A stretch of 64,000 nucleotides of DNA from Candidatus Latescibacterota bacterium. GTDB taxonomy: Bacteria; Latescibacterota; UBA2968; UBA8231. The notes below the pieces were generated by a model. The model was not told the DNA's origin. It did not search any database and saw only the letters and a program-made list of their open reading frames with translations. The stretch lies in the NCBI GenBank assembly GCA_965243025.1, contig CBDETY010000003.1:4736001-4800000 (forward strand), written 5' to 3'. Positions 1 through 64,000 of this stretch are shown piece after piece. Made by a program: the position numbers and the translations under genes. How positions within the stretch are numbered: the stretch's first letter is position 1; each line of letters opens with the position of its first letter.

Positions 1-524
1 AAAAGCTCTCCGCCGGGGCGGGGGTGAAGATCCTCCGGCATCGAATCGAGGTGCCGCAAACCGGCGCATCGACCGCTACGGGAAGGGGGCTCGATCTTCA
101 CCTGCACTATTCCCTGTCGGAAAAAACAGCGCTGGCTGCCGGCTTGACGGGACTCGGTTCCAGGCTGCTGTGGACGGTACTGCAGGCCTCCGACCAGAAG
201 AACCGAAGCACCGAAGCGCTCCCTGCCGGCCTGTTCCTGGGGGCGGCCCACAGGCCGTCAGATGGAATATTGATCGCCGCCGATTTCCGCTTCGACCCGA
301 TTGCCCCTTCCGCCAGCCTGGGAGGCGAGTGGGAGGTGAACCCGCTGCTGACGGTGCGGGCGGGACTGGCGCGGACAGGGGCGGCAGGCACCGTCGGGAC
401 GCCGACATTCGGACTGACCCTGCGGCCGATGAGAATCGAAACGGTCCAGTTCCACTACGCCTGGGTCGGCGACGAACTCGATGCCGGGCCCCGCACCCTG
501 ATCGGGGTGGGAGCCTCCTTCTGA
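1..524 (+). CDS. PorV/PorQ-like outer-membrane beta-barrel protein, C-terminal part (5' end outside window)
   Basis: Frame is open from the window start (KLSAGAGVKILRH...). Beta-strand pattern (GLDLHLHY, GGEWEV, TVRAG, FHYAW), terminal Phe, stop overlapping the next ATG (TGATG). Confidence 0.6.
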   Translation, partial: KLSAGAGVKILRHRIEVPQTGASTATGRGLDLHLHYSLSEKTALAAGLTGLGSRLLWTVLQASDQKNRSTEALPAGLFLGAAHRPSDGILIAADFRFDPIAPSASLGGEWEVNPLLTVRAGLARTGAAGTVGTPTFGLTLRPMRIETVQFHYAWVGDELDAGPRTLIGVGASF

Positions 525-1456
525 TGAACCCGGCGACGGCTTGCGCTCGCTTTGCGGTCGCCGCCCTCCTCCTGTCCTGGACGGCCGGGGCCGGGGCCTC
601 CGGGCTGCCGTTCCTGCTGCTCGGCTCGGGGGCGCGCGCGACCGCCCTCGGGGAGGCTGCCGCCGCTCTTGCCGACGTCGATGCCGCCGCCGCCAACCCG
701 GCAGCGGTCAGCGCCGCCGGCGGCCGCCTCGGAGTGACGCACAGCAGCTGGATTCAGGACGTCCGGCACGAGTACGCAACCGCCCTGCAACCGCTGGGTG
801 CCGGAATCCTGTCGGCCCAACTGTCGCTTTCGCGTTCCGCCGGACTGGAGCGCCGCGTGGGACCCAGCCTCGAGCCCCTGGGCGAATTCGGAGTGTACGA
901 GTGGTCCCTCGGGCTGGGATACGGCCGGCGCTCGACAGCGAACCTCCAGTTCGGGGCGGCCTGGAAAATGGTCCGGCAGTCGATTCATACCGAGTCGGCG
1001 ATGGGTGCAGCCCTGGATTTCGGGTTCCTGTACCGGCTGGGCGACCGCCTTCGCGCCGGCGGCTCGGTGCGGAATCTCGGTGTCATGAACCCCCTTGCAG
1101 AGGATTCCACGGAGCTGCCGGGGCAGGCGCGCCTGGCCTTCGCGTGCAGCTGCCTCGGAAAGCCTTTCGGGCCGCAGGCGAGCCGGCTGGCCCTGATCGA
1201 AGTACAACTGGCACGGGGGTACGGCTCCAGCTTTCACGGCGGCGCCGAGTGGCCGCTGTCGGCAACCCTCGTGCTTCGGGGGGGCTATCAAACAGGATCC
1301 CGCCGCTCGTTGTCGGCCGGCTTCGGGTTGCAGGTGCGGTCCTGGCGCATCGACTACGCCTACGTGCCGTTTGCATCCGGCCTCGGTCAGGCGCATCGCC
1401 TCAGCCTGTACCGCGGCCGGGCGCCAGCGAGCCCTTCGGCGGCACGGATGCTGTAA
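524..1456 (+). CDS. PorV/PorQ family beta-barrel protein
   Basis: Signal peptide, then FLLLGSGARATALGEA...ANPA, typical of the PorV/FadL-like N-terminus; LDFG, LRGGY and IDYAY...HRLSL. ATG at 524 is coupled to the upstream stop. Confidence 0.8.
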   Translation: MNPATACARFAVAALLLSWTAGAGASGLPFLLLGSGARATALGEAAAALADVDAAAANPAAVSAAGGRLGVTHSSWIQDVRHEYATALQPLGAGILSAQLSLSRSAGLERRVGPSLEPLGEFGVYEWSLGLGYGRRSTANLQFGAAWKMVRQSIHTESAMGAALDFGFLYRLGDRLRAGGSVRNLGVMNPLAEDSTELPGQARLAFACSCLGKPFGPQASRLALIEVQLARGYGSSFHGGAEWPLSATLVLRGGYQTGSRRSLSAGFGLQVRSWRIDYAYVPFASGLGQAHRLSLYRGRAPASPSAARML

Positions 1457-2476
1457 ATGCAGCTCTGGCGCAAGCTGCGTCCGGGGCAACGGCATGACCG
1501 CCTCGATTCCGAACAGGTGAGAAAGCGGAATCCCGGCGAGCCGTCCGTGTTCGCCGCCGGGCCGGGGAGCGGGCGACCTTCCAGCCCCGTCCTGCACGCC
1601 GCCCTGTTCCTTCTGACCCTGTTCTCGATGACGGCTGCCGGAGCGATGCAGAGAGGGGTGAACCCGTTTCTCGCCTTCGGGCAGCTGGTTCACTTGGTCG
1701 AAGGGATCCCCTTTGCGGCGAGCTTGCTGGGAATTCTCACGGTCCACGAGTTCGGCCACTACTTCGCCGCCCGGCGCTGGGGAGTGAAGGCCTCGCTGCC
1801 GTACTTCATCCCGCTGCCGTACATATCGTTTCTCGGCACCCTGGGAGCGGTGATCCGCATCCGCTCTCCCATACCTCACAAGAGAGCTCTTCTCGACATC
1901 GGCGCCTCCGGACCGCTGGCCGGCTTCGTCGTCGCTCTGGCTGCCTGCGCCGCAGGTCTGCCGCAGTCGCGCGTCGTCGACGCCGGCTATTTCGAGCAGC
2001 TCCCCTTCGCCAATCCCGAGCCCTTCTGGCAGCTCGGGGCCCCCCCGGTCTTCGCAATCCTGTCCGCCCTGCTGATGCCGGCTACCGAACCGGGGGAGAT
2101 GGTGCTTCTGAGCCCGGTCGCCTTTGCCGGATGGGTCGGTCTCTTCATCACCGCCTTCAACCTGTTCCCGGCCGGGCAGCTCGATGGCGGCCATGTATCG
2201 TACGCCGTTTTCGGCCCCTGGCACCGCTACATCGCAGGCGCAACCTTCGCCTTGTTGATGGGTCTGGGACTGCATGGTATCTTCTGGAAAATGTTGGAGT
2301 TGCCGCCTGGGTGGCCGGGGTGGATCTTTCTCGCTTTCCTGCTCGCGCTGCTCGGCAGGGATCACCCGGCGCCGTTCTATCCCAACATTCCCCTCGACCG
2401 CCGGCGCCGGCGTCTCGGGGTGCTGTGCTTCGTCGTCTTCGCCTCCTGCTTCACCCCCGTCCCGTTCAGTGTTTAG
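1457..2476 (+). CDS. Site-2 protease (M50) family intramembrane metalloprotease
   Basis: HEFGH zinc motif, FNLFPAGQLDGGH (NxxPxxxLDG) and multiple TM helices. Confidence 0.9.
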   Translation: MQLWRKLRPGQRHDRLDSEQVRKRNPGEPSVFAAGPGSGRPSSPVLHAALFLLTLFSMTAAGAMQRGVNPFLAFGQLVHLVEGIPFAASLLGILTVHEFGHYFAARRWGVKASLPYFIPLPYISFLGTLGAVIRIRSPIPHKRALLDIGASGPLAGFVVALAACAAGLPQSRVVDAGYFEQLPFANPEPFWQLGAPPVFAILSALLMPATEPGEMVLLSPVAFAGWVGLFITAFNLFPAGQLDGGHVSYAVFGPWHRYIAGATFALLMGLGLHGIFWKMLELPPGWPGWIFLAFLLALLGRDHPAPFYPNIPLDRRRRRLGVLCFVVFASCFTPVPFSV

Positions 2477-3236
2477 GAGAATCTCCGTTCGCACGGCCGC
2501 GATTCCGGCAGTTGTCTGGATTCTGTCCGGGTGCGGGCTGGAGGAAGGGGCGGAAATCGAATGCCGCTGCACCGAGACGACCGATCTCAAGAGCTTTCCG
2601 CATTGCGCCGATGCCGATCCCGCAGCCGGGCGCACTGATTCTTCGAGCCCTTTCGGGGGCCGCACTCCCGACTGCCCCAGCGGCATCCTTCTCGTTCTCC
2701 GGGAACCGACCACCCCTGAAGCCGTCTTGTTCAATATCCGCGACAGCATCCGCGGATTCAGCCCGGTGCAGTACATGGACCAGCTGGGGGAGAGTTTTCT
2801 CTTCGTCCCGGACGCCGACGGAATCCTGCTGCATCCCGTGGTTTTTCAGCCGCCGGACGACTACAACCCCGAAGCCGACCTCGACACCCTCTGGACCAGG
2901 TCCCAGGAACGCCGTTTCGCCAACCTGGTTTTCGACAAGGAGCGCTTCCGGACGATCAGGTTCCGGCGCTGGTACGATTCGACCAGGGATGAGCGGATCC
3001 TCGGGGACAACCCCCTGGTCGAACGTTATATTTTCAACTACGAGGTCGAATTCACGGAGCAGGCGCGCGAAGGCTTCGATGCGACCATATTTCCCATAAA
3101 GGGCCAGATGGAAGTAGACATAACCACGCCGAGCCTGGAAAACCCGCTGTGGACGATCAAGCGGTGGCGGGACTTTCGCGATCAGGCGTCGGTCAAGAAG
3201 TCCTGGACGGAATTCAGAGGCGAGAATTCGCAGTGA
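2469..3236 (+). CDS. Putative lipoprotein, unknown function (possible NTF2/SnoaL-like fold)
   Basis: A GTG at 2469 gives MFRRISV...ILSG|C (lipobox). PTTPEAVLFNI and W-x-I-x-x-W-x-D resemble the downstream protein. Confidence 0.6.
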   Translation: MFRRISVRTAAIPAVVWILSGCGLEEGAEIECRCTETTDLKSFPHCADADPAAGRTDSSSPFGGRTPDCPSGILLVLREPTTPEAVLFNIRDSIRGFSPVQYMDQLGESFLFVPDADGILLHPVVFQPPDDYNPEADLDTLWTRSQERRFANLVFDKERFRTIRFRRWYDSTRDERILGDNPLVERYIFNYEVEFTEQAREGFDATIFPIKGQMEVDITTPSLENPLWTIKRWRDFRDQASVKKSWTEFRGENSQ

Positions 3237-3946
3237 TGGACACGACTCGAAGAAATCCCGCATTCGGTGCCGCAGCAGTTGCGGCCGGGGTCTTCCTGGC
3301 GGCCTGCGGAAACCCTTTCGCTCCAAAAAAAACCGAACTGCCTCCCGAGGAGGGGCCCACACGCCCCCCCGCCCAGGAGGCGACCGAACCCGAAATCGTG
3401 ATGGACAACCTCGAGCGCGCCTTCAACGAGCGCGACAAGGATCTGTACGAGACCCTCCTCGACGAGCGCTACCTGTTCACGGAGGACGATTGTCTGGGCA
3501 ACCTGGTCTTCGAGAACGGCCGCGAGGAAGAGCTGGAGATCATGGGCACCCGCGACGGCAGCACCCGCGGCATTTTCGACGTTTTCCGCACCGTGACATG
3601 GAAGTTCCAGCTGATCGAGCGCAAGACCGAGCTGGGGCGGGACCACCCGATGGCCTTCGAGGGGGATCCGGACGGACACCCGGACGAGGACTGGGAAGTC
3701 TTCCGGGGCAAAGTCGAAATACTGCTGCTGAAGACCGACGACGACGGCTTCCGCGTCGACCAGACCATGACCTTCAAGCTGCGTGAGGGGGATGACGGGA
3801 TCTGGCGTATCGTGCGCTGGATCGACGACCCCCTTGTCGGCGACGACTGCGGCGGCGAGCCCGAGGAGGAGGAGGAGGGATCCGCCAAGGCCGGGCCCAC
3901 GCTGCTGCCTTCGGTCCCCTGGTCCGCCCTGAAGCTGGCCGGGTAG
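3236..3946 (+). CDS. Putative lipoprotein, unknown function (possible NTF2/SnoaL-like fold)
   Basis: ATG overlaps the upstream TGA. Lipobox FLAA|CGNPFAP; motifs PEIVMDNLERAFNERD and WRIVRWID. Confidence 0.7.
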   Translation: MDTTRRNPAFGAAAVAAGVFLAACGNPFAPKKTELPPEEGPTRPPAQEATEPEIVMDNLERAFNERDKDLYETLLDERYLFTEDDCLGNLVFENGREEELEIMGTRDGSTRGIFDVFRTVTWKFQLIERKTELGRDHPMAFEGDPDGHPDEDWEVFRGKVEILLLKTDDDGFRVDQTMTFKLREGDDGIWRIVRWIDDPLVGDDCGGEPEEEEEGSAKAGPTLLPSVPWSALKLAG

Positions 3947-4013
3947 GCCCCCCTCTCACCACCCCCTTCCCCCCGCTTCGCCCCTGCTTTGCGGCCGGGG
4001 TGAACGGCACCCC

Positions 4014-6363
<2,350 letters not shown>

Positions 6364-6417
6364 CAGGCGTTATCTTTCCGGGTCCTTCGCAGCGGAACGA
6401 ACGAAAGAGAGGCTGTC

Positions 6418-6753
6418 TTGCTGGTTTTCTTCCCAGTCGCCGCCCATGCCATGGGGGGCAGCGGAACCGAGGGCGGCGGGGGCGGCGCGCCGTTGGTGCA
6501 GCTGCTGCCGTTCGTCCTGATGTTCCTCGTCCTCTACCTGCTCATTCTGCGCCCCCAGATCAGGAAGCAGAAAGCGCAGCAGCGCATGATCGACGAACTG
6601 GAAAAAGGGGATCGCATCGTTACGACCGGCGGAATCCATGGGGTGATCCTCAACATCAAGGACGACGTCCTCGTCGTCAAAATCGCCGAGAACGTCAAGG
6701 TCGATCTCTCGCGCGCGGCCGTGCAACGCGTCAAGAACGGCGACCAGAAATAG
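6418..6753 (+). CDS. yajC: Preprotein translocase subunit YajC
   Basis: LYLLILRPQ...KGDRIVTTGGIHG; canonical tgt-yajC synteny. Confidence 0.95.
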   Translation: MLVFFPVAAHAMGGSGTEGGGGGAPLVQLLPFVLMFLVLYLLILRPQIRKQKAQQRMIDELEKGDRIVTTGGIHGVILNIKDDVLVVKIAENVKVDLSRAAVQRVKNGDQK

Positions 6754-6802
6754 CCTTTCCCCGGCGCCGTGGCGCATTCTGCCGCGATTTCCCCGATGCA
6801 CC

Positions 6803-7735
6803 ATGAAACTCCTGTTCATGGGGACGCCGGAATTCGCCGTTCCCTCGCTCCGCCTCCTGGCGGCGAGCCGGCACGAGGTGGCCGCCGTCGTCACCAATCC
6901 CGACCGTCCCCGCGGCCGCGGCCGCAGGACCTCCCCCACCGCCGTCAAAGCGACCGCCGCTGATCTCGGGTTGCCCTGTCTGCAACCCGAATCGCTTGCC
7001 GAACCCGGACTGCCCGAAACTCTGTCCGCCTGCGGCTGCGACCTGTTCGTCGTCGTCGCTTTCTCGATCCTGCCCGATGAGCTGCTCGCCGTCCCGCCGA
7101 TGGGAGCGGTCAACCTCCACCCTTCGCTGTTGCCGGCCTATCGCGGCGCCGCCCCCATTCCCTGGACCCTGTTCAACGGCGAAGGCGAAACCGGGGTCAC
7201 CACCATCCTTCTCGACTCGCGGGTCGACGCCGGCGACATCCTGTTGCAGAAGCGGGTCGCCGTGGCGCGTGACGAAACCGCCGGAGAACTGGAGGAGCGC
7301 CTGGCCGTACTCGGGGGGAAGCTCGTCGTCGCCACGGTCGACGGCCTGGAGAGCGGCGAGGTGGACCCCCGCCCGCAACCTTCCGCAGGGGCCAGCAGAG
7401 CCCCCAAGCTGTCCAGGGAAAACGGCCGGCTGATCTGGTCTCTGCCGACCGAGCCGGTGCGCAACCGCATCCGCGGCGCCAACCCCTTTCCTGGAGCGTT
7501 CACGACATGGCGGGATCGAGTACTGAAGATTCACCGGGCCCACGCCAGCTATGAAACCCCGGGGGGCCCCGCGGGTACGGTCCTTGCCGCCGACGGTGAG
7601 ACCGGCCTGGTGGTCGCCACCGGAGACGGTGCGCTCGCCGTCGACGAAATCCAGCCTTCAGGGCGCAACCGCATGACCGGGGAGGCCTTCCTGCGGGGGT
7701 ACCATATACAGCCCGGGGACCGCTTCGGCGAGTGA
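6803..7735 (+). CDS. fmt: Methionyl-tRNA formyltransferase
   Basis: FMGTPEFAVPSL, NLHPSLLPAYRGAAPI, DAGDIL. Confidence 0.97.
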   Translation: MKLLFMGTPEFAVPSLRLLAASRHEVAAVVTNPDRPRGRGRRTSPTAVKATAADLGLPCLQPESLAEPGLPETLSACGCDLFVVVAFSILPDELLAVPPMGAVNLHPSLLPAYRGAAPIPWTLFNGEGETGVTTILLDSRVDAGDILLQKRVAVARDETAGELEERLAVLGGKLVVATVDGLESGEVDPRPQPSAGASRAPKLSRENGRLIWSLPTEPVRNRIRGANPFPGAFTTWRDRVLKIHRAHASYETPGGPAGTVLAADGETGLVVATGDGALAVDEIQPSGRNRMTGEAFLRGYHIQPGDRFGE

Positions 7736-8322
7736 GGGCGGCGAGCATTCAGACTCCTCATCCGCCCTTCTGCGCGCCTCCCCTGCGGTCGACGGCCGCC
7801 CGCAGCCTTCTTGTTATGGCCCTCTCGCTGACCGGCACGGGGGCGGCCGCGTACGGTTCGAGTGCTGCCACCGGCGGGGAATCCGGCCCCTGGCACTTAT
7901 TGAAACCGGCAGGATCGAACGCGGCAGCAACCGCCGCCGACACCGCATCAGCGGCGGAGGACACCGTCACCCGGGAACTGTCGACGGCGAAAGCCCGGCT
8001 TACCCCCAGGGGAGCCCTGTGGCGGTCGGCCCTGGTTCCCGGATGGGGCCAGTTGCGCAATGGCAGACACATCAAGGCCGTGCTGTTCTCGGCCGCCGCC
8101 GCCGGCTTCGCGGGGGCCGGCATCTCGGAGACGCGCAACCTCAACCGCGCCCTGGCCTCGGAACGCCAGGCCGTGGCAGGGCGCCGCAACACCCGGCTGC
8201 TCCTGTTCGTCGCCACGGCGACGTTTTCCGCCCTCGATGCCTACGTCGATGCCCACCTCGCGGACTTCGGAGTTTCCCTTGCCGGCAACCCGGACCTTTC
8301 CCTGACCTGGAGGTTTCAATGA
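7732..8322 (+). CDS. DUF5683-like membrane protein
   Basis: ALWRSALVPGWGQL and DAYVDAHL motifs; start uncertain. Confidence 0.65.
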   Translation: MRAASIQTPHPPFCAPPLRSTAARSLLVMALSLTGTGAAAYGSSAATGGESGPWHLLKPAGSNAAATAADTASAAEDTVTRELSTAKARLTPRGALWRSALVPGWGQLRNGRHIKAVLFSAAAAGFAGAGISETRNLNRALASERQAVAGRRNTRLLLFVATATFSALDAYVDAHLADFGVSLAGNPDLSLTWRFQ

Positions 8323-8575
8323 AGCCCGCGCTCCGCCTTCCGCCGCACCGACCTCGTCAGGGCCGACATCCCGATGCGTCTCCGCGGTAGGAAAAACCGG
8401 GGCCCTGAACCATATTCTGCCGAGCTCGGCCTGGGCTGCCCGGCCATGCGGTGCCGTTTCCGATGCCGCTCCGGAACAGCCGTCCGGGTAGTAAATGCCG
8501 GTCGGGCCGGGAGCCTTGAATCCGGACCCCACCCCTTCCGGAGCTGACCTTGTTTTTTCCGGGGAGAATACCGCA

Positions 8576-9169
8576 GTGCGCAGCCGCCTCTGTATGACAG
8601 CCGTTCTGCCGTTCGCCTGGGTTTTCCTGCTGCATTGCGGCGGGACCGAACCGGACGGCATTTCAAATCCTCCCCAAACGGCAACGGCAGCCGGAGCCGG
8701 GGACTCCGGGCTGCGCCAGAGCGTCCAACTCAGCGGCTCCTACGCCGGCGAGATCCTGATCGAAGGGGACGACTGGAAAGCGACGAGCGGCGGCCGCGAA
8801 GTAGCCCTGCTGTTCAGCGGCCGGGAACTGAAGAACGTCCGCCAGGTCGAGCTGACTCTCGAACCTGTTCCCGCCAGCGCCTTCGATCTCGACAGCGCCG
8901 TGTTCGCACCCGAGGATCCGTTCATTACCTTCGGCAACGGCGTCGAACCGCTCGACGGCGGACGGCTTCGCATCGGCGGAGCGAGCGTCAGCAGAACGAT
9001 CGAGGGGTACCAGCAGTTCGGAACCTTCACCGTGCGCACCAGCGGGGATTTCAACTCCGGGACGAAGGCCCGGATCGAAGTGAGCTTTCTGTCGCTGGGT
9101 CCCAGCTCGAGCGAGCGCGAGGACTACCACAAGGAGGATCTCCGGCTGGGCGTCGTGGTGAACGAGTAG
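8576..9169 (+). CDS. Putative lipoprotein with beta-sandwich (cohesin-like) domain
   Basis: GGAG SD plus GTG at 8576; hydrophobic leader ending LLH|CGG; beta-rich body. Confidence 0.55.
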   Translation: MRSRLCMTAVLPFAWVFLLHCGGTEPDGISNPPQTATAAGAGDSGLRQSVQLSGSYAGEILIEGDDWKATSGGREVALLFSGRELKNVRQVELTLEPVPASAFDLDSAVFAPEDPFITFGNGVEPLDGGRLRIGGASVSRTIEGYQQFGTFTVRTSGDFNSGTKARIEVSFLSLGPSSSEREDYHKEDLRLGVVVNE

Positions 9170-9182
9170 GCGCCCGGACAAA

Positions 9183-9211
9183 TTGACGGACCGTTCAGGG
9201 GCCGCTAGTTT
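9183..9211 (+). promoter_or_regulatory. sigma70-type promoter of tRNA-Ala
   Basis: TTGACG-17 nt-TAGTTT, 12 nt upstream of the tRNA. Confidence 0.7.
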
Positions 9212-9223
9212 AGCTCACATCCG

Positions 9224-9299
9224 GGGGCTGTAGCTCAGTTGGGAGAGCGCCTGAATGGCATTCAGGAGGTCAGGGGTTCGATTCCCCTCAGCTCCACCA
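9224..9299 (+). tRNA. tRNA-Ala (anticodon GGC)
   Basis: 76-nt cloverleaf GGGGCTG...CAGCTCC-A-CCA with G3:U70; anticodon arm CCTGA-ATGGCAT-TCAGG; T-loop GGTTCGATTCC. Confidence 0.99.
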
Positions 9300-9305
9300 G
9301 GAATC

Positions 9306-9346
9306 GGGGCGCGACTCTTCATTCAGGAGTTGCGCTTTTCTCTTTC
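9306..9346 (+). terminator. Intrinsic terminator after tRNA-Ala
   Basis: Stem GCGCGACTC/GAGTTGCGC followed by TTTTCTCTTT. Confidence 0.7.
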
Positions 9347-9481
9347 TGCTTCTCCTGCCCCCGCGGGGGCGCCCGGGCTCGGCGCAGGCAGCCCGCGGTT
9401 ACCGCTTTCCTCCAAATAGTCTGAAAACGCTCCTCCGACTCCCCGAACCTTTCCGGGCCGGGCCGGCGTGGGATTCCGAAA

Positions 9482-10552
9482 ATGCCAACCTTCACACCCG
9501 ACCAATTGATCGAACACACTACCGCTGTCCTGGTTGCCGCTGGAACCCCGGCGGACAAGGCCGGGCTGGTGGCAGGGCTGCTCGTCGAGGCGAACAGCGC
9601 CGGCCACGACTCGCACGGTGTCATCCGCCTGCCGCAGTATCTCACCGCGGTCGAAAAGAAGGAGATCGTCCCGGATGCCGAGGTCGAAACCACCCGTCAA
9701 ACCCCGATGATGGCGGTTGTCGAGGGGAACTGGGGGTTTGGACAGGTCGCGATGAGCCGCGCCGCCGAAATCGGGCTGGACAAGGCCCGGCAGACGGGAA
9801 TGGCCGCCGTCGCGGTGCGCCAGGCGAATCACATCGGCCGCCTCGGCAGCTACGCCGACCGGATTGCCAGAGAGGGGATGATCGGGATGATGTTCGTGAA
9901 CGCCGCGGGGGTTCCGCAGCTCCGCATGGCCCCTTGGGGAGGTACCGAGCCGAGGCTCCTCACCGATCCCCTCGCCTTCGGGATTCCCCATTCCACCGCC
10001 CCGATCGTGATCGACATGACCACGACCGTGGTCGCCGAAGGCAAGGTCCGGGTGGCCCGCAACCGCGGGGAGCAGACCCCGGACGGGTGGCTGCTCAACT
10101 CCAGGGGGGAACCGACGAACGATCCCAACGACCTGTACGGCGACCCGCCCGGCAGCATTCTCCCGCTCGGGGGGGCCTCGGCGGGTCACAAGGGGTACGC
10201 CCTCAACGTCGCGCTCGAGCTGATAGGGGGCATTCTCACCGGTTCCGGTTACGCCGGAAAGGACCGAAGGATCAGGAACGGGGTGCTCCTCATCGTCATC
10301 GACGTCGAACAGTTCCTGCCTCTCGACGAGTTCTTCGAGGAGTCGGAGAAGTTCGTCGCCCACGTCAAGTCGTCCCCTCCGGCGGAGGGCTTCGACGAAA
10401 TCCTGATGCCCGGGGAAATCGAGGCGAGGGCCGCGCGGCAGCGGGCACACGGGATTGCGGTGGAGGAGGAAACATGGCGCCAGATCGTCGAGTGGGGAGC
10501 GAAGTTGGGAGTCGCGCTGGAGGCCGAACAGGGCTTTCAGGTGCGGGAATAA
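9482..10552 (+). CDS. Ldh_2 family (malate/L-lactate/L-sulfolactate dehydrogenase-like) oxidoreductase
   Basis: GHDSHGVIRL, NHIGRLG, DMTT, GHKGYAL, PGE. Confidence 0.9.
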   Translation: MPTFTPDQLIEHTTAVLVAAGTPADKAGLVAGLLVEANSAGHDSHGVIRLPQYLTAVEKKEIVPDAEVETTRQTPMMAVVEGNWGFGQVAMSRAAEIGLDKARQTGMAAVAVRQANHIGRLGSYADRIAREGMIGMMFVNAAGVPQLRMAPWGGTEPRLLTDPLAFGIPHSTAPIVIDMTTTVVAEGKVRVARNRGEQTPDGWLLNSRGEPTNDPNDLYGDPPGSILPLGGASAGHKGYALNVALELIGGILTGSGYAGKDRRIRNGVLLIVIDVEQFLPLDEFFEESEKFVAHVKSSPPAEGFDEILMPGEIEARAARQRAHGIAVEEETWRQIVEWGAKLGVALEAEQGFQVRE

Positions 10553-10840
10553 GCAAGTCTCCCGCCGGCTCGACATCCTCCGTGAACCCTTTTCGGGCCT
10601 TCATCCGGCCCTGCCCGATACCGTCACCTCCGTAACCTCAGAGGCGGGGCCGGTTTCCCGACACCAACCGCCAGAAGTCCTTTCGGAAGGCATCTTCCGC
10701 CTCAGTCGCCCCGTTGGCGCCGGCCCCGGGGCCCCCTTATCTTTCCCGGCTTTTCACGCGCTTCCCAAGCCACACCAGAACCCCTCCGCACAAGCGCACC
10801 TGCCCGGCCGTACCCCGGCGCGGCACTGCTCCTTGCCCCA

Positions 10841-13800
10841 ATGACACCGGCATCCTCCCTCGACCACATCGCCCGCAAGACGGCGCTGACCGCCGCTTTC
10901 AAGGAGACCGTGAGGCGTCTGCAGGAGGGGGAGCAGGAAGTTCTTCTTCACGGAATGCCGGGAACGCTCGCAGCCTTCCTGGCAACCCACGTGCAGCGGT
11001 CGACGAACCGGCCGCTGCTGGTAATCACCAGCGATGAAGACCGCGCCGAAAGCTGGCGCGACGACCTGCTGGCAATCGCCGGCGAGGATGTGGTTCGCTA
11101 CTTCCCGGCATGGGACGTCGGCCTGTACGACGGGCGCTCCCCATCCGAGGAAGTAACCCGGCTGCGCGTCGAAGCGGTGGCGCAGCTGGCGGCGCGGGAG
11201 CCCACCATCACCGTTGCCCCCGCCGCCGCCCTGGTGACGCCTGTGATCCCGCCGCATGCCCTCGAGCATGGGACCCTGTCGTTGCGGGCAGGAGAAGAGC
11301 GGGCCCCCGGAAGCCTCTCCTCGCACCTGGCCGACGCCGGCTTCGAACGCGTTCCGATGATCGATGGAGCAGGGCAGTTCAGCGTCAGGGGCGGCATCGT
11401 CGACGTCTTCCCCTTCGGCCTCGAACAGCCCCTGCGTCTCGAGTTCTTCGGAGACGAGATCGAGTCCATCCGCCAGTTCGACATCGCCACCCAGCGCTCG
11501 TTGAGCGGGATGAAAGAGGCGAGCGTGCTGCCGGCGGCCGAACTGCTGCTTCACCCTCCGCTGTTCGAGGATTACGCAGAGGCGATCGAGAAAGCGGAAC
11601 GCGACCACGAGGTCAACCTCGACCGCCTGAAGGACCAGCTCGAGCTCGGGGGCTCCCTGGAGGGTATCGAGACCTTCATGTCCCTCCTCTACGGCGGCGA
11701 CAACGGCCTCTTCGAGTACCTCCACGGACCGATCCTGTTCTGCGACGAGACCGAGGAGTTCGAGCCCGAGATCGCCAGGGCGCTCCGGACCTCCGTTGCC
11801 GACTACGAAAAACACCGCGACCGCGCCGACAGCGTGCCGCCCGAGGCGCTGGTTCGCGACGCCTGCTGGCTGCGCCGGCAGGTCTCCGCCCAAAGCCGTC
11901 TGACCCAGGCGCCGATCGGTTCCGCCGGAAACGCGGTCCGCTTCGAGAGCCGCGAGCCCCGCCTCGTGCAGGGAGAACTCACGGTGCTCCGGAAGGAGCT
12001 GGAGACTCTCGAGAGCGAGGGATACGAGATCCACCTCCTCACCGAAACGCAGGGCCAGTCGAGCAGGCTGGAGGAAATCCTCTCCGACGGCTCGGACAAG
12101 CTGTCATTCGGGCTGGGGACGCTGAACCGCGGCTTCGTCTTCCCGGAAGCGCGCATCGCGGTGCTCAACGATCACGAGATCTTCAGCCGCCGCAAACAGC
12201 GCTACCGGTACCGGCGTTTCAAGGCCGCCAGACCGATCGCCTCGCGCGACGCCCTATCCGTGGGCGACTTCGTCGTTCACGTCGACCACGGGGTCGGGCG
12301 CTACCGGGGCATTCGCAGACTGACGCTGAGCGGACGCGACCACGACTGCCTGGAGGTCCTCTACCAGGGGGAGGACAAGCTGTTCGTCCCGGTGGAGCAG
12401 CTCGACCGGCTGCGCAAGTACTCCGGGGCCGACGGGGACCCGCCGCTGCTCAACAAGCTCGGCGGCAACGCCTGGGAGAAGCTCAAGGAGCGCACCCGGG
12501 AAGAGATCTTCAAGATGGCCCGCGAGCTGATACAGCTGTACGCAGAGCGCCAGACGCGGTCCGGTTTCAGCTACGCCGCCGACTCGGCGCTTCAGCGGGA
12601 GCTCGAAGCCTCGTTCCCGTACCAGGAAACACCCGACCAGCTGCGCGCGGTCGAGGAGGTCAAGCGCGACATGGAGGCCTCACACCCGATGGACCGGCTG
12701 GTGTGCGGCGACGTCGGCTACGGGAAGACGGAAGTCGCGGTGCGCGCCGCGTACAAGGCGGTGTGCGACGGCAAGCAGGTCGCGGTTCTCGTGCCGACGA
12801 CGATCCTGGCGCAGCAGCACTTCCTGACCTTCTCCGAGCGCATGTCGCAAACCCCGGCGCGCATCGAGGTAATGAGCCGCTTCCGCACGGCGAAGGAACT
12901 GAACCGGACCGCGAGGGACCTCAAGGACGGCAAGGTCGACATCCTGATCGGCACCCACCGGATCCTGTCGAAGGACGTCGAATTCCGCGACCTCGGCCTC
13001 CTGGTCGTCGACGAGGAGCAGCGCTTCGGCGTCAGGCACAAGGAAAAGCTGAAGCAGGTCAGGCGCCTGATCGACGTAGTGACCCTGACGGCAACTCCGA
13101 TTCCGCGCACCCTGCACATGTCCCTGATGGGCTCGAGGGACATGTCGGTCATCAACACCCCGCCCCAGGACAGACTGCCGATCCACACCGAAATCCTCTC
13201 GTTCGACGAGGGCCGCATCGCCGAAGCGATCACCCGGGAAGTCGCCCGCGGCGGGCAGGTATATTTCGTTCACAACCGGGTGCAGTCGATTCAGCGGCTC
13301 GCCGAGTACCTGGAGGAGCTGTTGCCCGCCGTCCGTTTCGGCGTCGCCCACGGCCAGATGGGCTCGCGGCAACTCGAGAAGATCATGTTCGATTTTCTCG
13401 AGCGGAAATACGACTGCCTGGTCACCACCATGATCATCGAGTCCGGGATCGACATCCCGACGGTCAACACGGTCCTGGTCAACCGCGCCGACACGCTGGG
13501 CCTGGGCCAGCTTTACCAGATCCGCGGCCGGGTCGGCCGCTCGAAGGAACGGGCCTGCGCCTACCTGCTGGTTCCCAAGGGCAAGCGCCTGACCCGCAAG
13601 TCCCGCCTGCGCCTGCGCGCCATCGAGGAGTTCGCCGACCTCGGCTCCGGGTTCAACATCGCCATGCGCGACATGGAAATCCGCGGCGCCGGGAACCTCC
13701 TGGGGGCGCAGCAGCACGGCTTCATCCACGCCGTCGGCTTCGACCTCTACTGCCGCCTGCTCGACGAGGCGGTTCGCGAGCTGAAGGGTGAAGTGGTCGA

Positions 13801-14248
13801 GCCGGAGGTCGAACCGGACATCCGGATCGCCGCCACTGCCTACATCCCTGAGGACTACATATCCGACTCCGACCTCAAGATCGACTTTTACCAGCGGCTG
13901 GCCGACGCCCGTCGAGTCGTGGACCTGCTCGCGATCCAGGAGGAGCTGGAGGATCGCTTCGGGCGCCTGCCCTGGCAGGCCCGGTCGCTGATGAACATCA
14001 TGGAAATCAAGGTGCTGGCGCGGCAGCTGCGCCTGTCGGCGGTGCAGCTGGAAAGATCGCGTTTCCGCCTGGTCTTCCCGGAAGAGGTGCAGGTCACTCC
14101 CGCCGATATTCAGCGCCTGGTGGAGAAATGCTCGTCCGAGCTCGAGTTCGACGTCGCCGAGCGACTCGCGATCGAGACGTTCCTGCGCGCCGGGGACGAA
14201 CAGGAACGCCTGGAAAAGGCGAAACTCGTTCTGCAGGAACTGGTATGA
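10841..14248 (+). CDS. mfd: Transcription-repair coupling factor
   Basis: UvrB-like N-terminus, CarD/RID domain (VVHVDHGVGRY), GDVGYGKT, DEEQRFG, QIRGRVGR, TRCF domain. Confidence 0.98.
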   Translation: MTPASSLDHIARKTALTAAFKETVRRLQEGEQEVLLHGMPGTLAAFLATHVQRSTNRPLLVITSDEDRAESWRDDLLAIAGEDVVRYFPAWDVGLYDGRSPSEEVTRLRVEAVAQLAAREPTITVAPAAALVTPVIPPHALEHGTLSLRAGEERAPGSLSSHLADAGFERVPMIDGAGQFSVRGGIVDVFPFGLEQPLRLEFFGDEIESIRQFDIATQRSLSGMKEASVLPAAELLLHPPLFEDYAEAIEKAERDHEVNLDRLKDQLELGGSLEGIETFMSLLYGGDNGLFEYLHGPILFCDETEEFEPEIARALRTSVADYEKHRDRADSVPPEALVRDACWLRRQVSAQSRLTQAPIGSAGNAVRFESREPRLVQGELTVLRKELETLESEGYEIHLLTETQGQSSRLEEILSDGSDKLSFGLGTLNRGFVFPEARIAVLNDHEIFSRRKQRYRYRRFKAARPIASRDALSVGDFVVHVDHGVGRYRGIRRLTLSGRDHDCLEVLYQGEDKLFVPVEQLDRLRKYSGADGDPPLLNKLGGNAWEKLKERTREEIFKMARELIQLYAERQTRSGFSYAADSALQRELEASFPYQETPDQLRAVEEVKRDMEASHPMDRLVCGDVGYGKTEVAVRAAYKAVCDGKQVAVLVPTTILAQQHFLTFSERMSQTPARIEVMSRFRTAKELNRTARDLKDGKVDILIGTHRILSKDVEFRDLGLLVVDEEQRFGVRHKEKLKQVRRLIDVVTLTATPIPRTLHMSLMGSRDMSVINTPPQDRLPIHTEILSFDEGRIAEAITREVARGGQVYFVHNRVQSIQRLAEYLEELLPAVRFGVAHGQMGSRQLEKIMFDFLERKYDCLVTTMIIESGIDIPTVNTVLVNRADTLGLGQLYQIRGRVGRSKERACAYLLVPKGKRLTRKSRLRLRAIEEFADLGSGFNIAMRDMEIRGAGNLLGAQQHGFIHAVGFDLYCRLLDEAVRELKGEVVEPEVEPDIRIAATAYIPEDYISDSDLKIDFYQRLADARRVVDLLAIQEELEDRFGRLPWQARSLMNIMEIKVLARQLRLSAVQLERSRFRLVFPEEVQVTPADIQRLVEKCSSELEFDVAERLAIETFLRAGDEQERLEKAKLVLQELV

Positions 14249-15060
14249 CCAGGTTTCATGCCGCCCTTTCGGTGTCGGCAGTGCTGCTCGCCGGCTGCGG
14301 GTCCCAGCGCGACACCTCCGAAATCGTTGCCCGCGTCGGCGACGTGGTCCTCACCGAATCAGAGCTCGCCGACCAGCTCCCGGACCAGCTCGACGAGGAA
14401 CTGGCGGCGCTCGAGCGCAGTCAATTCATCGAGGACTGGGTCGGACAGGAACTGATATACCGGGAAGCGCTCGACCTCGAGGTGCATGAAAGGGCACACG
14501 TGCAGCGTCTGATCGAACAGGCGCGCCGCGACCTGGTAGTTGCTTCCTTCCTCGACAGCGTGTTGGCGAACCGCCCGGTCGATGTCAGCGACGACGCGGT
14601 AGTCGAATACTACCGTTCTCACCAGACCAGCTTTCTGCGCAGCCGGGCGGAGACAAGGGCGCAGCACATTCTGCTGGCCACCCGCGACGGCGCCGACGGC
14701 CTGCGCCGGAAACTGATGCGGGGCGATTCTTTCGAAACGGCTGCAGAGGAGCACTCCCTCGACCAGGAAACCAAAATGGCGGGCGGCGATCTCGGGTACT
14801 TCACCGCCGACGACCTGCCGGAGCTCTGGGAGGCCTGCAGGAACCTTTCTCCGGGAATGGTGTCGAACCCCGTCACTACGGAGCGCGGCTACCACCTCGT
14901 CCTCGTCCTCGCGCACGAGGCGGCAGGGAGCGTGATGGCGCTGGAACAGGTTCGCTCCGAGATCATCACCACCATCGTTTTCGAAGAGCACCGGCGCCGC
15001 CTCGAAGAACTGGTGGAAACGCTGAAGACCCGGCGCTCCTGGAAAATTTCCGCCAACTGA
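14245..15060 (+). CDS. Parvulin-type peptidyl-prolyl isomerase lipoprotein (PrsA-like)
   Basis: LLAG|C lipobox; AQHIL, HSLD...GGDLGYF, GYHLV. Confidence 0.85.
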   Translation: MTRFHAALSVSAVLLAGCGSQRDTSEIVARVGDVVLTESELADQLPDQLDEELAALERSQFIEDWVGQELIYREALDLEVHERAHVQRLIEQARRDLVVASFLDSVLANRPVDVSDDAVVEYYRSHQTSFLRSRAETRAQHILLATRDGADGLRRKLMRGDSFETAAEEHSLDQETKMAGGDLGYFTADDLPELWEACRNLSPGMVSNPVTTERGYHLVLVLAHEAAGSVMALEQVRSEIITTIVFEEHRRRLEELVETLKTRRSWKISAN

Positions 15061-15092
15061 TACCGGCTGAAGACCACCGGCTCTCGCAACCA

Positions 15093-16439
15093 ATGACTTC
15101 ATCCCTTCGAAACAAGCTGCGCGCCGCGGCGGTTTTTTCCGCTTTGCTGGTCCTTCCTCCGGGAAACTCAAGGCCGGCGGAGGCGGTTCCGGAGCTGCTG
15201 GACCGCATCGTCGCCGTCGTCGACGACCAGGTGATCCTGTGGTCGGAGCTCAATCTGAGGCTGAGTCTGGAACTGCAGCAGCAGAGGTTGACCTATCTCG
15301 GTCCGGACGAGATCGCCAGGCGCCGGGTACGCACCCTCAACGAGATGATCGACGAGCAGGTCGTCGTTCTCAAAGCGAGGAAGGACAGTCTCGAGATCGA
15401 CTACTCACGCGTCGACGAGCTGCTCAACGCCGAGCTGGGCCGCATCAAGGACAGCATCGATCCGGCCGAGTTCGAAGACATGCTGGAACGCACCGGGATC
15501 AGCGAGCGCCAGCTGAAGACGCGCTATCGCAAACAGATCCAGAACCGCATGCTCTATGAACAGATGCTCGGGCAGCTTGCCTACCGGACTTTCATCACCC
15601 GGGGGGACGTCGAGCAGTTCAGGAAAGCGCACGCCGACACCCTGCCGTCCCAGATTTCCATCAGCCAGATCAACATCAAGGTGAGCCCCTCCCAGGGGGT
15701 TCTCACCCGGTCGATGGACAAGATCTCCCGTATCGAGGAGGAGCTCGAGGCGGGGGGAGACTTCGCCGAGCTGGCGAGGATCCATTCGGAAGACCCGGGC
15801 ACGGCCGCCTCGGGAGGGAATCTCGGCTGTTTCGAGCTCGGCATGCTGATGCCGGAGTTCGAAGTGGCCGCCCTCGAGCTCAAGCCGGAGGAGGTATCGC
15901 ATCCGGTACGCACCAGGCACGGATTCCACCTCATCCGGCTCCACGAGAAGCGGGAAGACGAGCTGTGCGCCAGTCACATCCTCGTGCGTTCCCGGATCAT
16001 CTCCGACGACCGGGCTCGCGCGATGGCTCGCCTGACGGAGCTGCGCGACCGCGCCATGGCTGGAGAGGATTTCGCCCAGCTGGCCAAGGAATATTCCGAA
16101 GACCCGCAGAGCGCGAGGGCAGGCGGCCTCTGGCAGATCCTGGACAAAAGACAGATCCCGCCGTTCCTGCAACCCCATATCGGCCACCTCAAGCTGGGGG
16201 AGATATCGCAACCCTTCATGCTCGAGGAGGACGGCCACATCCTCAAGATCAACGACGATCACCCGACCCTTGAGGCACTGGTCCGGGAAGAGCGCATGAA
16301 CGAGCTCATGGCCCAGCTGATCGAGGACTTCAAGAATGAAATACACGTCGAAAACCGCCTCGACGAGGAACAGTTCCTCTGGGATCCCCGCGAGGCCGGA
16401 AGCGATACCGCTTCGGGCCCGGATGGGGCGCGGGGTTGA
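15093..16439 (+). CDS. surA: SurA-like periplasmic chaperone with two parvulin domains
   Basis: LDRIVAVVDDQVILWSE N-terminus; two FAxLA...SED...GG rotamase repeats. Confidence 0.8.
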   Translation: MTSSLRNKLRAAAVFSALLVLPPGNSRPAEAVPELLDRIVAVVDDQVILWSELNLRLSLELQQQRLTYLGPDEIARRRVRTLNEMIDEQVVVLKARKDSLEIDYSRVDELLNAELGRIKDSIDPAEFEDMLERTGISERQLKTRYRKQIQNRMLYEQMLGQLAYRTFITRGDVEQFRKAHADTLPSQISISQINIKVSPSQGVLTRSMDKISRIEEELEAGGDFAELARIHSEDPGTAASGGNLGCFELGMLMPEFEVAALELKPEEVSHPVRTRHGFHLIRLHEKREDELCASHILVRSRIISDDRARAMARLTELRDRAMAGEDFAQLAKEYSEDPQSARAGGLWQILDKRQIPPFLQPHIGHLKLGEISQPFMLEEDGHILKINDDHPTLEALVREERMNELMAQLIEDFKNEIHVENRLDEEQFLWDPREAGSDTASGPDGARG

Positions 16440-16448
16440 CCCCGAGGC

Positions 16449-16757
16449 ATGCCGCGACTCGACGCCTGGCTCAAGAACGCGGGCCTGTTCGCGCGGCGCA
16501 GCGAAGCGAAGAAGGCCTGCGAAGAGGGCCGGGTCACCATCGCCGGCACAGCGGCCAAGCCGGCGCGCGAACCCAGGGTCGGCGACGTGCTTGCTCTCGA
16601 CCTGGAAGACGTCCACGTGGAGGCCGAGATTCTCCGGATCCCGTCAAGGCCGGTGCCGAAAAAACAGCGCCTGGATTTCTTCCGCGTGGTGCGCAGCGAG
16701 CGCCGCAGGCGGGATGAGGTCCTCAGTTTCGACGAGGAGGAGGAAGATTCCCGATGA
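16449..16757 (+). CDS. S4-domain RNA-binding protein (Hsp15/HslR-like)
   Basis: RLDAWLK...RRSEAKKACEEGRV...KPA...VGD. Confidence 0.85.
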   Translation: MPRLDAWLKNAGLFARRSEAKKACEEGRVTIAGTAAKPAREPRVGDVLALDLEDVHVEAEILRIPSRPVPKKQRLDFFRVVRSERRRRDEVLSFDEEEEDSR

Positions 16758-16877
16758 AAAGTCCGTCGTCGAAACCGACCCTTTCCCCGCAATCCCCGGC
16801 GGTGGTCGCGGCCATGCCGGCACCTGTCTTTCGCCCGTGCTCCCCCACAGTCGAACTGTAGTTCGGCGAAACCGCAT

Positions 16878-17684
16878 ATGAACGCAGGGCCGGAAAGCTC
16901 TCCGTTCCCGGTGTCCCAGGTCCCTCCCGGCGCCGCCCCGACGCCGCAAGGCCCCCCCTACGAGGGACTTGCCGCCATTTACGATTTCGTGATGAGGCAC
17001 GTGGATTACGTGTCCTGGGCCAGCTACGTCGACGGCCTCCTGAGGAAGTTCGGCAACGGACCCGGGACCCTCGTCGACCTCGCCTGCGGCACGGGCAACG
17101 CCACCCTGCAGTTCAGCAGGCTCGGCTACGAGGTTTCCGGCATCGACGCTTCGGCGGCGATGGTCGCCGTGGCTCGGGGAAAAGCGGCGAGCATCGAATC
17201 TCCGGTGCGGTTCTCGACCGGAGACCTGCGCGGCCTCGAAGATCTCGGGCCGTTCGATGCCGCTACCTGCCTTTACGACAGCTTCAACTACCTGATGACG
17301 ACGGAGGATGTCGGCGCCGCCCTTGAATCGGTGGCAGGCATACTGAAGGCCGAAGGGGTCTTCGTTTTCGACATCTGCACCGAGCGCAATTCTCTCGACC
17401 ATTTCCGGGACGTGCGCGACGCAGAGGAGGGCGCGGGGTTCGTCTACACCCGGCACAGCCACTACGACGCAGAACGACGCATTCAGTTCAATTCTTTCGA
17501 CATCAGCTACGAAGACCGCCGCGTGTGCGAGACACACGTGCAGCGGATCTACGAGCTCGACCAGATGACCGCCTTGATCGCCGCCAGCCGGTTCGAGCTG
17601 TCGGGCGCCTTCGACGGCTTCTCAATGCAACCCGGCTCGGACCGTTCGGACCGGGTCCACTTCGTCCTCCGGCTTCCCGGCTGA
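16878..17684 (+). CDS. Class I SAM-dependent methyltransferase
   Basis: DLACGTG, GIDAS, CLYDSFNYL. Confidence 0.9.
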   Translation: MNAGPESSPFPVSQVPPGAAPTPQGPPYEGLAAIYDFVMRHVDYVSWASYVDGLLRKFGNGPGTLVDLACGTGNATLQFSRLGYEVSGIDASAAMVAVARGKAASIESPVRFSTGDLRGLEDLGPFDAATCLYDSFNYLMTTEDVGAALESVAGILKAEGVFVFDICTERNSLDHFRDVRDAEEGAGFVYTRHSHYDAERRIQFNSFDISYEDRRVCETHVQRIYELDQMTALIAASRFELSGAFDGFSMQPGSDRSDRVHFVLRLPG

Positions 17685-17698
17685 GCGGACGCTTTCCG

Positions 17699-18652
17699 AT
17701 GAGCCTTCCCGACTTCGACGCGGCGACCGCCTTTCTCGGACGCGCCGGCTCATTCGTCGTGACCTCCCACGTCAACGGCGACGGGGATTCGATCGGCAGC
17801 TGCCTGGCAATGGCCGACTTCCTGTCCGGGAAGGGAAAGTCCGCAACCGTCATTCTCGACGATGTTCCCGACAGGTTCGATTTCCTTCCGGGATTCGACG
17901 AAATTCAACGCGCGGACGAACGGGAGGGAACGGGCGCCGACGCCGCGGTGGTCCTCGACTGTCCGTCCCTGGACCGCATCGGTTCGGTCGAAAACTGCCT
18001 GGGTGCCGACACGGCGATCCTCAACATCGACCACCACAAGGGAAACCGGTATTTCGGCATTGCCAACCTGGTTTCCGAGGAAGTCAGCTCGACGTGCGAG
18101 CTGCTGTTCCACCTGTTCGCGGCGATGGATCTGAAGATCGATGCGCCTCTGGCCGAAAAGCTTTATACCGGGATTCTGTTCGACACCGGAAGCTTCCGGT
18201 ATTCTCTCACGACTTCCCGCAGCCATGAAGCCGCAGCACAGCTGATTCGCTGCGGGGCGCGCCTCGACTTCGTCGCTGACCGCCTTTACAACAAACGCTC
18301 CCTCGGGGAGATAAAGCTGCTCGGCAAGGCGGTCGAGTCGCTGTCGCTCCGCGGCGAAGGCCGCATCGCTCTGCTTCACCTTTCCCACGATGACATGCGC
18401 ATGGGAGACCCGGAGGAAGTGGTCAACTACGGAATGATGATCGAAGGCGTGGAAGTGGCCGCCCTGTTGAAGGAGGAAAAACCGGGACAGTTTCGCGTCA
18501 GCCTGAGATCCCGGAGCGAGGTCGACGTCAGCGCCGTGGCCTCGCGTCTGGGCGGGGGCGGACACGAACGCGCAGCCGGCTGCCGCCGCCAGGGAGACCT
18601 GGCATCGGTCACGGCTGCGGTCATCGGTGAAATCGAGAAGGGGCTGGCGTGA
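17699..18652 (+). CDS. nrnA: DHH/DHHA1 bifunctional oligoribonuclease / pAp phosphatase
   Basis: HVNGDGDSIGS, IDHH, DTGSF, SLRS, GGGGHERAAG. Confidence 0.9.
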   Translation: MSLPDFDAATAFLGRAGSFVVTSHVNGDGDSIGSCLAMADFLSGKGKSATVILDDVPDRFDFLPGFDEIQRADEREGTGADAAVVLDCPSLDRIGSVENCLGADTAILNIDHHKGNRYFGIANLVSEEVSSTCELLFHLFAAMDLKIDAPLAEKLYTGILFDTGSFRYSLTTSRSHEAAAQLIRCGARLDFVADRLYNKRSLGEIKLLGKAVESLSLRGEGRIALLHLSHDDMRMGDPEEVVNYGMMIEGVEVAALLKEEKPGQFRVSLRSRSEVDVSAVASRLGGGGHERAAGCRRQGDLASVTAAVIGEIEKGLA

Positions 18653-19566
18653 ACCTGGTAACCCTCAAAGACTGGAGCCGCCAGGACATCCTGGCGGTGG
18701 TCCGGGAGGGCGCCGCTCTCCGGCGGGACACGAGCCGCCATCGGAACGCTCTCGCCGGGAAGACCCTGGCGCTGCTGTTTCAGAAGACTTCGACGCGGAC
18801 GCGCTGCTCGGGCGAGATAGGGATGGTGCAACTCGGCGGGCAGTCCGTCTACCTCGACTGGACGACCACGAACTTCGCCCTGGCGGAACTCGGAGACGAG
18901 GTGCGGGTGCTGTCCTCTTACTGCGACTTCATCGTCGCCCGCCTCCTGCTTCACAAGGACGTGCTCACGACGGCGGAAAGCTCGATGGTACCGGTGATGA
19001 ACGGCTGCTGCGACCGCTACCACCCCATGCAGATCCTCGCGGATCTGCAGACCATCCAGGAAACTTTCGGACGCCTCGAGGGAATCCGCCTGACCTACAC
19101 CGGGGTCCACAACAACGTCACCAACTCCCTGATCGCAGCAGCCGCGAAACTCGGCATGGAGATCATCGTCGTCGCCCCCGAAACCAACCCTGCGGCCATG
19201 GACGAGGAGCTCTTTCAGGAAGCCCGGAATCTGGGTGCCTTCCGGACCTCCGGGGACCTGCGCGCCGCGGCCGAGGAGAGCGACGTCATCTACACCGACA
19301 CCTGGATCGACATGGAGTACTTCGCGGATCCGGCATTCGCCAGGGAGAAGGAACGGCGCATCGAGGAGTTCCAGCAGTACCAGGTAAACCGCGAGCTGCT
19401 GCGCGGCCTCGATACGCGGGTAATGCACTGCCTGCCAGCCCACCGGGGGTACGAGATCGAGGGTGAGCTTCTCGACGATCCCCGCTCGCTGATCTATCCG
19501 CAGGCGGAAAACCGCCTCCACAGCCAGAAGGCGGTGTTGCTGAAGGTCGCAGGCCTGCTGGATTGA
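18649..19566 (+). CDS. argF: Ornithine carbamoyltransferase
   Basis: STRTR, HPMQILAD, HCLPAHRG, QAENRLH. Confidence 0.85.
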   Translation: MNLVTLKDWSRQDILAVVREGAALRRDTSRHRNALAGKTLALLFQKTSTRTRCSGEIGMVQLGGQSVYLDWTTTNFALAELGDEVRVLSSYCDFIVARLLLHKDVLTTAESSMVPVMNGCCDRYHPMQILADLQTIQETFGRLEGIRLTYTGVHNNVTNSLIAAAAKLGMEIIVVAPETNPAAMDEELFQEARNLGAFRTSGDLRAAAEESDVIYTDTWIDMEYFADPAFAREKERRIEEFQQYQVNRELLRGLDTRVMHCLPAHRGYEIEGELLDDPRSLIYPQAENRLHSQKAVLLKVAGLLD

Positions 19567-19680
19567 GCCGCCTCGAAACGGGGCAGTCCACCGGAGGCCG
19601 ATGCACTTTTCAGCGAAGCCGGCGGCATCGGTGGCCGATGTCCGGCATGCGGGGACGCCTGTCCGTTGCCCCCCGGGGAC

Positions 19681-20172
19681 TCAGGGCCGCGAACCTGTCT
19701 CCCGGCCCGGGCCGTTCCGGCTCCCCCCCTTTTTTTCAATCAGCCTGACCTCCGACAGCACCATCTCCCGATCGACCGCCTTGCACATGTCGTAGATCGT
19801 AAGCAATGCCGCGGTCACCGAGGTCAGGGCTTCCATCTCCACTCCGGTCCTGGCCGAAATCCTCGCTTCCGCCCACACCCGTACGCGGTCCTCGGCGATC
19901 TCGAACTCCAGGTCGACCGCGGTGAGGTTGAGGGGGTGGCAGAGGGGGATCAGATCCGCGGTCCGCTTGGCCGCCATGATGCCGGCGAGACGGGCGGTCT
20001 CGATCACGTTCCCCTTGGCGATCCGGTTGCCCGTGATCAGGCGAACCGTGTCCGCCTGCATGAGGATCTCGCCCCGGGCCCGCGCCAGCCGGTCGGTGAC
20101 CTCCTTGCCGCTGACGTCGACCATGCGCACGCGGCCCGACTCGTCGACGTGGGTGAGCCTGGAATCCGCCAT
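19681..20172 (-). CDS. moaC: Cyclic pyranopterin monophosphate synthase
   Basis: MVDVSGK, LIPLCHP, TGVEMEAL, IYDMCKAVD. Confidence 0.97.
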   Translation of the reverse strand: MADSRLTHVDESGRVRMVDVSGKEVTDRLARARGEILMQADTVRLITGNRIAKGNVIETARLAGIMAAKRTADLIPLCHPLNLTAVDLEFEIAEDRVRVWAEARISARTGVEMEALTSVTAALLTIYDMCKAVDREMVLSEVRLIEKKGGSRNGPGRETGSRP

Positions 20173-20192
20173 GTGTCAGGATGGATGGGGGC

Positions 20193-21449
20193 CTACCCCA
20201 TGTTGCCGACTATGGCCGCCCCGAACTCGGAGCACCTCACCTCGGTTGCGCCCTCCATAAGGCGGGCGAAGTCGTAGGTCACGACCTTGGTGCCGATGGT
20301 GCGCTCGAGACCGTCGACTATCAGGTCGGCCGCTTCGTTCCACCCGAGGTGGCGAAACATCATCTCCCCCGAGAGGATCACCGAGCCGGGGTTCACCTTG
20401 TCCTGGCCGGCGTACTTGGGAGCGGTGCCGTGGGTCGCTTCGAAAATGGCGTGCCCCGACTGGTAGTTGATGTTGCCGCCGGGGGCAATGCCGATCCCGC
20501 CAACGCAGGCGGCGAGGGCGTCGCTGATGTAATCACCGTTGAGATTGAGGGTGGCGATGACGGCGTACTCCGCCGGGCGCGTGAGGATCTGCTGCAGAAA
20601 AGCGTCGGCGATCACGTCCTTGACGACGATCCGGCGGCCGTCCGCCTGCAGGCCAACCCAAGGTCCCCCGTCGATCTCGGCGCCCCCGTACTGCTCCTTC
20701 GCCAACTCGTACCCCCAGTCGCGGAAAGCGCCCTCGGTGAACTTCATGATGTTCCCCTTGTGCACGAGGGTTACGCTGTCGCGGCCGCGATCGACCGCGT
20801 AGTCGATGGCCGCCTTTACGAGCCGGGAGGTGCCCTCCCGCGACACCGGCTTGATGCCGAAGGCGGCCGTATCGGGAAAACGCACCTTGGCGAAGCGCTC
20901 GGAAAAGTGCTTTCCCATCAGGTCGCTGAACCGCGAGGTATCGGCGTCGCCGCACTGAAACTCGATGCCGGCGTAGATGTCTTCGGTGTTCTCGCGGAAG
21001 ATCGCCATGTCGACGAGCTCGGGCTGCCGCACCGGAGACGGCACCCCATCGAAGTGACGCACCGGCCGCAGGCAGACGTAGAGGTCGAGGATCTGCCTGA
21101 GGGCGACGTTCAGACTGCGGATGCCGCCTCCGACCGGCGTTGTCAGCGGCCCCTTGATGCCGACCAGGTAGTCGCGGAACGCCTCGACCGTCGCCCCGGG
21201 CAGCCAGTCCCCGGTGGTGTCGAACGCCTTCTGACCGGCAAGCACTTCCATCCAGGCTATGGCGCGACCGCCGCCATATGCCTTCTCGACGGCGGCGTCG
21301 AATACGTTCGAAGCCGCAGCCCATATGTCGGGCCCGGTGCCGTCCCCCTCTATGAACGGAATGACGGGATTGTCGGGAACCTGCAGACCGCCGCTCTCGG
21401 CGCTGATCCGCTGTCCCCGCGATGGTACTGCGGGTTGCCAGTCGGTCAT
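20193..21449 (-). CDS. icd: NADP-dependent isocitrate dehydrogenase
   Basis: [50 protein letters not shown]. Confidence 0.97.
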
Positions 21450-22276
21450 GATCGGTAGATGTCGTTTTCCGTTGGTACAGGTGATTCCGCCGCCGGATTT
21501 TCCAAGGTAACCGCTGCCTCTGAAAGCGGCAATCCGCCCGCCTGCACGCCCGGGTCATCAGGCATGGGCCCCAGCAGTTCCGGCGCGACCATCTCGCTGC
21601 GGCATTCGAAGACCGCTTCGAACTGGCGCCTGACGATGGCGCCGACCTCGTCGATTCCGGGAGCAGTTCCCCCCAGCAGCCGGGCAACCGAGGTCACGTC
21701 GACGTCGAGCCCGCATGGGCGGATCCAGCGGAAGGGGTCGAGGTCGGTGGTCACATTGAGCGCAAATCCATGCATGGTGATCCAGCGGCGGACGTGCACC
21801 CCGATGGCGGCGATCTTCCGGTCCTCAACCCAGACCCCGGTAAGGCCGCGGCGCCTTCGGGCAACGACTCCAAGCTCGGACAGCGTCCGGATCAGCACCT
21901 CTTCGAGCTCGCGGATGAAGCGGTGGATGTCCCGCCCCCTGGGGCGCAGGTCGACGATCGGGTAACCGACGATCTGACCGGGACCGTGATAGGTGATGCT
22001 GCCCCCCCGCTCGATCCGGTGTATCGATATCCCCCTGGCGGCAGCGGCCGCGAGGTGGCCGGGTCGGGTCGAACGGCCCAGGGTGTAGCTCGGCGGATGG
22101 TCCAGAAGCAGGAGAAGATCGGGAAGCTCGCCGGAGGCCCGGCGCTCGCGCAGGGTTTTCTGCCACTGCCAGGCCCTGTCGTACGGGACGGTCCCGGCGG
22201 GGCATACCAGCAGACGCGGCGGGCCCCGGTGCCCGCTGCCCCCAGGCGGGCTGTTATTGCTAGGCTCCGGGGTCAT
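21446..22276 (-). CDS. lipB: Lipoyl(octanoyl) transferase
   Basis: [36 protein letters not shown]. Confidence 0.95.
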
Positions 22277-22303
22277 CCTTATATTCGCAACTTCGCTTTG
22301 TTG

Positions 22304-22334
22304 AAGTAGCACTCCTGTCCTTAGAGTGCTACTT
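22304..22334 (+). promoter_or_regulatory. CIRCE element (HrcA operator) upstream of groEL
   Basis: AAGTAGCACTC-N9-GAGTGCTACTT, a perfect inverted repeat matching TTAGCACTC-N9-GAGTGCTAA at 8/9 positions per arm. Confidence 0.92.
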
Positions 22335-22403
22335 TCAGTTCCGCCAGGAATCGACCTCAACTCCCCTCACCACTACCAGAACAAGAGTCAGGAGGATTCG
22401 GCC

Positions 22404-24029
<1,626 letters not shown>

Positions 24030-24045
24030 TCCCATCCGGCGATCC

Positions 24046-24092
24046 AAAAAGAAGGGGGGTTCCGCAGACACAGCGGAACCCCCCTTTTCTGT
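24046..24092. terminator. Bidirectional intrinsic terminator between groEL and the convergent bactofilin gene
   Basis: AAAAAGAAGGGGGGTTCCGC-7 nt-GCGGAACCCCCCTTTTCT. Confidence 0.9.
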
Positions 24093-24121
24093 TTCCGGAA
24101 ACCGGCGTTGGCGCGGTTCTG

Positions 24122-24508
24122 CTAGGGTCCGTCCCCTTCGGTGGAACCCGGAGTAACCTCCGCGCCCGTGCCGGATTCCTCCGGGTAGGAATAGTCGACC
24201 TGAGCCCCCTCCTCGATCACCAGGTGGGGGGTCCTGACGGATCCCCGAAACCGGGAAGTCGAGGCGAGGCGGACACTTTGTATGGCTGCGATTCTGCCCA
24301 CCACGCGGCCTTTGATAACAGCTTCCTCCACTTCGATCTCCTCTGCCTCGACGATGCCTTCTTCACTTACGGTCAGGGCTCCGGACGTCCTCAGACGCCC
24401 GCTGAGCTTTCCGTCGACGCGCACGGGATGGTCGATATCGAATACCCCGTCCACTTGCGCGTCGCGGCCGATTACCGTGCCCTCCTCTTCTCCTTTCCCG
24501 GCGTTCAT
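24122..24508 (-). CDS. Bactofilin (polymer-forming cytoskeletal protein, CcmA-like)
   Basis: TVIG...VRVDGKLSG...G.V.GRI.A...LVIEEGA beta-helix repeats. Confidence 0.88.
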   Translation of the reverse strand: MNAGKGEEEGTVIGRDAQVDGVFDIDHPVRVDGKLSGRLRTSGALTVSEEGIVEAEEIEVEEAVIKGRVVGRIAAIQSVRLASTSRFRGSVRTPHLVIEEGAQVDYSYPEESGTGAEVTPGSTEGDGP

Positions 24509-25260
24509 AACCACAGACGGAAACGGCTGGGGTCCCGGACTTCCCCGTTTTCAACCACAGCGTAGTAAATCCCCGGAATTCCACCGCCCGGCGGTGCGCC
24601 GGACAGCGCTACCGGCTGGCCCCGGAAAACGTACTCACCGGGTTCGGCCAGGAGTATGCGATTGTGGCCGTACTGACTGGAAAGGCCGCTGCCGTGATCG
24701 ATGCGCAGTGCGTACCCGAGCCGCCGGTCGTAACCTGCCTCCGTCACCCGGCCAGCTGCCGTCGCCCGCACCAGGCTCCCCGGCGGCGTGGCGATGAGCA
24801 CCCCCTTCCTGCCGGAAGATTGGCGGAGGACGCCCCGGACAGGCCACAGTGCCGGGACGGTGCGGATCTGACCGTGTTGCAGCCGGAACACCGAAGAGAC
24901 GAAGCGGCCGCGATAGCGGCCGGCGGCCGAACCTTGCTGCGGGGAGTGGTAACCGCTCCGGCTGCCCAGTATGCGGCGCAGCTGGTCGCTCTGGCTCTGC
25001 AGGCGACCGAGGGTTTCCTCGAGTTCGTCGATCTGCATCACCGCTTCGGTCAGGTGCCGCCGTTCCCTTTCCAGCCGCTCCACCTCGGAAGAGAGGGTAT
25101 GTGCCTCGAAGAGGTAACGGGCCCCGATGGCCAGCAACACGGCTGCGCCCGCAGCGAGCAGCGCCAGAAACCAGACTATGACGCGCGGTATCTTGAATTC
25201 GTAGGTGCGCCCCCCCTCTTCGGGGATGAGCAACATCGTAAATTTGCGCCCGGGAGACAC
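24505..25260 (-). CDS. M23 family peptidase-like protein (TM + coiled coil + LytM domain with degenerate active site)
   Basis: TMLLIP, TM helix, coiled coil, PALWPVRG, VRATAAGRV, IDHG.G..SQYGHN, V.RGQ.VALSG; stop overlaps the bactofilin start. Confidence 0.8.
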   Translation of the reverse strand: MSPGRKFTMLLIPEEGGRTYEFKIPRVIVWFLALLAAGAAVLLAIGARYLFEAHTLSSEVERLERERRHLTEAVMQIDELEETLGRLQSQSDQLRRILGSRSGYHSPQQGSAAGRYRGRFVSSVFRLQHGQIRTVPALWPVRGVLRQSSGRKGVLIATPPGSLVRATAAGRVTEAGYDRRLGYALRIDHGSGLSSQYGHNRILLAEPGEYVFRGQPVALSGAPPGGGIPGIYYAVVENGEVRDPSRFRLWL

Positions 25261-25381
25261 GGTGTTATGCCCTCGCCTCGGAGGGGGTCGATTCCGAGGC
25301 CCCCCGAATAACAGCGGCGGCAACTCGACCCGGACTGCTGCCGGGACCGCTGCAGTCCGGCGCGAAGGGGCGGTTACTCCT

Positions 25382-25410
25382 TTGTCGGAAATGCATGATG
25401 GATATAATAT
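25382..25410 (+). promoter_or_regulatory. Candidate sigma70 promoter
   Basis: TTGTCG ... TATAAT/TAATAT in an AT-rich patch upstream of ATG 25437. Confidence 0.45.
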
Positions 25411-25436
25411 GACACTATTCCCGCTCAACGTGTGAC

Positions 25437-26012
25437 ATGCCGCGACCCATTCGAAACAGACCTCTCACGGCGGAATCGCAGGCCGGGCTGCGCAGGTTCT
25501 TCCAGCACATGGTGGCCCCTTCTTTCGGTATGCTGGGCCTGCAGAGCCGCGAGCTGATCGACTACGTAACCCGGCTGCTCTCCGATTTTGCCCGCACCGA
25601 CGAGCTCTACCGGATCCGCGACGCTCGCGGCCGGCGCCTGGAAACCGTGGCCGCCATGCTGCTGGAACTGATGCGGGCGTGGAACTCCGCGGTCCCCTAC
25701 CGGTATGAACGGGAAGTGGAGGTGCGACGGCACTGCGGCGACTACACCCTGTTCATGAGCGGCCTCTTCCGCGCTCACCTGGAAGCCGAATCCCTCCTGG
25801 ACTACTACCTCGAGCAGGGGCAACAGGCATACGGCATCGTTGCCGAGCGCATGGAAATGACGATGTCGCCGCAGGCATCGGTGTTCAAGGCGCTCGCCGC
25901 GGAGTTCGAGTCGGTTTCCGGGGCCCTCGACTACATGCGCAAGGTCTACATGCGTCCCGGACAGCGGACCGGTCCTTACGAGGACCTGCTGCGGCAGCTG
26001 GACCTCAACTAG
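25437..26012 (+). CDS. Hypothetical alpha-helical protein
   Basis: Coding-like composition (DYVTRLLSDF, HCGDYTLFMSGLF, YYLEQGQQAY) with a candidate promoter of its own. Confidence 0.75.
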   Translation: MPRPIRNRPLTAESQAGLRRFFQHMVAPSFGMLGLQSRELIDYVTRLLSDFARTDELYRIRDARGRRLETVAAMLLELMRAWNSAVPYRYEREVEVRRHCGDYTLFMSGLFRAHLEAESLLDYYLEQGQQAYGIVAERMEMTMSPQASVFKALAAEFESVSGALDYMRKVYMRPGQRTGPYEDLLRQLDLN

Positions 26013-26776
26013 CCCTTGCCCGCCCCCCGGCATACCGCGAGGAAATCCTCGTTGGAAGCCGAAAACCCGATCTGCTGCTCCGCTTCGCGAACCGCAAGCT
26101 CGGTCGCCGTCAGTGCGCCCAGGGTATCGGGGAACTCCACCCCCATGGTTGCGTCGCGCAGCAGAATCAGGTTGTAGCCCCGCCTGCGCATGGCGCGCAT
26201 CCCGTAGTCCCGGCCCAGTACGCACCAGTTTGTCGCGAATCCGGCAAACACCAGGTGCAGGATCCGCCGCTCGCGGCAGAGATCGTGCAACTGCTGGCCG
26301 GTGGCGACAACAAAGTCGTCGTCCTCTACCTCTATGGCCGGAGACATGCCGAGCGGCTCTATCCGGGGAATGCCGGGAGGCTGGTCCCGGGGGCCGCGGT
26401 AAGCGGCATAAGCCCCCTGCCGGTTACGGAAGTCGGCCGGCGGCCAGTCCGGCTCCGGCTCGTGCGGCGGCGGCCGGTGGCGCGCGAGCTGATCGAACTG
26501 CGCCGCCACTTCGGGGCAGGGGGCGTGAACGATGGTGAGGCCTGCCGTACGGGCAGCCTCCAGGACGGGAACCACGGCCTCCCGCGTCACCTGCGATGCC
26601 CGTTCCAGCCAGCTCTCGATGAAGTGGTTGTTCCACACGTCGACCAGCACCAGGGCGGTTTCGCGGACTGGAAGTGACATGGTCGTCTCGCGCCTGATGA
26701 AAAACTCTTCGCGGTACGGCTGGCCCTTCGGAGGACTGTCCTGGAAATAACGGACCGTCAAATGGATCGGCTTCAT
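26009..26776 (-). CDS. Isochorismatase/cysteine hydrolase family protein
   Basis: TALVLVDVW, AGFATNWCV, ILLRDAT. Confidence 0.85.
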   Translation of the reverse strand: MKPIHLTVRYFQDSPPKGQPYREEFFIRRETTMSLPVRETALVLVDVWNNHFIESWLERASQVTREAVVPVLEAARTAGLTIVHAPCPEVAAQFDQLARHRPPPHEPEPDWPPADFRNRQGAYAAYRGPRDQPPGIPRIEPLGMSPAIEVEDDDFVVATGQQLHDLCRERRILHLVFAGFATNWCVLGRDYGMRAMRRRGYNLILLRDATMGVEFPDTLGALTATELAVREAEQQIGFSASNEDFLAVCRGAGKG

Positions 26777-26840
26777 CGGTTCTCTCCGGGAAAGGACGGC
26801 ACCGGGCGGCGCACTTCCTCAGCGCCTGGGAAGCGACCGT

Positions 26841-27341
26841 TCAACTGCCGGAATCTTCGTCTGCTTCGGCCTCCACGAACACACCGCATCGCAGCATCCC
26901 CGATCCGTAGTACGGATTGGCGATCTCCCCTTCCTTCTGAATCCAGTGCGCCCCCTCCCAGTCGAAGGCCATCGGACAATGGGCGACCCGGTAACCCTCG
27001 GGGAGCTCGCTGTCGAGCAGGGCGTTCGACAGCGGCAGGAACGCGGCGCGCAAAGTCTCGATGTCGGCAGCAGCAGCGGCGGCAGCGGCCAGCCCGGCAC
27101 CCTCCGGGTCCAGGTGCTCCTGCATCGCCGCCACGGCCTGACGTGCCGGCTCGAAGCTGTCGGCGGCCAGGGCTTCCTGCGCCCTCAGGTAGGACTCGAG
27201 AGCGCCGTCAAGCCCCGCGGCACTGCCCGGTTCCGATGCCCCGGAGGCATCGCCGGGTGCCCGTTCGGGCTCGCTGCCGCAGGCGGCGGCAAGGGCGGCC
27301 GCCGCCAATAGACCAATCCGTGCGAACCGCAGCGGGGTCAT
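26841..27341 (-). CDS. DUF3347-like lipoprotein (heavy-metal-associated)
   Basis: LAAA|C lipobox; YL..QEALAAD, R.AF..LS, HCPMA, W.Q....IANPYYG..MLRCG. Confidence 0.8.
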   Translation of the reverse strand: MTPLRFARIGLLAAAALAAACGSEPERAPGDASGASEPGSAAGLDGALESYLRAQEALAADSFEPARQAVAAMQEHLDPEGAGLAAAAAAAADIETLRAAFLPLSNALLDSELPEGYRVAHCPMAFDWEGAHWIQKEGEIANPYYGSGMLRCGVFVEAEADEDSGS

Positions 27342-28075
27342 GAGCCGGCCGCCGCGAAGGGAAAGGTATCGGCCGCTTCCCCTGGAGGCCGCGACACGTG
27401 CCAGATGCCGGCGTACATCGGCGCGACATGGTAGTGGCAGACCACGTTGCTGCGTTCCATATCTTCCCTCTCCTTGGCTCCCTGATGGGGGATGTGGCTC
27501 AGGAACACTACGGCGTCTCCCGCCATGGGATGGAGAACGACGTGTTCCTGCCCCTCGCACCACTCCTCGAACCGGGGGCGGTCCAGCGGGTGCAGATGCG
27601 GCGGCTCCACGAGGTGGCCGCCCCTGATGAACTTCAGGTGGCCGTCCCCGGGGTTGTTGTCCTGCAGGTAGAAGGTCGTGTTGACTCCGGCGGGCTGCAC
27701 GGCGAGCCGGTGGCGCCCGACACGCCGTCTTTCCTCCCAGTACCCGTAGAAATCCATGTGCCACTCCTGCAGGTAGGGCCCGGGATTGATGTGGCAGCGC
27801 AGGCTGCGCAGCTGGCACTGCCGGCCCATCATGCCCTCGAGAAAGGGAGCCACGCTCGGGTGAGCAACCAGGAACCGGAAATTTCCGGGCTCGCGTTGCA
27901 GGAGGGAGTCGAACCACATGTTGCCGACCGCGTTGAGCCCCTCTTCCCACCCCATCTCACGGGCGTGGTCGACCCGCTTCCTGACGCCCTCGGTCTCGGC
28001 TGCGGTCAGGGCGCCGGGAACGTGGAGGAAGCCCTCGCGTTCGAGGGTGTCGAGCTGTCCGTTTCGGTCGGCCAT
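27338..28075 (-). CDS. Phytanoyl-CoA dioxygenase (PhyH) family Fe/2OG enzyme
   Basis: EGFLHVPGAL, WHMD, GGH, AGDAVVF...H. Confidence 0.85.
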   Translation of the reverse strand: MADRNGQLDTLEREGFLHVPGALTAAETEGVRKRVDHAREMGWEEGLNAVGNMWFDSLLQREPGNFRFLVAHPSVAPFLEGMMGRQCQLRSLRCHINPGPYLQEWHMDFYGYWEERRRVGRHRLAVQPAGVNTTFYLQDNNPGDGHLKFIRGGHLVEPPHLHPLDRPRFEEWCEGQEHVVLHPMAGDAVVFLSHIPHQGAKEREDMERSNVVCHYHVAPMYAGIWHVSRPPGEAADTFPFAAAGS

Positions 28076-28121
28076 CTGTCTCAGGGGGTCCTGAAAACGA
28101 TTCGTCCCCTCGGCGGTTCGC

Positions 28122-28287
28122 TAGTGCCCCGTCGCAGAAATATCTCGACATTGGGACGCCGATCCATCCCGGCTCACGGCGTTGCCTTCGCTCCCCGTAC
28201 ACCCTCGGTACGACTCGCTCAGGCGCCTTGTGAGCCGGGCGCCTCGGCATCCCAATTTTGTCAATCTATCTCTGCGACGGGACACTA
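28122..28287. mobile_element. MITE (non-autonomous element, IS630/Tc1-mariner-like ends)
   Basis: Imperfect ~40-bp terminal inverted repeats TAGTG(C/T)CCCGTCGCAGA(A/G)ATA...TTGGGA(C/T)GCCGA with TA at both ends; inner stem CCCGGCTCAC/GTGAGCCGGG; no transposase. Confidence 0.75.
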
Positions 28288-28588
28288 TGTCCCGGGGTCC
28301 GAAACCCAAATATTGCCCAACCTCTCCCCTGTCTCAAGCAACCCGGCAGCACCTGCCCTTTTGTTCCGGCAACGGCCGGGTGCAGGTGCCTCGGGGGCGG
28401 CGGCTGAGACGAAGCGCCAGCCTCATTTCGGCGCGGGCATGCCCGGGGCACTGGAAAGCCGGCTGCCGGCCAGGGGTTTCAGGGATCCCGGGGCGTGCCC
28501 AGGGAGTCCCGACTCCCACAGGGTACGGAGTGTAACCCCCCGGATACGCGCCGGCGCGTCGTCGGCCCGGACTTCCGGGTGGCCCCGC

Positions 28589-28604
28589 GGGCACGTGATT
28601 TGCG
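28589..28604 (+). promoter_or_regulatory. Candidate sigma54 -24/-12 promoter of comM
   Basis: GGGCACGTGATTTGCG with GG and GC correctly spaced; predicted +1 at about 28615, next to ATG 28616. Confidence 0.5.
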
Positions 28605-28615
28605 GCCCGATCCCC

Positions 28616-30142
28616 ATGCCGGCCACCGTCCTGAGCGCCGCAACCCTCGGTATCGACGCCTATCTCGTCCACGTCGAGGTCGACACCGACCGCCACCTGC
28701 CGACCTTCTGCGTCGTCGGCCTGCCCGACAGCGCGGTGCGCGAGAGCCGGGAGCGCGTCATGGCGGCGATCCGCAATGCAGGTTTCCAGTGGCCGCGACG
28801 GCGCGTCACCGTGAACCTCGCCCCGGCAGGTATCCGCAAGGTCGGATCCGCCTTCGACCTGCCGATCGCCGTGGGAATCCTCGTGGCCTCCGGGCAGGTC
28901 GACACCCCCCGCCTGAGCGACTTCGTGCTGTTGGGAGAACTCTCCCTCGACGCCAGTCTGCGCCCGGTCACCGGTGCACTCTCCGTGGCCACCGACATGG
29001 AACCGGAGGTCTACGGAATGATCGTGCCCCGGCAGAACGCCCGCGAGGCAGCTCTCGCCGGAGGCCCCCTGGTCTACGGCGTCGGCACCCTGCGCGAGGC
29101 GGTGGAGATACTCGAAGGCAGCGTGCGCGTCGCCCCCCACGACTTCGACGACGCCCAGGTTCTCGCCAAGGGCATTCACCCTGATTTCGATTTCGCCGAC
29201 GTCGGGGGCCAGCAGCACGCCAAGCGCGCCCTCGAGGTCGCCGCCGCGGGGTCGCACAACATCCTGATGATCGGCCCCCCCGGTTCGGGCAAGACCATGC
29301 TCGCCCGCCGGGTGCCGTCGATCCTCGCCGACATGTCGCTGGAAGAAGCGCTGGCGACGACCAAGATACACTCCGTGGCCGGAGCGCTGCCGCCCGGGGA
29401 AGCCGTCGTCGCCTCGCGCCCGTTCCGGGCGCCGCATCACACCATTTCCAATGCCGGGCTTGTCGGTGGGGGCTCGCACCCGCGGCCCGGGGAGGTTTCC
29501 CTCGCCCATCACGGGGTTCTCTTCCTCGACGAGCTGCCGGAGTTCCAGAAGCACGTGATCGAGGCCTTGCGGCAACCCCTGGAGGACCACCGCATCACCA
29601 TCGGCCGCGCTTCGGTGACCCTGTCGTTTCCCGCCCGCTTCATGCTGATCGCCGCCATGAACCCCTGCCCGTGCGGGTTCCTCTCCGACCCGAGGCGGGA
29701 CTGCACCTGCACGCCGTTGCTTGTCGAGCGCTACCGCGCCCGTATCTCAGGGCCGCTCCTCGACCGCATCGACATCCACATCGACGTACCGGGCGTCGAG
29801 TACCGGGAGCTCGCGTCCCGCTCCGATCGGGTACCGTCGTCCGATTTCAGACAGCGTGTCGAAGGGGCGCGGCGGATTCAGCGGCACCGCTTCGAAGAAC
29901 GCGAGGACCTCTTCTGCAACGGCCATATGGAAGCCAGGGACATTCGCCGTTACTGCCCCCTCACCGAGGGGGGCGAGAAACTGCTCGGCCGGGCGATCGA
30001 GACCCTCGGACTCTCTGCGCGCGCTTACGACCGGATCCTCAAAGTCGGCCGGACGATCGCCGATCTCGACCGCGCCGACGACATCTCGGAACAGCACATT
30101 TCCGAGGCGATACAGTACCGCACGCTCGATCGGGCCGTTTGA
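28616..30142 (+). CDS. comM: YifB/ComM Mg-chelatase-like AAA+ ATPase
   Basis: VGLPDSAVRESRERV, NLAPA, GPPGSGKTMLA, PFRAPHHT, LFLDELPEF, NPCPCG, SGPLLDRID. Confidence 0.95.
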   Translation: MPATVLSAATLGIDAYLVHVEVDTDRHLPTFCVVGLPDSAVRESRERVMAAIRNAGFQWPRRRVTVNLAPAGIRKVGSAFDLPIAVGILVASGQVDTPRLSDFVLLGELSLDASLRPVTGALSVATDMEPEVYGMIVPRQNAREAALAGGPLVYGVGTLREAVEILEGSVRVAPHDFDDAQVLAKGIHPDFDFADVGGQQHAKRALEVAAAGSHNILMIGPPGSGKTMLARRVPSILADMSLEEALATTKIHSVAGALPPGEAVVASRPFRAPHHTISNAGLVGGGSHPRPGEVSLAHHGVLFLDELPEFQKHVIEALRQPLEDHRITIGRASVTLSFPARFMLIAAMNPCPCGFLSDPRRDCTCTPLLVERYRARISGPLLDRIDIHIDVPGVEYRELASRSDRVPSSDFRQRVEGARRIQRHRFEEREDLFCNGHMEARDIRRYCPLTEGGEKLLGRAIETLGLSARAYDRILKVGRTIADLDRADDISEQHISEAIQYRTLDRAV

Positions 30143-30224
30143 GAGCCCGGGAGATCTCCATACCTTTCCCCCGAGCACCCGGCGCTGAGCCGGGCCGCGG
30201 TCCCACCTCACAGAGAGCAAGGAA

Positions 30225-31253
30225 ATGACTGACGCTTCCCGGTTTTTCGTGTTTGTCGCTCTAACCGGCGACGAAGAGATCAGGACGTATTCGATGGACG
30301 CCGCAAGCGGCGCCCTGGAACTGGCCGGGGTCAGCCCGGCGCACGGCCCGATCGGGGCCCTGACCCCGGGGCCCTCCGGTGACCGGGTCTACGGGGCCCA
30401 CGTCGGCTCGACCGAGCTTTCGAGCTACCGTCTGGACCGGGGGACCGGCGCCCTGGAGCATATAAACAAGGTGGCGACAGGACACGCCACTCCCGCTCTC
30501 GCGGTCGCCGGCGGAGGCGGCCGTTTCCTGATCGCAGGGTACTACACCGGGGGCGGAGTGACCGTGCACGCGATCGCCGGCGACGGCTCCATCGGGGATC
30601 TGGTACAGCGCGTCGACACCGGGGAGAAAGCCCACGCCGTGCTGATCGATCCGACCGAGCGGTTCGTGTTCATCCCCCACGTCTGTCCCGTCAACAAGAC
30701 CTCCCAGTTCCGCTTCGACAGCAGCTCGGGACAACTGACGGCGAACGACCCTGCCGAAGTGATCCCGCCCGACGACTACACCGGACCGCGCCACATGTGC
30801 TTCGGCCCCGGGGGCGACGTCGTCTACACCGTCAACGAGCAGGGAAACAGCGTCACTGCTCACCGCTACGACGCCGGCGGCGGAACGCTTGAGATCTTCC
30901 AGACCGTCTCGACCCTGCCGGAGGGTTACGCCGAGACCAGCCACTGCGCCCACGTCGAGGTCCACCCCAACGGCAGGTGGCTCTACGCTTCGAACCGGGG
31001 GCCCGGGGATTCCATCGCCGGGTTCGAAATCGCCGGAGACGGCACCCTCACCCCGTTCGGCCACTTCCCCGTGCCCTCGAGCCCGCGATCGTTCAACATC
31101 GACCCGGGCGGGCGCTTCTGTTACTGCACCGGAGAGGCCGCCAACCTGATGCGCTGCTTCCGGATCGACGAGGAGTCCGGGAGCCTGGAGCCCTTCGGGG
31201 AGGACATCGAGGTCGGAAAGTCCCCGTTCTGGACGATGGTTCTCGGTTTCTGA
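30225..31253 (+). CDS. 6-phosphogluconolactonase-like 7-bladed beta-propeller (lactonase family)
   Basis: AHAV..DP, GPRH, YASNRG, PRSFNID. Confidence 0.88.
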   Translation: MTDASRFFVFVALTGDEEIRTYSMDAASGALELAGVSPAHGPIGALTPGPSGDRVYGAHVGSTELSSYRLDRGTGALEHINKVATGHATPALAVAGGGGRFLIAGYYTGGGVTVHAIAGDGSIGDLVQRVDTGEKAHAVLIDPTERFVFIPHVCPVNKTSQFRFDSSSGQLTANDPAEVIPPDDYTGPRHMCFGPGGDVVYTVNEQGNSVTAHRYDAGGGTLEIFQTVSTLPEGYAETSHCAHVEVHPNGRWLYASNRGPGDSIAGFEIAGDGTLTPFGHFPVPSSPRSFNIDPGGRFCYCTGEAANLMRCFRIDEESGSLEPFGEDIEVGKSPFWTMVLGF

Positions 31254-31290
31254 GCGTCAGAAACCCGGTCCAGGGCCCAGGCGGCGCCCT

Positions 31291-32301
31291 TCAGTCATCC
31301 GCCTCCGAAAGGGCGCGACCCCGGTCCGCCGCCCGCCGGCTGCGCTCACTCCAGCCCCTGGCCGCGTACTGCCTGGACAGCTCCGCCCAGACTTCCACCC
31401 TCTCCGGCATGCGGACCGTCAGGACCTCCAGCCTCGGTATCGCCTCCTCGCTGTTTCCCAGTTCCGCGTACGCCATCGCCAACTGGTAGAACGCCTCCCT
31501 GTCCGCCGGATCGATGGCGAGGGCGGATTCGAGGGCCTCGATTGCCTGGAACGGCTCCCCGAGAGCGCGCCGGACCCGGCCAAGGCCGAGGAGCGACGAC
31601 GAGTCCGCGGCATCGATCAGCGTCAGCTGCCGGTACAGCTCTCCAGCCTCTTCCAGCTCGCCGAGCTGCTCGCAAAGGGCCGCGAGCTTGCGCGTTCCCC
31701 CGTCGTGAAAGGGATCCTGTTCGCGAAGCTTCCGGAAGGCTTCCAGAGCGTCGCTGTGGCGCCCCATGGCGATGTACACGCTGCCGATGTTGAGGAGCGC
31801 ATCCTCGTCCGCCGGATTGCTTTCCAGGAGATGGCCGTAGGCCCCCGCGGCCGCGGCGAGACTATCGAGACTGTAGTAGACGTATGCGAGGTTTCTCCGG
31901 GCGTCCCTCGATTCCGGATCGATGATGGCGGCGTTGCGGAAAGCGACCAGCCCACCGGGGTAGTCGGGCGGGTGGTGGCGCACCAGGCCGATGCCGCGGT
32001 TGTATTCCTCGTTGAAATACCGGACCCTCAACCTGGTGATGGTGACGTCGTACTCGGAGCTCAACTCGAGCGAACGCGCAAAGGCCGCCGCCATGGCCTC
32101 GAAGTCGCCCTGGGCGGCGTGCACCCGGCCCAGCCAGAAGTGGGCTTCGGGGTTCCCGGGAGACTGCTGTATCCCCAGCTCCAGGTACTGGCGGGCCTTG
32201 TCGTAATCCTTCTCTTCTTCGTAGTAGGCCTTGCCCGCTATGATGGCGCTCTGGCAGCCGCACAGGGCTGCCGCTACGCAGGCCGCCCCGAGAACCCGCA
32301 T
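31291..32301 (-). CDS. Tetratricopeptide-repeat lipoprotein
   Basis: ALCG|C lipobox; repeated TPR units (EAHFWLG, ARRNLAY, ALLNIG, AFYQLA). Confidence 0.85.
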   Translation of the reverse strand: MRVLGAACVAAALCGCQSAIIAGKAYYEEEKDYDKARQYLELGIQQSPGNPEAHFWLGRVHAAQGDFEAMAAAFARSLELSSEYDVTITRLRVRYFNEEYNRGIGLVRHHPPDYPGGLVAFRNAAIIDPESRDARRNLAYVYYSLDSLAAAAGAYGHLLESNPADEDALLNIGSVYIAMGRHSDALEAFRKLREQDPFHDGGTRKLAALCEQLGELEEAGELYRQLTLIDAADSSSLLGLGRVRRALGEPFQAIEALESALAIDPADREAFYQLAMAYAELGNSEEAIPRLEVLTVRMPERVEVWAELSRQYAARGWSERSRRAADRGRALSEADD

Positions 32302-33347
32302 CAGGGGGTGTAGCCCCCGACGATCCTGGCGACCGCGGCGGCGAACCGCTCGACGTCGTCCCTGGTGGTGTCGAAGGAAGCCATCCAGCGCACCACGCAG
32401 GCGGGACCGCTGAGGTTGAAGGCAACGAAATTGAACTCCTTCTGGAGCTCGGCGACGCAGGGGGTGGGGATTTCGGCGAAGACGCCGTTGCTTTCGGTGG
32501 GATACAGGATCTTCAGGTTCGGCACGCCGCTGACTTTTTCCGCCAGCAGCCGGGCCATGCGGTTGGCGTGCCCGGCGGTGCGGCGCCACAAGCCGCCGCG
32601 CAGCACCGCTTCGAACTGGGCGCTGATGAACCGCATCTTCGAAGCCAGCTGCAGACCCTGTTTGCGCACGTAGCCGAAGTCCCGCGCCAGCCCGGGATCG
32701 AAGAACAGCACCGCCTCCCCGATCATCATGCCGTTCTTGGTGCCCCCGAAGCTGACGATGTCGACCCCGGCGTCCCGGGTAACGGCGCGCAGCGACAGGC
32801 CGAGGGCGGCGGCGGCGTTGGCGAGTCGCGCCCCGTCGAGATGCAGCAGCATCCCGTTTGCGTGGACGAAATCGGCCAGCGCCCGCGTCTCCGCAACAGT
32901 ATAGACCGTGCCCCACTCCGTGGCCTGCGTGATCGAAAGGAGGCGCGGCTGGCTGCTGTGTCCGGGAATTTCCTCGCGGGTCAGCGGCTCCACGGCGTCG
33001 ACCGTCAGCTTGCCGTCGACGGTAGGGGCGGGGTAAACCCGGCAGCCGATGAAGCGCTCGACGGCGCCGCTTTCCGAGACGTGGATATGCGAGCAGTCGC
33101 CGCAAATCAGCGCCTGGTACGGCGTGCAGACCCCGGCGGCGCTGACGACGTTGGCGGCGGTTCCGTTGAATACCAGGAACACCTCCGTCTCCTCCCCGAA
33201 GTGGTCGCGAAAGGCCTGGACCGCCCTCTCCGTGTACGGATCCTCACCGTACCCCACCTCGTGGCCGGCGTTGGCGTCGATCATCGCCTGCAGCACCTCC
33301 GGGTGAATGCCGGCGTTGTTGTCGCTGACGAAGCTGCGTTTTTCCAA
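32301..33347 (-). CDS. ltaE: Low-specificity L-threonine aldolase
   Basis: SDN, GYGED, NGTAAN, TQATEWGTVY, HLDGARLANA, GGTKNG (PLP Lys), SKMRF; TTG start with GGAGGGG SD. Confidence 0.9.
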   Translation of the reverse strand: MEKRSFVSDNNAGIHPEVLQAMIDANAGHEVGYGEDPYTERAVQAFRDHFGEETEVFLVFNGTAANVVSAAGVCTPYQALICGDCSHIHVSESGAVERFIGCRVYPAPTVDGKLTVDAVEPLTREEIPGHSSQPRLLSITQATEWGTVYTVAETRALADFVHANGMLLHLDGARLANAAAALGLSLRAVTRDAGVDIVSFGGTKNGMMIGEAVLFFDPGLARDFGYVRKQGLQLASKMRFISAQFEAVLRGGLWRRTAGHANRMARLLAEKVSGVPNLKILYPTESNGVFAEIPTPCVAELQKEFNFVAFNLSGPACVVRWMASFDTTRDDVERFAAAVARIVGGYTP

Positions 33348-33620
33348 CAATTCCCCTCCGTGTCTGCTTTCGGGACATTCAACCCCCAATCGGGCCGCCC
33401 CTGAGAGGGGATCAAAGATAAACCTCGGAAGACAGCGGCAGAAACGAGGCTTTCAGCCGGCCTCCTCTCCGGCGTGGGCCGGGTCCGCAAACGCGCTTCG
33501 TCCGCGGCGAAGCCCGTTTTTTGAAGCCCACCCGGCGTTGGCGGCCGCGGACGCCGGGGCAGACCCCGGCCCGGATGACCCTGAATCCCGGTCGGGATCC
33601 CGGGAACCGGACTCGGCGAG

Positions 33621-33656
33621 GCAATTGTTGCAGCCGATTCCGTGCAATTGTTGCAG
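33621..33656. promoter_or_regulatory. Tandem palindromic upstream activator sites (candidate enhancer-binding protein sites)
   Basis: GCAATTGTTGCAG occurs twice (33621-33633 and 33644-33656, 23 bp apart), core (T)GCAA-N3-TTGCA, 90-120 bp upstream of a sigma54 promoter. Confidence 0.65.
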
Positions 33657-33740
33657 GAATTGTCCCCCCGCACCGGCGCCCTGGAAGCCTGAACAACCCA
33701 TCTGCTTTAATCCACAGGGAGTTACAACCGGCGCCGGCAC

Positions 33741-33758
33741 CTGGCACATATCTTGCAT
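33741..33758 (+). promoter_or_regulatory. sigma54 (RpoN) -24/-12 promoter
   Basis: CTGGCACATATCTTGCAT matches YTGGCAC-N5-TTGCW; predicted +1 at about 33768. Confidence 0.85.
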
Positions 33759-33802
33759 GCTGTCTGGCGCAACTGTTCACCATGCAAACACTCGAGGAAA
33801 GC

Positions 33803-33838
33803 ATGGCCCAGCTGTCGACAACCGAAGGAACGAGCTGA
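33803..33838 (+). CDS. Possible 11-aa leader peptide MAQLSTTEGTS
   Basis: GAGGAAAG SD-like sequence before ATG 33803; alternative in-frame ATG at 33782. Confidence 0.3.
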   Translation: MAQLSTTEGTS

Positions 33839-33974
33839 GAGAAACGCTGCCGATCGCACTCAGCCCAATCTCCTTCGGAATACCTGAAGGTGTGTGCGAG
33901 TGCGACCCGGCGGAGCCGACGATCTGTAGATGATCGGACCGGCCCTCGCAAGGGGAACCCGATCCGACGGACGA

Positions 33975-34006
33975 GCCGCAGACACCGCGAGTGCCTGCGG
34001 TTTTTT
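33975..34006 (+). terminator. Intrinsic terminator / possible attenuator
   Basis: GCCGCAGACAC-CGCGA-GTGCCTGCGGT followed by a T run. Confidence 0.75.
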
Positions 34007-34092
34007 CGTGCCTGTCCCGGAAGGCAAAGGAGGCGGGAGTGATACTGATATCCGAATCGAAAGCAACCTCAAAACCGAAAGGAGGCATGCCC

Positions 34093-34176
34093 ATGCGACG
34101 CGAGCTGTTGAACCAGGGCCTGATGTACGGACTTGTCAGCCTCTTCGTGTTCATCGTCGCCCCCCTCGTAACCTGA
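34093..34176 (+). CDS. 27-aa hydrophobic micropeptide MRRELLNQGLMYGLVSLFVFIVAPLVT
   Basis: AAAGGAGG SD 7 nt before the ATG; a single TM-like stretch; a second in-frame AAAGGAGG+GTG start at 34039. Confidence 0.6.
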   Translation: MRRELLNQGLMYGLVSLFVFIVAPLVT

Positions 34177-34291
34177 GCGGCGCGACGACGGTCGAGGCAT
34201 CTGGTTCGTGAAGGGCGAATCGAAACATGCCGTGGAGACGAATGCGATTCGTCTCCGTCCACCCCGACCATGCGACGATGAAAGGATTGCG

Positions 34292-34408
34292 ATGATTTAC
34301 AGATGGCGAACCTGGAGGGACTCGACCGCTGCAGTTCAGCGCCTGTTCTGGTGGGTGCTTGCCCTTTCCCTGACGCTTGCCTTGCAGGGCGGCCCGAAGG
34401 CGGGCTAG
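34292..34408 (+). CDS. 38-aa micropeptide MIYRWRTWRDSTAAVQRLFWWVLALSLTLALQGGPKAG
   Basis: GAAAGGA SD 5 nt before the ATG; basic N-terminus, hydrophobic core, short polar tail; terminator downstream. Confidence 0.55.
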   Translation: MIYRWRTWRDSTAAVQRLFWWVLALSLTLALQGGPKAG

Positions 34409-34461
34409 CTTCTTCTCCGGACTGCCGCCCCGGGCTGCATCCGCGAAACCCTTCGAAACCG

Positions 34462-34502
34462 AAAGGGCCGGCTCCCGTTCACGGGGCCGGCCCTTTGTTC
34501 TT
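34462..34502 (+). terminator. Strong intrinsic terminator closing the micropeptide unit
   Basis: AAAGGGCCGGCTCCCG-TTCA-CGGGGCCGGCCCTTTGTTCTT. Confidence 0.85.
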
Positions 34503-34708
34503 ACCAAACCTCTTCGTGCCTGCGGCGCCGGTCGAATCCCCGCAGGGGTACGCGCCGCGCCCGAAAAAGGAACCGAAGCTGAAGAACCTCCTCCCCACGG
34601 CCGGCAATGCTGGCGATTGACCTTTCACCGGACCTGCGGGCACCTTTCACGGGGAGAACGAGAACCCCCCAGACCAGGGCCTGCGGCGAACCACCGGCAC
34701 CCGATCCC

Positions 34709-35788
34709 ATGTCACGATCCCAGCAAGTGAAGCCGGGTACAGCCACCGGCGAGCGGCTCGAGAAGCTGCTCGACATCCTGCCCTCTTTCGCGCTGCTTGC
34801 GGGTTTGCGGCTCGACCTGTTCGCCATGCTTGAAAGCGGTCCGGCCACCGCCTCCGAGCTGGCTGAACGGCTCGGCGCCGACCGCCGCCGCCTCGACCAG
34901 CTGCTGTACGCCCTGGCCGCGGTCGACCTCCTCACTGCCGAAAAACCGGCCGCGCCAGGAAAACCTGCACCCGGTGAGCTCCGCTTCCGCAACAGCCTGG
35001 AAGCCGGCCGTTACCTCGTTCCGGGGAAAGGGGAGTACCTCGCCGGCCACCAGGAGCTGCTCGCCATCCTCTGGAACGCCGCCCTGAAAACCGCGGATTC
35101 GATCCTGGAAGGCCGTCCGCTGGCAGAGAAGGACTTCGCCGCCATGCCCGGGGAGGAGCTGGCTGCCTTCCTCGGAGGACTGCATTCCATGGCCCTCCAG
35201 CGGGGACGGGAGCTGGCGGGCGGCGACTGGCTCGGCGGCTGCCGCCGCGTCGCCGATATCGGCAGCGGCTCCGGGGGGGTCCTCATCGCCCTTGCCGGGG
35301 AGCTTCCCGAGCTCCGCGCCGTGGCGGTGGAGCTGCCCCGCGTCGCCGAGATGACCAGGGAATTCGTCTCCAGATCCACGGTGGCGGAGCGGATCGAAGT
35401 CGCCGCAGCCGACCTCACCGCCGACGAGGTGGTGATGTCCGAAACCGACCGCTCCCGCCTGGCCCCCGGCTCCTTCGACGCGGTGCTGATGGTCTCCTTC
35501 CTGCAGGTGTTGAGCCCGGGGCAGGCGCGCCGGGTCGTCGGCCGCGCCGCCGGGCTGCTGCGTCCGGGAGGCGCCCTCCACGTCATCGGCGCCGGCATCC
35601 TCGACGACGGCCGCGCGACCCCCGCCAAAGGGGCGCTGTGCAACCTCGCCTTCCTCAACATCTACGGGGAAGGGCGCTCGTACACCGGGGGAGAGCATCG
35701 CGACTGGATGCGCCAGGCCGGTCTGGCCCCTCCGGAACTGCGGGAGCTGGAAGACGGCACCCGGGTCATCAGCGCTCGCAAGCCCTGA
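34709..35788 (+). CDS. O-methyltransferase (Methyltransf_2 with dimerisation wHTH)
   Basis: GLRLDLFAML, DIGSGSG, AVELP, ILDD, LAFLNIY.EGRSYT. Confidence 0.85.
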   Translation: MSRSQQVKPGTATGERLEKLLDILPSFALLAGLRLDLFAMLESGPATASELAERLGADRRRLDQLLYALAAVDLLTAEKPAAPGKPAPGELRFRNSLEAGRYLVPGKGEYLAGHQELLAILWNAALKTADSILEGRPLAEKDFAAMPGEELAAFLGGLHSMALQRGRELAGGDWLGGCRRVADIGSGSGGVLIALAGELPELRAVAVELPRVAEMTREFVSRSTVAERIEVAAADLTADEVVMSETDRSRLAPGSFDAVLMVSFLQVLSPGQARRVVGRAAGLLRPGGALHVIGAGILDDGRATPAKGALCNLAFLNIYGEGRSYTGGEHRDWMRQAGLAPPELRELEDGTRVISARKP

Positions 35789-35857
35789 TTCCCGGGACGA
35801 GCGCCCGCCGCCCTTTGCCATTTGTAGCCCCGTACGGCACTGGCTTATCTTGGCGGC

Positions 35858-37825
35858 GTGAAGGAAGCCCTCGCCCAGGTCAGCGAAAATCTCGAGGAGA
35901 TCCTCTCCAGGTACGACGAAGCCGCGCAGGAGCTTCTGCGCGTCGCCCGCGCCGACGGGCACTTCGCCGGCTGGAACCCCGACGATGTCGCCTGGCCCTG
36001 CAGTCCGGGGCCGGGCCAGGTGCCAGGACCCGATGCCCTCGCCAGGCGCGCCGCCCTGATTGCCGAGATCTACGACGGCACGCCGTCCCGCCGCGACAGC
36101 CGCCTCGGGGAGGCGTACGAACGCTACAGCGCGAGGCTGCCGGCCTACCACGAGAGCAACCGCCTCTTCGCCCGGATCCAGCGCCAGTTCCGCGAGCGGG
36201 GCGCCGGAGACGAGCGCGACTTCCTGCAGCTCTACCAGACCGTCTACCTCGAAGCCCTGCGCCGCGAAGACCCGGTTCCCCTCGACGAGGGGGAGGCGGC
36301 GCTCGTCGAGTTCCGCGTCGCCCGCGCGCCCCTGGCGCTGGCGACCTCGGTCGCCGAGAAAGTGCACCGGGACGCCGACCCGGACGACCCCCGCTGGACG
36401 CAGGAATACTCCTGCACCGACGCGGCCGGGAACCCGCGGACCGCGACGCTGCGCGACCATCTCACCGGCATCGCCGAGGCCGTGGTCGACATGCTCGCCG
36501 CCGGCGAGCACCTCGCGGTCCGCTTCAACACCTTCAGCAATTTCATCTGGTTCGGGATCTCGATATGGAAGGCGGTGACCGACCTCGACCTGCTGGTCTC
36601 GCGGCTGCGGGGCAAGGTCCGCCGCAGCTGGCTCGAGAAGCTCGAGTTGCACGTGCGCCTGGCGCAGGGGATGCTGCTGGAGTTCCTCCAGGCCCACCTC
36701 GAGGACCCGGCCCAGATCCGGCCCCGCGAATACTGGTACGGCCAGCAGTACAGCTATCTCACGCGGGACATGATCGACCTCGTGACCGCCCTGATCCCCA
36801 AGGCCAACGCCCTGCGCCGGCGCGCCCGCGGCGGAGATGAAATCCCGCCGGTGGAAGTGCCTCTGCTTTTCCTCGACGACAAGACCGGACGGTTCCTCGA
36901 GTACCCCGGCGTCGGAACGACGGGGACGATTTCCGTATGGAAACGGAGGGCGCGGCTGTTGGCCTGGCTGCGGCTCTTCCGCCAGGCACGCAAGGTAAAA
37001 TTGAGCCTCTGGCGCCCCGAGGTCCCCGAGCAGGTGCGCATCGAGAAGGCTTGGAAGTGCATGCTCGACATGGGCTCGAGGGTGCTCGACCTGTTCGGCA
37101 TCGAGCTCGAGGTGACGGTCGATCCGCTGTTCGAGGAGATGGCGCGTGAGCTCCGCCTGGGAGAGCCGGGGGCGCGCAAGGTCGCCTTCCTGCCGACCCA
37201 TCTCAGCCTCCTCGACCACCCGGTGATGTACGGCGTCCTGCAATCGCCGCAGCTGTGCCGGGCCATGGGATGGGAAGGACCGCGGCCGTGCACCATCCTG
37301 TCGCGGGAGCGGCTCCTCGACGCCACGGCTTTCAGGATCGGAGGCCGGGAGTTCTCGCTGATCGGCATCACCCCGGACCGCATCGACACCTTGAGCGAAG
37401 AAGTGGACGGCTACGTCATCCTGCGCCGCAGCAAGGACACCGGCAATCCGACGCAGCGGTTCGCCGAGTTCCTGGAGCAGCGGCCGGGGGTGGTTTACGG
37501 CGCCGGAACGGTGGCTGCGTACGCGCTGCAGATCCTGCCGATGCAGCACGCCCTGTTCGCCTACCTGCCACAGGACACGGTGATCGTGCCGCTCGCCTTT
37601 CGCGGCATTCACCAGGTCTGGCCCAAATGCCCTCGGGGCAACCTCGACATCAACCCGGGACGCGTAGAGGTCGTGGTGTCGCCGCCCATGCTCGGGGAAA
37701 CGACGCTGCTGCCGCGGAAGCGGGCGTTGCGGACGCAGCTGGAGCCGGCGACGCTGTTTCAGGCGGTGCACATAGCGACGCTGCTGAACCCGGAGCCGGC
37801 GGAGCCCTCCGCGAGCGCCACCTGA
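35858..37825 (+). CDS. Unknown N-terminal domain fused to a PlsC/LPLAT-like acyltransferase domain
   Basis: FLPTHLSLLD (HX4D), IVPLAFRG..QVWPK and PGRVEVVV in the C-terminal third. Confidence 0.65.
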   Translation: MKEALAQVSENLEEILSRYDEAAQELLRVARADGHFAGWNPDDVAWPCSPGPGQVPGPDALARRAALIAEIYDGTPSRRDSRLGEAYERYSARLPAYHESNRLFARIQRQFRERGAGDERDFLQLYQTVYLEALRREDPVPLDEGEAALVEFRVARAPLALATSVAEKVHRDADPDDPRWTQEYSCTDAAGNPRTATLRDHLTGIAEAVVDMLAAGEHLAVRFNTFSNFIWFGISIWKAVTDLDLLVSRLRGKVRRSWLEKLELHVRLAQGMLLEFLQAHLEDPAQIRPREYWYGQQYSYLTRDMIDLVTALIPKANALRRRARGGDEIPPVEVPLLFLDDKTGRFLEYPGVGTTGTISVWKRRARLLAWLRLFRQARKVKLSLWRPEVPEQVRIEKAWKCMLDMGSRVLDLFGIELEVTVDPLFEEMARELRLGEPGARKVAFLPTHLSLLDHPVMYGVLQSPQLCRAMGWEGPRPCTILSRERLLDATAFRIGGREFSLIGITPDRIDTLSEEVDGYVILRRSKDTGNPTQRFAEFLEQRPGVVYGAGTVAAYALQILPMQHALFAYLPQDTVIVPLAFRGIHQVWPKCPRGNLDINPGRVEVVVSPPMLGETTLLPRKRALRTQLEPATLFQAVHIATLLNPEPAEPSASAT

Positions 37826-37928
37826 CTTCCCGCCCCGCCGCCGTTACATCCGCTTCCCCCAACTCTTCTCGAAAAATTCCCTGCCCCCGCCGACGGATCA
37901 GGAAGGGTCCGGCGCGAAGAACCGTCCG

Positions 37929-38687
37929 TCACCCGCGTCCGATGTACGGCATCTTCGTCGCCATCACCGTGATGAACTGCACGTTCGCCTCCAGCGGCAG
38001 GCTGGCCATGTAGACCACCGCCCGCGCCACGTCGTCGGCGTCCATGCGCGGCTCCACCATCGTCGATCCGTCGGGCTGCGGAACCCCGTCGTCCATCCGC
38101 CGGGTCATGTCGGTGGCGGCGTTGCCGATGTCGATCTGCCCGCAGGCGATGTCGTACTTCCTTCCGTCCAGCGAGGTTGCCCGGGTCAGTCCCTGAACGG
38201 CGTGCTTGGTCGCCGTGTACGGCGCCGAGTTGGGCCTGGGCACGTGCGCCGACACCGAGCCGTTGTTGATTATGCGGCCGCCGCGCGGGTCCTGGTCCTT
38301 CATGATCCGGAACGCCTCCTGCGTGCACAGGAACACCCCGGTCAGGTTGACGTTTACGACCGCCGTCCACTGCTCGAAGGTCAGGTCCTCCAGGGGCACC
38401 CCGGGCGCCCCCATGCCGGCGTTGTTGAAAAGCAGGTCCAGGCGCCCGAACTCCTCCCTGGTTCTGGCGAACAGCGCCCGCACCGCGTCCGGGTCCGCGA
38501 CATCCGACGGCACGGGCAGGGCGCGCTCCGCATCCGGCCCGGCGAGATCGACGGTCGTCCGCAGCGCCTCCTCGCGGCGGCCGGCCAGGGCGACCGAGTA
38601 TCCCTCCTTGAGCAGGGCCAGGGAGGAGCGCTGACCGATACCGCTTCCCGCCCCTGTAACGAGGGCGACCTTGTCGTTTGAGCTCAT
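37929..38687 (-). CDS. Short-chain dehydrogenase/reductase
   Basis: [17 protein letters not shown]. Confidence 0.93.
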
Positions 38688-38872
38688 TGTGAAATCTCCA
38701 TGTCGGTTTCAGTGAGGAAACTTGGGGCCGGTTCAGGCGGCTTAATCGAAAGCGCCTGAGCTCCGCGCCGGCCGACCTTCAGGTGCCGCCCGGCCCGGGT
38801 TGATGCTGCGTGCGGAAAGGCGAAAACTGCAGGACGGCAAAGCGGTCCTTCTCGAGCTTCGCCAACCTCCCT

Positions 38873-39358
38873 TCAGGACTCCTCGACCCTCGCGCCGCGC
38901 ACCTGCCAGGCCGTCAGGCCGACCCCCAGCAGCAGCAGCAGACCGCCAAGCGGAATCAGAAAACCGCCCAGTCCCGGGTCCGCCCCGTAGAAGAAAAGCC
39001 CGCCCAGGAAGAAACCCCCGGGAAGCAGGACGCTCGACCCGATCAGCGACCAGGAGGCGGTCCGCCTGGTCCGGCCGCTCCAGTCCGGGACCGCGCGGAG
39101 CGCCGACGCGAACGCGAGGTGGACGAGCCCCAGCAGGGTTCCGTGGGCGTGGCAGAGGGTCCACATTCTCCGGCGCGTCTCGTTGTCCGCATCGAGATAC
39201 CAGCCGACCTTGAAGCCGTGAAAGCCGTCGAGAACCAGCCCGAGCGAGAGAAACAGCAGCAGGGTCCCCCACCCGAAAACCAGGTGGCGGCGCCGCAAGC
39301 TCCCGCCTCGTGCTCCGCGGCCTGCTTCGTCCTCCATTCCGTTTTCCCCCTTGTTCAT
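38873..39358 (-). CDS. Four-TM membrane protein coupled to the octaheme cytochrome
   Basis: Four hydrophobic helices, CHAHGTLLG; its ATG overlaps the cytochrome stop. Confidence 0.75.
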   Translation of the reverse strand: MNKGENGMEDEAGRGARGGSLRRRHLVFGWGTLLLFLSLGLVLDGFHGFKVGWYLDADNETRRRMWTLCHAHGTLLGLVHLAFASALRAVPDWSGRTRRTASWSLIGSSVLLPGGFFLGGLFFYGADPGLGGFLIPLGGLLLLLGVGLTAWQVRGARVEES

Positions 39359-41235
39359 TCCTGAATCACCACCGGCGAGTTGTCGCGCTCCCGGGCCAGG
39401 CGGGCGATCTCGGTGAATACCGGGTCGCGCGGGCCGCGGAGAAGGATCTCCGGCCCGGCACGCCCCGCCCCCTCGACGGGCAGGCCCGACCAGTGGTCCC
39501 GCGCGCGGCGGGCAGCCCCCCGGCGGCGCGAGGGCGGGTCAAGGAAATCGTAGTCGAACTCTTCGAAGCCCGGCAGCTTTTCCAGCGACCGGTACGCCAT
39601 GTTGCGGACCGCCGAGTACGGATCCTGGAGAAGCCCGGCCGTGAACGGAGCGAGCCAGTCCGATCCCGAGGCCTCGAGCGCGGGAGCCCAGCCCATGTGC
39701 CAGGCGACGATTCCGCGCTGGGCCGCGTCTCCGCGAAGCGCCCAGAGAAGCGAGGCGGCGATCTGCGATTCGTCGGCAGTGAGCTCCGGCTGCCGGTGCC
39801 CGTACCACTCGCTGAGCTTCTCCCCCGTCCAGCCCAGCGTCCTGTCGAGGTGACAGAGGTTGCAGGCGTTGGGCCGGTTCGTCACCGCATTGCTCACCGC
39901 CCGCGGGTTGTCGATGAGATGGGACCGGATTGCGCCCATCAGTGCATAGCTGGTGTGGGGCATGTGGCAGTTGTAGCAAAGACTGCCGCTCGAGTTGGGC
40001 TCGTGATGCGTATGTGCTTCGAGGTCCGCTGCGAACTCGGCGTGGCATTGCAGGCAGGCGGCGTTGCGGTCCATCTCCGGAACGTGCAGCTCGTTGAGCT
40101 GATCCGCGCGGTCGATGTAGCCGTGCATGGAGTGGCACGAAAGGCAGGACAGTTCGCCCCCCTCGAAGCAGGCGGACCCGACGACGCCGTGGAACTCCCG
40201 TCCCCCGGTGCGGTCGACCCCGTCCGACCACCCCTCCATGCGCGAGTGCACGAAGTGGTCGAACACGTCGTCCCCGGGACGGAAGGTCAGCCCGTGACGG
40301 CGCGAATATTCCTTGTCGGGCGGCTTCACGAATGCATGGCACTGGCCGCAGACCTGGGTTGATTTCGGGGCCGGCATCCGGGCCGGGTTGGCGATCGTCG
40401 GATCGCCGGCGCCGGCGGAGAAGTACTGTCCATAGCGGCGCAGGGGATCCTGGTTGACCCGGATGTGCTCGTCGCCGGGTCCGTGGCAGGCCGCGCAGGC
40501 GATCCCGAGCTCGGTGACGCGGAAATCGTAGCGGCCGTTTGCCGGGTCCTTCCTCGGGGCGTAGTCGGTGGCATGGCACTGCGGGCAGGAGAGCCATTCC
40601 CCTTCCTCCACCACCTGCTCCGGCGGCCTGAGAAAGGAGTCGGGGGTTGGTATCCAGCGCTTCTGGTCGATGCTCCAGATCCAGGGGAACTCGACGAACC
40701 CGCCGTCGAAGCCTTTGACCCAGTAGACCTGCATGTGGTGCGAACCGGTCGTCATTACGACGCGCCCGTCCCCGGGCCGTATGCGGGGCGGCATGCGGCT
40801 CCTGCCTCCGGTCTGGGTGAAGGTGAACCAGAACTGGCCGCCCCGCCGCTCCAGCGCCATGCGCCTGCCGCGTCCGACGAGCACCCCCTCCCAGGGCGCT
40901 GCGACCGCCTCGGGCGAGGCCACCTGGGTCATGGTGCGGTGGAAGCTTCGGTGCCAGGAAGCGTGCTCCCGGGGGTGGCAGGAGATGCACCTGTCGGACG
41001 CCGCGTAGCCTTCCCCGGGCGTGAACTCCGGCACCGCCTCGGTCAGCTCGCGGTCGACCTCCGGCCGGCCGAGAACGGCGGCGGCCGCCGCCGCCGCGAG
41101 GAGAACGATCGCAACCAGCGCCAGGAGCAGCCTTCGCCCGGGCAGGAAAAAGGCGGCCAGCAGCGGAAGCATGCCTGCTGTGACGGCGGCAATGAACAGT
41201 CCGGCCTCTACCGATTCGGCGAAAACCTCGGGCAT
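39355..41235 (-). CDS. Membrane-anchored octaheme c-type cytochrome
   Basis: Eight CxxCH motifs (CISCH, CPQCH, CAACH, CGQCH, CLSCH, CLQCH, CYNCH, CNLCH), two N-terminal TM helices and a HEAT-like C-terminus. Confidence 0.9.
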   Translation of the reverse strand: MPEVFAESVEAGLFIAAVTAGMLPLLAAFFLPGRRLLLALVAIVLLAAAAAAAVLGRPEVDRELTEAVPEFTPGEGYAASDRCISCHPREHASWHRSFHRTMTQVASPEAVAAPWEGVLVGRGRRMALERRGGQFWFTFTQTGGRSRMPPRIRPGDGRVVMTTGSHHMQVYWVKGFDGGFVEFPWIWSIDQKRWIPTPDSFLRPPEQVVEEGEWLSCPQCHATDYAPRKDPANGRYDFRVTELGIACAACHGPGDEHIRVNQDPLRRYGQYFSAGAGDPTIANPARMPAPKSTQVCGQCHAFVKPPDKEYSRRHGLTFRPGDDVFDHFVHSRMEGWSDGVDRTGGREFHGVVGSACFEGGELSCLSCHSMHGYIDRADQLNELHVPEMDRNAACLQCHAEFAADLEAHTHHEPNSSGSLCYNCHMPHTSYALMGAIRSHLIDNPRAVSNAVTNRPNACNLCHLDRTLGWTGEKLSEWYGHRQPELTADESQIAASLLWALRGDAAQRGIVAWHMGWAPALEASGSDWLAPFTAGLLQDPYSAVRNMAYRSLEKLPGFEEFDYDFLDPPSRRRGAARRARDHWSGLPVEGAGRAGPEILLRGPRDPVFTEIARLARERDNSPVVIQE

Positions 41236-41445
41236 TGGCGCAGCAGTCTCCCCGTGGATGAGCGCCCGTGAAAATTAGGGTATCCCCCTGGGGGAGTATA
41301 GGAATGGTACGGGCTGTTATCCGGGAGCCCGGTTCGGCCGTATCCTATTGAAACGCTCGTGGATCAGTTGGTTGACACCGCAGCGTCGGGCCCGGCCTCG
41401 ACGAGGATGGCCATGGCGGGCCGGACGAGCCGGGCGCTCGACTCC

Positions 41446-42189
41446 ATGGAAACCCTGATTACTGTAATCGGCCGCGGTCATTCCGGGACCCGTGCCATTT
41501 CCCACACCTTGTACGCCAGCGGCGTCTACATGGGGAATCGCCTGAACCCGTCAGGGGACAAGATCCCGGGGCGGGCGATGTACGACGCGTGCCGGGCCAT
41601 GGCGCGATACGTCGAATGGAAAGGTGGGCTGGCGTGGGGTTTCGATCCCCTGTTTTCGATGCCGATCGATCCGGACTTCGAACGCCACATCGGCACCTAC
41701 CTGGAAGACGTGCTGCACAACCCGACCGCGCACAAGGGGTGGAAGATTCCCGAGACGACCCTCGTCTATCCCTGGATCGCCCGCCTGTTTCCCGAGGCCC
41801 GGTTCATTCTCTGGATCCGCGATCCGAGGGACTGCATCCTGGGCGGCCACAAAACGGACGATTTGCGCGATTTCGGAATCGAATACCCCCGGACTGAGGA
41901 CGTATGCGAAATGCGGGCGGTCTCCTGGTTCTATCAATACCAGTTGATGAAAGCCACCCCGAGGCCGAAACATTCCATCGAGATCCGCTTCGAGGACTTC
42001 GTGCTGAAACAGGAGGAAACCCTCGAACGGCTCGAGGCGTTTCTCGGCCTTCCACTGGGACGGATCGTGGTGCGGCCGGAAGCGGTCGGGCGCTGGAAAA
42101 GGGAGGCTGAACCCCGCGCCCTGCCGTTCGATTTCCTGGCGGATGCCATCGCCGGGAACGGCTATCCCCCGACCGCCGACCTTCCTTGA
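41446..42189 (+). CDS. Sulfotransferase family protein
   Basis: IGRGHSGT (5'-PSB), WKIP, RDPRD (3'-PB), IRFEDF; start may be 41413. Confidence 0.85.
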   Translation: METLITVIGRGHSGTRAISHTLYASGVYMGNRLNPSGDKIPGRAMYDACRAMARYVEWKGGLAWGFDPLFSMPIDPDFERHIGTYLEDVLHNPTAHKGWKIPETTLVYPWIARLFPEARFILWIRDPRDCILGGHKTDDLRDFGIEYPRTEDVCEMRAVSWFYQYQLMKATPRPKHSIEIRFEDFVLKQEETLERLEAFLGLPLGRIVVRPEAVGRWKREAEPRALPFDFLADAIAGNGYPPTADLP

Positions 42190-42276
42190 GTATTCTCCGG
42201 AACCAGGTTTGGAAGTGCCGGCAGTACCCTGGTTCCCGGCCCCGATTGCGAGCGAATCCGGCGGCCGCCCCGGCCC

Positions 42277-43119
42277 TCATCCCCGCGACGGCTCCTCGCT
42301 CTCGGCCCGCAGCCGGGCGTGCACTTCCTTCACCTTGAAGTCGTTCTCGATGACCTGCCGCAGGTGCACCATGCGCTCCGGCCCCGCGGTTCTCAGCATC
42401 TCTTCACCCAGGATGTGGTCGATCCAGAAGCGCCCCTCGTGCGCCAGGGCGTTCTGGAAATCCTCGAGGCGCTCCTCGGGGACGTGCTCGATGAAGTTCA
42501 TCGTGTACATGCGGCGTCGCACCGAGCCGCCGAAGGCCGAGTGCTTGGTGTTGTGCCAGAAGACGACGATGTCCCCGGGCTCGGTCTCGACGATGACGGC
42601 GGGCACCTCCCCGGGGGCGACGCCCCACTGATCCCCGCTCTCCCTGACGGACCGCTCCAGGCTGTCGGCGTAGGCGTCCCCGCAGTGGTGGCTGCCGGGG
42701 ATGACGCGCACCGCCCCGGTGTCGGCGGTCACCCGGTCGAGGTAGAAGGCGATCTTGATGCTGGGGATGCGGGTGCCGCTGTAGCCGTCGGAGTGCCAGC
42801 CGGTGTCGCCGACGTAGAGGTTGCCGTCGCCGCTGGTGTAGTTGAAGTCCTCGCCGAGCAGGCCGGCGGCGATGTCGTGGATGCGCGGGTCGTCGAGGAG
42901 GCTGCTGAGGTACTCGCTCTTGTCGGGGAACGGCACGATGCAGGAGCGCCGGTTCCCGTCGTGCGGACTGCCGTGGTGGCCGCCGCCGTGCCGCTCCCAG
43001 ACGCGCTCGAACTCGGCGATTATCCGGTCGACGCAGTCGGCGAGCAGGCCGGGGAAATACAGGTACCCGAAGGTGTTGAAGAAGTTGATCTGCTGCTGCG
43101 TCAGCCTGGTGCCGGTCAT
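42277..43119 (-). CDS. Phytanoyl-CoA dioxygenase (PhyH) family Fe/2OG enzyme
   Basis: FNTFGYL, WHSD, VIPGSHH, PGDIVVF...H. Confidence 0.88.
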   Translation of the reverse strand: MTGTRLTQQQINFFNTFGYLYFPGLLADCVDRIIAEFERVWERHGGGHHGSPHDGNRRSCIVPFPDKSEYLSSLLDDPRIHDIAAGLLGEDFNYTSGDGNLYVGDTGWHSDGYSGTRIPSIKIAFYLDRVTADTGAVRVIPGSHHCGDAYADSLERSVRESGDQWGVAPGEVPAVIVETEPGDIVVFWHNTKHSAFGGSVRRRMYTMNFIEHVPEERLEDFQNALAHEGRFWIDHILGEEMLRTAGPERMVHLRQVIENDFKVKEVHARLRAESEEPSRG

Positions 43120-43122
43120 CGT

Positions 43123-46100
43123 TCAGAACAGGCTCAACTGGCGGGTTCGCCGCGATTCGGACATCGCCTCTTCCTCTTCCCGCAGGAGGGCCCCTGGTAT
43201 CATGTCCAAAAACCGCGACTTCTGCAACTGCACCCGCTGCCCGTGGCGCATGCGGCTGCGGGCGCGAAACAGGACCAGCTCCTTCCCGGCGCGGGTCACG
43301 GCGACGTAGAACAGGCGCCGCTCCTCCTCTTCATCGCACTCCCGCCCCGGCTCGGCCAGCGGTATCACCCCGTCCTCGACGCCGCAGATCAGCACCACCG
43401 GGAACTCCAGCCCCTTGGCGGCGTGCATCGTCATCAGGCTGACCGTTTCCTGCTGCCTGGCGCCGCCCCGGCGCTCGAAGTCGGCGTCCTGGCCCAGGAC
43501 CACCCGCTCGAGCAGCTGCTCCATGGTTTCCGCGTTCTCCGCCAGCGCGACGAAACGGGAGAACCCCGTCTCCTCGGGCGCCGCATCGGAACCGAACTCC
43601 GCCTGCCAGCAGCGCAGCAGTTCCGCCGGCGGCTCCCCCGCCCTGCTCCGGTAGCGCTCCGCGGCTTCGGTCAGGGCCGCGAGCTTCGCCCGCTCCCGTT
43701 CCGACAGCGACGCGCCGAGGGCCGCCAGGTCCACGGGCCCGGAGGCTTCGAGCAGGGCCGCGGTGATCTGCGCGGTGGCCGCCCGCCCCGGGTTGAACGG
43801 CTGCGGCCTCAGCGCCTCGAGCAGCCGCAGGCCGCTGCCGGGCTGGGCGACCCAGCGCCAGAAGGCAAGCGCCTGCCGCACAGCGGGCGTGTCGAGAAAG
43901 CCGCGCTGGCCGATGAGCCGGTAGGGGAGGCCCTCGGTCAGGAAACAGGTCTCCAGCACCTCGGCCTGCCTGCCGGTGCGGAACAGCACGGCGATGTCGC
44001 CGAAGCCGTACTCCCCGCCGCTTCCCGCGGCGTTGTCGGAAGCGACCATGTCGGCGCCCCCGACGAGCCGGTTGATCTCCCTGACGACGGCGATCCCCTC
44101 GGACATCTCGCTGCCGGTCGCGACCATGCGGATCACCCCCCGTCCCACCGCCGCCCCGGCTCCGTTTTCCCCGGTTTCTTCCGGCGGGCCGATCAGGGAG
44201 CGGCCGGCCCTCACCAGGTACGGGGAGGAGCGGTAGTTGGCGGCCAGGCGGAAGCGCCTGCTTCCGGGGAATGCGGAGTCGAGGCGGGCGAAGTACTCCG
44301 GGTCGGCCCCGCGGAAACCGTAAATCGACTGGTTGGGGTCGCCGATGACGAAGAGGCCGCGGCCGTCGCCGGCCAGCCGGACCGCCAGGCGGTACTGCAC
44401 GGCGTTGACGTCCTGGAACTCGTCGATCAGAAGGCACTGGATGCAGCCGCCGGCGTAGGCGGAGAACCCTTCGTCCTCCTCGAGCAGGTGCAGGAAGTCG
44501 AGGAGGATGTCGTCGTAGTCCCGGGCTTTCAGCCTGGCCAGCCGCTGCTGGTACCCCTCGTATACGCCGGCGAGCTCCTCCCCGGATGCGGCCACATCGC
44601 CCGGCAGCCGCCCCTCGGCCTTCCACCGCGAGATCCGCTCCTGCGCCGCCGCCGGGCGGAAGCCGGCCCCCTGTTCCTCGATCGCGGCGGCGACGATGGC
44701 CCGCGCGTCCTGTCCGTCGATGACGGCGGCTTCCGGACCGCGGCGGAAGGTGCCCATCAGGTGCAGGGCCAGACGGTGGAAGGTGCCGGTGAACAGCCGC
44801 TCCAGGTTCGGCAGCGGCGGGTCCATGGCGCGCAGCCGCTGCCGCATCTCGTCGGCGGCGCGGTTGGTGAAGGTGACGGCATGGATCTTGCCCGGCGAGA
44901 CCCCCTCGCGGCGGACCAGGTGGGCGATCCGCTGCACCAGGGTTCGCGTCTTGCCCGAGCCCGGCCCGGCGGCGACAACCACCGGCCCCGCCGGCTCCTC
45001 GACCGCGGCCTGCTGTTCGCGGTCGAGGGCGGTCCCGGAGAACAGCAGGCGTTCCAGAACCGAACCTCCCTGCTCCAGCAGGGTTTCCACCCTGGCCCCG
45101 CCCGCTTCCGCCGCCATCGACTCGACGACCTCGGCGGCCCGCAGCGACTCCTCGCCGAGGACGGCCCCGATGTCGAACAGCTGCGACTGCCCCTCGATGC
45201 GGCGCCGCTCCTCGTCGCTGAAAACCTCGATCTTCCCGTACTCGCCGTCGTATCCCGGGGCGATCGCCACCTTGCCGCTGCGCATCCGCCGCACTCCCTC
45301 GGCTACCAGGGACTGACCGCTGCATTGGGCGATCTTCGCCGTGTCGGCGTTCCGCAGGATCTCCAACTCCGGGCCGATCTGCTCGACCAGAGCGAAGTAG
45401 ACCCCCTGAACCTTCTTGCTTTTCGGCCCGACCCCCAAAGCCGAGCCGATCACCTCCTCGAGGGGTATGAGGTACTCGAACCGGCGCTCCGGCGCCGCCT
45501 CCCCTTCGCCGCGGTCGGCGAGCTTCTCGACGCGATGGAGCACGCCCACGGTCAGCTTGCGGCCGCACTCCGGGCACAGGCCCGCGGCGGCGATGGTCTG
45601 CTCCGGCTTCCAGCAGACCCCGCACTTGCGGTGGCCGTCGTAGTGGTACTTCCCCTCTTCCGGGTAGAACTCGATGGTGCCGGTGAACCGGCTCGGGTCG
45701 CGGTCGCGCAGGGCCTCGAGCATTCCCCGGTAGGACAGCTCGGTGTCGAAGCAGGTCGCCTCGCGCGCCAGCTTGCGGGGGGAGTGGGCGTCGGAGTTCG
45801 AAACCACCGCGAAGCGGTCGAGCTGCGAGAGGCGGCCGTTCATCGGCGGGTCGGACGACAGCCCGGTCTCGACCGCGGGGATGTGGGGCAGCAGGTCGTC
45901 GAAGCACTCCTCCATGCTGTCGAACCCGGAGCTGGCCCCCAGCACGGCGAAGTGCGGGGTCCAGATGTGGGCGGGGATGAACAGCACCTCGGGACAGACC
46001 TCGAGGCAGATTTCGAGCAGGTCGCGGCTGTCGAGGCCGAGGATCGGCCTCCCGTCCGACTTGAGGTTGCCGATCCGCCCCAGGCGCAGGTTGAAGCGGT

Positions 46101-46476
46101 CGGCGGCGTCGAAGTCGGGGAGGATGACGACGTTGTGGACCTTGCGGGTGCGGCCGTGGCGCTTGTAGATCGAGCTGATTTCGACGGACAGGAGAAACCG
46201 CACCTCGCCGCGGCAGGAGGCCGGCAGCTCCTCCTCCACCGCCTCGAGCAGGTCGCCGCGCAGCCGGTAAAGCCCCTCCTCGGCCGGGACGAGCTTCTCC
46301 TTCAGCTCCGCCAGCCACTCCGGGTGGGTGAAATCGGCGGTGCCGACGACGTCGACGCCCTTGAGCGCCGACCACTTGTGCAGGTTTTCGGGATTGAGCT
46401 CTTTGCTGGTTGCACGCGAGTGCCGCGAGTGCAGGTGCACGTCGGCGACGAAACGCCTGCTGCCGCGATGCGACAT
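43123..46476 (-). CDS. Endonuclease Q-like PHP domain fused to a UvrD/PcrA SF1 helicase
   Basis: ADVHLHSRHS, PAHIWTP, ETGLSSD, NSDAHS, GKYHYDGH...CPECG, PGYDGEYG; then AGPGSGKT, TFTNRAA, DEFQD, GDPNQSIYGFRGA, NYRS, TMHAAKGLEF, EERRLFYVAVTRA. Confidence 0.92.
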   Translation of the reverse strand: MSHRGSRRFVADVHLHSRHSRATSKELNPENLHKWSALKGVDVVGTADFTHPEWLAELKEKLVPAEEGLYRLRGDLLEAVEEELPASCRGEVRFLLSVEISSIYKRHGRTRKVHNVVILPDFDAADRFNLRLGRIGNLKSDGRPILGLDSRDLLEICLEVCPEVLFIPAHIWTPHFAVLGASSGFDSMEECFDDLLPHIPAVETGLSSDPPMNGRLSQLDRFAVVSNSDAHSPRKLAREATCFDTELSYRGMLEALRDRDPSRFTGTIEFYPEEGKYHYDGHRKCGVCWKPEQTIAAAGLCPECGRKLTVGVLHRVEKLADRGEGEAAPERRFEYLIPLEEVIGSALGVGPKSKKVQGVYFALVEQIGPELEILRNADTAKIAQCSGQSLVAEGVRRMRSGKVAIAPGYDGEYGKIEVFSDEERRRIEGQSQLFDIGAVLGEESLRAAEVVESMAAEAGGARVETLLEQGGSVLERLLFSGTALDREQQAAVEEPAGPVVVAAGPGSGKTRTLVQRIAHLVRREGVSPGKIHAVTFTNRAADEMRQRLRAMDPPLPNLERLFTGTFHRLALHLMGTFRRGPEAAVIDGQDARAIVAAAIEEQGAGFRPAAAQERISRWKAEGRLPGDVAASGEELAGVYEGYQQRLARLKARDYDDILLDFLHLLEEDEGFSAYAGGCIQCLLIDEFQDVNAVQYRLAVRLAGDGRGLFVIGDPNQSIYGFRGADPEYFARLDSAFPGSRRFRLAANYRSSPYLVRAGRSLIGPPEETGENGAGAAVGRGVIRMVATGSEMSEGIAVVREINRLVGGADMVASDNAAGSGGEYGFGDIAVLFRTGRQAEVLETCFLTEGLPYRLIGQRGFLDTPAVRQALAFWRWVAQPGSGLRLLEALRPQPFNPGRAATAQITAALLEASGPVDLAALGASLSERERAKLAALTEAAERYRSRAGEPPAELLRCWQAEFGSDAAPEETGFSRFVALAENAETMEQLLERVVLGQDADFERRGGARQQETVSLMTMHAAKGLEFPVVLICGVEDGVIPLAEPGRECDEEEERRLFYVAVTRAGKELVLFRARSRMRHGQRVQLQKSRFLDMIPGALLREEEEAMSESRRTRQLSLF

Positions 46477-46548
46477 ATCCCTTCCTTGGGGGGAGCCGGG
46501 GACGGGAAAGCTTGCGAAGGGCGGTGCGGGGAGAGCGAACGGTTTCCG

Positions 46549-46577
46549 ATTATAGCGGTTCCCCCGCACCTGGACAA
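46549..46577 (-). promoter_or_regulatory. sigma70 promoter of the EndoQ-UvrD gene
   Basis: TTGTCC-17 nt-TATAAT on the minus strand. Confidence 0.6.
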
Positions 46578-46594
46578 ACCGGAGAATCTCACCG

Positions 46595-47773
46595 ATGGAA
46601 ATCGCCGAAGTCCGCGCCTTCCCCATCGAGGCCGCCCCCCGCCCGACGACGAAGCCGCGCGTCCCGGAAATCACGGACGCCCCCCCCATCGTCAGCCCCA
46701 TGCACCGCTATCCCGGCCTCCTGACCCGCTCGCGACGCGCCTGGCGGGACGTCGCCTGCGTGGTCACCGCCCGCGACGGCACCTGGGGCTTCGGCCTCGG
46801 CTGTTACTCCGCAGCAACGGCCCGGATCATCGAGGACCACCTCGGCCGGATAGTCACCGGGGAGAACTGCATGGCCACCGAGAAGCTGTTCGACGCCATG
46901 CAGCGCGCCACCGCCCACTACGGCACCGCCGGCCTGGCGAGCTACGCGATCAGCGCCGTCGACATGGCCCTGTGGGATCTCAAGGGAAAGCTGCTGCAGC
47001 GCCCGGTCTACGAGCTGCTCGGGGGGCCGCAGAAGACCGCCATCCCCTGCTACGCCAGCGCCACCGGCCACAACTGGGGCATCGAGAACAGCATCGAGTG
47101 GTACCTCGAGCTGGGGTTCGACGCGGTAAAGGTCTTCTTCCGCCACGGCCCGGAAGAGGACATGGAGGGGTTGCGCCGCAACGAGGAGTTGGTAGCCAGG
47201 GCGCGCGAGCTGATCGGCGACGAGCGCGAGCTGATGGTCGACGCCTGGATGTCGTTCGACGTCGAGTACGTCGTGCGCCTGTCGGAAGCCCTGAAGCCCT
47301 ACCGCATCAAGTGGTTCGAGGATTACGTGCGCCCCGAGGACCTCGGCAGCTACGTCAAGCTGCGGGAGCGCATCCCCCACCAGATCCTGGCGACCGGCGA
47401 GCACTGGTACTCCATCCCGCCGTTCGCCTTCGCCGCCGCCAACGGCCTCGTCGACATCTTCCAGCCCGACGTCCGCTGGGTCGGCGGCATCAGCGCCGCC
47501 CTGCGCATCTGCCACCTCGCCGAAGCCCACGGACAGCACGTGCTCGCCCACGGCGGCATGAACTACCCCTACGGCCAGCACCTCTCCTTCGCGATGCCGG
47601 CCGTCGCCTGGGGCGAGCGTTCGGAGGGGGTGTCCCCGCCCGGGGTTCCCCTGGAGGAGATGGTGAGACTTCCCGGGACCCCGGTCGTCGAGGACGGCTT
47701 CGTCGTCCCCAGCGACGCCCCGGGGTTCGGGCTCGAGATCACCGGGGAATGGCTCGAGGAGAAGGCCTGCTGA
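46595..47773 (+). CDS. Mandelate racemase/enolase superfamily acid-sugar dehydratase (L-rhamnonate dehydratase-like)
   Basis: ISAVDMALWDLKGK, MVDAW, WFED, TGEHW, QPDV.W.GG, HGG, PGFG. Confidence 0.85.
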   Translation: MEIAEVRAFPIEAAPRPTTKPRVPEITDAPPIVSPMHRYPGLLTRSRRAWRDVACVVTARDGTWGFGLGCYSAATARIIEDHLGRIVTGENCMATEKLFDAMQRATAHYGTAGLASYAISAVDMALWDLKGKLLQRPVYELLGGPQKTAIPCYASATGHNWGIENSIEWYLELGFDAVKVFFRHGPEEDMEGLRRNEELVARARELIGDERELMVDAWMSFDVEYVVRLSEALKPYRIKWFEDYVRPEDLGSYVKLRERIPHQILATGEHWYSIPPFAFAAANGLVDIFQPDVRWVGGISAALRICHLAEAHGQHVLAHGGMNYPYGQHLSFAMPAVAWGERSEGVSPPGVPLEEMVRLPGTPVVEDGFVVPSDAPGFGLEITGEWLEEKAC

Positions 47774-47783
47774 GGCGAAAAGG

Positions 47784-49172
47784 TCAGCCGGCGGGCCAGG
47801 GGCCGGTGATCGCCATGGTCACCCCGTCCTGCTGGGCGTTGACGAACAGGGTGCTTCCGTCCGGAGAAAAGGTCGCCCCGGCCAGCTCCGACGAGGAGAC
47901 GGTGCGCGCCAGCTCGTAGAACGTCCCGTCCGGGCGGATGCCGACCAGGCGGTCGGTCCCGCCGCCGTCCTCACAGAGGATCACGTCCCCCCACGGGGCG
48001 ACGGTGAGGTTGTCGGCGTTCTCCACGAGGCCCTTGTCGTTCGGCTCGGCGTAGAGCATCAGCTTTCCCGCCCCGGCACCCTGCTCCCCCGCGGTGCCCT
48101 CGTGCGGGCTCGGGGTGTAGCGCCAGACCTGCCCCTGCCCGGCGTGGCCGCCGCTGGTGCAGGCGAAGAAGACGCTCCCCAACCCGTACCACATCCCCTC
48201 GCCGCGGGCGAAGCGGGCCGCCCCCTTGTTGTACCCCTGCAGGTGCAGGTCGCCGTCGGGGGACTGCACGTTTTCGATGTCGACCCAGCGCACCGGGAAC
48301 TCGGTCCCGACGGGGATCTCCGTCCTGGCGGAGGCCCCTTCCCCACGCCAGTTGCGGGTGTCGAGGGAGGACTTGTCCAGGGAAGCGAGCGCCTGCAGGC
48401 GCCCCCCCTCCTGAAGGCGGCCCGGCTTGTGGGGAATGAACCGGTAGATCAGGCCGTCGCCGCGGTCCTCGGTCTGGTAGACGATCCCGGAAGCGGGGTC
48501 GACCGCCACCGCCTCGTGAACGAAGCGGCCCATGTCCACCAGCGGCACCGGCTCCTGCAGCTCCTGCTTTTCCGAGGCGAACACCTCGAAGTTGTAGCCG
48601 TGGTCCTTCGTGTACCCGTCCCCCGCCTTGTCGGTTGTCTCCTCGCAGGTGATCCAGCTGTTCCACGGGGTCGGCCCCCCGGCGCAGTTGCGCACCGTGC
48701 CGGCGAGACTGAGGAACTGCTTCTCCACCAGCCCGGTGCGGGTGTCGCAGACGATGGTCGTCACCCCGCCGAGGCACTGGCCGTCGTCGTCGCGCGGGTC
48801 GTAGACCAGCCGTTCCGGCAGCTGCGACAGCAGCTTCGCCTGCTCCCCCTTCGGACCGTCCTCGTCGTCCGAAGAGCTCGCCTCCGAGTTGCACAGCAGC
48901 AGGGTCCTGCCGTTGGAGGCGGGAAAGGCGGCCATGCCGTCCGGGGCCCACGGCACCAGGAAGCCGTCGGCCATGCGCTCCTCGACCCGCGAGACAACCC
49001 GGTAACCGAAGCCGCCCGGCAGCTCGAGCAGGTCGTTCGGGTCCTTCTCCAGGGAACCGAAAATCTGCTCCGGGGACTCGTCGCCGTAGACCCATGAAAG
49101 CTCGCGGAGACCGGCGAACCCGGCGGATACGGCCGCGGTCCTGCGGAGAAACGTCCTGCGTGAAACGGTCAT
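47784..49172 (-). CDS. PhoX-family (DUF839) alkaline phosphatase with Tat signal
   Basis: SRRTFL twin-arginine signal; NCAGGPTPW..WITCEE, GRFVHEA, RGEG, DNL, CEDG, ELAG..FSPDG.TLFVN.Q. Confidence 0.9.
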   Translation of the reverse strand: MTVSRRTFLRRTAAVSAGFAGLRELSWVYGDESPEQIFGSLEKDPNDLLELPGGFGYRVVSRVEERMADGFLVPWAPDGMAAFPASNGRTLLLCNSEASSSDDEDGPKGEQAKLLSQLPERLVYDPRDDDGQCLGGVTTIVCDTRTGLVEKQFLSLAGTVRNCAGGPTPWNSWITCEETTDKAGDGYTKDHGYNFEVFASEKQELQEPVPLVDMGRFVHEAVAVDPASGIVYQTEDRGDGLIYRFIPHKPGRLQEGGRLQALASLDKSSLDTRNWRGEGASARTEIPVGTEFPVRWVDIENVQSPDGDLHLQGYNKGAARFARGEGMWYGLGSVFFACTSGGHAGQGQVWRYTPSPHEGTAGEQGAGAGKLMLYAEPNDKGLVENADNLTVAPWGDVILCEDGGGTDRLVGIRPDGTFYELARTVSSSELAGATFSPDGSTLFVNAQQDGVTMAITGPWPAG

Positions 49173-49459
49173 TTTTTTCCGTCCTTTCCCTGGCGTCCCG
49201 TCTCGTCGTTGCCTCGCACCTCTTCCGCCGACCCGTCCCGGCTCAGGTGGAAAAACATCCCGGCTCCCATCGCGGTTCCCCGTTCCCAGGCGTTGGCAAC
49301 TGTTTTTCAAAAGGGACTGCTGGAGTTTCGCCTCTTCTTGATCGCGCTCATTTTAGCGCAGTATATATGCCTTGACAACCTCGAGCGCCGTATGTCACGC
49401 AATCGCCATCCAACGGAAAGGAGGGTTCGCCGCCGGAATTCCCGGCCGCGGACGGTCCT

Positions 49460-50392
49460 GTGCTGATACTGACGGAAGACGCCGTATTCCTGGCGGACGA
49501 AGCGGCCCCGGAACCGGCACCGGTCCGGGTGCTCGACGAGGCCGCGGTCGCCGGCGCAGCCGCCAGCGGCGGTGGGGTGGCAGCCCTGCCGAGCGGCGAG
49601 GTCGCCTTGATCGGGGAGGACGGGACCGAGCGCAAGGAAAGCGGCATCGGCGACGAAATCTGCTGCCTGCACCTCCTCGCCGCGGACCCGCTGGTGCTGC
49701 TGATAGGGACCGAGCCTCCCCACCTCTACCGGATGGAACAGGGACAGCCGGCGCGGCGCAGCGAATCCTTCGCCGCCCTCGCGGTCCGCGACGAGTGGTA
49801 CACCCCCTGGGGAGGTCCGCCGGCGGTGCGCAGCCTCGCCGGTACCGGCGCCGACGTGTACGCCGACATCCACGTCGGCAGCATCATGCGCTCCGCCGAC
49901 GGCGGCGGGTCCTGGAAGCCGGTGACCCCGGACCTGCACCAGGACGTGCACCAGGTCGCCGTCTGCCCCGCTGCCCCGGAGCGGGTGTACGCCAACACCG
50001 CGGATGCGGTGTTCGTCAGCGGCGACCGCGGCGGCTCCTGGGAACACCGTTCCGGCGGACTGCCGTCCCGCTACGGCAGGGCGGTGGCCGTGCATCCGTC
50101 CGACCCGGACTGCCTGCTCGCGTCCGTCAGCAGGGGGCCGCACGCCGGGGGCACGGGAAAGCTGTTCCGCAGCGACGACGCCGGGCGCTCCTGGACGCAC
50201 GTCCGCGACGGCTTCCCCGCGGTCGCCCGCGACAACGTCGACACCTTCCACGTCGCCTTCGACGCCGCCGGCGCCGCCTGGGCGGCCGTCGAGGAGAAGC
50301 TGTACCGCAGCGGCGACCGCGGCCGCCGCTGGGAGGCGGTGTGGAGCGCCTCCTCCGACATCCGCGCCATCTCCTGCGCCGCGGCGCGGTGA
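49460..50392 (+). CDS. BNR/Asp-box repeat (WD40/YVTN-like) beta-propeller protein
   Basis: Four SxDxGxxW Asp boxes; DVHQV. Confidence 0.8.
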   Translation: MLILTEDAVFLADEAAPEPAPVRVLDEAAVAGAAASGGGVAALPSGEVALIGEDGTERKESGIGDEICCLHLLAADPLVLLIGTEPPHLYRMEQGQPARRSESFAALAVRDEWYTPWGGPPAVRSLAGTGADVYADIHVGSIMRSADGGGSWKPVTPDLHQDVHQVAVCPAAPERVYANTADAVFVSGDRGGSWEHRSGGLPSRYGRAVAVHPSDPDCLLASVSRGPHAGGTGKLFRSDDAGRSWTHVRDGFPAVARDNVDTFHVAFDAAGAAWAAVEEKLYRSGDRGRRWEAVWSASSDIRAISCAAAR

Positions 50393-50499
50393 AGCCCGTG
50401 CACGACCCCGAACTCCACCTGGACCGCATGCCAATGCCCGGCTCTCATCCCGTGAGCCGGAAGTTCCCGCAATCCCACCTCCAACCGGAGACCGAAGCC

Positions 50500-50880
50500 A
50501 TGACCGACCTCACCACTCTCGCCATGATCACCGCCAGCGAGCCGGAGGGTCCCCTCCCCGACATGCCGATCGACGCCGGATCCATCACCGCCGGCAACCC
50601 GGTCGCCCGCGGCACCGTTCTCAACCAGTCGACCGACAAGACCCTGTCCAGCGGACTGTGGACCTGCGAGCCGGGGGAGTTCGACTGGACCTACACCTGG
50701 GACGAGTTCGTCTACGTGTTCGCAGGAGAAGTGACGATCACCGAGGAAGGGGGCAGGAGCTACGACATCGGCCCCGGCGACATGGCCCACTTCCCGATCG
50801 GGCTGAAGGCCCACTGGAACGTCAGGACGGCGGTCCGCAAGTTCTTCGTGCTCAAGACCCCGGAGCCGCTCGAGATTTAA
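50500..50880 (+). CDS. Cupin (DUF861/EutQ-like) protein
   Basis: GGAG SD; GLWTCEPG, DEFVYVFAGEV, GPGD..FP.G, W.V...VRKFF. Confidence 0.88.
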   Translation: MTDLTTLAMITASEPEGPLPDMPIDAGSITAGNPVARGTVLNQSTDKTLSSGLWTCEPGEFDWTYTWDEFVYVFAGEVTITEEGGRSYDIGPGDMAHFPIGLKAHWNVRTAVRKFFVLKTPEPLEI

Positions 50881-50897
50881 CTCTGCCAGGAAGTCCC

Positions 50898-51965
50898 ATG
50901 AGTCCCGATACCCGCTACCCGCTGCGCGCGGTTCCCGGCTTCTTCTCTACGACCCCGGGAATCCAGGTCGCCGGGCAGACCTCCCACAACGCCAGCGACG
51001 AAGACCTGCGGTTCTTCCAGCAGCTCGGGGTCGAGTGGCTGATGGTGGGGATCGACGACCCCGCGCTGCATTCGGTGGAAACCTACAAGCAGCTCAGGAA
51101 CCGCTTCGCCGGGTTCGGCCTGCAGATCTACCGCATCGCCCACCACGGGGTGCACAACGTCCCGGAAATCACCCTGAACCTCCCTGGACGGGACGCCAAG
51201 GTCGAGGAGCTGATCCGCTTCATCGGCAACCTCGGAGAAGCCGGCATCCACTACCACACCTACGCCCACATGGGCAACGGCATCTGGAGCACCGGCCGGA
51301 CCACCCGCCGCGGCGGCATGACGGCCCGCACCATCGACGTCGCCGACGCCGTCGGCCGCTGGAGGGACCGGAACTTTTCGGGGGAGCTGACCCACGGCCG
51401 CCCCTATACCGAGGAAGAGCTGTGGGACAACTACGAGTACCTGGCCCGCAGGCTCGCCCCGGCGGCCGAGGAGGCCGGGGTCTTCATCGGCATCCACCCG
51501 GACGACCCGCCGGTCTACGCTCTCGGCGGCGTGCCCCGCTGCCTGTTCGGCAACTTCGCCGGATACAGGCGGGCCATCGACGTGGCCGGCAGTCCCAACA
51601 TCGGCGTCTGTCTCTGCGTCGGGTGCTGGCTCGAAGGGGGCAAGCAGGGGATGGGGGGCAGCGTCGAAGAGGCGATCGATTACTTCGGCAGCCGCAACAA
51701 GCTGTTCAAGGTCCACTTCCGCAACGTCTCCAACCCGCTCCCCGAGCTCTGCGTCGAGACCCTGATGGACGACGGCTACCAGGACATGCACCGGGTGATG
51801 CAGGCGCTGCGCGCCGTGGAGTACGACGGGGCCGTCATCCCCGACCACATCCCCGAGCTCATCGGCGGCAGCCGCGCCGGGGTCGCCTATTCCATCGCCT
51901 ACATGCGGGCCCTGGTGCAGGCGGTCAACAACGAACGCTCCGAACCGGACCCGCGGTCTCCATGA
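50898..51965 (+). CDS. Mannonate dehydratase (UxuA)-like protein
   Basis: LWDNYEY, HPDDPP, LCVGCW, VHFRNV, PDHIP, AYSIAYM. Confidence 0.85.
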   Translation: MSPDTRYPLRAVPGFFSTTPGIQVAGQTSHNASDEDLRFFQQLGVEWLMVGIDDPALHSVETYKQLRNRFAGFGLQIYRIAHHGVHNVPEITLNLPGRDAKVEELIRFIGNLGEAGIHYHTYAHMGNGIWSTGRTTRRGGMTARTIDVADAVGRWRDRNFSGELTHGRPYTEEELWDNYEYLARRLAPAAEEAGVFIGIHPDDPPVYALGGVPRCLFGNFAGYRRAIDVAGSPNIGVCLCVGCWLEGGKQGMGGSVEEAIDYFGSRNKLFKVHFRNVSNPLPELCVETLMDDGYQDMHRVMQALRAVEYDGAVIPDHIPELIGGSRAGVAYSIAYMRALVQAVNNERSEPDPRSP

Positions 51966-53083
51966 CGACCGACTACGACCTGCTGGTCACCGCCGGACGC
52001 GTCTTCTGCGCCGACACCGGCCTCGACGGCCCGGGAGCCGTCGCCGTGCGCGGCGGCCGCATCGCCGCCTCCGGCCCCGGGGTCGCGGGAACCGCGGCGC
52101 AAACCCTCGACTACCCCGGCGCCCTGCTGCTGCCCGGCCTCGTCGACATGCACGCCCACCCCGCCCGGGGCGGGTCGCGCTACGGCATCGACCCGGACGA
52201 GCACTTCCTGCCGCGCGGGGTAACGACCTGCATGTCGCAGGGGGACGCCGGGGCCCTCAACTGGCCGGCCTACCGCGACGAGGTGATCGGCGGCTACCGC
52301 ACCCGGGTGCGGCTCGCCCTGCACCTGTCGAAACACGGCGAGTCGCAGGAGGCCCATTGTTTCGAGCACCTCGACAACGCCGACGTCGACCTCTGCGCCG
52401 CCGCCGTCGCCGGGGCCGGGGAGGAGATCTGGGGCATCGCCTTCAACACCATGCACAACCCGGCGGTCCCCCACGACCCGAGGGAGATCATGCGCCGGGG
52501 TATCGAGGCGGCCGAGCGCAGCGGCCGCCCCGTCCTCTACGGGCCTCGTTTCCACAGCGACTTCCCCCTCGAGGAGCAGCTGCCCTGCCTGCGGGCCGGC
52601 GACCTCGTCACCTACACCTTCAGCTTCCTCGAGGACAACATCATCTCCGGCGGCAGGGTGCGGCCGGCGGTCCGGGAGGCGAAGGAGCGTGGGGTGCTGT
52701 TCGACGGCTGCCACGGCATGCGGTCCTTCAGCTTCGCCCACGCCGAGCCCGCCATCGCCGAGGGGTTCTACCCCGACACGGTTTCCACCGACCAGTACCT
52801 CCGCCACGTCGGCAGCGACCCGCAGCACGACCTGCCGAGGACGATGTCGAAGTTCATCGCCGCCGGCATGCCGGAAGCCGAGGTCCTGGCGCGCGCCACG
52901 GCGCGCCCGGCGGAGCTGCTCGGGCTGAAGGGAGAGGCCGGCACCCTGGCGCCCGGCGCCTGCGCCGACCTCGCGGTTCTGCAGTGGAACGAGGAGGGCC
53001 GGCTGCGCGACACCCTGGATGTCGAGCGCCCCGGGGGCTGCTGGGAGCCGCTGGCGACGGTGAGGGCCGGGCAGCTGATCTGA
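51962..53083 (+). CDS. Amidohydrolase/deacetylase family metallohydrolase (dihydroorotase-like)
   Basis: PGLVDMHAH, GVTT...GDAG, DGCHG..SFSF, STD, GTLAPGACADL. Confidence 0.85.
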   Translation: MTTDYDLLVTAGRVFCADTGLDGPGAVAVRGGRIAASGPGVAGTAAQTLDYPGALLLPGLVDMHAHPARGGSRYGIDPDEHFLPRGVTTCMSQGDAGALNWPAYRDEVIGGYRTRVRLALHLSKHGESQEAHCFEHLDNADVDLCAAAVAGAGEEIWGIAFNTMHNPAVPHDPREIMRRGIEAAERSGRPVLYGPRFHSDFPLEEQLPCLRAGDLVTYTFSFLEDNIISGGRVRPAVREAKERGVLFDGCHGMRSFSFAHAEPAIAEGFYPDTVSTDQYLRHVGSDPQHDLPRTMSKFIAAGMPEAEVLARATARPAELLGLKGEAGTLAPGACADLAVLQWNEEGRLRDTLDVERPGGCWEPLATVRAGQLI

Positions 53084-53291
53084 CCGGCCGTTTAAACCCG
53101 GGCTGCGGCCTTCCCTGCCGGTCGAAGACGGAGTTTCCGCGCCGGCATCGGAGTCCAGCTCCTTGCCCGGGGAAAATCCGAGCACCAGCCGCGGCCTTGG
53201 AAACCGCCTCGGCGCCGCCGGAATCGAAGTTCCCAACCTGCCTCGGGATCAGGTACCTGGCCGCGCCCTGGCAACCCGCAGCCCGGTCCGG

Positions 53292-55265
53292 TCACTGCAT
53301 CAGGTAGTTGCCGACCATGCCGGTGAACGAGTCCAGCACCCAGAAGACCCCGTAGATCGCGAACTGCCCGACGATCATCCCAAGGAAAAAGGGGCGGATC
53401 GACTCGTAGAGGCCCGGCCCCCCGTATTTCAGGACGACCGCCTTGCAGGACCAGGCGAGAAAGGCGTTGTACCCCATCCAGGAGAACACCGAGCTCACCG
53501 GGTACCCTATCGGGTGCAGGGGCCACCAGACCCAGAACCGCTGCGCGGCCATCAGGAAAGCCATTGCCAGACCGCCGATCCCGGTGTGCAGCCAGCCGGT
53601 CCAGCTCGGTCCCACCGGCTGGTAGATATGGGTGGCGGCGTACTCGTAGACGTAGCGCGTCATCCACAGGAAGGTGATCCTGCTCATGTTGATGGCCCCG
53701 TAGGTGTAGGCGAGGTAGAGCAGCATCGCCGTGGCGCCGACCAGGCCCAGCATCATGGCCAGCAGCGACGTCCAGAACAGCGGCCGGCGGCTGCCGGGTA
53801 CCTGCTCGCTCAGCTTGAGACTGTTGGCGCAATGGGGCATGGCGAAGTTGAAGATGTCGTTGGCCCAGATGCGGCTGTAGGTCAACGCCATGATGCCGTA
53901 GGCCCCGTAGCAGCTGGTTCCCAGGGCGGAAAGGGCGGCGTCGGTCGGAACGAGCGGGGTGTAGAGCATGGCGACTCCCCCCTCGACCACGACCCGCGTC
54001 AGGGCGAGAAAAATGACGTAGGAGAAAAACAGCAGGGCGAAGACGCCGAGCAGCGGCATGCCGGCGAGGTGGAGCCAGACCGCCATCACCGCCAGGCTGG
54101 CCACGGCCCCGATCACGGCAACGCGGTAAGAAACGATCTCGTCTGAATCGTCGACGTCCCGGGCGTCGAAGAGCGCCTTGCGCAGGACGTCCCCCAGGTG
54201 TTCCCTGGCCACCCAGAGCCCCCCGAACACCAGCACCACCATGGCCCCCATGCTCTGGTGCACCACGGTGGGCGGACCGTAGTTCCAGGCGCTGAGCACA
54301 GGTTCGGGACTGGCGCCGATGCCGAGGATGTTGAATACCGACCGCTGCAGGTAGTTCAGCAGGGAGAACACCCACAGGCTGAAGGCGATCTCAAGCTTGA
54401 TGAGAAAGAAGAACGAGAGGGCGACGATGCTGAGGATCAGGGGGATGGAAACGCCCCCGGGCAGCGGCAGCGTGGTGCTCGTCCGCACCTCGGGAAAGTC
54501 GGGGAAGTAGGCGTTCAACCCCTGGAGCGACCCGATGACGAAGGGCACGGCGAACCCCAGCCACATCACCGGACTGCGGAAGAACGGCTTGACCAGGGAC
54601 TCGCGCTCGTCGTCCTGTATCATCGAGCCGGCCACCTGGATGAGCGGATACAGCAGGCGCTCGCGCTCGGCCCACTGGCGGCGCAGGATGACCATCAGGC
54701 AGAGCATCGAGGCGTGGATGGCCAGCAGCATCGGGAACCAGAAGACGAACGGCCGTATCCAGACCTTCCACAGGCCCGGCTCGTCGTGTACCGAGCCCCC
54801 CTCGTAGAAGGCCCGGATCGATTCGCCGTCGTTCGGCAGGATCCAGTCGACCAGGAAGGGATGTATCAGCTGAGCCCAGTTGTTCTCGGCGGAAGCGTGG
54901 TAGTAGGGGCCGGACAGCAGCGGGGCCCAGTAGAAGGCGATCTTGATGCTCTGGTTCCCCAGCATCATGAGAATGAACACCGTGACCAGCTCGCCGCGGC
55001 CGAGGGCCCAGGACCTGTTGACGGCCCCGACGGCGACGTTGAAGACGCCGACGATGAGGAAGAACACGAAGTGGGAGAGCGGGTTGGTGAAGAAGCCGCC
55101 GCCGGTGTTCGACCCCTGGACCAGCATCGACAGCCAGGTGCCGGTGAAGGCGACGACAAAGGCGAGCACAAGCCCGATGCAGAGGGCGCGGGCGGTCAGG
55201 AAGGAACGCCGCTGTCCCGGGTCCGGGGAGCGCTGCGGGCCGGATGCTCCGCCCGACTCACTCAT
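53292..55265 (-). CDS. DUF6785-like polytopic membrane protein (possible OPT-like transporter)
   Basis: Many TM helices; RRQW...ERL.YPL, WWPLHPIGY, K..VLKYGG..LY...PFFLG. Confidence 0.75.
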   Translation of the reverse strand: MSESGGASGPQRSPDPGQRRSFLTARALCIGLVLAFVVAFTGTWLSMLVQGSNTGGGFFTNPLSHFVFFLIVGVFNVAVGAVNRSWALGRGELVTVFILMMLGNQSIKIAFYWAPLLSGPYYHASAENNWAQLIHPFLVDWILPNDGESIRAFYEGGSVHDEPGLWKVWIRPFVFWFPMLLAIHASMLCLMVILRRQWAERERLLYPLIQVAGSMIQDDERESLVKPFFRSPVMWLGFAVPFVIGSLQGLNAYFPDFPEVRTSTTLPLPGGVSIPLILSIVALSFFFLIKLEIAFSLWVFSLLNYLQRSVFNILGIGASPEPVLSAWNYGPPTVVHQSMGAMVVLVFGGLWVAREHLGDVLRKALFDARDVDDSDEIVSYRVAVIGAVASLAVMAVWLHLAGMPLLGVFALLFFSYVIFLALTRVVVEGGVAMLYTPLVPTDAALSALGTSCYGAYGIMALTYSRIWANDIFNFAMPHCANSLKLSEQVPGSRRPLFWTSLLAMMLGLVGATAMLLYLAYTYGAINMSRITFLWMTRYVYEYAATHIYQPVGPSWTGWLHTGIGGLAMAFLMAAQRFWVWWPLHPIGYPVSSVFSWMGYNAFLAWSCKAVVLKYGGPGLYESIRPFFLGMIVGQFAIYGVFWVLDSFTGMVGNYLMQ

Positions 55266-55393
55266 GGCCGCGTTTCACCGCGGGAAAGCGAGGTCCGGCG
55301 GGGCGGGGCGAGGCCCCGCTTTCCAACCGAACGGTGTGTACATGGAAGTGACTTGCGCATGGCTGCACTGCCAAAATTGAACAGGAGAACCCC

Positions 55394-57193
55394 ATGACCC
55401 AATCCCCCCGGGAGCACGAATCCCTTCCTGTCTGGGACCTTACCGACCTCTACGGAAGCGCCGACGATCCGGGTCTCGACCGCGACATGCGGGACGCGGC
55501 CAGGCGCGCCCGGCAGTTCGAGGGAAACTACAAAGGCACCATCGCCGCGGCCGGCCTCTCGGCCGGGCACCTCCGCCAGGCCCTGGCCGACTACGAGGAC
55601 CTGCTGACCCTGAGATCCAGACCGGGGGCCTACGCCGGCCTGCTCTACTCGACCGACACCACCGACCCGGCGCGGGGGGCGCTGCTGCAGAAAACGAGGG
55701 AGTTCGACAGCTCCACCGCCACCCACCTGGTATTCTTCGACCTCGAGATCGGGCGCATTCCCCCGCAGACGTACGAACGCATAAAGGACTCGCCGGAACT
55801 GGCCCCCTACCGGCACTACCTCGACCACGAGCGGCGGATGGCGGCCCACAATCTCGACGAAGCTGAGGAGAAGATCCTCGTCGAGACCGCCAACTCGCGG
55901 GGAAGGGCCTTCGCCCGCCTCGCCACCGAGGTCAACTCGCGGACCCGGTTTCGGATGGAGGAAGAAGGCGGGGCGGCGGAGAAAACCCAGAGCGAAATCC
56001 TCGTGCTGCTCTACGATCCGGACCGCGACACCCGCAGCCGGGCGGCGGCGGCGATCACCGAGGGGCTGCGGCGGAACACCCACGTCTGCACCTTCGTCTA
56101 CAACACCCTGCTGCACGAAAAGGACGTGCTCGACCGCCTGCGTTCCTACCGCGCCCCGGAGGACAGCCGTCACCTGGACAACGAGCTGAGCGGCGAGGTC
56201 GTCGACGCGGTCAGCGAGGTCTGCGCCGCCAACTACGGCACCGTGGCAGCCTACTACCGCCTCAAACGGCGGCTCCTCGGCCTCGACGAGCTCACCCACT
56301 ACGACCGCTACGCGCCGATAACCGGCGGCGAGACCGACATTCCCTTCGGACAGGCGCGCGACATCGTTCTGGAGGCGTTCGGCGAATTCTCGCCGCGCCT
56401 CGTCGACATCTGCGAGCCGTTCTTCGAGAGACGCTGGATCGACGCCGCCCTGGCGGACGGCAAGCGCGGGGGCGCCTACTGCGCCGGCATCACCCCCGAC
56501 CTGCACCCTTACGTCTTCCTCAACTACACCGGCTCGCCCCGCGACGTCATGACCCTGGCGCACGAGCTCGGCCACGGGATCCACGACGTCCTGGCCAGCG
56601 GCAACCACCTTCTCGACTACCATCCCGTGCTGCCGATGGCGGAGACGGCCAGCACTTTCGCCGAGATGCTGGTGTTCGACCGCCTGCGGGGAGAGCTCGG
56701 GACGGACGGGGAGCGCCTCGCGCTCCTGTGCGGGAAGATCGAGGACACCTTCGCCACCGTCTTCCGGCAGATTGCGATGTACCGCTTCGAGCAGCAGGCC
56801 CACCGCGCCCGCCGGGAAGAGGGGGAGCTGCCCTCCGAAAGGCTCGACGAGCTCTGGCAGCGGAACATGCAGGAGATGTTCGGCGACGCCCTCACCCTCG
56901 GCGACGACCACGCCTGCTGGTGGCTCTACATCCCCCACATCGTCGACGTGCCGTTCTACGTCTACGCCTACGCCTTCGGCGAGCTGCTGGTGCTCGCCCT
57001 CTACGCCCGCTACCGGAGCGAGGGGGAAGCCTTCGTCGACCGCTATTTCGAGCTGCTGGCGGCCGGCGGTTCGCGGGCGCCGGCCGAACTGCTCGCCGGC
57101 CTGGAAATCGACGTGGCCTCGCGCGACTTCTGGCAGGGAGGCTGCGACCTCATCCGGCAGCGCGTCGACGAGGCTGCCGCCCTCGCCGGCTGA
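55394..57193 (+). CDS. pepF: M3B oligoendopeptidase F
   Basis: WDLTDLY, KRGGAYC, TLAHELGHGIH, AETAS, FYVYAYAFG; AGGAG SD. Confidence 0.92.
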   Translation: MTQSPREHESLPVWDLTDLYGSADDPGLDRDMRDAARRARQFEGNYKGTIAAAGLSAGHLRQALADYEDLLTLRSRPGAYAGLLYSTDTTDPARGALLQKTREFDSSTATHLVFFDLEIGRIPPQTYERIKDSPELAPYRHYLDHERRMAAHNLDEAEEKILVETANSRGRAFARLATEVNSRTRFRMEEEGGAAEKTQSEILVLLYDPDRDTRSRAAAAITEGLRRNTHVCTFVYNTLLHEKDVLDRLRSYRAPEDSRHLDNELSGEVVDAVSEVCAANYGTVAAYYRLKRRLLGLDELTHYDRYAPITGGETDIPFGQARDIVLEAFGEFSPRLVDICEPFFERRWIDAALADGKRGGAYCAGITPDLHPYVFLNYTGSPRDVMTLAHELGHGIHDVLASGNHLLDYHPVLPMAETASTFAEMLVFDRLRGELGTDGERLALLCGKIEDTFATVFRQIAMYRFEQQAHRARREEGELPSERLDELWQRNMQEMFGDALTLGDDHACWWLYIPHIVDVPFYVYAYAFGELLVLALYARYRSEGEAFVDRYFELLAAGGSRAPAELLAGLEIDVASRDFWQGGCDLIRQRVDEAAALAG

Positions 57194-57315
57194 AGCGGAC
57201 AGCGGGCCGCCGCGACGGGCCCGGGGGCAATTCGCTATCTTTGGCGGACGGCCTTCCCTCCGCCCGCCCTGCCCTCCCGCTCCCCTGCTTTCCCGATCGA
57301 CCAGCTGATAACAGT

Positions 57316-59148
57316 ATGTGTGGAATAATCGGATACGCCGGAAGGAAGTCCCTGCGCGATGTGCTCCTCAACGGGTTGCGCCGGCTCGAGTACCGCGGTT
57401 ACGACTCGGCCGGGGTATGCGCCCTCGATTCGGGGGCGCTGCGCCTCTGGAAGACCGCAGGCCGCATCGCCGACCTCGAATCCCGGCTCGACGGCGAGCC
57501 TGTCGCCGGCCCGGTCGGCATCGCCCATACCCGCTGGGCCACCCACGGAGCCCCCACCGACGGCAACGCCCACCCCCACGTCGACGCGTCAGGCCGCATC
57601 GCCCTGGTCCACAACGGCATCATCGAGAATCACGCCGCGGTGCGCGCCTACCTCGAAAGAGAGGGGATCGAGTTCCGGACCGAGACCGACACCGAGTCCC
57701 TGGTGCAGCTGATCGGGTTTCTACATGCCGATTCGGGCGACCTGATGGACAGCGTGCGCACCGCCCTCAAGGAGGTGGACGGCACCTTCGGCGTCGCCCT
57801 GGTCTGCACCGAGGACCCCGACACCCTCGTCGCCGCGCGCCGCGGCAGCCCGCTGATTGTCGGCGTCGGAGACGGGGAGTACCTGGTCGCCTCCGACGGC
57901 AACGCCATCGTCGAGCACACCAGCCAGGTCCTCTACCTCGAAGACCACGAGATCGCCCGCATCGACGCGGACGGCCTGCACGTGTCGACGGCAGACGCGC
58001 AGCCCGTGCACCGGGAAACCGACGTCCTCGAGACCACCCTCGAACAGATCGAGCTCGGCGGCTACCCCTCCTTCATGCTCAAGGAGATCCACGAGCAGCC
58101 GGAGGGGCTGCGCAACTGCATGCGCGGGCGCCTCGACCTGCGCTCCGGCCGCGTTCACCTCGGCGGACTGCAATCGATGGAAGAGGAGCTGGCCAGCTGC
58201 AGCCGGCTGGTGCTCACCGGCTGCGGCACCGCCTGGCACGCCGGCCTGATCGGCGAGTACCTGCTCGAGGAGTGGACGCGCATCCCGACGGAAGTCGAGT
58301 ACGCCAGCGAGCTGCGCTACCGCAACCCCGTCGTCGAGCCGGGTACCGTCTGCGTCACCATCAGTCAGTCGGGCGAGACCGCCGACGTCCTCGCGGCGCT
58401 GCACGAGATGCGCACCAAGGGAGCGGCGGCGTTCGGGGTCGTCAACGCCGTCGGGTCGACGCTGGCGCGGGAAACCGCGGCAGGGGTATACCTCCACGTC
58501 GGGCCTGAAATCGGAGTGGCGAGCACCAAGGCTTTCACCGCCCAGATCGCGGTGCTGGCGATGATCGCCCTCGACCTCGGGCGGCGCCGGCACCTTTCGG
58601 CGGAGCGCACCGTCGTCATTCTGAAGGAGCTCGAGAAGATCTCCGACAAGGTGGCCGAGACCCTGGAGCTCGACGGCCAGGTGGCGGCCCTGGCCGACCG
58701 CCTCACCGGGTGGGACAACTGGCTCTACCTCGGCCGCGGCGTCAACTACCCGGTGGCCCTGGAGGGAGCCCTGAAGCTGAAGGAGCTCAGCTACATCCAC
58801 GCCGAAGGGCTGCCGGCCGCGGAGATGAAGCACGGCCCCATCGCCCTGATCGACGACGGCATGCCGGTGGTGGTGATCGCCCCGCGCGACCACACCTACA
58901 ACAAGGTGCTGGCCAACATCGAGGAAGTGCGCAGCCGCAAGGGCCGCGTCATCGCCGTCGCCACCCGGGGGGACAGCCAGCTTGAGAAGCTGGCCGAGGA
59001 AGTCCTCTACGTGCCGCCGACGCTGCCGCTGCTGTCCCCCATACTGACGACGGTCCCGCTGCAGCTGCTGGCCTACCACGCCGCCCTCATCCGCGGCCAC
59101 GACGTCGACAAGCCGAGAAACCTCGCCAAGAGCGTGACCGTGGAGTGA
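57316..59148 (+). CDS. glmS: Glutamine--fructose-6-phosphate transaminase
   Basis: MCGIIGY, LEYRGYDSAG, HTRWATHG, SQSGET, VASTKAF, PRNLAKSVTVE. Confidence 0.98.
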   Translation: MCGIIGYAGRKSLRDVLLNGLRRLEYRGYDSAGVCALDSGALRLWKTAGRIADLESRLDGEPVAGPVGIAHTRWATHGAPTDGNAHPHVDASGRIALVHNGIIENHAAVRAYLEREGIEFRTETDTESLVQLIGFLHADSGDLMDSVRTALKEVDGTFGVALVCTEDPDTLVAARRGSPLIVGVGDGEYLVASDGNAIVEHTSQVLYLEDHEIARIDADGLHVSTADAQPVHRETDVLETTLEQIELGGYPSFMLKEIHEQPEGLRNCMRGRLDLRSGRVHLGGLQSMEEELASCSRLVLTGCGTAWHAGLIGEYLLEEWTRIPTEVEYASELRYRNPVVEPGTVCVTISQSGETADVLAALHEMRTKGAAAFGVVNAVGSTLARETAAGVYLHVGPEIGVASTKAFTAQIAVLAMIALDLGRRRHLSAERTVVILKELEKISDKVAETLELDGQVAALADRLTGWDNWLYLGRGVNYPVALEGALKLKELSYIHAEGLPAAEMKHGPIALIDDGMPVVVIAPRDHTYNKVLANIEEVRSRKGRVIAVATRGDSQLEKLAEEVLYVPPTLPLLSPILTTVPLQLLAYHAALIRGHDVDKPRNLAKSVTVE

Positions 59149-59191
59149 GGAGACCCTGCGACCTCCCGGCCGGAGGCCGCGCCGCAAATCC

Positions 59192-60436
59192 ATGAACGTC
59201 GTCCTCTACGAAGACGGAGGCTGGCCGCGGCTGCTGCCGCTCGTCTACACCCGCGCCGTCTTCCAACTGCGCTGCGGCATGGGAGACCTGCTGTCCCAGG
59301 TCCGTTTCCTGCTGCGGGACCAGCCTGCAGCGGATCTCTCCCTTTGCTGCCGGCCCGGGCTCGCCGGCCTCGTGAGGGAACAGACCGGCCTGCCCGTAAA
59401 CGGGAAGCCGGCCGGACCGTCCCTGCTGCTGAACGGCCGCGCCCTGTGGTCCTCCCTGCCCGAATGCGAAGAAGACGGAAAGCCCTGGGTCGGCACCGCG
59501 CAGGGAGGTACCGCCTGCGTCTTTGCCGATTCCGGGCTCACCGGTGCGCTCGCGGCCGAAAACCTGCAGGAGGGCGCCGCGTTTTCCCGGTTGCTCGAGG
59601 GCCTCCCGCGCCGCGACGCAGGCGGCAATTGCCGGCTGTTCTCCTGGCCTTGGGAAGTCGTCGGGGCCAACGCCGACGCCATGATCTCCGGCTGGGAGCG
59701 GCTCGGGCTGGGGCGCCCGGAGCGGGGCGAGATCGGACCGGGAGTCACCGTGCTGGGGGAAGATGTTTTCGCCGCCGGGTCCGCCCGCATCGACCCGGGA
59801 GCGGTCGTCGACAGCCGCGGCGGACCCGTTTACATCGACGCCGGCGTCCGCGTGCGGCCGCACGCCTTCATCGAGGGGCCGGCCTGCATCGGTCCCGGCA
59901 GCATCCTGCAGCCGCACGCCTGCGTCCGCGGCGGCACCACCCTGGGGCCGGCCTGCCGGGTCGGAGGGGAGGTCGAGGCCAGCATCCTGCAGGGGTACGG
60001 CAACAAGCAGCACTTCGGCTATCTCGGCCACAGCTACCTCGGCTCGTGGACCAACCTCGGCGCCGGCTGCACCAACAGCGACCTCAAGAACACCTATGGC
60101 ACGGTGCGCGTGCCCGTAAACGGCGAGGTGGTGGAGACCGGCGAGCGCTTCGTCGGCATGGCGATGGGGGACCACTCCAAGGCGGGGATCGGGGTCTGCT
60201 TCCCGACCGGGGCGGTCGTCGGGTTCAGCTCCAGCGTCGCCGCGGCGCGGCCGCCCGGATTCGTGCCCAGCTTCACCTGGATCGACGGCGACCGGGTCGA
60301 GCCCTACGACCGGGAACGGGCGCTCGCGGTGGCGAGGAGGGTGGTGGCGAGGCGGGATTGCCGCATGAGCGCCGAGGAGGAGAGGGTGTTCTCGTCAGTC
60401 GCCGGCGAGGCCGAACGGCTGGAGAAGGTGCCGTAG
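59192..60436 (+). CDS. Alternative GlmU-like sugar nucleotidyltransferase/acetyltransferase (hexapeptide repeats)
   Basis: LLPLVYTRAVFQLRCG, LLLNGR, GGEVEAS, NKQH.GYLGHSYLG.W.NLGAG..NSDLKN; directly after glmS. Confidence 0.85.
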   Translation: MNVVLYEDGGWPRLLPLVYTRAVFQLRCGMGDLLSQVRFLLRDQPAADLSLCCRPGLAGLVREQTGLPVNGKPAGPSLLLNGRALWSSLPECEEDGKPWVGTAQGGTACVFADSGLTGALAAENLQEGAAFSRLLEGLPRRDAGGNCRLFSWPWEVVGANADAMISGWERLGLGRPERGEIGPGVTVLGEDVFAAGSARIDPGAVVDSRGGPVYIDAGVRVRPHAFIEGPACIGPGSILQPHACVRGGTTLGPACRVGGEVEASILQGYGNKQHFGYLGHSYLGSWTNLGAGCTNSDLKNTYGTVRVPVNGEVVETGERFVGMAMGDHSKAGIGVCFPTGAVVGFSSSVAAARPPGFVPSFTWIDGDRVEPYDRERALAVARRVVARRDCRMSAEEERVFSSVAGEAERLEKVP

Positions 60437-60601
60437 AAAGGGCGAGCCCGACGCGAACTCGGGATTCGGCGAATCGGCGGATCCGGGCGCCGTCCGAGCT
60501 CCCGGCTCCCCCGGGGCTTGTTTCCGCTGACAGGCTGCCCGCCCGGGCTGACGGTTTAATTGCCCGGGATCTGAGGAAACGAAGCGGCTTCTCCCGGGCC
60601 T

Positions 60602-61516
60602 TCAGGCACGCGGCCCGCGCGCCGCGACCGCGATCCCGGCCGCCACCAGGACCATGCTCGCCAGCAGCATCCAGGACAGCTCCTCTCCCACCAGCAGCGC
60701 GCTCAGGGCCACCCCCGCCACCGGAGTCGTGAACGCGAACACCCCGAGCTGGCTGGCGCTGTGCCGGCGCAGCAGGAAAACCCACGAGATGAAACAGAGC
60801 CCGGCGACCACGACCCCCTGGTAGAGCACGGCGGCGACGACCTCCGGGGTGAAGTCCCAGGCCGCCTCCCTCTCGAGCCAGACAGAGGCCGCGGCGAACA
60901 TCGGCAGGCTCAGCAGCGACTGCCAGAACAGCACCTTGTAGGGGTGAAAGCCGCGCACCATGCGCTTCATCACCGTCTGCCGCAGCCCAAGCAGCAGGGC
61001 GCTGCCGAGAATCATCAGGTCCCCGGCGAGGTAGCCGGCGTCGGCGAGCGACAGCGACTCCGCGAAGATCAGCACGACCCCGGCGAAGGCGAGCAGAATG
61101 CCTGCGACCTTGGCGGGGGTGAGGCGGTCGCCGGGAACGAAGAAGTGGCAGAAGAGGGCGAGGAAGAACGGGTGCGCCGAAATCGTGACGCTGGCGCGGC
61201 TGGCGGTCGTGTGGAAGACTCCCTGGTTGAGCAGGCCGATCTGCACCAGGAAGAGGAGGGCGAGGAAGAGCAGCTGCCGCCGCTCTCCCGGGCGGGTCTT
61301 CAGCGGCTCCCGCGACGCGGCCGCCGCGGCTCCCACCACCAGCAGGCCGATGGCGAAACGGGCCCCGGCCATCGCCAGCGGGGGCATCCCCTGCAGGCCG
61401 ATCTTGATGAATACCTGGTTGCCCCCCCACAGGAGGGAGGCCAGCAGCGCGAGACCGGCGGCGCCGGCCCCTATGCGTTCGGCGCTGTACGGGGCAGAAA
61501 CCGCCGCTCCGCTCAA
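60602..61516 (-). CDS. DMT/EamA family transporter
   Basis: LWGGN, two EamA repeats, about 10 TMs, TPVAGVALS.LLVGE. Confidence 0.88.
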   Translation of the reverse strand: MSGAAVSAPYSAERIGAGAAGLALLASLLWGGNQVFIKIGLQGMPPLAMAGARFAIGLLVVGAAAAASREPLKTRPGERRQLLFLALLFLVQIGLLNQGVFHTTASRASVTISAHPFFLALFCHFFVPGDRLTPAKVAGILLAFAGVVLIFAESLSLADAGYLAGDLMILGSALLLGLRQTVMKRMVRGFHPYKVLFWQSLLSLPMFAAASVWLEREAAWDFTPEVVAAVLYQGVVVAGLCFISWVFLLRRHSASQLGVFAFTTPVAGVALSALLVGEELSWMLLASMVLVAAGIAVAARGPRA

Positions 61517-62172
61517 TCGACGATGGTGGCGGTGCGGATGTAGTCGAGGTTGGGGTAGAGCTTCTCGAGGTACTTGTTCCCCTTCTGGGCGATCTGCCCC
61601 TGGTTGGGGGTCCGCTTTTCGTACTCGGGATTGATCGCCTGGACCGCATCCATCCCCGAGACCACCTTGCCGAACGCGGCGAACTTCTGGCCGTCGAGGT
61701 TGGTGTTGTCGGCGAGGTTGATGAACACCTGCACGGTGCGGTTGTTCTTTCCCCGCCCCGGCTTGGCGTAGGTTATGGTGCCGACCTCGTTCCCCTGTTT
61801 GACCGGGTCGTCCGGAATCCTCGCACCGTGCCACTTAGCCGTCACTTCCGGGTCCCCGTGCATCCCCCACTGGACGATGAACCCCGGGATCACGCGGAAG
61901 AAGCGGGTGCCGTTGTAGAAGCCGTTCCTCACCAGGTTGTAGAAGCGGTCCGCCCCGTGCGGAGCCCAGTCCCTCGTCACCTCGATCACGAAGTCCCCGG
62001 CCGAGGTCTCGAACTTCGCCTTGAACGATGCCGGGGCCGTCTTGTTCATCTCGGGGCCGTCGGGATTCATCAGCGCCTCCAGGTTGGCCTCACCGGTTGT
62101 CGCCCCTTCTTCTTCCTGGCAACCTCCGGCGACGATTCCGACCGCGGCGGCCGCAGCCAGTATGCGTTTCAT
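61513..62172 (-). CDS. Cyclophilin-type peptidyl-prolyl isomerase lipoprotein
   Basis: AGG|C lipobox; WAPHGADRF, FFRVIPGFIVQWG, QVFINL.DN, FGKVVSGM. Confidence 0.92.
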   Translation of the reverse strand: MKRILAAAAAVGIVAGGCQEEEGATTGEANLEALMNPDGPEMNKTAPASFKAKFETSAGDFVIEVTRDWAPHGADRFYNLVRNGFYNGTRFFRVIPGFIVQWGMHGDPEVTAKWHGARIPDDPVKQGNEVGTITYAKPGRGKNNRTVQVFINLADNTNLDGQKFAAFGKVVSGMDAVQAINPEYEKRTPNQGQIAQKGNKYLEKLYPNLDYIRTATIVD

Positions 62173-62189
62173 CTTTCATCCTCCTGCTT

Positions 62190-62567
62190 TCAGTTCAAAC
62201 TTCTCGCAGATCTGCCCGGTGCACCGTATCGGTTCACGCCGTCCGTACCCCTCCGAAAAAACAGTTCAAAGGACAAGAACCAACCTATCATCGGGATCAT
62301 GTACAAAAGCGCGTACTTGCCGGAAAAATCGAAGTCATGGGCCCGGCGGACGGCAGAAGTCCAGCCCGTCCAGATCATCAGTAAAACCCATATCCATAAC
62401 CCTGCCGATTTTATGGTGTCCCCGAAGACGGGAAGTACGACAATCAGGCATATCAGGATGCACCATGGGAGAAGGAAGGAAAAAAGAAAAAACCTGCCTC
62501 GTCCCATGCGGCCATCGATCCATAGATGATTCCCCAGAAAACCCGTGATCCGTTGCACACCCGACAC
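62190..62567 (-). CDS. DUF805 family membrane protein
   Basis: GRMGR..F, AVRRAHD..SG, IPMIG, GT.G.NRYG; start uncertain (GTG with AAGGAGG SD). Confidence 0.8.
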   Translation of the reverse strand: MSGVQRITGFLGNHLWIDGRMGRGRFFLFSFLLPWCILICLIVVLPVFGDTIKSAGLWIWVLLMIWTGWTSAVRRAHDFDFSGKYALLYMIPMIGWFLSFELFFRRGTDGVNRYGAPGRSARSLN

Positions 62568-62584
62568 GGTTCCGGGGTCCTCCT

Positions 62585-64000
62585 TCACAAGCCGGCGACG
62601 GCGGCGGTGATCGCCCGCGCCGTGATGCCGAAGTGTTCCCACGTTTCCATGTGCCCCTCGGAAGGGGCGATGCGCGGGTCGGTGATCCCTATGTGCGCCC
62701 GCGGCAGCCCGGGTTTCGCCGCGCCGGCGACCAGTCCGGCGAAGCCGCGGAGACCGGTCCGCGCGGTGCCGATGAATCCGTCCTCGACCGTCACCACCCC
62801 GCGGGTGTACCGGGCAAGCAGCTTCTCGAGAGCCGACGGCGACAGCGGCAGTCCGTTGACGACGTGGACGTCGGCGGCCATCCCCTTCTTCTCCAGCCGG
62901 GCCGCGGCCTCCGCCCCGAGGAAGGCAGGAGCCCCGAAGGCGAGAATGGCGCGCCTGGCGCCCGGCCAGGTCCGGTACGTGGTGACCGGCTCCCAGCCGT
63001 CGTCAGCCTGCCACAGCGGCCCCGAGCCGTCCTGCCTTGCGAGAACCGGCAGCTCGTCGCGCGGGATTCCGATCACGTGCCCGCCGTAGTGGGCGGCGAG
63101 GTCGCGGACCGCGACGAAGGCGGCGCGGGCGTCCGCGGGGGCGTAGAACCGATGCAGGTAGGGCAGGTAGGTCAGGCCGACGTTGATCCAGTCCAGCCCC
63201 CACCCGGAAAAGTGGTCGCGGCCGGTGCAGGCGCCGACGTGCGACAGGTGGTAGGCGACGTTCAGGCCTTCGTTGACGCCGGTGAGGTTGCGCTGGTAGC
63301 GCCACATGTCGAAGCCCTCGCGGGCGATCCCCTCGAAGAAGGCGGCGAAAGTGGAAATCACGTTGAGCTGGGGCTCGGCGCTGCTCATCGCCAGTCCGTT
63401 GGCCAGCAGGGCGGATGCCTGTTCCTCGATGCTCATCTCGAACTGGTGGTCGGGCGCCAGAAAAGCCCGGGCCTTGGCGAGCTTGGTCGAGGCGTCGAGG
63501 TCGCAGCTGACGACGAAAACGCTCTCCGGGTGCGCCCCGGCCACCGCGGCGTACCCGGCCTCCGAGCCGGCCCGCGGGCTGACCTTCTCTCCTGCCGCCG
63601 GCAGCTCGACGGCCTCCAGGGCTTCCGCCGGCAGGACGAGGTTGGGACTGCCCGCTTTTGGCCGCGCCCTCGTGACCACGGTCCGCCTTGGGGCGCCGGC
63701 CGCCGCCGCCAGCGCCTTCCGCTGCCTTGCGGTCTCGCGGAACATCGGGTTGGAGAGCACCTCGCCGGCGTCGCGGCCCTTCATGTGGCCGTCGTGGTGC
63801 CCCTCGCCCCCCGGCAGCCGGTTGACGAGGAACAGGCACTCCAGCATCGGGACGAGGTCGCGGTAGCTCATCAGCGATCCGGGCACCCAGATCTCGCGGT
63901 CCATGAGGACGCCGTTGGCGCGCGCGAACTTCCGGGTCTCCCGCCTTATCCCGTGCTGCCCGGCGAACCAGTCGAGGGTGACGGACTCGCCGCCCCCCGA
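62585..64000 (-). CDS. Transketolase-like enzyme, pyrimidine-binding and C-terminal domains (5' end outside window)
   Basis: DLDASTK, EMSIEEQ, STFAAF, SHVG..TGRDH, VVTVEDG, HFGITA. Confidence 0.75.
   Translation of the reverse strand, partial: SGGGESVTLDWFAGQHGIRRETRKFARANGVLMDREIWVPGSLMSYRDLVPMLECLFLVNRLPGGEGHHDGHMKGRDAGEVLSNPMFRETARQRKALAAAAGAPRRTVVTRARPKAGSPNLVLPAEALEAVELPAAGEKVSPRAGSEAGYAAVAGAHPESVFVVSCDLDASTKLAKARAFLAPDHQFEMSIEEQASALLANGLAMSSAEPQLNVISTFAAFFEGIAREGFDMWRYQRNLTGVNEGLNVAYHLSHVGACTGRDHFSGWGLDWINVGLTYLPYLHRFYAPADARAAFVAVRDLAAHYGGHVIGIPRDELPVLARQDGSGPLWQADDGWEPVTTYRTWPGARRAILAFGAPAFLGAEAAARLEKKGMAADVHVVNGLPLSPSALEKLLARYTRGVVTVEDGFIGTARTGLRGFAGLVAGAAKPGLPRAHIGITDPRIAPSEGHMETWEHFGITARAITAAVAGL

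Follow-up and report, generated by a model that had tools for sequence, protein, structure and literature searches.

We analysed a window of 64,000 nucleotides (the whole stretch of DNA given above, in which all coordinates are counted) from a sponge-associated bacterium that has not been cultured and whose relatives are labelled Latescibacterota, a candidate phylum without cultured members. The block of interest is flanked by a β-eliminating lyase/threonine-aldolase-like gene (ltaE) on the minus strand and by an O-methyltransferase gene on the plus strand. It contains, from 5′ to 3′, two enhancer sites, a sigma-54 promoter, a structured leader with a terminator, two small open reading frames (ORF1 and ORF2) and a closing terminator, and all of the elements named in an initial annotation were present where it had placed them:

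33621–33633, plus strand: enhancer (UAS) site 1, GCAATTGTTGCAG, centred at about −141 from the predicted start
33643–33656, plus strand: enhancer (UAS) site 2, TGCAATTGTTGCAG, a TGCAA-N3-TTGCA palindrome centred at about −118
33713–33725, plus strand: block between enhancer and promoter, CACAGGGAGTTAC, invariant in the three-species alignment
33741–33758, plus strand: sigma-54 −24/−12 promoter, CTGGCACATATCTTGCAT, TGGCAC-N5-TTGCA, with GG at 33743–44 and GC at 33755–56
33768–34007, plus strand: structured non-coding leader; its first terminator ends after about 240 nt
33975–34007, plus strand: intrinsic terminator in the leader, a hairpin (33975–34001) with one A-C mismatch, then U6
34008–34092, plus strand: spacer with the Shine-Dalgarno sequence AAAGGAGG (34077–34084), 71–76% identical to the sister species
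34093–34176, plus strand: ORF1, a predicted single-pass membrane micropeptide of 27 aa, MRRELLNQGLMYGLVSLFVFIVAPLVT, behind AAAGGAGG; alternative ATG at 34087
34234–34256, plus strand: intercistronic hairpin, GGAGACGAAU/AUUCGUCUCC, −14.8 kcal/mol, 3 of 200 shuffles equally stable
34292–34408, plus strand: ORF2, a predicted membrane micropeptide of 38 aa, MIYRWRTWRDSTAAVQRLFWWVLALSLTLALQGGPKAG, behind AAAGGA
34462–34502, plus strand: closing intrinsic terminator, a hairpin (34462–34496), then UUGUUCUU

We then compared the genome under study (G000) with those of two sister species of the same genus (G001 and G002). As a result, the UAS, promoter, leader, ORF1, spacer and ORF2 were found to be 67–96% identical and the flanking coding sequences 69–93% identical, whereas the intergenic DNA between ltaE and the UAS, directly beside the unit, was only 39–43% identical and could not be aligned. 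The comparison established the parts and their conservation and confirmed, at the level of sequence, that the block is genuine and conserved as a unit. It also supported the initial annotation in reading the gap as a complete unit of sigma-54- and enhancer-dependent appearance, with two putative membrane micropeptides. A limited literature search found no published description of the unit.

The promoter shows GG at −24, GC at −12 and the canonical spacing, and transcription would be expected to start near 33768. It is retained in G001, where the −12 element reads TTGCG, in G002, and at six loci of a second genus or of metagenomes. The genome indeed encodes rpoN, as the initial annotation presupposed (Sigma54_DBD match, 202.7 bits), and strong Sigma54_activat matches identify 20 genes for bacterial enhancer-binding proteins (bEBPs). 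Upstream, GCAATTGTTGCAG occurs twice, at 33621–33633 and 33644–33656, with a spacing of 23 bp. Site 1 is invariant in all three species of the genus, and site 2 is kept in the sister species as TGCAATAGCTGCA and TGCAATTGCTGCA. Both are dyad-symmetric, lie at the distance from the promoter expected of bEBP enhancers (about 80–150 bp) and recur at other sigma-54 promoters, as described below. One might guess that the invariant CACAGGGAGTTAC block binds a DNA-bending protein; similar CAG...TTAC strings, picked out by eye, precede other promoters of the putative regulon. A scan for sigma-70-like promoters, which covers this one promoter type, found no site on either strand between 33200 and 34900.

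Both small ORFs were established as coding by sequence comparison. Members of the ORF1 family were found in 38 of 132 genomes from the class and, among 1.84 billion representatives, in 41 protein clusters from metagenomes, and the family's invariant residues R3, E4, Y12 and P24 are specified with synonymous codon variation. With a Shine-Dalgarno sequence and start codon, a hydrophobic helix and signs of purifying selection, ORF1 has the sequence hallmarks expected of a small membrane protein. An in-frame upstream extension of ORF1 from a GTG near 34039 was rejected; by reading of the sequences, it is absent in G001 and G002. The same hallmarks were seen more weakly for ORF2, for which 8–9 sequences were available. 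Its homologues share the core LxRxLWW[VM][LF]AL and follow ORF1 at eight aligned loci and at the metagenome locus L092; second codon positions change least, and the Shine-Dalgarno sequence is conserved. The intercistronic stem between the two ORFs is also kept in G001 and G002, with G-U changes noted by eye. Searches of both peptides against Pfam-A, NCBIfam and PADLOC returned no family at E values up to 1. Among PDB chains, the best E value was 0.25 with the ORF1 profile, and the ORF2 profile found none; the best ESM Atlas score, 0.79, belonged to an unnamed 29-aa cluster and is below the level that counts. All eight protein clusters looked up were found, and none was named. A predicted complex of ORF1 with ORF2 scored 0.03.

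To place the unit in a wider context, we examined 49 locus rows carrying ORF1. A sigma-54 motif lies 220–393 nt upstream of ORF1 in nine rows; since one contig accounts for both L046 and L061, these are eight separate places, and L092 brings the number of distinct loci to nine. The motif-bearing rows are exactly those that bear ORF2, and the motif is missing from the remaining 40. ORF2 was thus found only beside ORF1 and only where a sigma-54 promoter stands at this distance (nine distinct loci, two genera), and the promoter is retained at all nine loci having both ORFs. The gene order ltaE, unit, O-methyltransferase and a 655-aa protein is common to genus g18, where the O-methyltransferase starts about 20 nt past ORF2. 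In G126 and L092, a UAS, a sigma-54 promoter and a leader of about 340 nt with an analogous terminator precede ORF1. In four of the nine loci (L044, L045, L047 and L060), the leader has no U-tract terminator and the enhancer-like sites are downstream of the promoter, the position that they take in part of genus g18, so neither the attenuator nor the upstream position of the UAS is universal.

The size and hydrophobicity of the peptides, a long structured 5′ UTR and an inducible promoter would also fit a type I toxin-antitoxin-like locus, in which one or both peptides would be membrane toxins, kept in check through the structure of the 5′ UTR and through an antisense RNA. This option, which the initial annotation had offered, is very unlikely, since the polar N-terminus of ORF1 (MRRExxNQxLxY) is strongly conserved across genera and in the 41 metagenomic clusters, and since in genus g14 ORF1 paralogues follow sigma-70-like promoters, either sharing an operon with ssb or beside dnaN, a setting that suggests routine expression. 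The synteny of the locus across two genera, the single copy of ORF1 per genome in the genus under study and the empty PADLOC search also speak against a toxin. The scan for sigma-70-like promoters, limited to that type, found no promoter-like site on the opposite strand. In the dnaN-linked loci, we considered a "terminated RNA" 5′ of ORF1; it is better read as an ORF of about 52 aa with its own Shine-Dalgarno sequence, and this upstream element is no parallel to the leader.

We next searched for further copies of the enhancer sites. In the 6.8-Mb genome, TGCAA-N3-TTGCA occurs at five places, three of which lie 84–110 bp upstream of a sigma-54 match, and 7 of the 19 sites with the motif GCAAWTNNTGCA, to which UAS site 1 also conforms, cluster at these three sigma-54 loci, establishing an enhancer motif common to them. 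The other two promoters precede a gene for a PtsN-like EIIA protein and one for an RpoS-like sigma factor (locus C), the latter scoring 238 bits with the RpoS model, below its cut-off of 378.7 bits. Locus B, the other of these two, lies 13 nt past the stop codon of a gene for a REC-AAA(sigma54)-HTH_8 protein, itself preceded by a HisKA/HATPase kinase gene. This protein is one of the 20 strong bEBPs, and its best NCBIfam match is AtoC (433 bits, below the 714-bit cut-off). Adjacency and the shared motif suggest it as the candidate activator; it is encoded 4.6 Mb from the unit, adjoining another copy of the enhancer site, consistent with the earlier proposal of an activator encoded elsewhere.

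A composite UAS-promoter pattern was found 40 times, in 31 of the 76 genomes of the family, vs 4 times for a reversed control. Thirty of these places were retrieved, and 19 of them have a TTGCN −12 element; the first downstream ORF at those 19, judged by eye from N-termini, is EIIA-like in nine and sigma-factor-like in five. Among the matches listed for genus g18, both the EIIA locus and the micropeptide leader of G129 contain the 13-mer GCAGGAATTGCAC, and those listed for G124 comprise its micropeptide leader and one other position. The sigma-54 promoter consensus is not rare alone: strict TGGCAY-N5-TTGCW occurs 21 times in the 6.8 Mb vs about 8 expected by our own base-composition estimate, a figure in favour of a chance reading. 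It is nevertheless hardly credible that the motifs described here are such chance matches in ordinary intergenic DNA without a dedicated unit, given the excess of the composite pattern over its control, the retention of the promoter at every locus with both ORFs, the codon-level evidence for both ORFs, and the conservation of every part next to a spacer of about 40% identity.

We then turned to the leader. Between 33768 and 34007, it folds with a minimum free energy of −92.4 kcal/mol (z −2.93), and none of 200 shuffles was equally stable. It is 77–88% identical to the sister species, with the 5′ half at 86–88% within the genus, close to the level of coding sequence. The species differ by indels of 1–2 nt at several places, which break every reading frame; the leader is therefore established as non-coding, and its reading as a coding region was ruled out. 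These comparisons involve three close sequences of one genus. Both terminators consist of a GC-rich hairpin and a U-run, but that of the leader (−14.5 kcal/mol, 0 of 200 shuffles equally stable) falls far short of the closing terminator in strength (−31 kcal/mol, z −5.4). The leader terminator is retained in G001 and G002, where the A-C mismatch is an A-U pair; the closing terminator is retained with its U-run in G001, and G002 is not alignable there. Contigs assembled from two RNA-library runs, and from two other runs, were fragmentary. Those of the RNA libraries covered the locus in scattered pieces at a depth of 3–10 and extended to DNA upstream of the promoter, so that they may stem from DNA carry-over.

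A scan of 33300–34750 with Rfam 15, including Qrr, GlmY/GlmZ, CrcZ and riboswitches, gave no match at the gathering score, nor did five related loci. At E values up to 10, only weak matches appeared, the best with 21 bits vs cut-offs of 40–123, and the better ones fell on the closing-terminator hairpin. Taken with the Pfam, NCBIfam, PADLOC and PDB searches, this agrees with the initial annotation, which had recognised no named family among the parts. The sole gathering-score match in the whole window is a tRNA at 9224–9296. Short DNA matches in another family (L005–L007) have neither motif, that of L005 lies in coding-looking sequence, and all were treated as chance.

The fold and its terminator raise the alternative that the terminated leader of about 240 nt is itself the main product, a sigma-54-dependent trans-acting sRNA, with the micropeptides secondary, made by read-through or from separate transcription, in a dual-function unit. 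A discrete, stable, non-coding fold closing in an intrinsic terminator, with a 5′ half conserved nearly as well as coding sequence, would suit such an RNA, and sigma-54-dependent sRNAs are already a known kind. We consider this unlikely, while granting it some weight. A DNA search of 41 relatives found no leader homologue outside the genus, and a 22-mer of the leader had no match in metagenome contigs. Elsewhere in the genome, the leader, spacers and tail have only chance matches of 15–20 nt, with neither a paralogue nor extended complementarity. No promoter was found between the leader terminator and ORF1. Furthermore, the terminator is missing at four of the nine orthologous loci, yet the promoter and both ORFs are kept at all nine, which makes the peptides the conserved cargo. 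We also tried and rejected a CsrA-sponge reading; GGA motifs number 7 vs 5.1 ± 1.9 in shuffles, which is no enrichment and also tells against a trans-acting role.

We consider it reasonably probable that the unit is instead a single enhancer-dependent operon, working as follows. An AtoC/NtrC-like two-component activator, encoded together with a sensor-less histidine kinase outside the window (G000:C3:167.9–170.2 kb), would bind the pair of TGCAA-N3-TTGCA-type sites centred near −141 and −118 and drive sigma-54 RNA polymerase from the promoter at 33742–33757. The transcript would start near 33768 with a non-coding structured 5′ leader of about 320 nt, whose moderately strong terminator (3′ end at about 34007) may act as a leaky or regulated attenuator. 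Termination would release an RNA of about 240 nt, and read-through would yield the mRNA for ORF1 (27 aa) and ORF2 (38 aa), with its 3′ end at the strong closing terminator, near 34500. The two micropeptides would each cross the membrane once and would most probably serve a membrane protein or pathway as small accessory or regulatory subunits, with a possible link to the O-methyltransferase encoded next. The unit would be one of three outputs of one regulon, the others being the PtsN-like EIIA gene and the RpoS-like sigma factor. We infer the transcription start, the identity of the activator, the attenuation and the action of the peptides. Of the initial interpretation, the unit, rpoN, an activator encoded elsewhere and the lack of a named family held. 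The type I toxin is unlikely, and the leader is at most a putative free sRNA: its sequence is conserved within the genus only, and its hairpin is without a U-tract at four of the nine orthologous loci.

A bolder version, which we hold to be rather improbable, would give the unit a dual output, with a sigma-54-dependent riboregulator of about 240 nt ending at the leader terminator and, by read-through, two membrane micropeptides that evolve together. This version would place the unit in a cascade from kinase to bEBP to sigma-54 to RpoS-like sigma factor in an uncultured symbiont phylum. ORF1-family peptides would serve throughout the lineage as a small subunit of a core membrane complex, with their control rewired between sigma-70 and sigma-54 in different genera.

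The types of parts are all familiar, and no long-standing open question is touched. For a candidate phylum that has no cultured members, the analysis adds two undescribed micropeptide families, neither of them visible to standard annotation, as well as a regulon of three promoters with a defined enhancer motif. The ORF1 gene (27–30 aa), with sigma-54 promoters in two genera and sigma-70-like ones in another, is a clear example from nature of a gene rewired between promoter classes. Although the organism cannot be grown, its regulon could be tested in a heterologous host by means of the enhancer motif and the activator encoded beside it.

Several known systems share features with the unit. In the phage-shock regulon of Escherichia coli, PspF and sigma-54 drive pspABCDE and pspG, and there, as predicted here, the synthesis of small proteins of the inner membrane is switched on by an enhancer-binding ATPase and sigma-54. 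The present unit differs in that its peptides, at 27 and 38 aa, are much shorter and show no sequence relation, that the candidate activator carries a receiver domain and is paired with a kinase, and that a long terminated leader precedes the genes. Qrr1–4, GlmY and CrcZ are sigma-54-dependent sRNAs that likewise combine a UAS about 100–150 bp upstream, a −24/−12 promoter, a short structured RNA and an intrinsic terminator. The present unit differs from them in its lack of an Rfam gathering-score match, in its genus-specific leader sequence, and in the two translated-looking ORFs directly 3′ of the RNA, which have no promoter of their own. In the dual-function RNAs SgrS/SgrT and RNAIII/δ-haemolysin, as may be the case here, one transcript gives a structured RNA and small peptides, but the peptide genes of this unit are downstream of the terminator and not inside the sRNA. 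MgrB, MgtS, AcrZ, KdpF and CydX are small membrane-protein regulators and subunits, which the predicted peptides resemble in their length of about 30 aa, their single membrane pass, their short polar end and, presumably, their signal-specific expression; they have no sequence relation to them, the Pfam, NCBIfam and PDB searches being empty or insignificant.

The enhancer and the regulon have parallels of their own. According to a study of the AtoSC-atoDAEB enhancer (PMC3118216), the verified E. coli AtoC sites GCTATGCAGAAATTTGCACA and GCTATGCAGAAAATTGCGCA contain TGCAG...TTGCA half-sites. These resemble the enhancer sites of the unit, and AtoC is the best NCBIfam match of the candidate activator; the half-sites are spaced by N4 in those sites and by N3 here, the activator scores below the equivalog cut-off, and the target genes are unrelated. 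In the Borrelia Rrp2-RpoN-RpoS cascade, a response-regulator bEBP and sigma-54 transcribe an RpoS-like sigma factor, as described in two reports (PMC2940757, PMC11109971). Locus C, with its sigma-54 promoter before an RpoS-like sigma factor, appears similar, although its protein falls under the RpoS cut-off and the likeness concerns locus C and not the micropeptide unit; the present system also differs in having clear upstream enhancer sites.

We analysed the 1.3-kb gap between two genes in the window G000:C3:4736001-4800000 of the studied genome (G000; 6.8 Mb, 65% G+C), for which the initial annotation had proposed two enhancer copies, a -24/-12 box, a leader with a terminator, two SD-led ORFs and a closing terminator. 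All of these parts could be read where it had placed them, as follows.

32301-33389, - strand: beta-eliminating lyase/threonine-aldolase-like gene (ltaE-like), flank of the gap
33621-33633: GCAATTGTTGCAG copy 1 (enhancer site, UAS), read directly
33644-33656: GCAATTGTTGCAG copy 2 (UAS); a T just before it gives the palindrome TGCAA-N3-TTGCA
33741-33758: sigma-54 promoter CTGGCACATATCTTGCAT, expected start ~33768
33975-34001: leader terminator, followed by U6, -14.5 kcal/mol
34093-34176: ORF1, SD AAAGGAGG seven nt upstream
34292-34408: ORF2, read directly
34462-34496: closing terminator with U-rich tail, -31 kcal/mol, z -5.4
from about 34607/34709, + strand: O-methyltransferase, other flank of the gap

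The 240-nt leader folded at -92.4 kcal/mol (z -2.93), and none of 200 shuffles was as stable. Sequencing runs containing the DNA of the unit were mostly sponge-related. Two short stretches, 33571-33597 and 34253-34271, also matched a single contig of 11.7 kb, present at high depth in runs X1 and X5, probably as short repeats shared with another abundant organism or by chance.

The unit was then compared with its counterparts in two sister species of the same genus, G001 and G002.

Identity of each segment of G000 to G001 / G002 (%)
ltaE CDS: 93 / 92
ltaE-to-UAS intergenic: 39 / 43 (unalignable)
UAS pair: 81 / 88
UAS-promoter spacer: 67 / 68
-24/-12 element: 78 / 83
Leader 5' part: 87 / 88
Leader 3' part: 78 / 77
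Terminator-ORF1 spacer: 76 / 71
ORF1: 96 / 88
ORF1-ORF2 spacer: 74 / 77
ORF2: 83 / 84
Methyltransferase CDS: 69 / 82

These identities indicate constraint from the first enhancer site through the ORF2 stop; the block is kept in both sister species, in line with the expected conservation of promoter, leader and small ORFs, and we regard chance as an extremely improbable explanation of the unit. Since 1- and 2-nt indels occur at several places in the leader among the sister species, its reading frame is not preserved and the leader is non-coding. The leader alignment comprises three sequences, too few for covariation, and no relative of the leader was detectable outside the genus among related genomes searched by DNA, orthologous loci or metagenome contigs. 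This counts against the leader acting primarily as a trans-acting sRNA, which we consider unlikely. The initial annotation had recognised no named family among the parts, and no described family was matched, either in Rfam or, for the ORFs, in Pfam/NCBIfam; the sole Rfam match within the window was a tRNA gene at 9224-9296 (+).

ORF1 was found in 38 of 132 genomes by a class-wide six-frame search, all belonging to one taxonomic family (besides G000, 37/75 genomes there versus 0/56 across the remaining three families). Broken down by genus, it was present in 2/2 genomes of g1, 26/31 of g14 (mostly as two paralogues), 6/10 of g18, 1/2 of g3, 1/8 of g16 and, weakly, 1/1 of g5. Relatives in public records are labelled Candidatus Latescibacterota, except for three MAGs labelled Gemmatimonadota/Gemmatimonadetes. 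Across 19 distinct nucleotide versions, residues R3, E4, Y12 and P24 never change, although two to three synonymous codons are used for them, and N7 and Q8 follow the same pattern. The consensus is M(R/K)RE(I/L)xNQ(G/A)L(M/V)Y(G/A)L(V/I)SLFVF..P(L/V). When 1.84 billion representative proteins were searched with a profile, 41 clusters were recovered at E<=0.001 (14 at E<=1e-10); the match ended no more than five residues from the C-terminus in all 41, and 20 of them were 29-33 aa long. The family is thus a stand-alone ~30-aa protein, and the longer calls look like over-extended starts. Judged from these sequences, ORF1 is a genuine gene whose family has not been described before; it had no match in Pfam, NCBIfam, PADLOC or PDB and no name in any source looked up. 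An alternative ATG lies at 34087, one base beyond the SD; we preferred 34093, because 34087 follows the SD too closely and the relatives found in other genera start with MRRE/MKRE. G002 has ATC at the position of 34093, which leaves this start provisional. At L048 (G006:C720), the gene for an ECF-type sigma factor is immediately preceded by a sequence encoding a weakly ORF1-like peptide, MKREVKDIGTMYALVSLFVCIAMPLAAALA (E 0.004).

ORF2 homologues share the core LxRxLWW(V/M)(L/F)AL and a conserved SD, and change least at second codon positions. They lie 3' of ORF1 in G000, G001, G002, four g18 genomes, the MAG locus L060 and the metagenome contig L092. A TGGCAC-N5-TTGC(A/G) motif occurs 220-393 nt upstream of ORF1 in 9 of 49 ORF1 locus rows, which represent eight distinct places, L046 and L061 being one contig; L092 is a ninth place. 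The rows with this sigma-54 motif are exactly those with ORF2, and the other 40 have neither. In the sub-lineage of L046 (G126) and L092, whose leader is ~340 nt long, what may be a short ORF of 23-29 aa behind an SD was seen by eye, carrying ...PVIDE... in the same frame at both loci.

The order ltaE-like gene, unit, O-methyltransferase and 655-aa protein is common to G000 and g18. In g18, the methyltransferase starts ~20 nt past ORF2, which suggests that the two form one operon there, while a strong terminator and ~300 nt separate them in G000. The 655-aa ORF (35858-37825, +) is 58-59% identical and syntenic in g18; it had no Pfam or NCBIfam match, and by eye shows HLSLLD, an H-x4-D string of the kind found in acyltransferases.

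ORF1 is also present in other gene neighbourhoods. At g14 type 1 loci, a TTGACT-N17-TATCTT promoter precedes ORF1, a 47-aa hydrophobic ORF (MNPIFAFHALRE..., different from ORF2), a 69-aa ORF that had no Pfam match, and ssb; a second g14 paralogue of ORF1 heads this operon at L013, L018 and L029 (ORF1 at 1501; +110 to +490). In g14 type 2, g3 and g16, ORF1 follows dnaN and precedes the gene for a DUF5916 protein. A conserved ~50-aa ORF (MKMKSVDRFEMRGTPRRAAGGNLYGGCAILAAGMQLEKTQFAPRGGGSIPPD in G004) stands between dnaN and the ORF1 paralogue at L004 (1740-1898, -), L035, L038, L049 and L050, with its own SD, sigma-70-like promoter and terminator; its region had no Rfam match.

A genome-wide search for TGCAA-N3-TTGCA, which the initial annotation had proposed for sites ahead of RpoN boxes, found five places in G000. 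At three of these, a strict sigma-54 match follows 84-110 bp downstream: locus B (C3:167919..167796, - strand), locus C (C3:6269379..6269496) and the unit itself. For the looser GCAAWTNNTGCA, 19 sites were counted, versus 8.3 expected from composition, and seven of these sites, some downstream of promoters, are at the unit and loci B and C. Locus B begins 13 nt past the stop of a Response_reg-Sigma54_activat-HTH_8 protein, ahead of whose gene lies that of a HisKA/HATPase kinase in which no sensor domain could be recognised; downstream of locus B are genes for a PTS_EIIA_2 (PtsN-like) protein and a LOG-family protein. This block (G000:C3:166108-170216; L040 5109-9217, - strand), outside the window, has a TGCAATTCTTGCA site with the sigma-54 promoter after the bEBP and a second site, GCAATTAATGCA, downstream of the promoter, and its layout recurs in G001 and four g18 genomes. 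The activator encoded elsewhere that the initial annotation had postulated thus has a candidate in this bEBP, on adjacency and the shared motif, among 20 strong bEBP genes in G000. Its best NCBIfam match is AtoC (433 bits, under the 714-bit cut-off). E. coli AtoC sites in Table 5 of PMC3118216 have TGCAG/TTGCA half-sites similar to those of G000, but with a spacer one base longer, a resemblance and not membership.

At locus C, a four-region sigma-70-family gene stands behind the sigma-54 promoter, closest to RpoS models (238 bits, under the 378.7-bit cut-off). This 285-aa RpoS-like gene (L041, G000:C3:6269379-6270584, outside the window) follows a TGCAAATGTTGCA site, and its 230-nt leader contains two further such sites. 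By eye, the initial transcribed bases are alike at the unit (33759-33775, TTGCATGCTGTCTGGCG), locus C (TTGCATGGCTGTATGGCG) and g18 loci (TTGCATTGTCTCGGGCG), which hints at a conserved initial transcribed sequence at regulon promoters.

The composite TGCAANNNTTGCA-N80-110-TGGCAC occurred 40 times in 31 of 76 genomes of the taxonomic family, versus four times for the reversed control. A TTGCN -12 element was present at 19 of 30 of these places that were examined; at the 19, the first downstream ORF, by eye from N-termini, was EIIA-like in nine and sigma-factor-like in five. The g18 site adjoining the activator gene reads TGCAGGAATTGCAC or differs slightly from it. Among the matches listed, G129 has the exact 13-mer GCAGGAATTGCAC at the activator-gene locus and also 87 nt ahead of ORF1; G124 has it ~75 nt ahead of ORF1 and once more elsewhere; and G131 has it in the micropeptide leader. 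At g18 micropeptide loci with GCAGGAATTGCAC, the sites are downstream of the promoter, and G126 and L092 have TGCA(A/G)-N3-TTGCA ~100-135 bp upstream of it, like G000.

Taking the parts, their conservation, the coding ORFs, the non-coding leader and the shared motif as established at the sequence level, we favour, with some confidence, a read-through attenuator operon for membrane micropeptides, driven by an activator through sigma-54. A signal would pass via the kinase to the activator, which, once phosphorylated, would bind at ~-141 and -118 and open the sigma-54 complex, with transcription starting near 33768. The G000 leader terminator contains an A-C mismatch and has half the stability of the closing one, and no promoter-like site was found between it and ORF1. 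This makes read-through the probable route to expression of ORF1 and ORF2, with the leader terminator probably acting as a leaky or regulated attenuator; in four of nine orthologous loci, a GC hairpin without a U-run precedes the SD. Low-depth contigs from two RNA libraries cover 33594-33703, 33868-34031, 34248-34458 and 34160-34379; since one piece lies upstream of the promoter, DNA carry-over is possible. Both peptides may insert in the membrane as small accessory or regulatory subunits, and the conserved O-methyltransferase linkage is the only hint to their partner; that the unit is instead a type I toxin system seems very unlikely.

The types of part are familiar, namely bEBP sites, a sigma-54 promoter, a terminator-bearing 5' leader and small membrane proteins. 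Among the closest analogues are the Psp regulon and dual-function RNAs; sigma-54-dependent sRNAs are also close, but the leader has no Rfam membership. The literature searched on this phylum and on sigma-54-controlled small membrane proteins contained nothing about the unit. The novelty lies in the two micropeptide families, in how the parts are combined and in the regulon of an uncultured phylum. Within that regulon, locus C resembles the Borrelia Rrp2-RpoN-RpoS cascade, in which a bEBP acts through sigma-54 on RpoS (PMC2940757, PMC11109971): it likewise has the layout of a cascade from bEBP through sigma-54 to a sigma factor.
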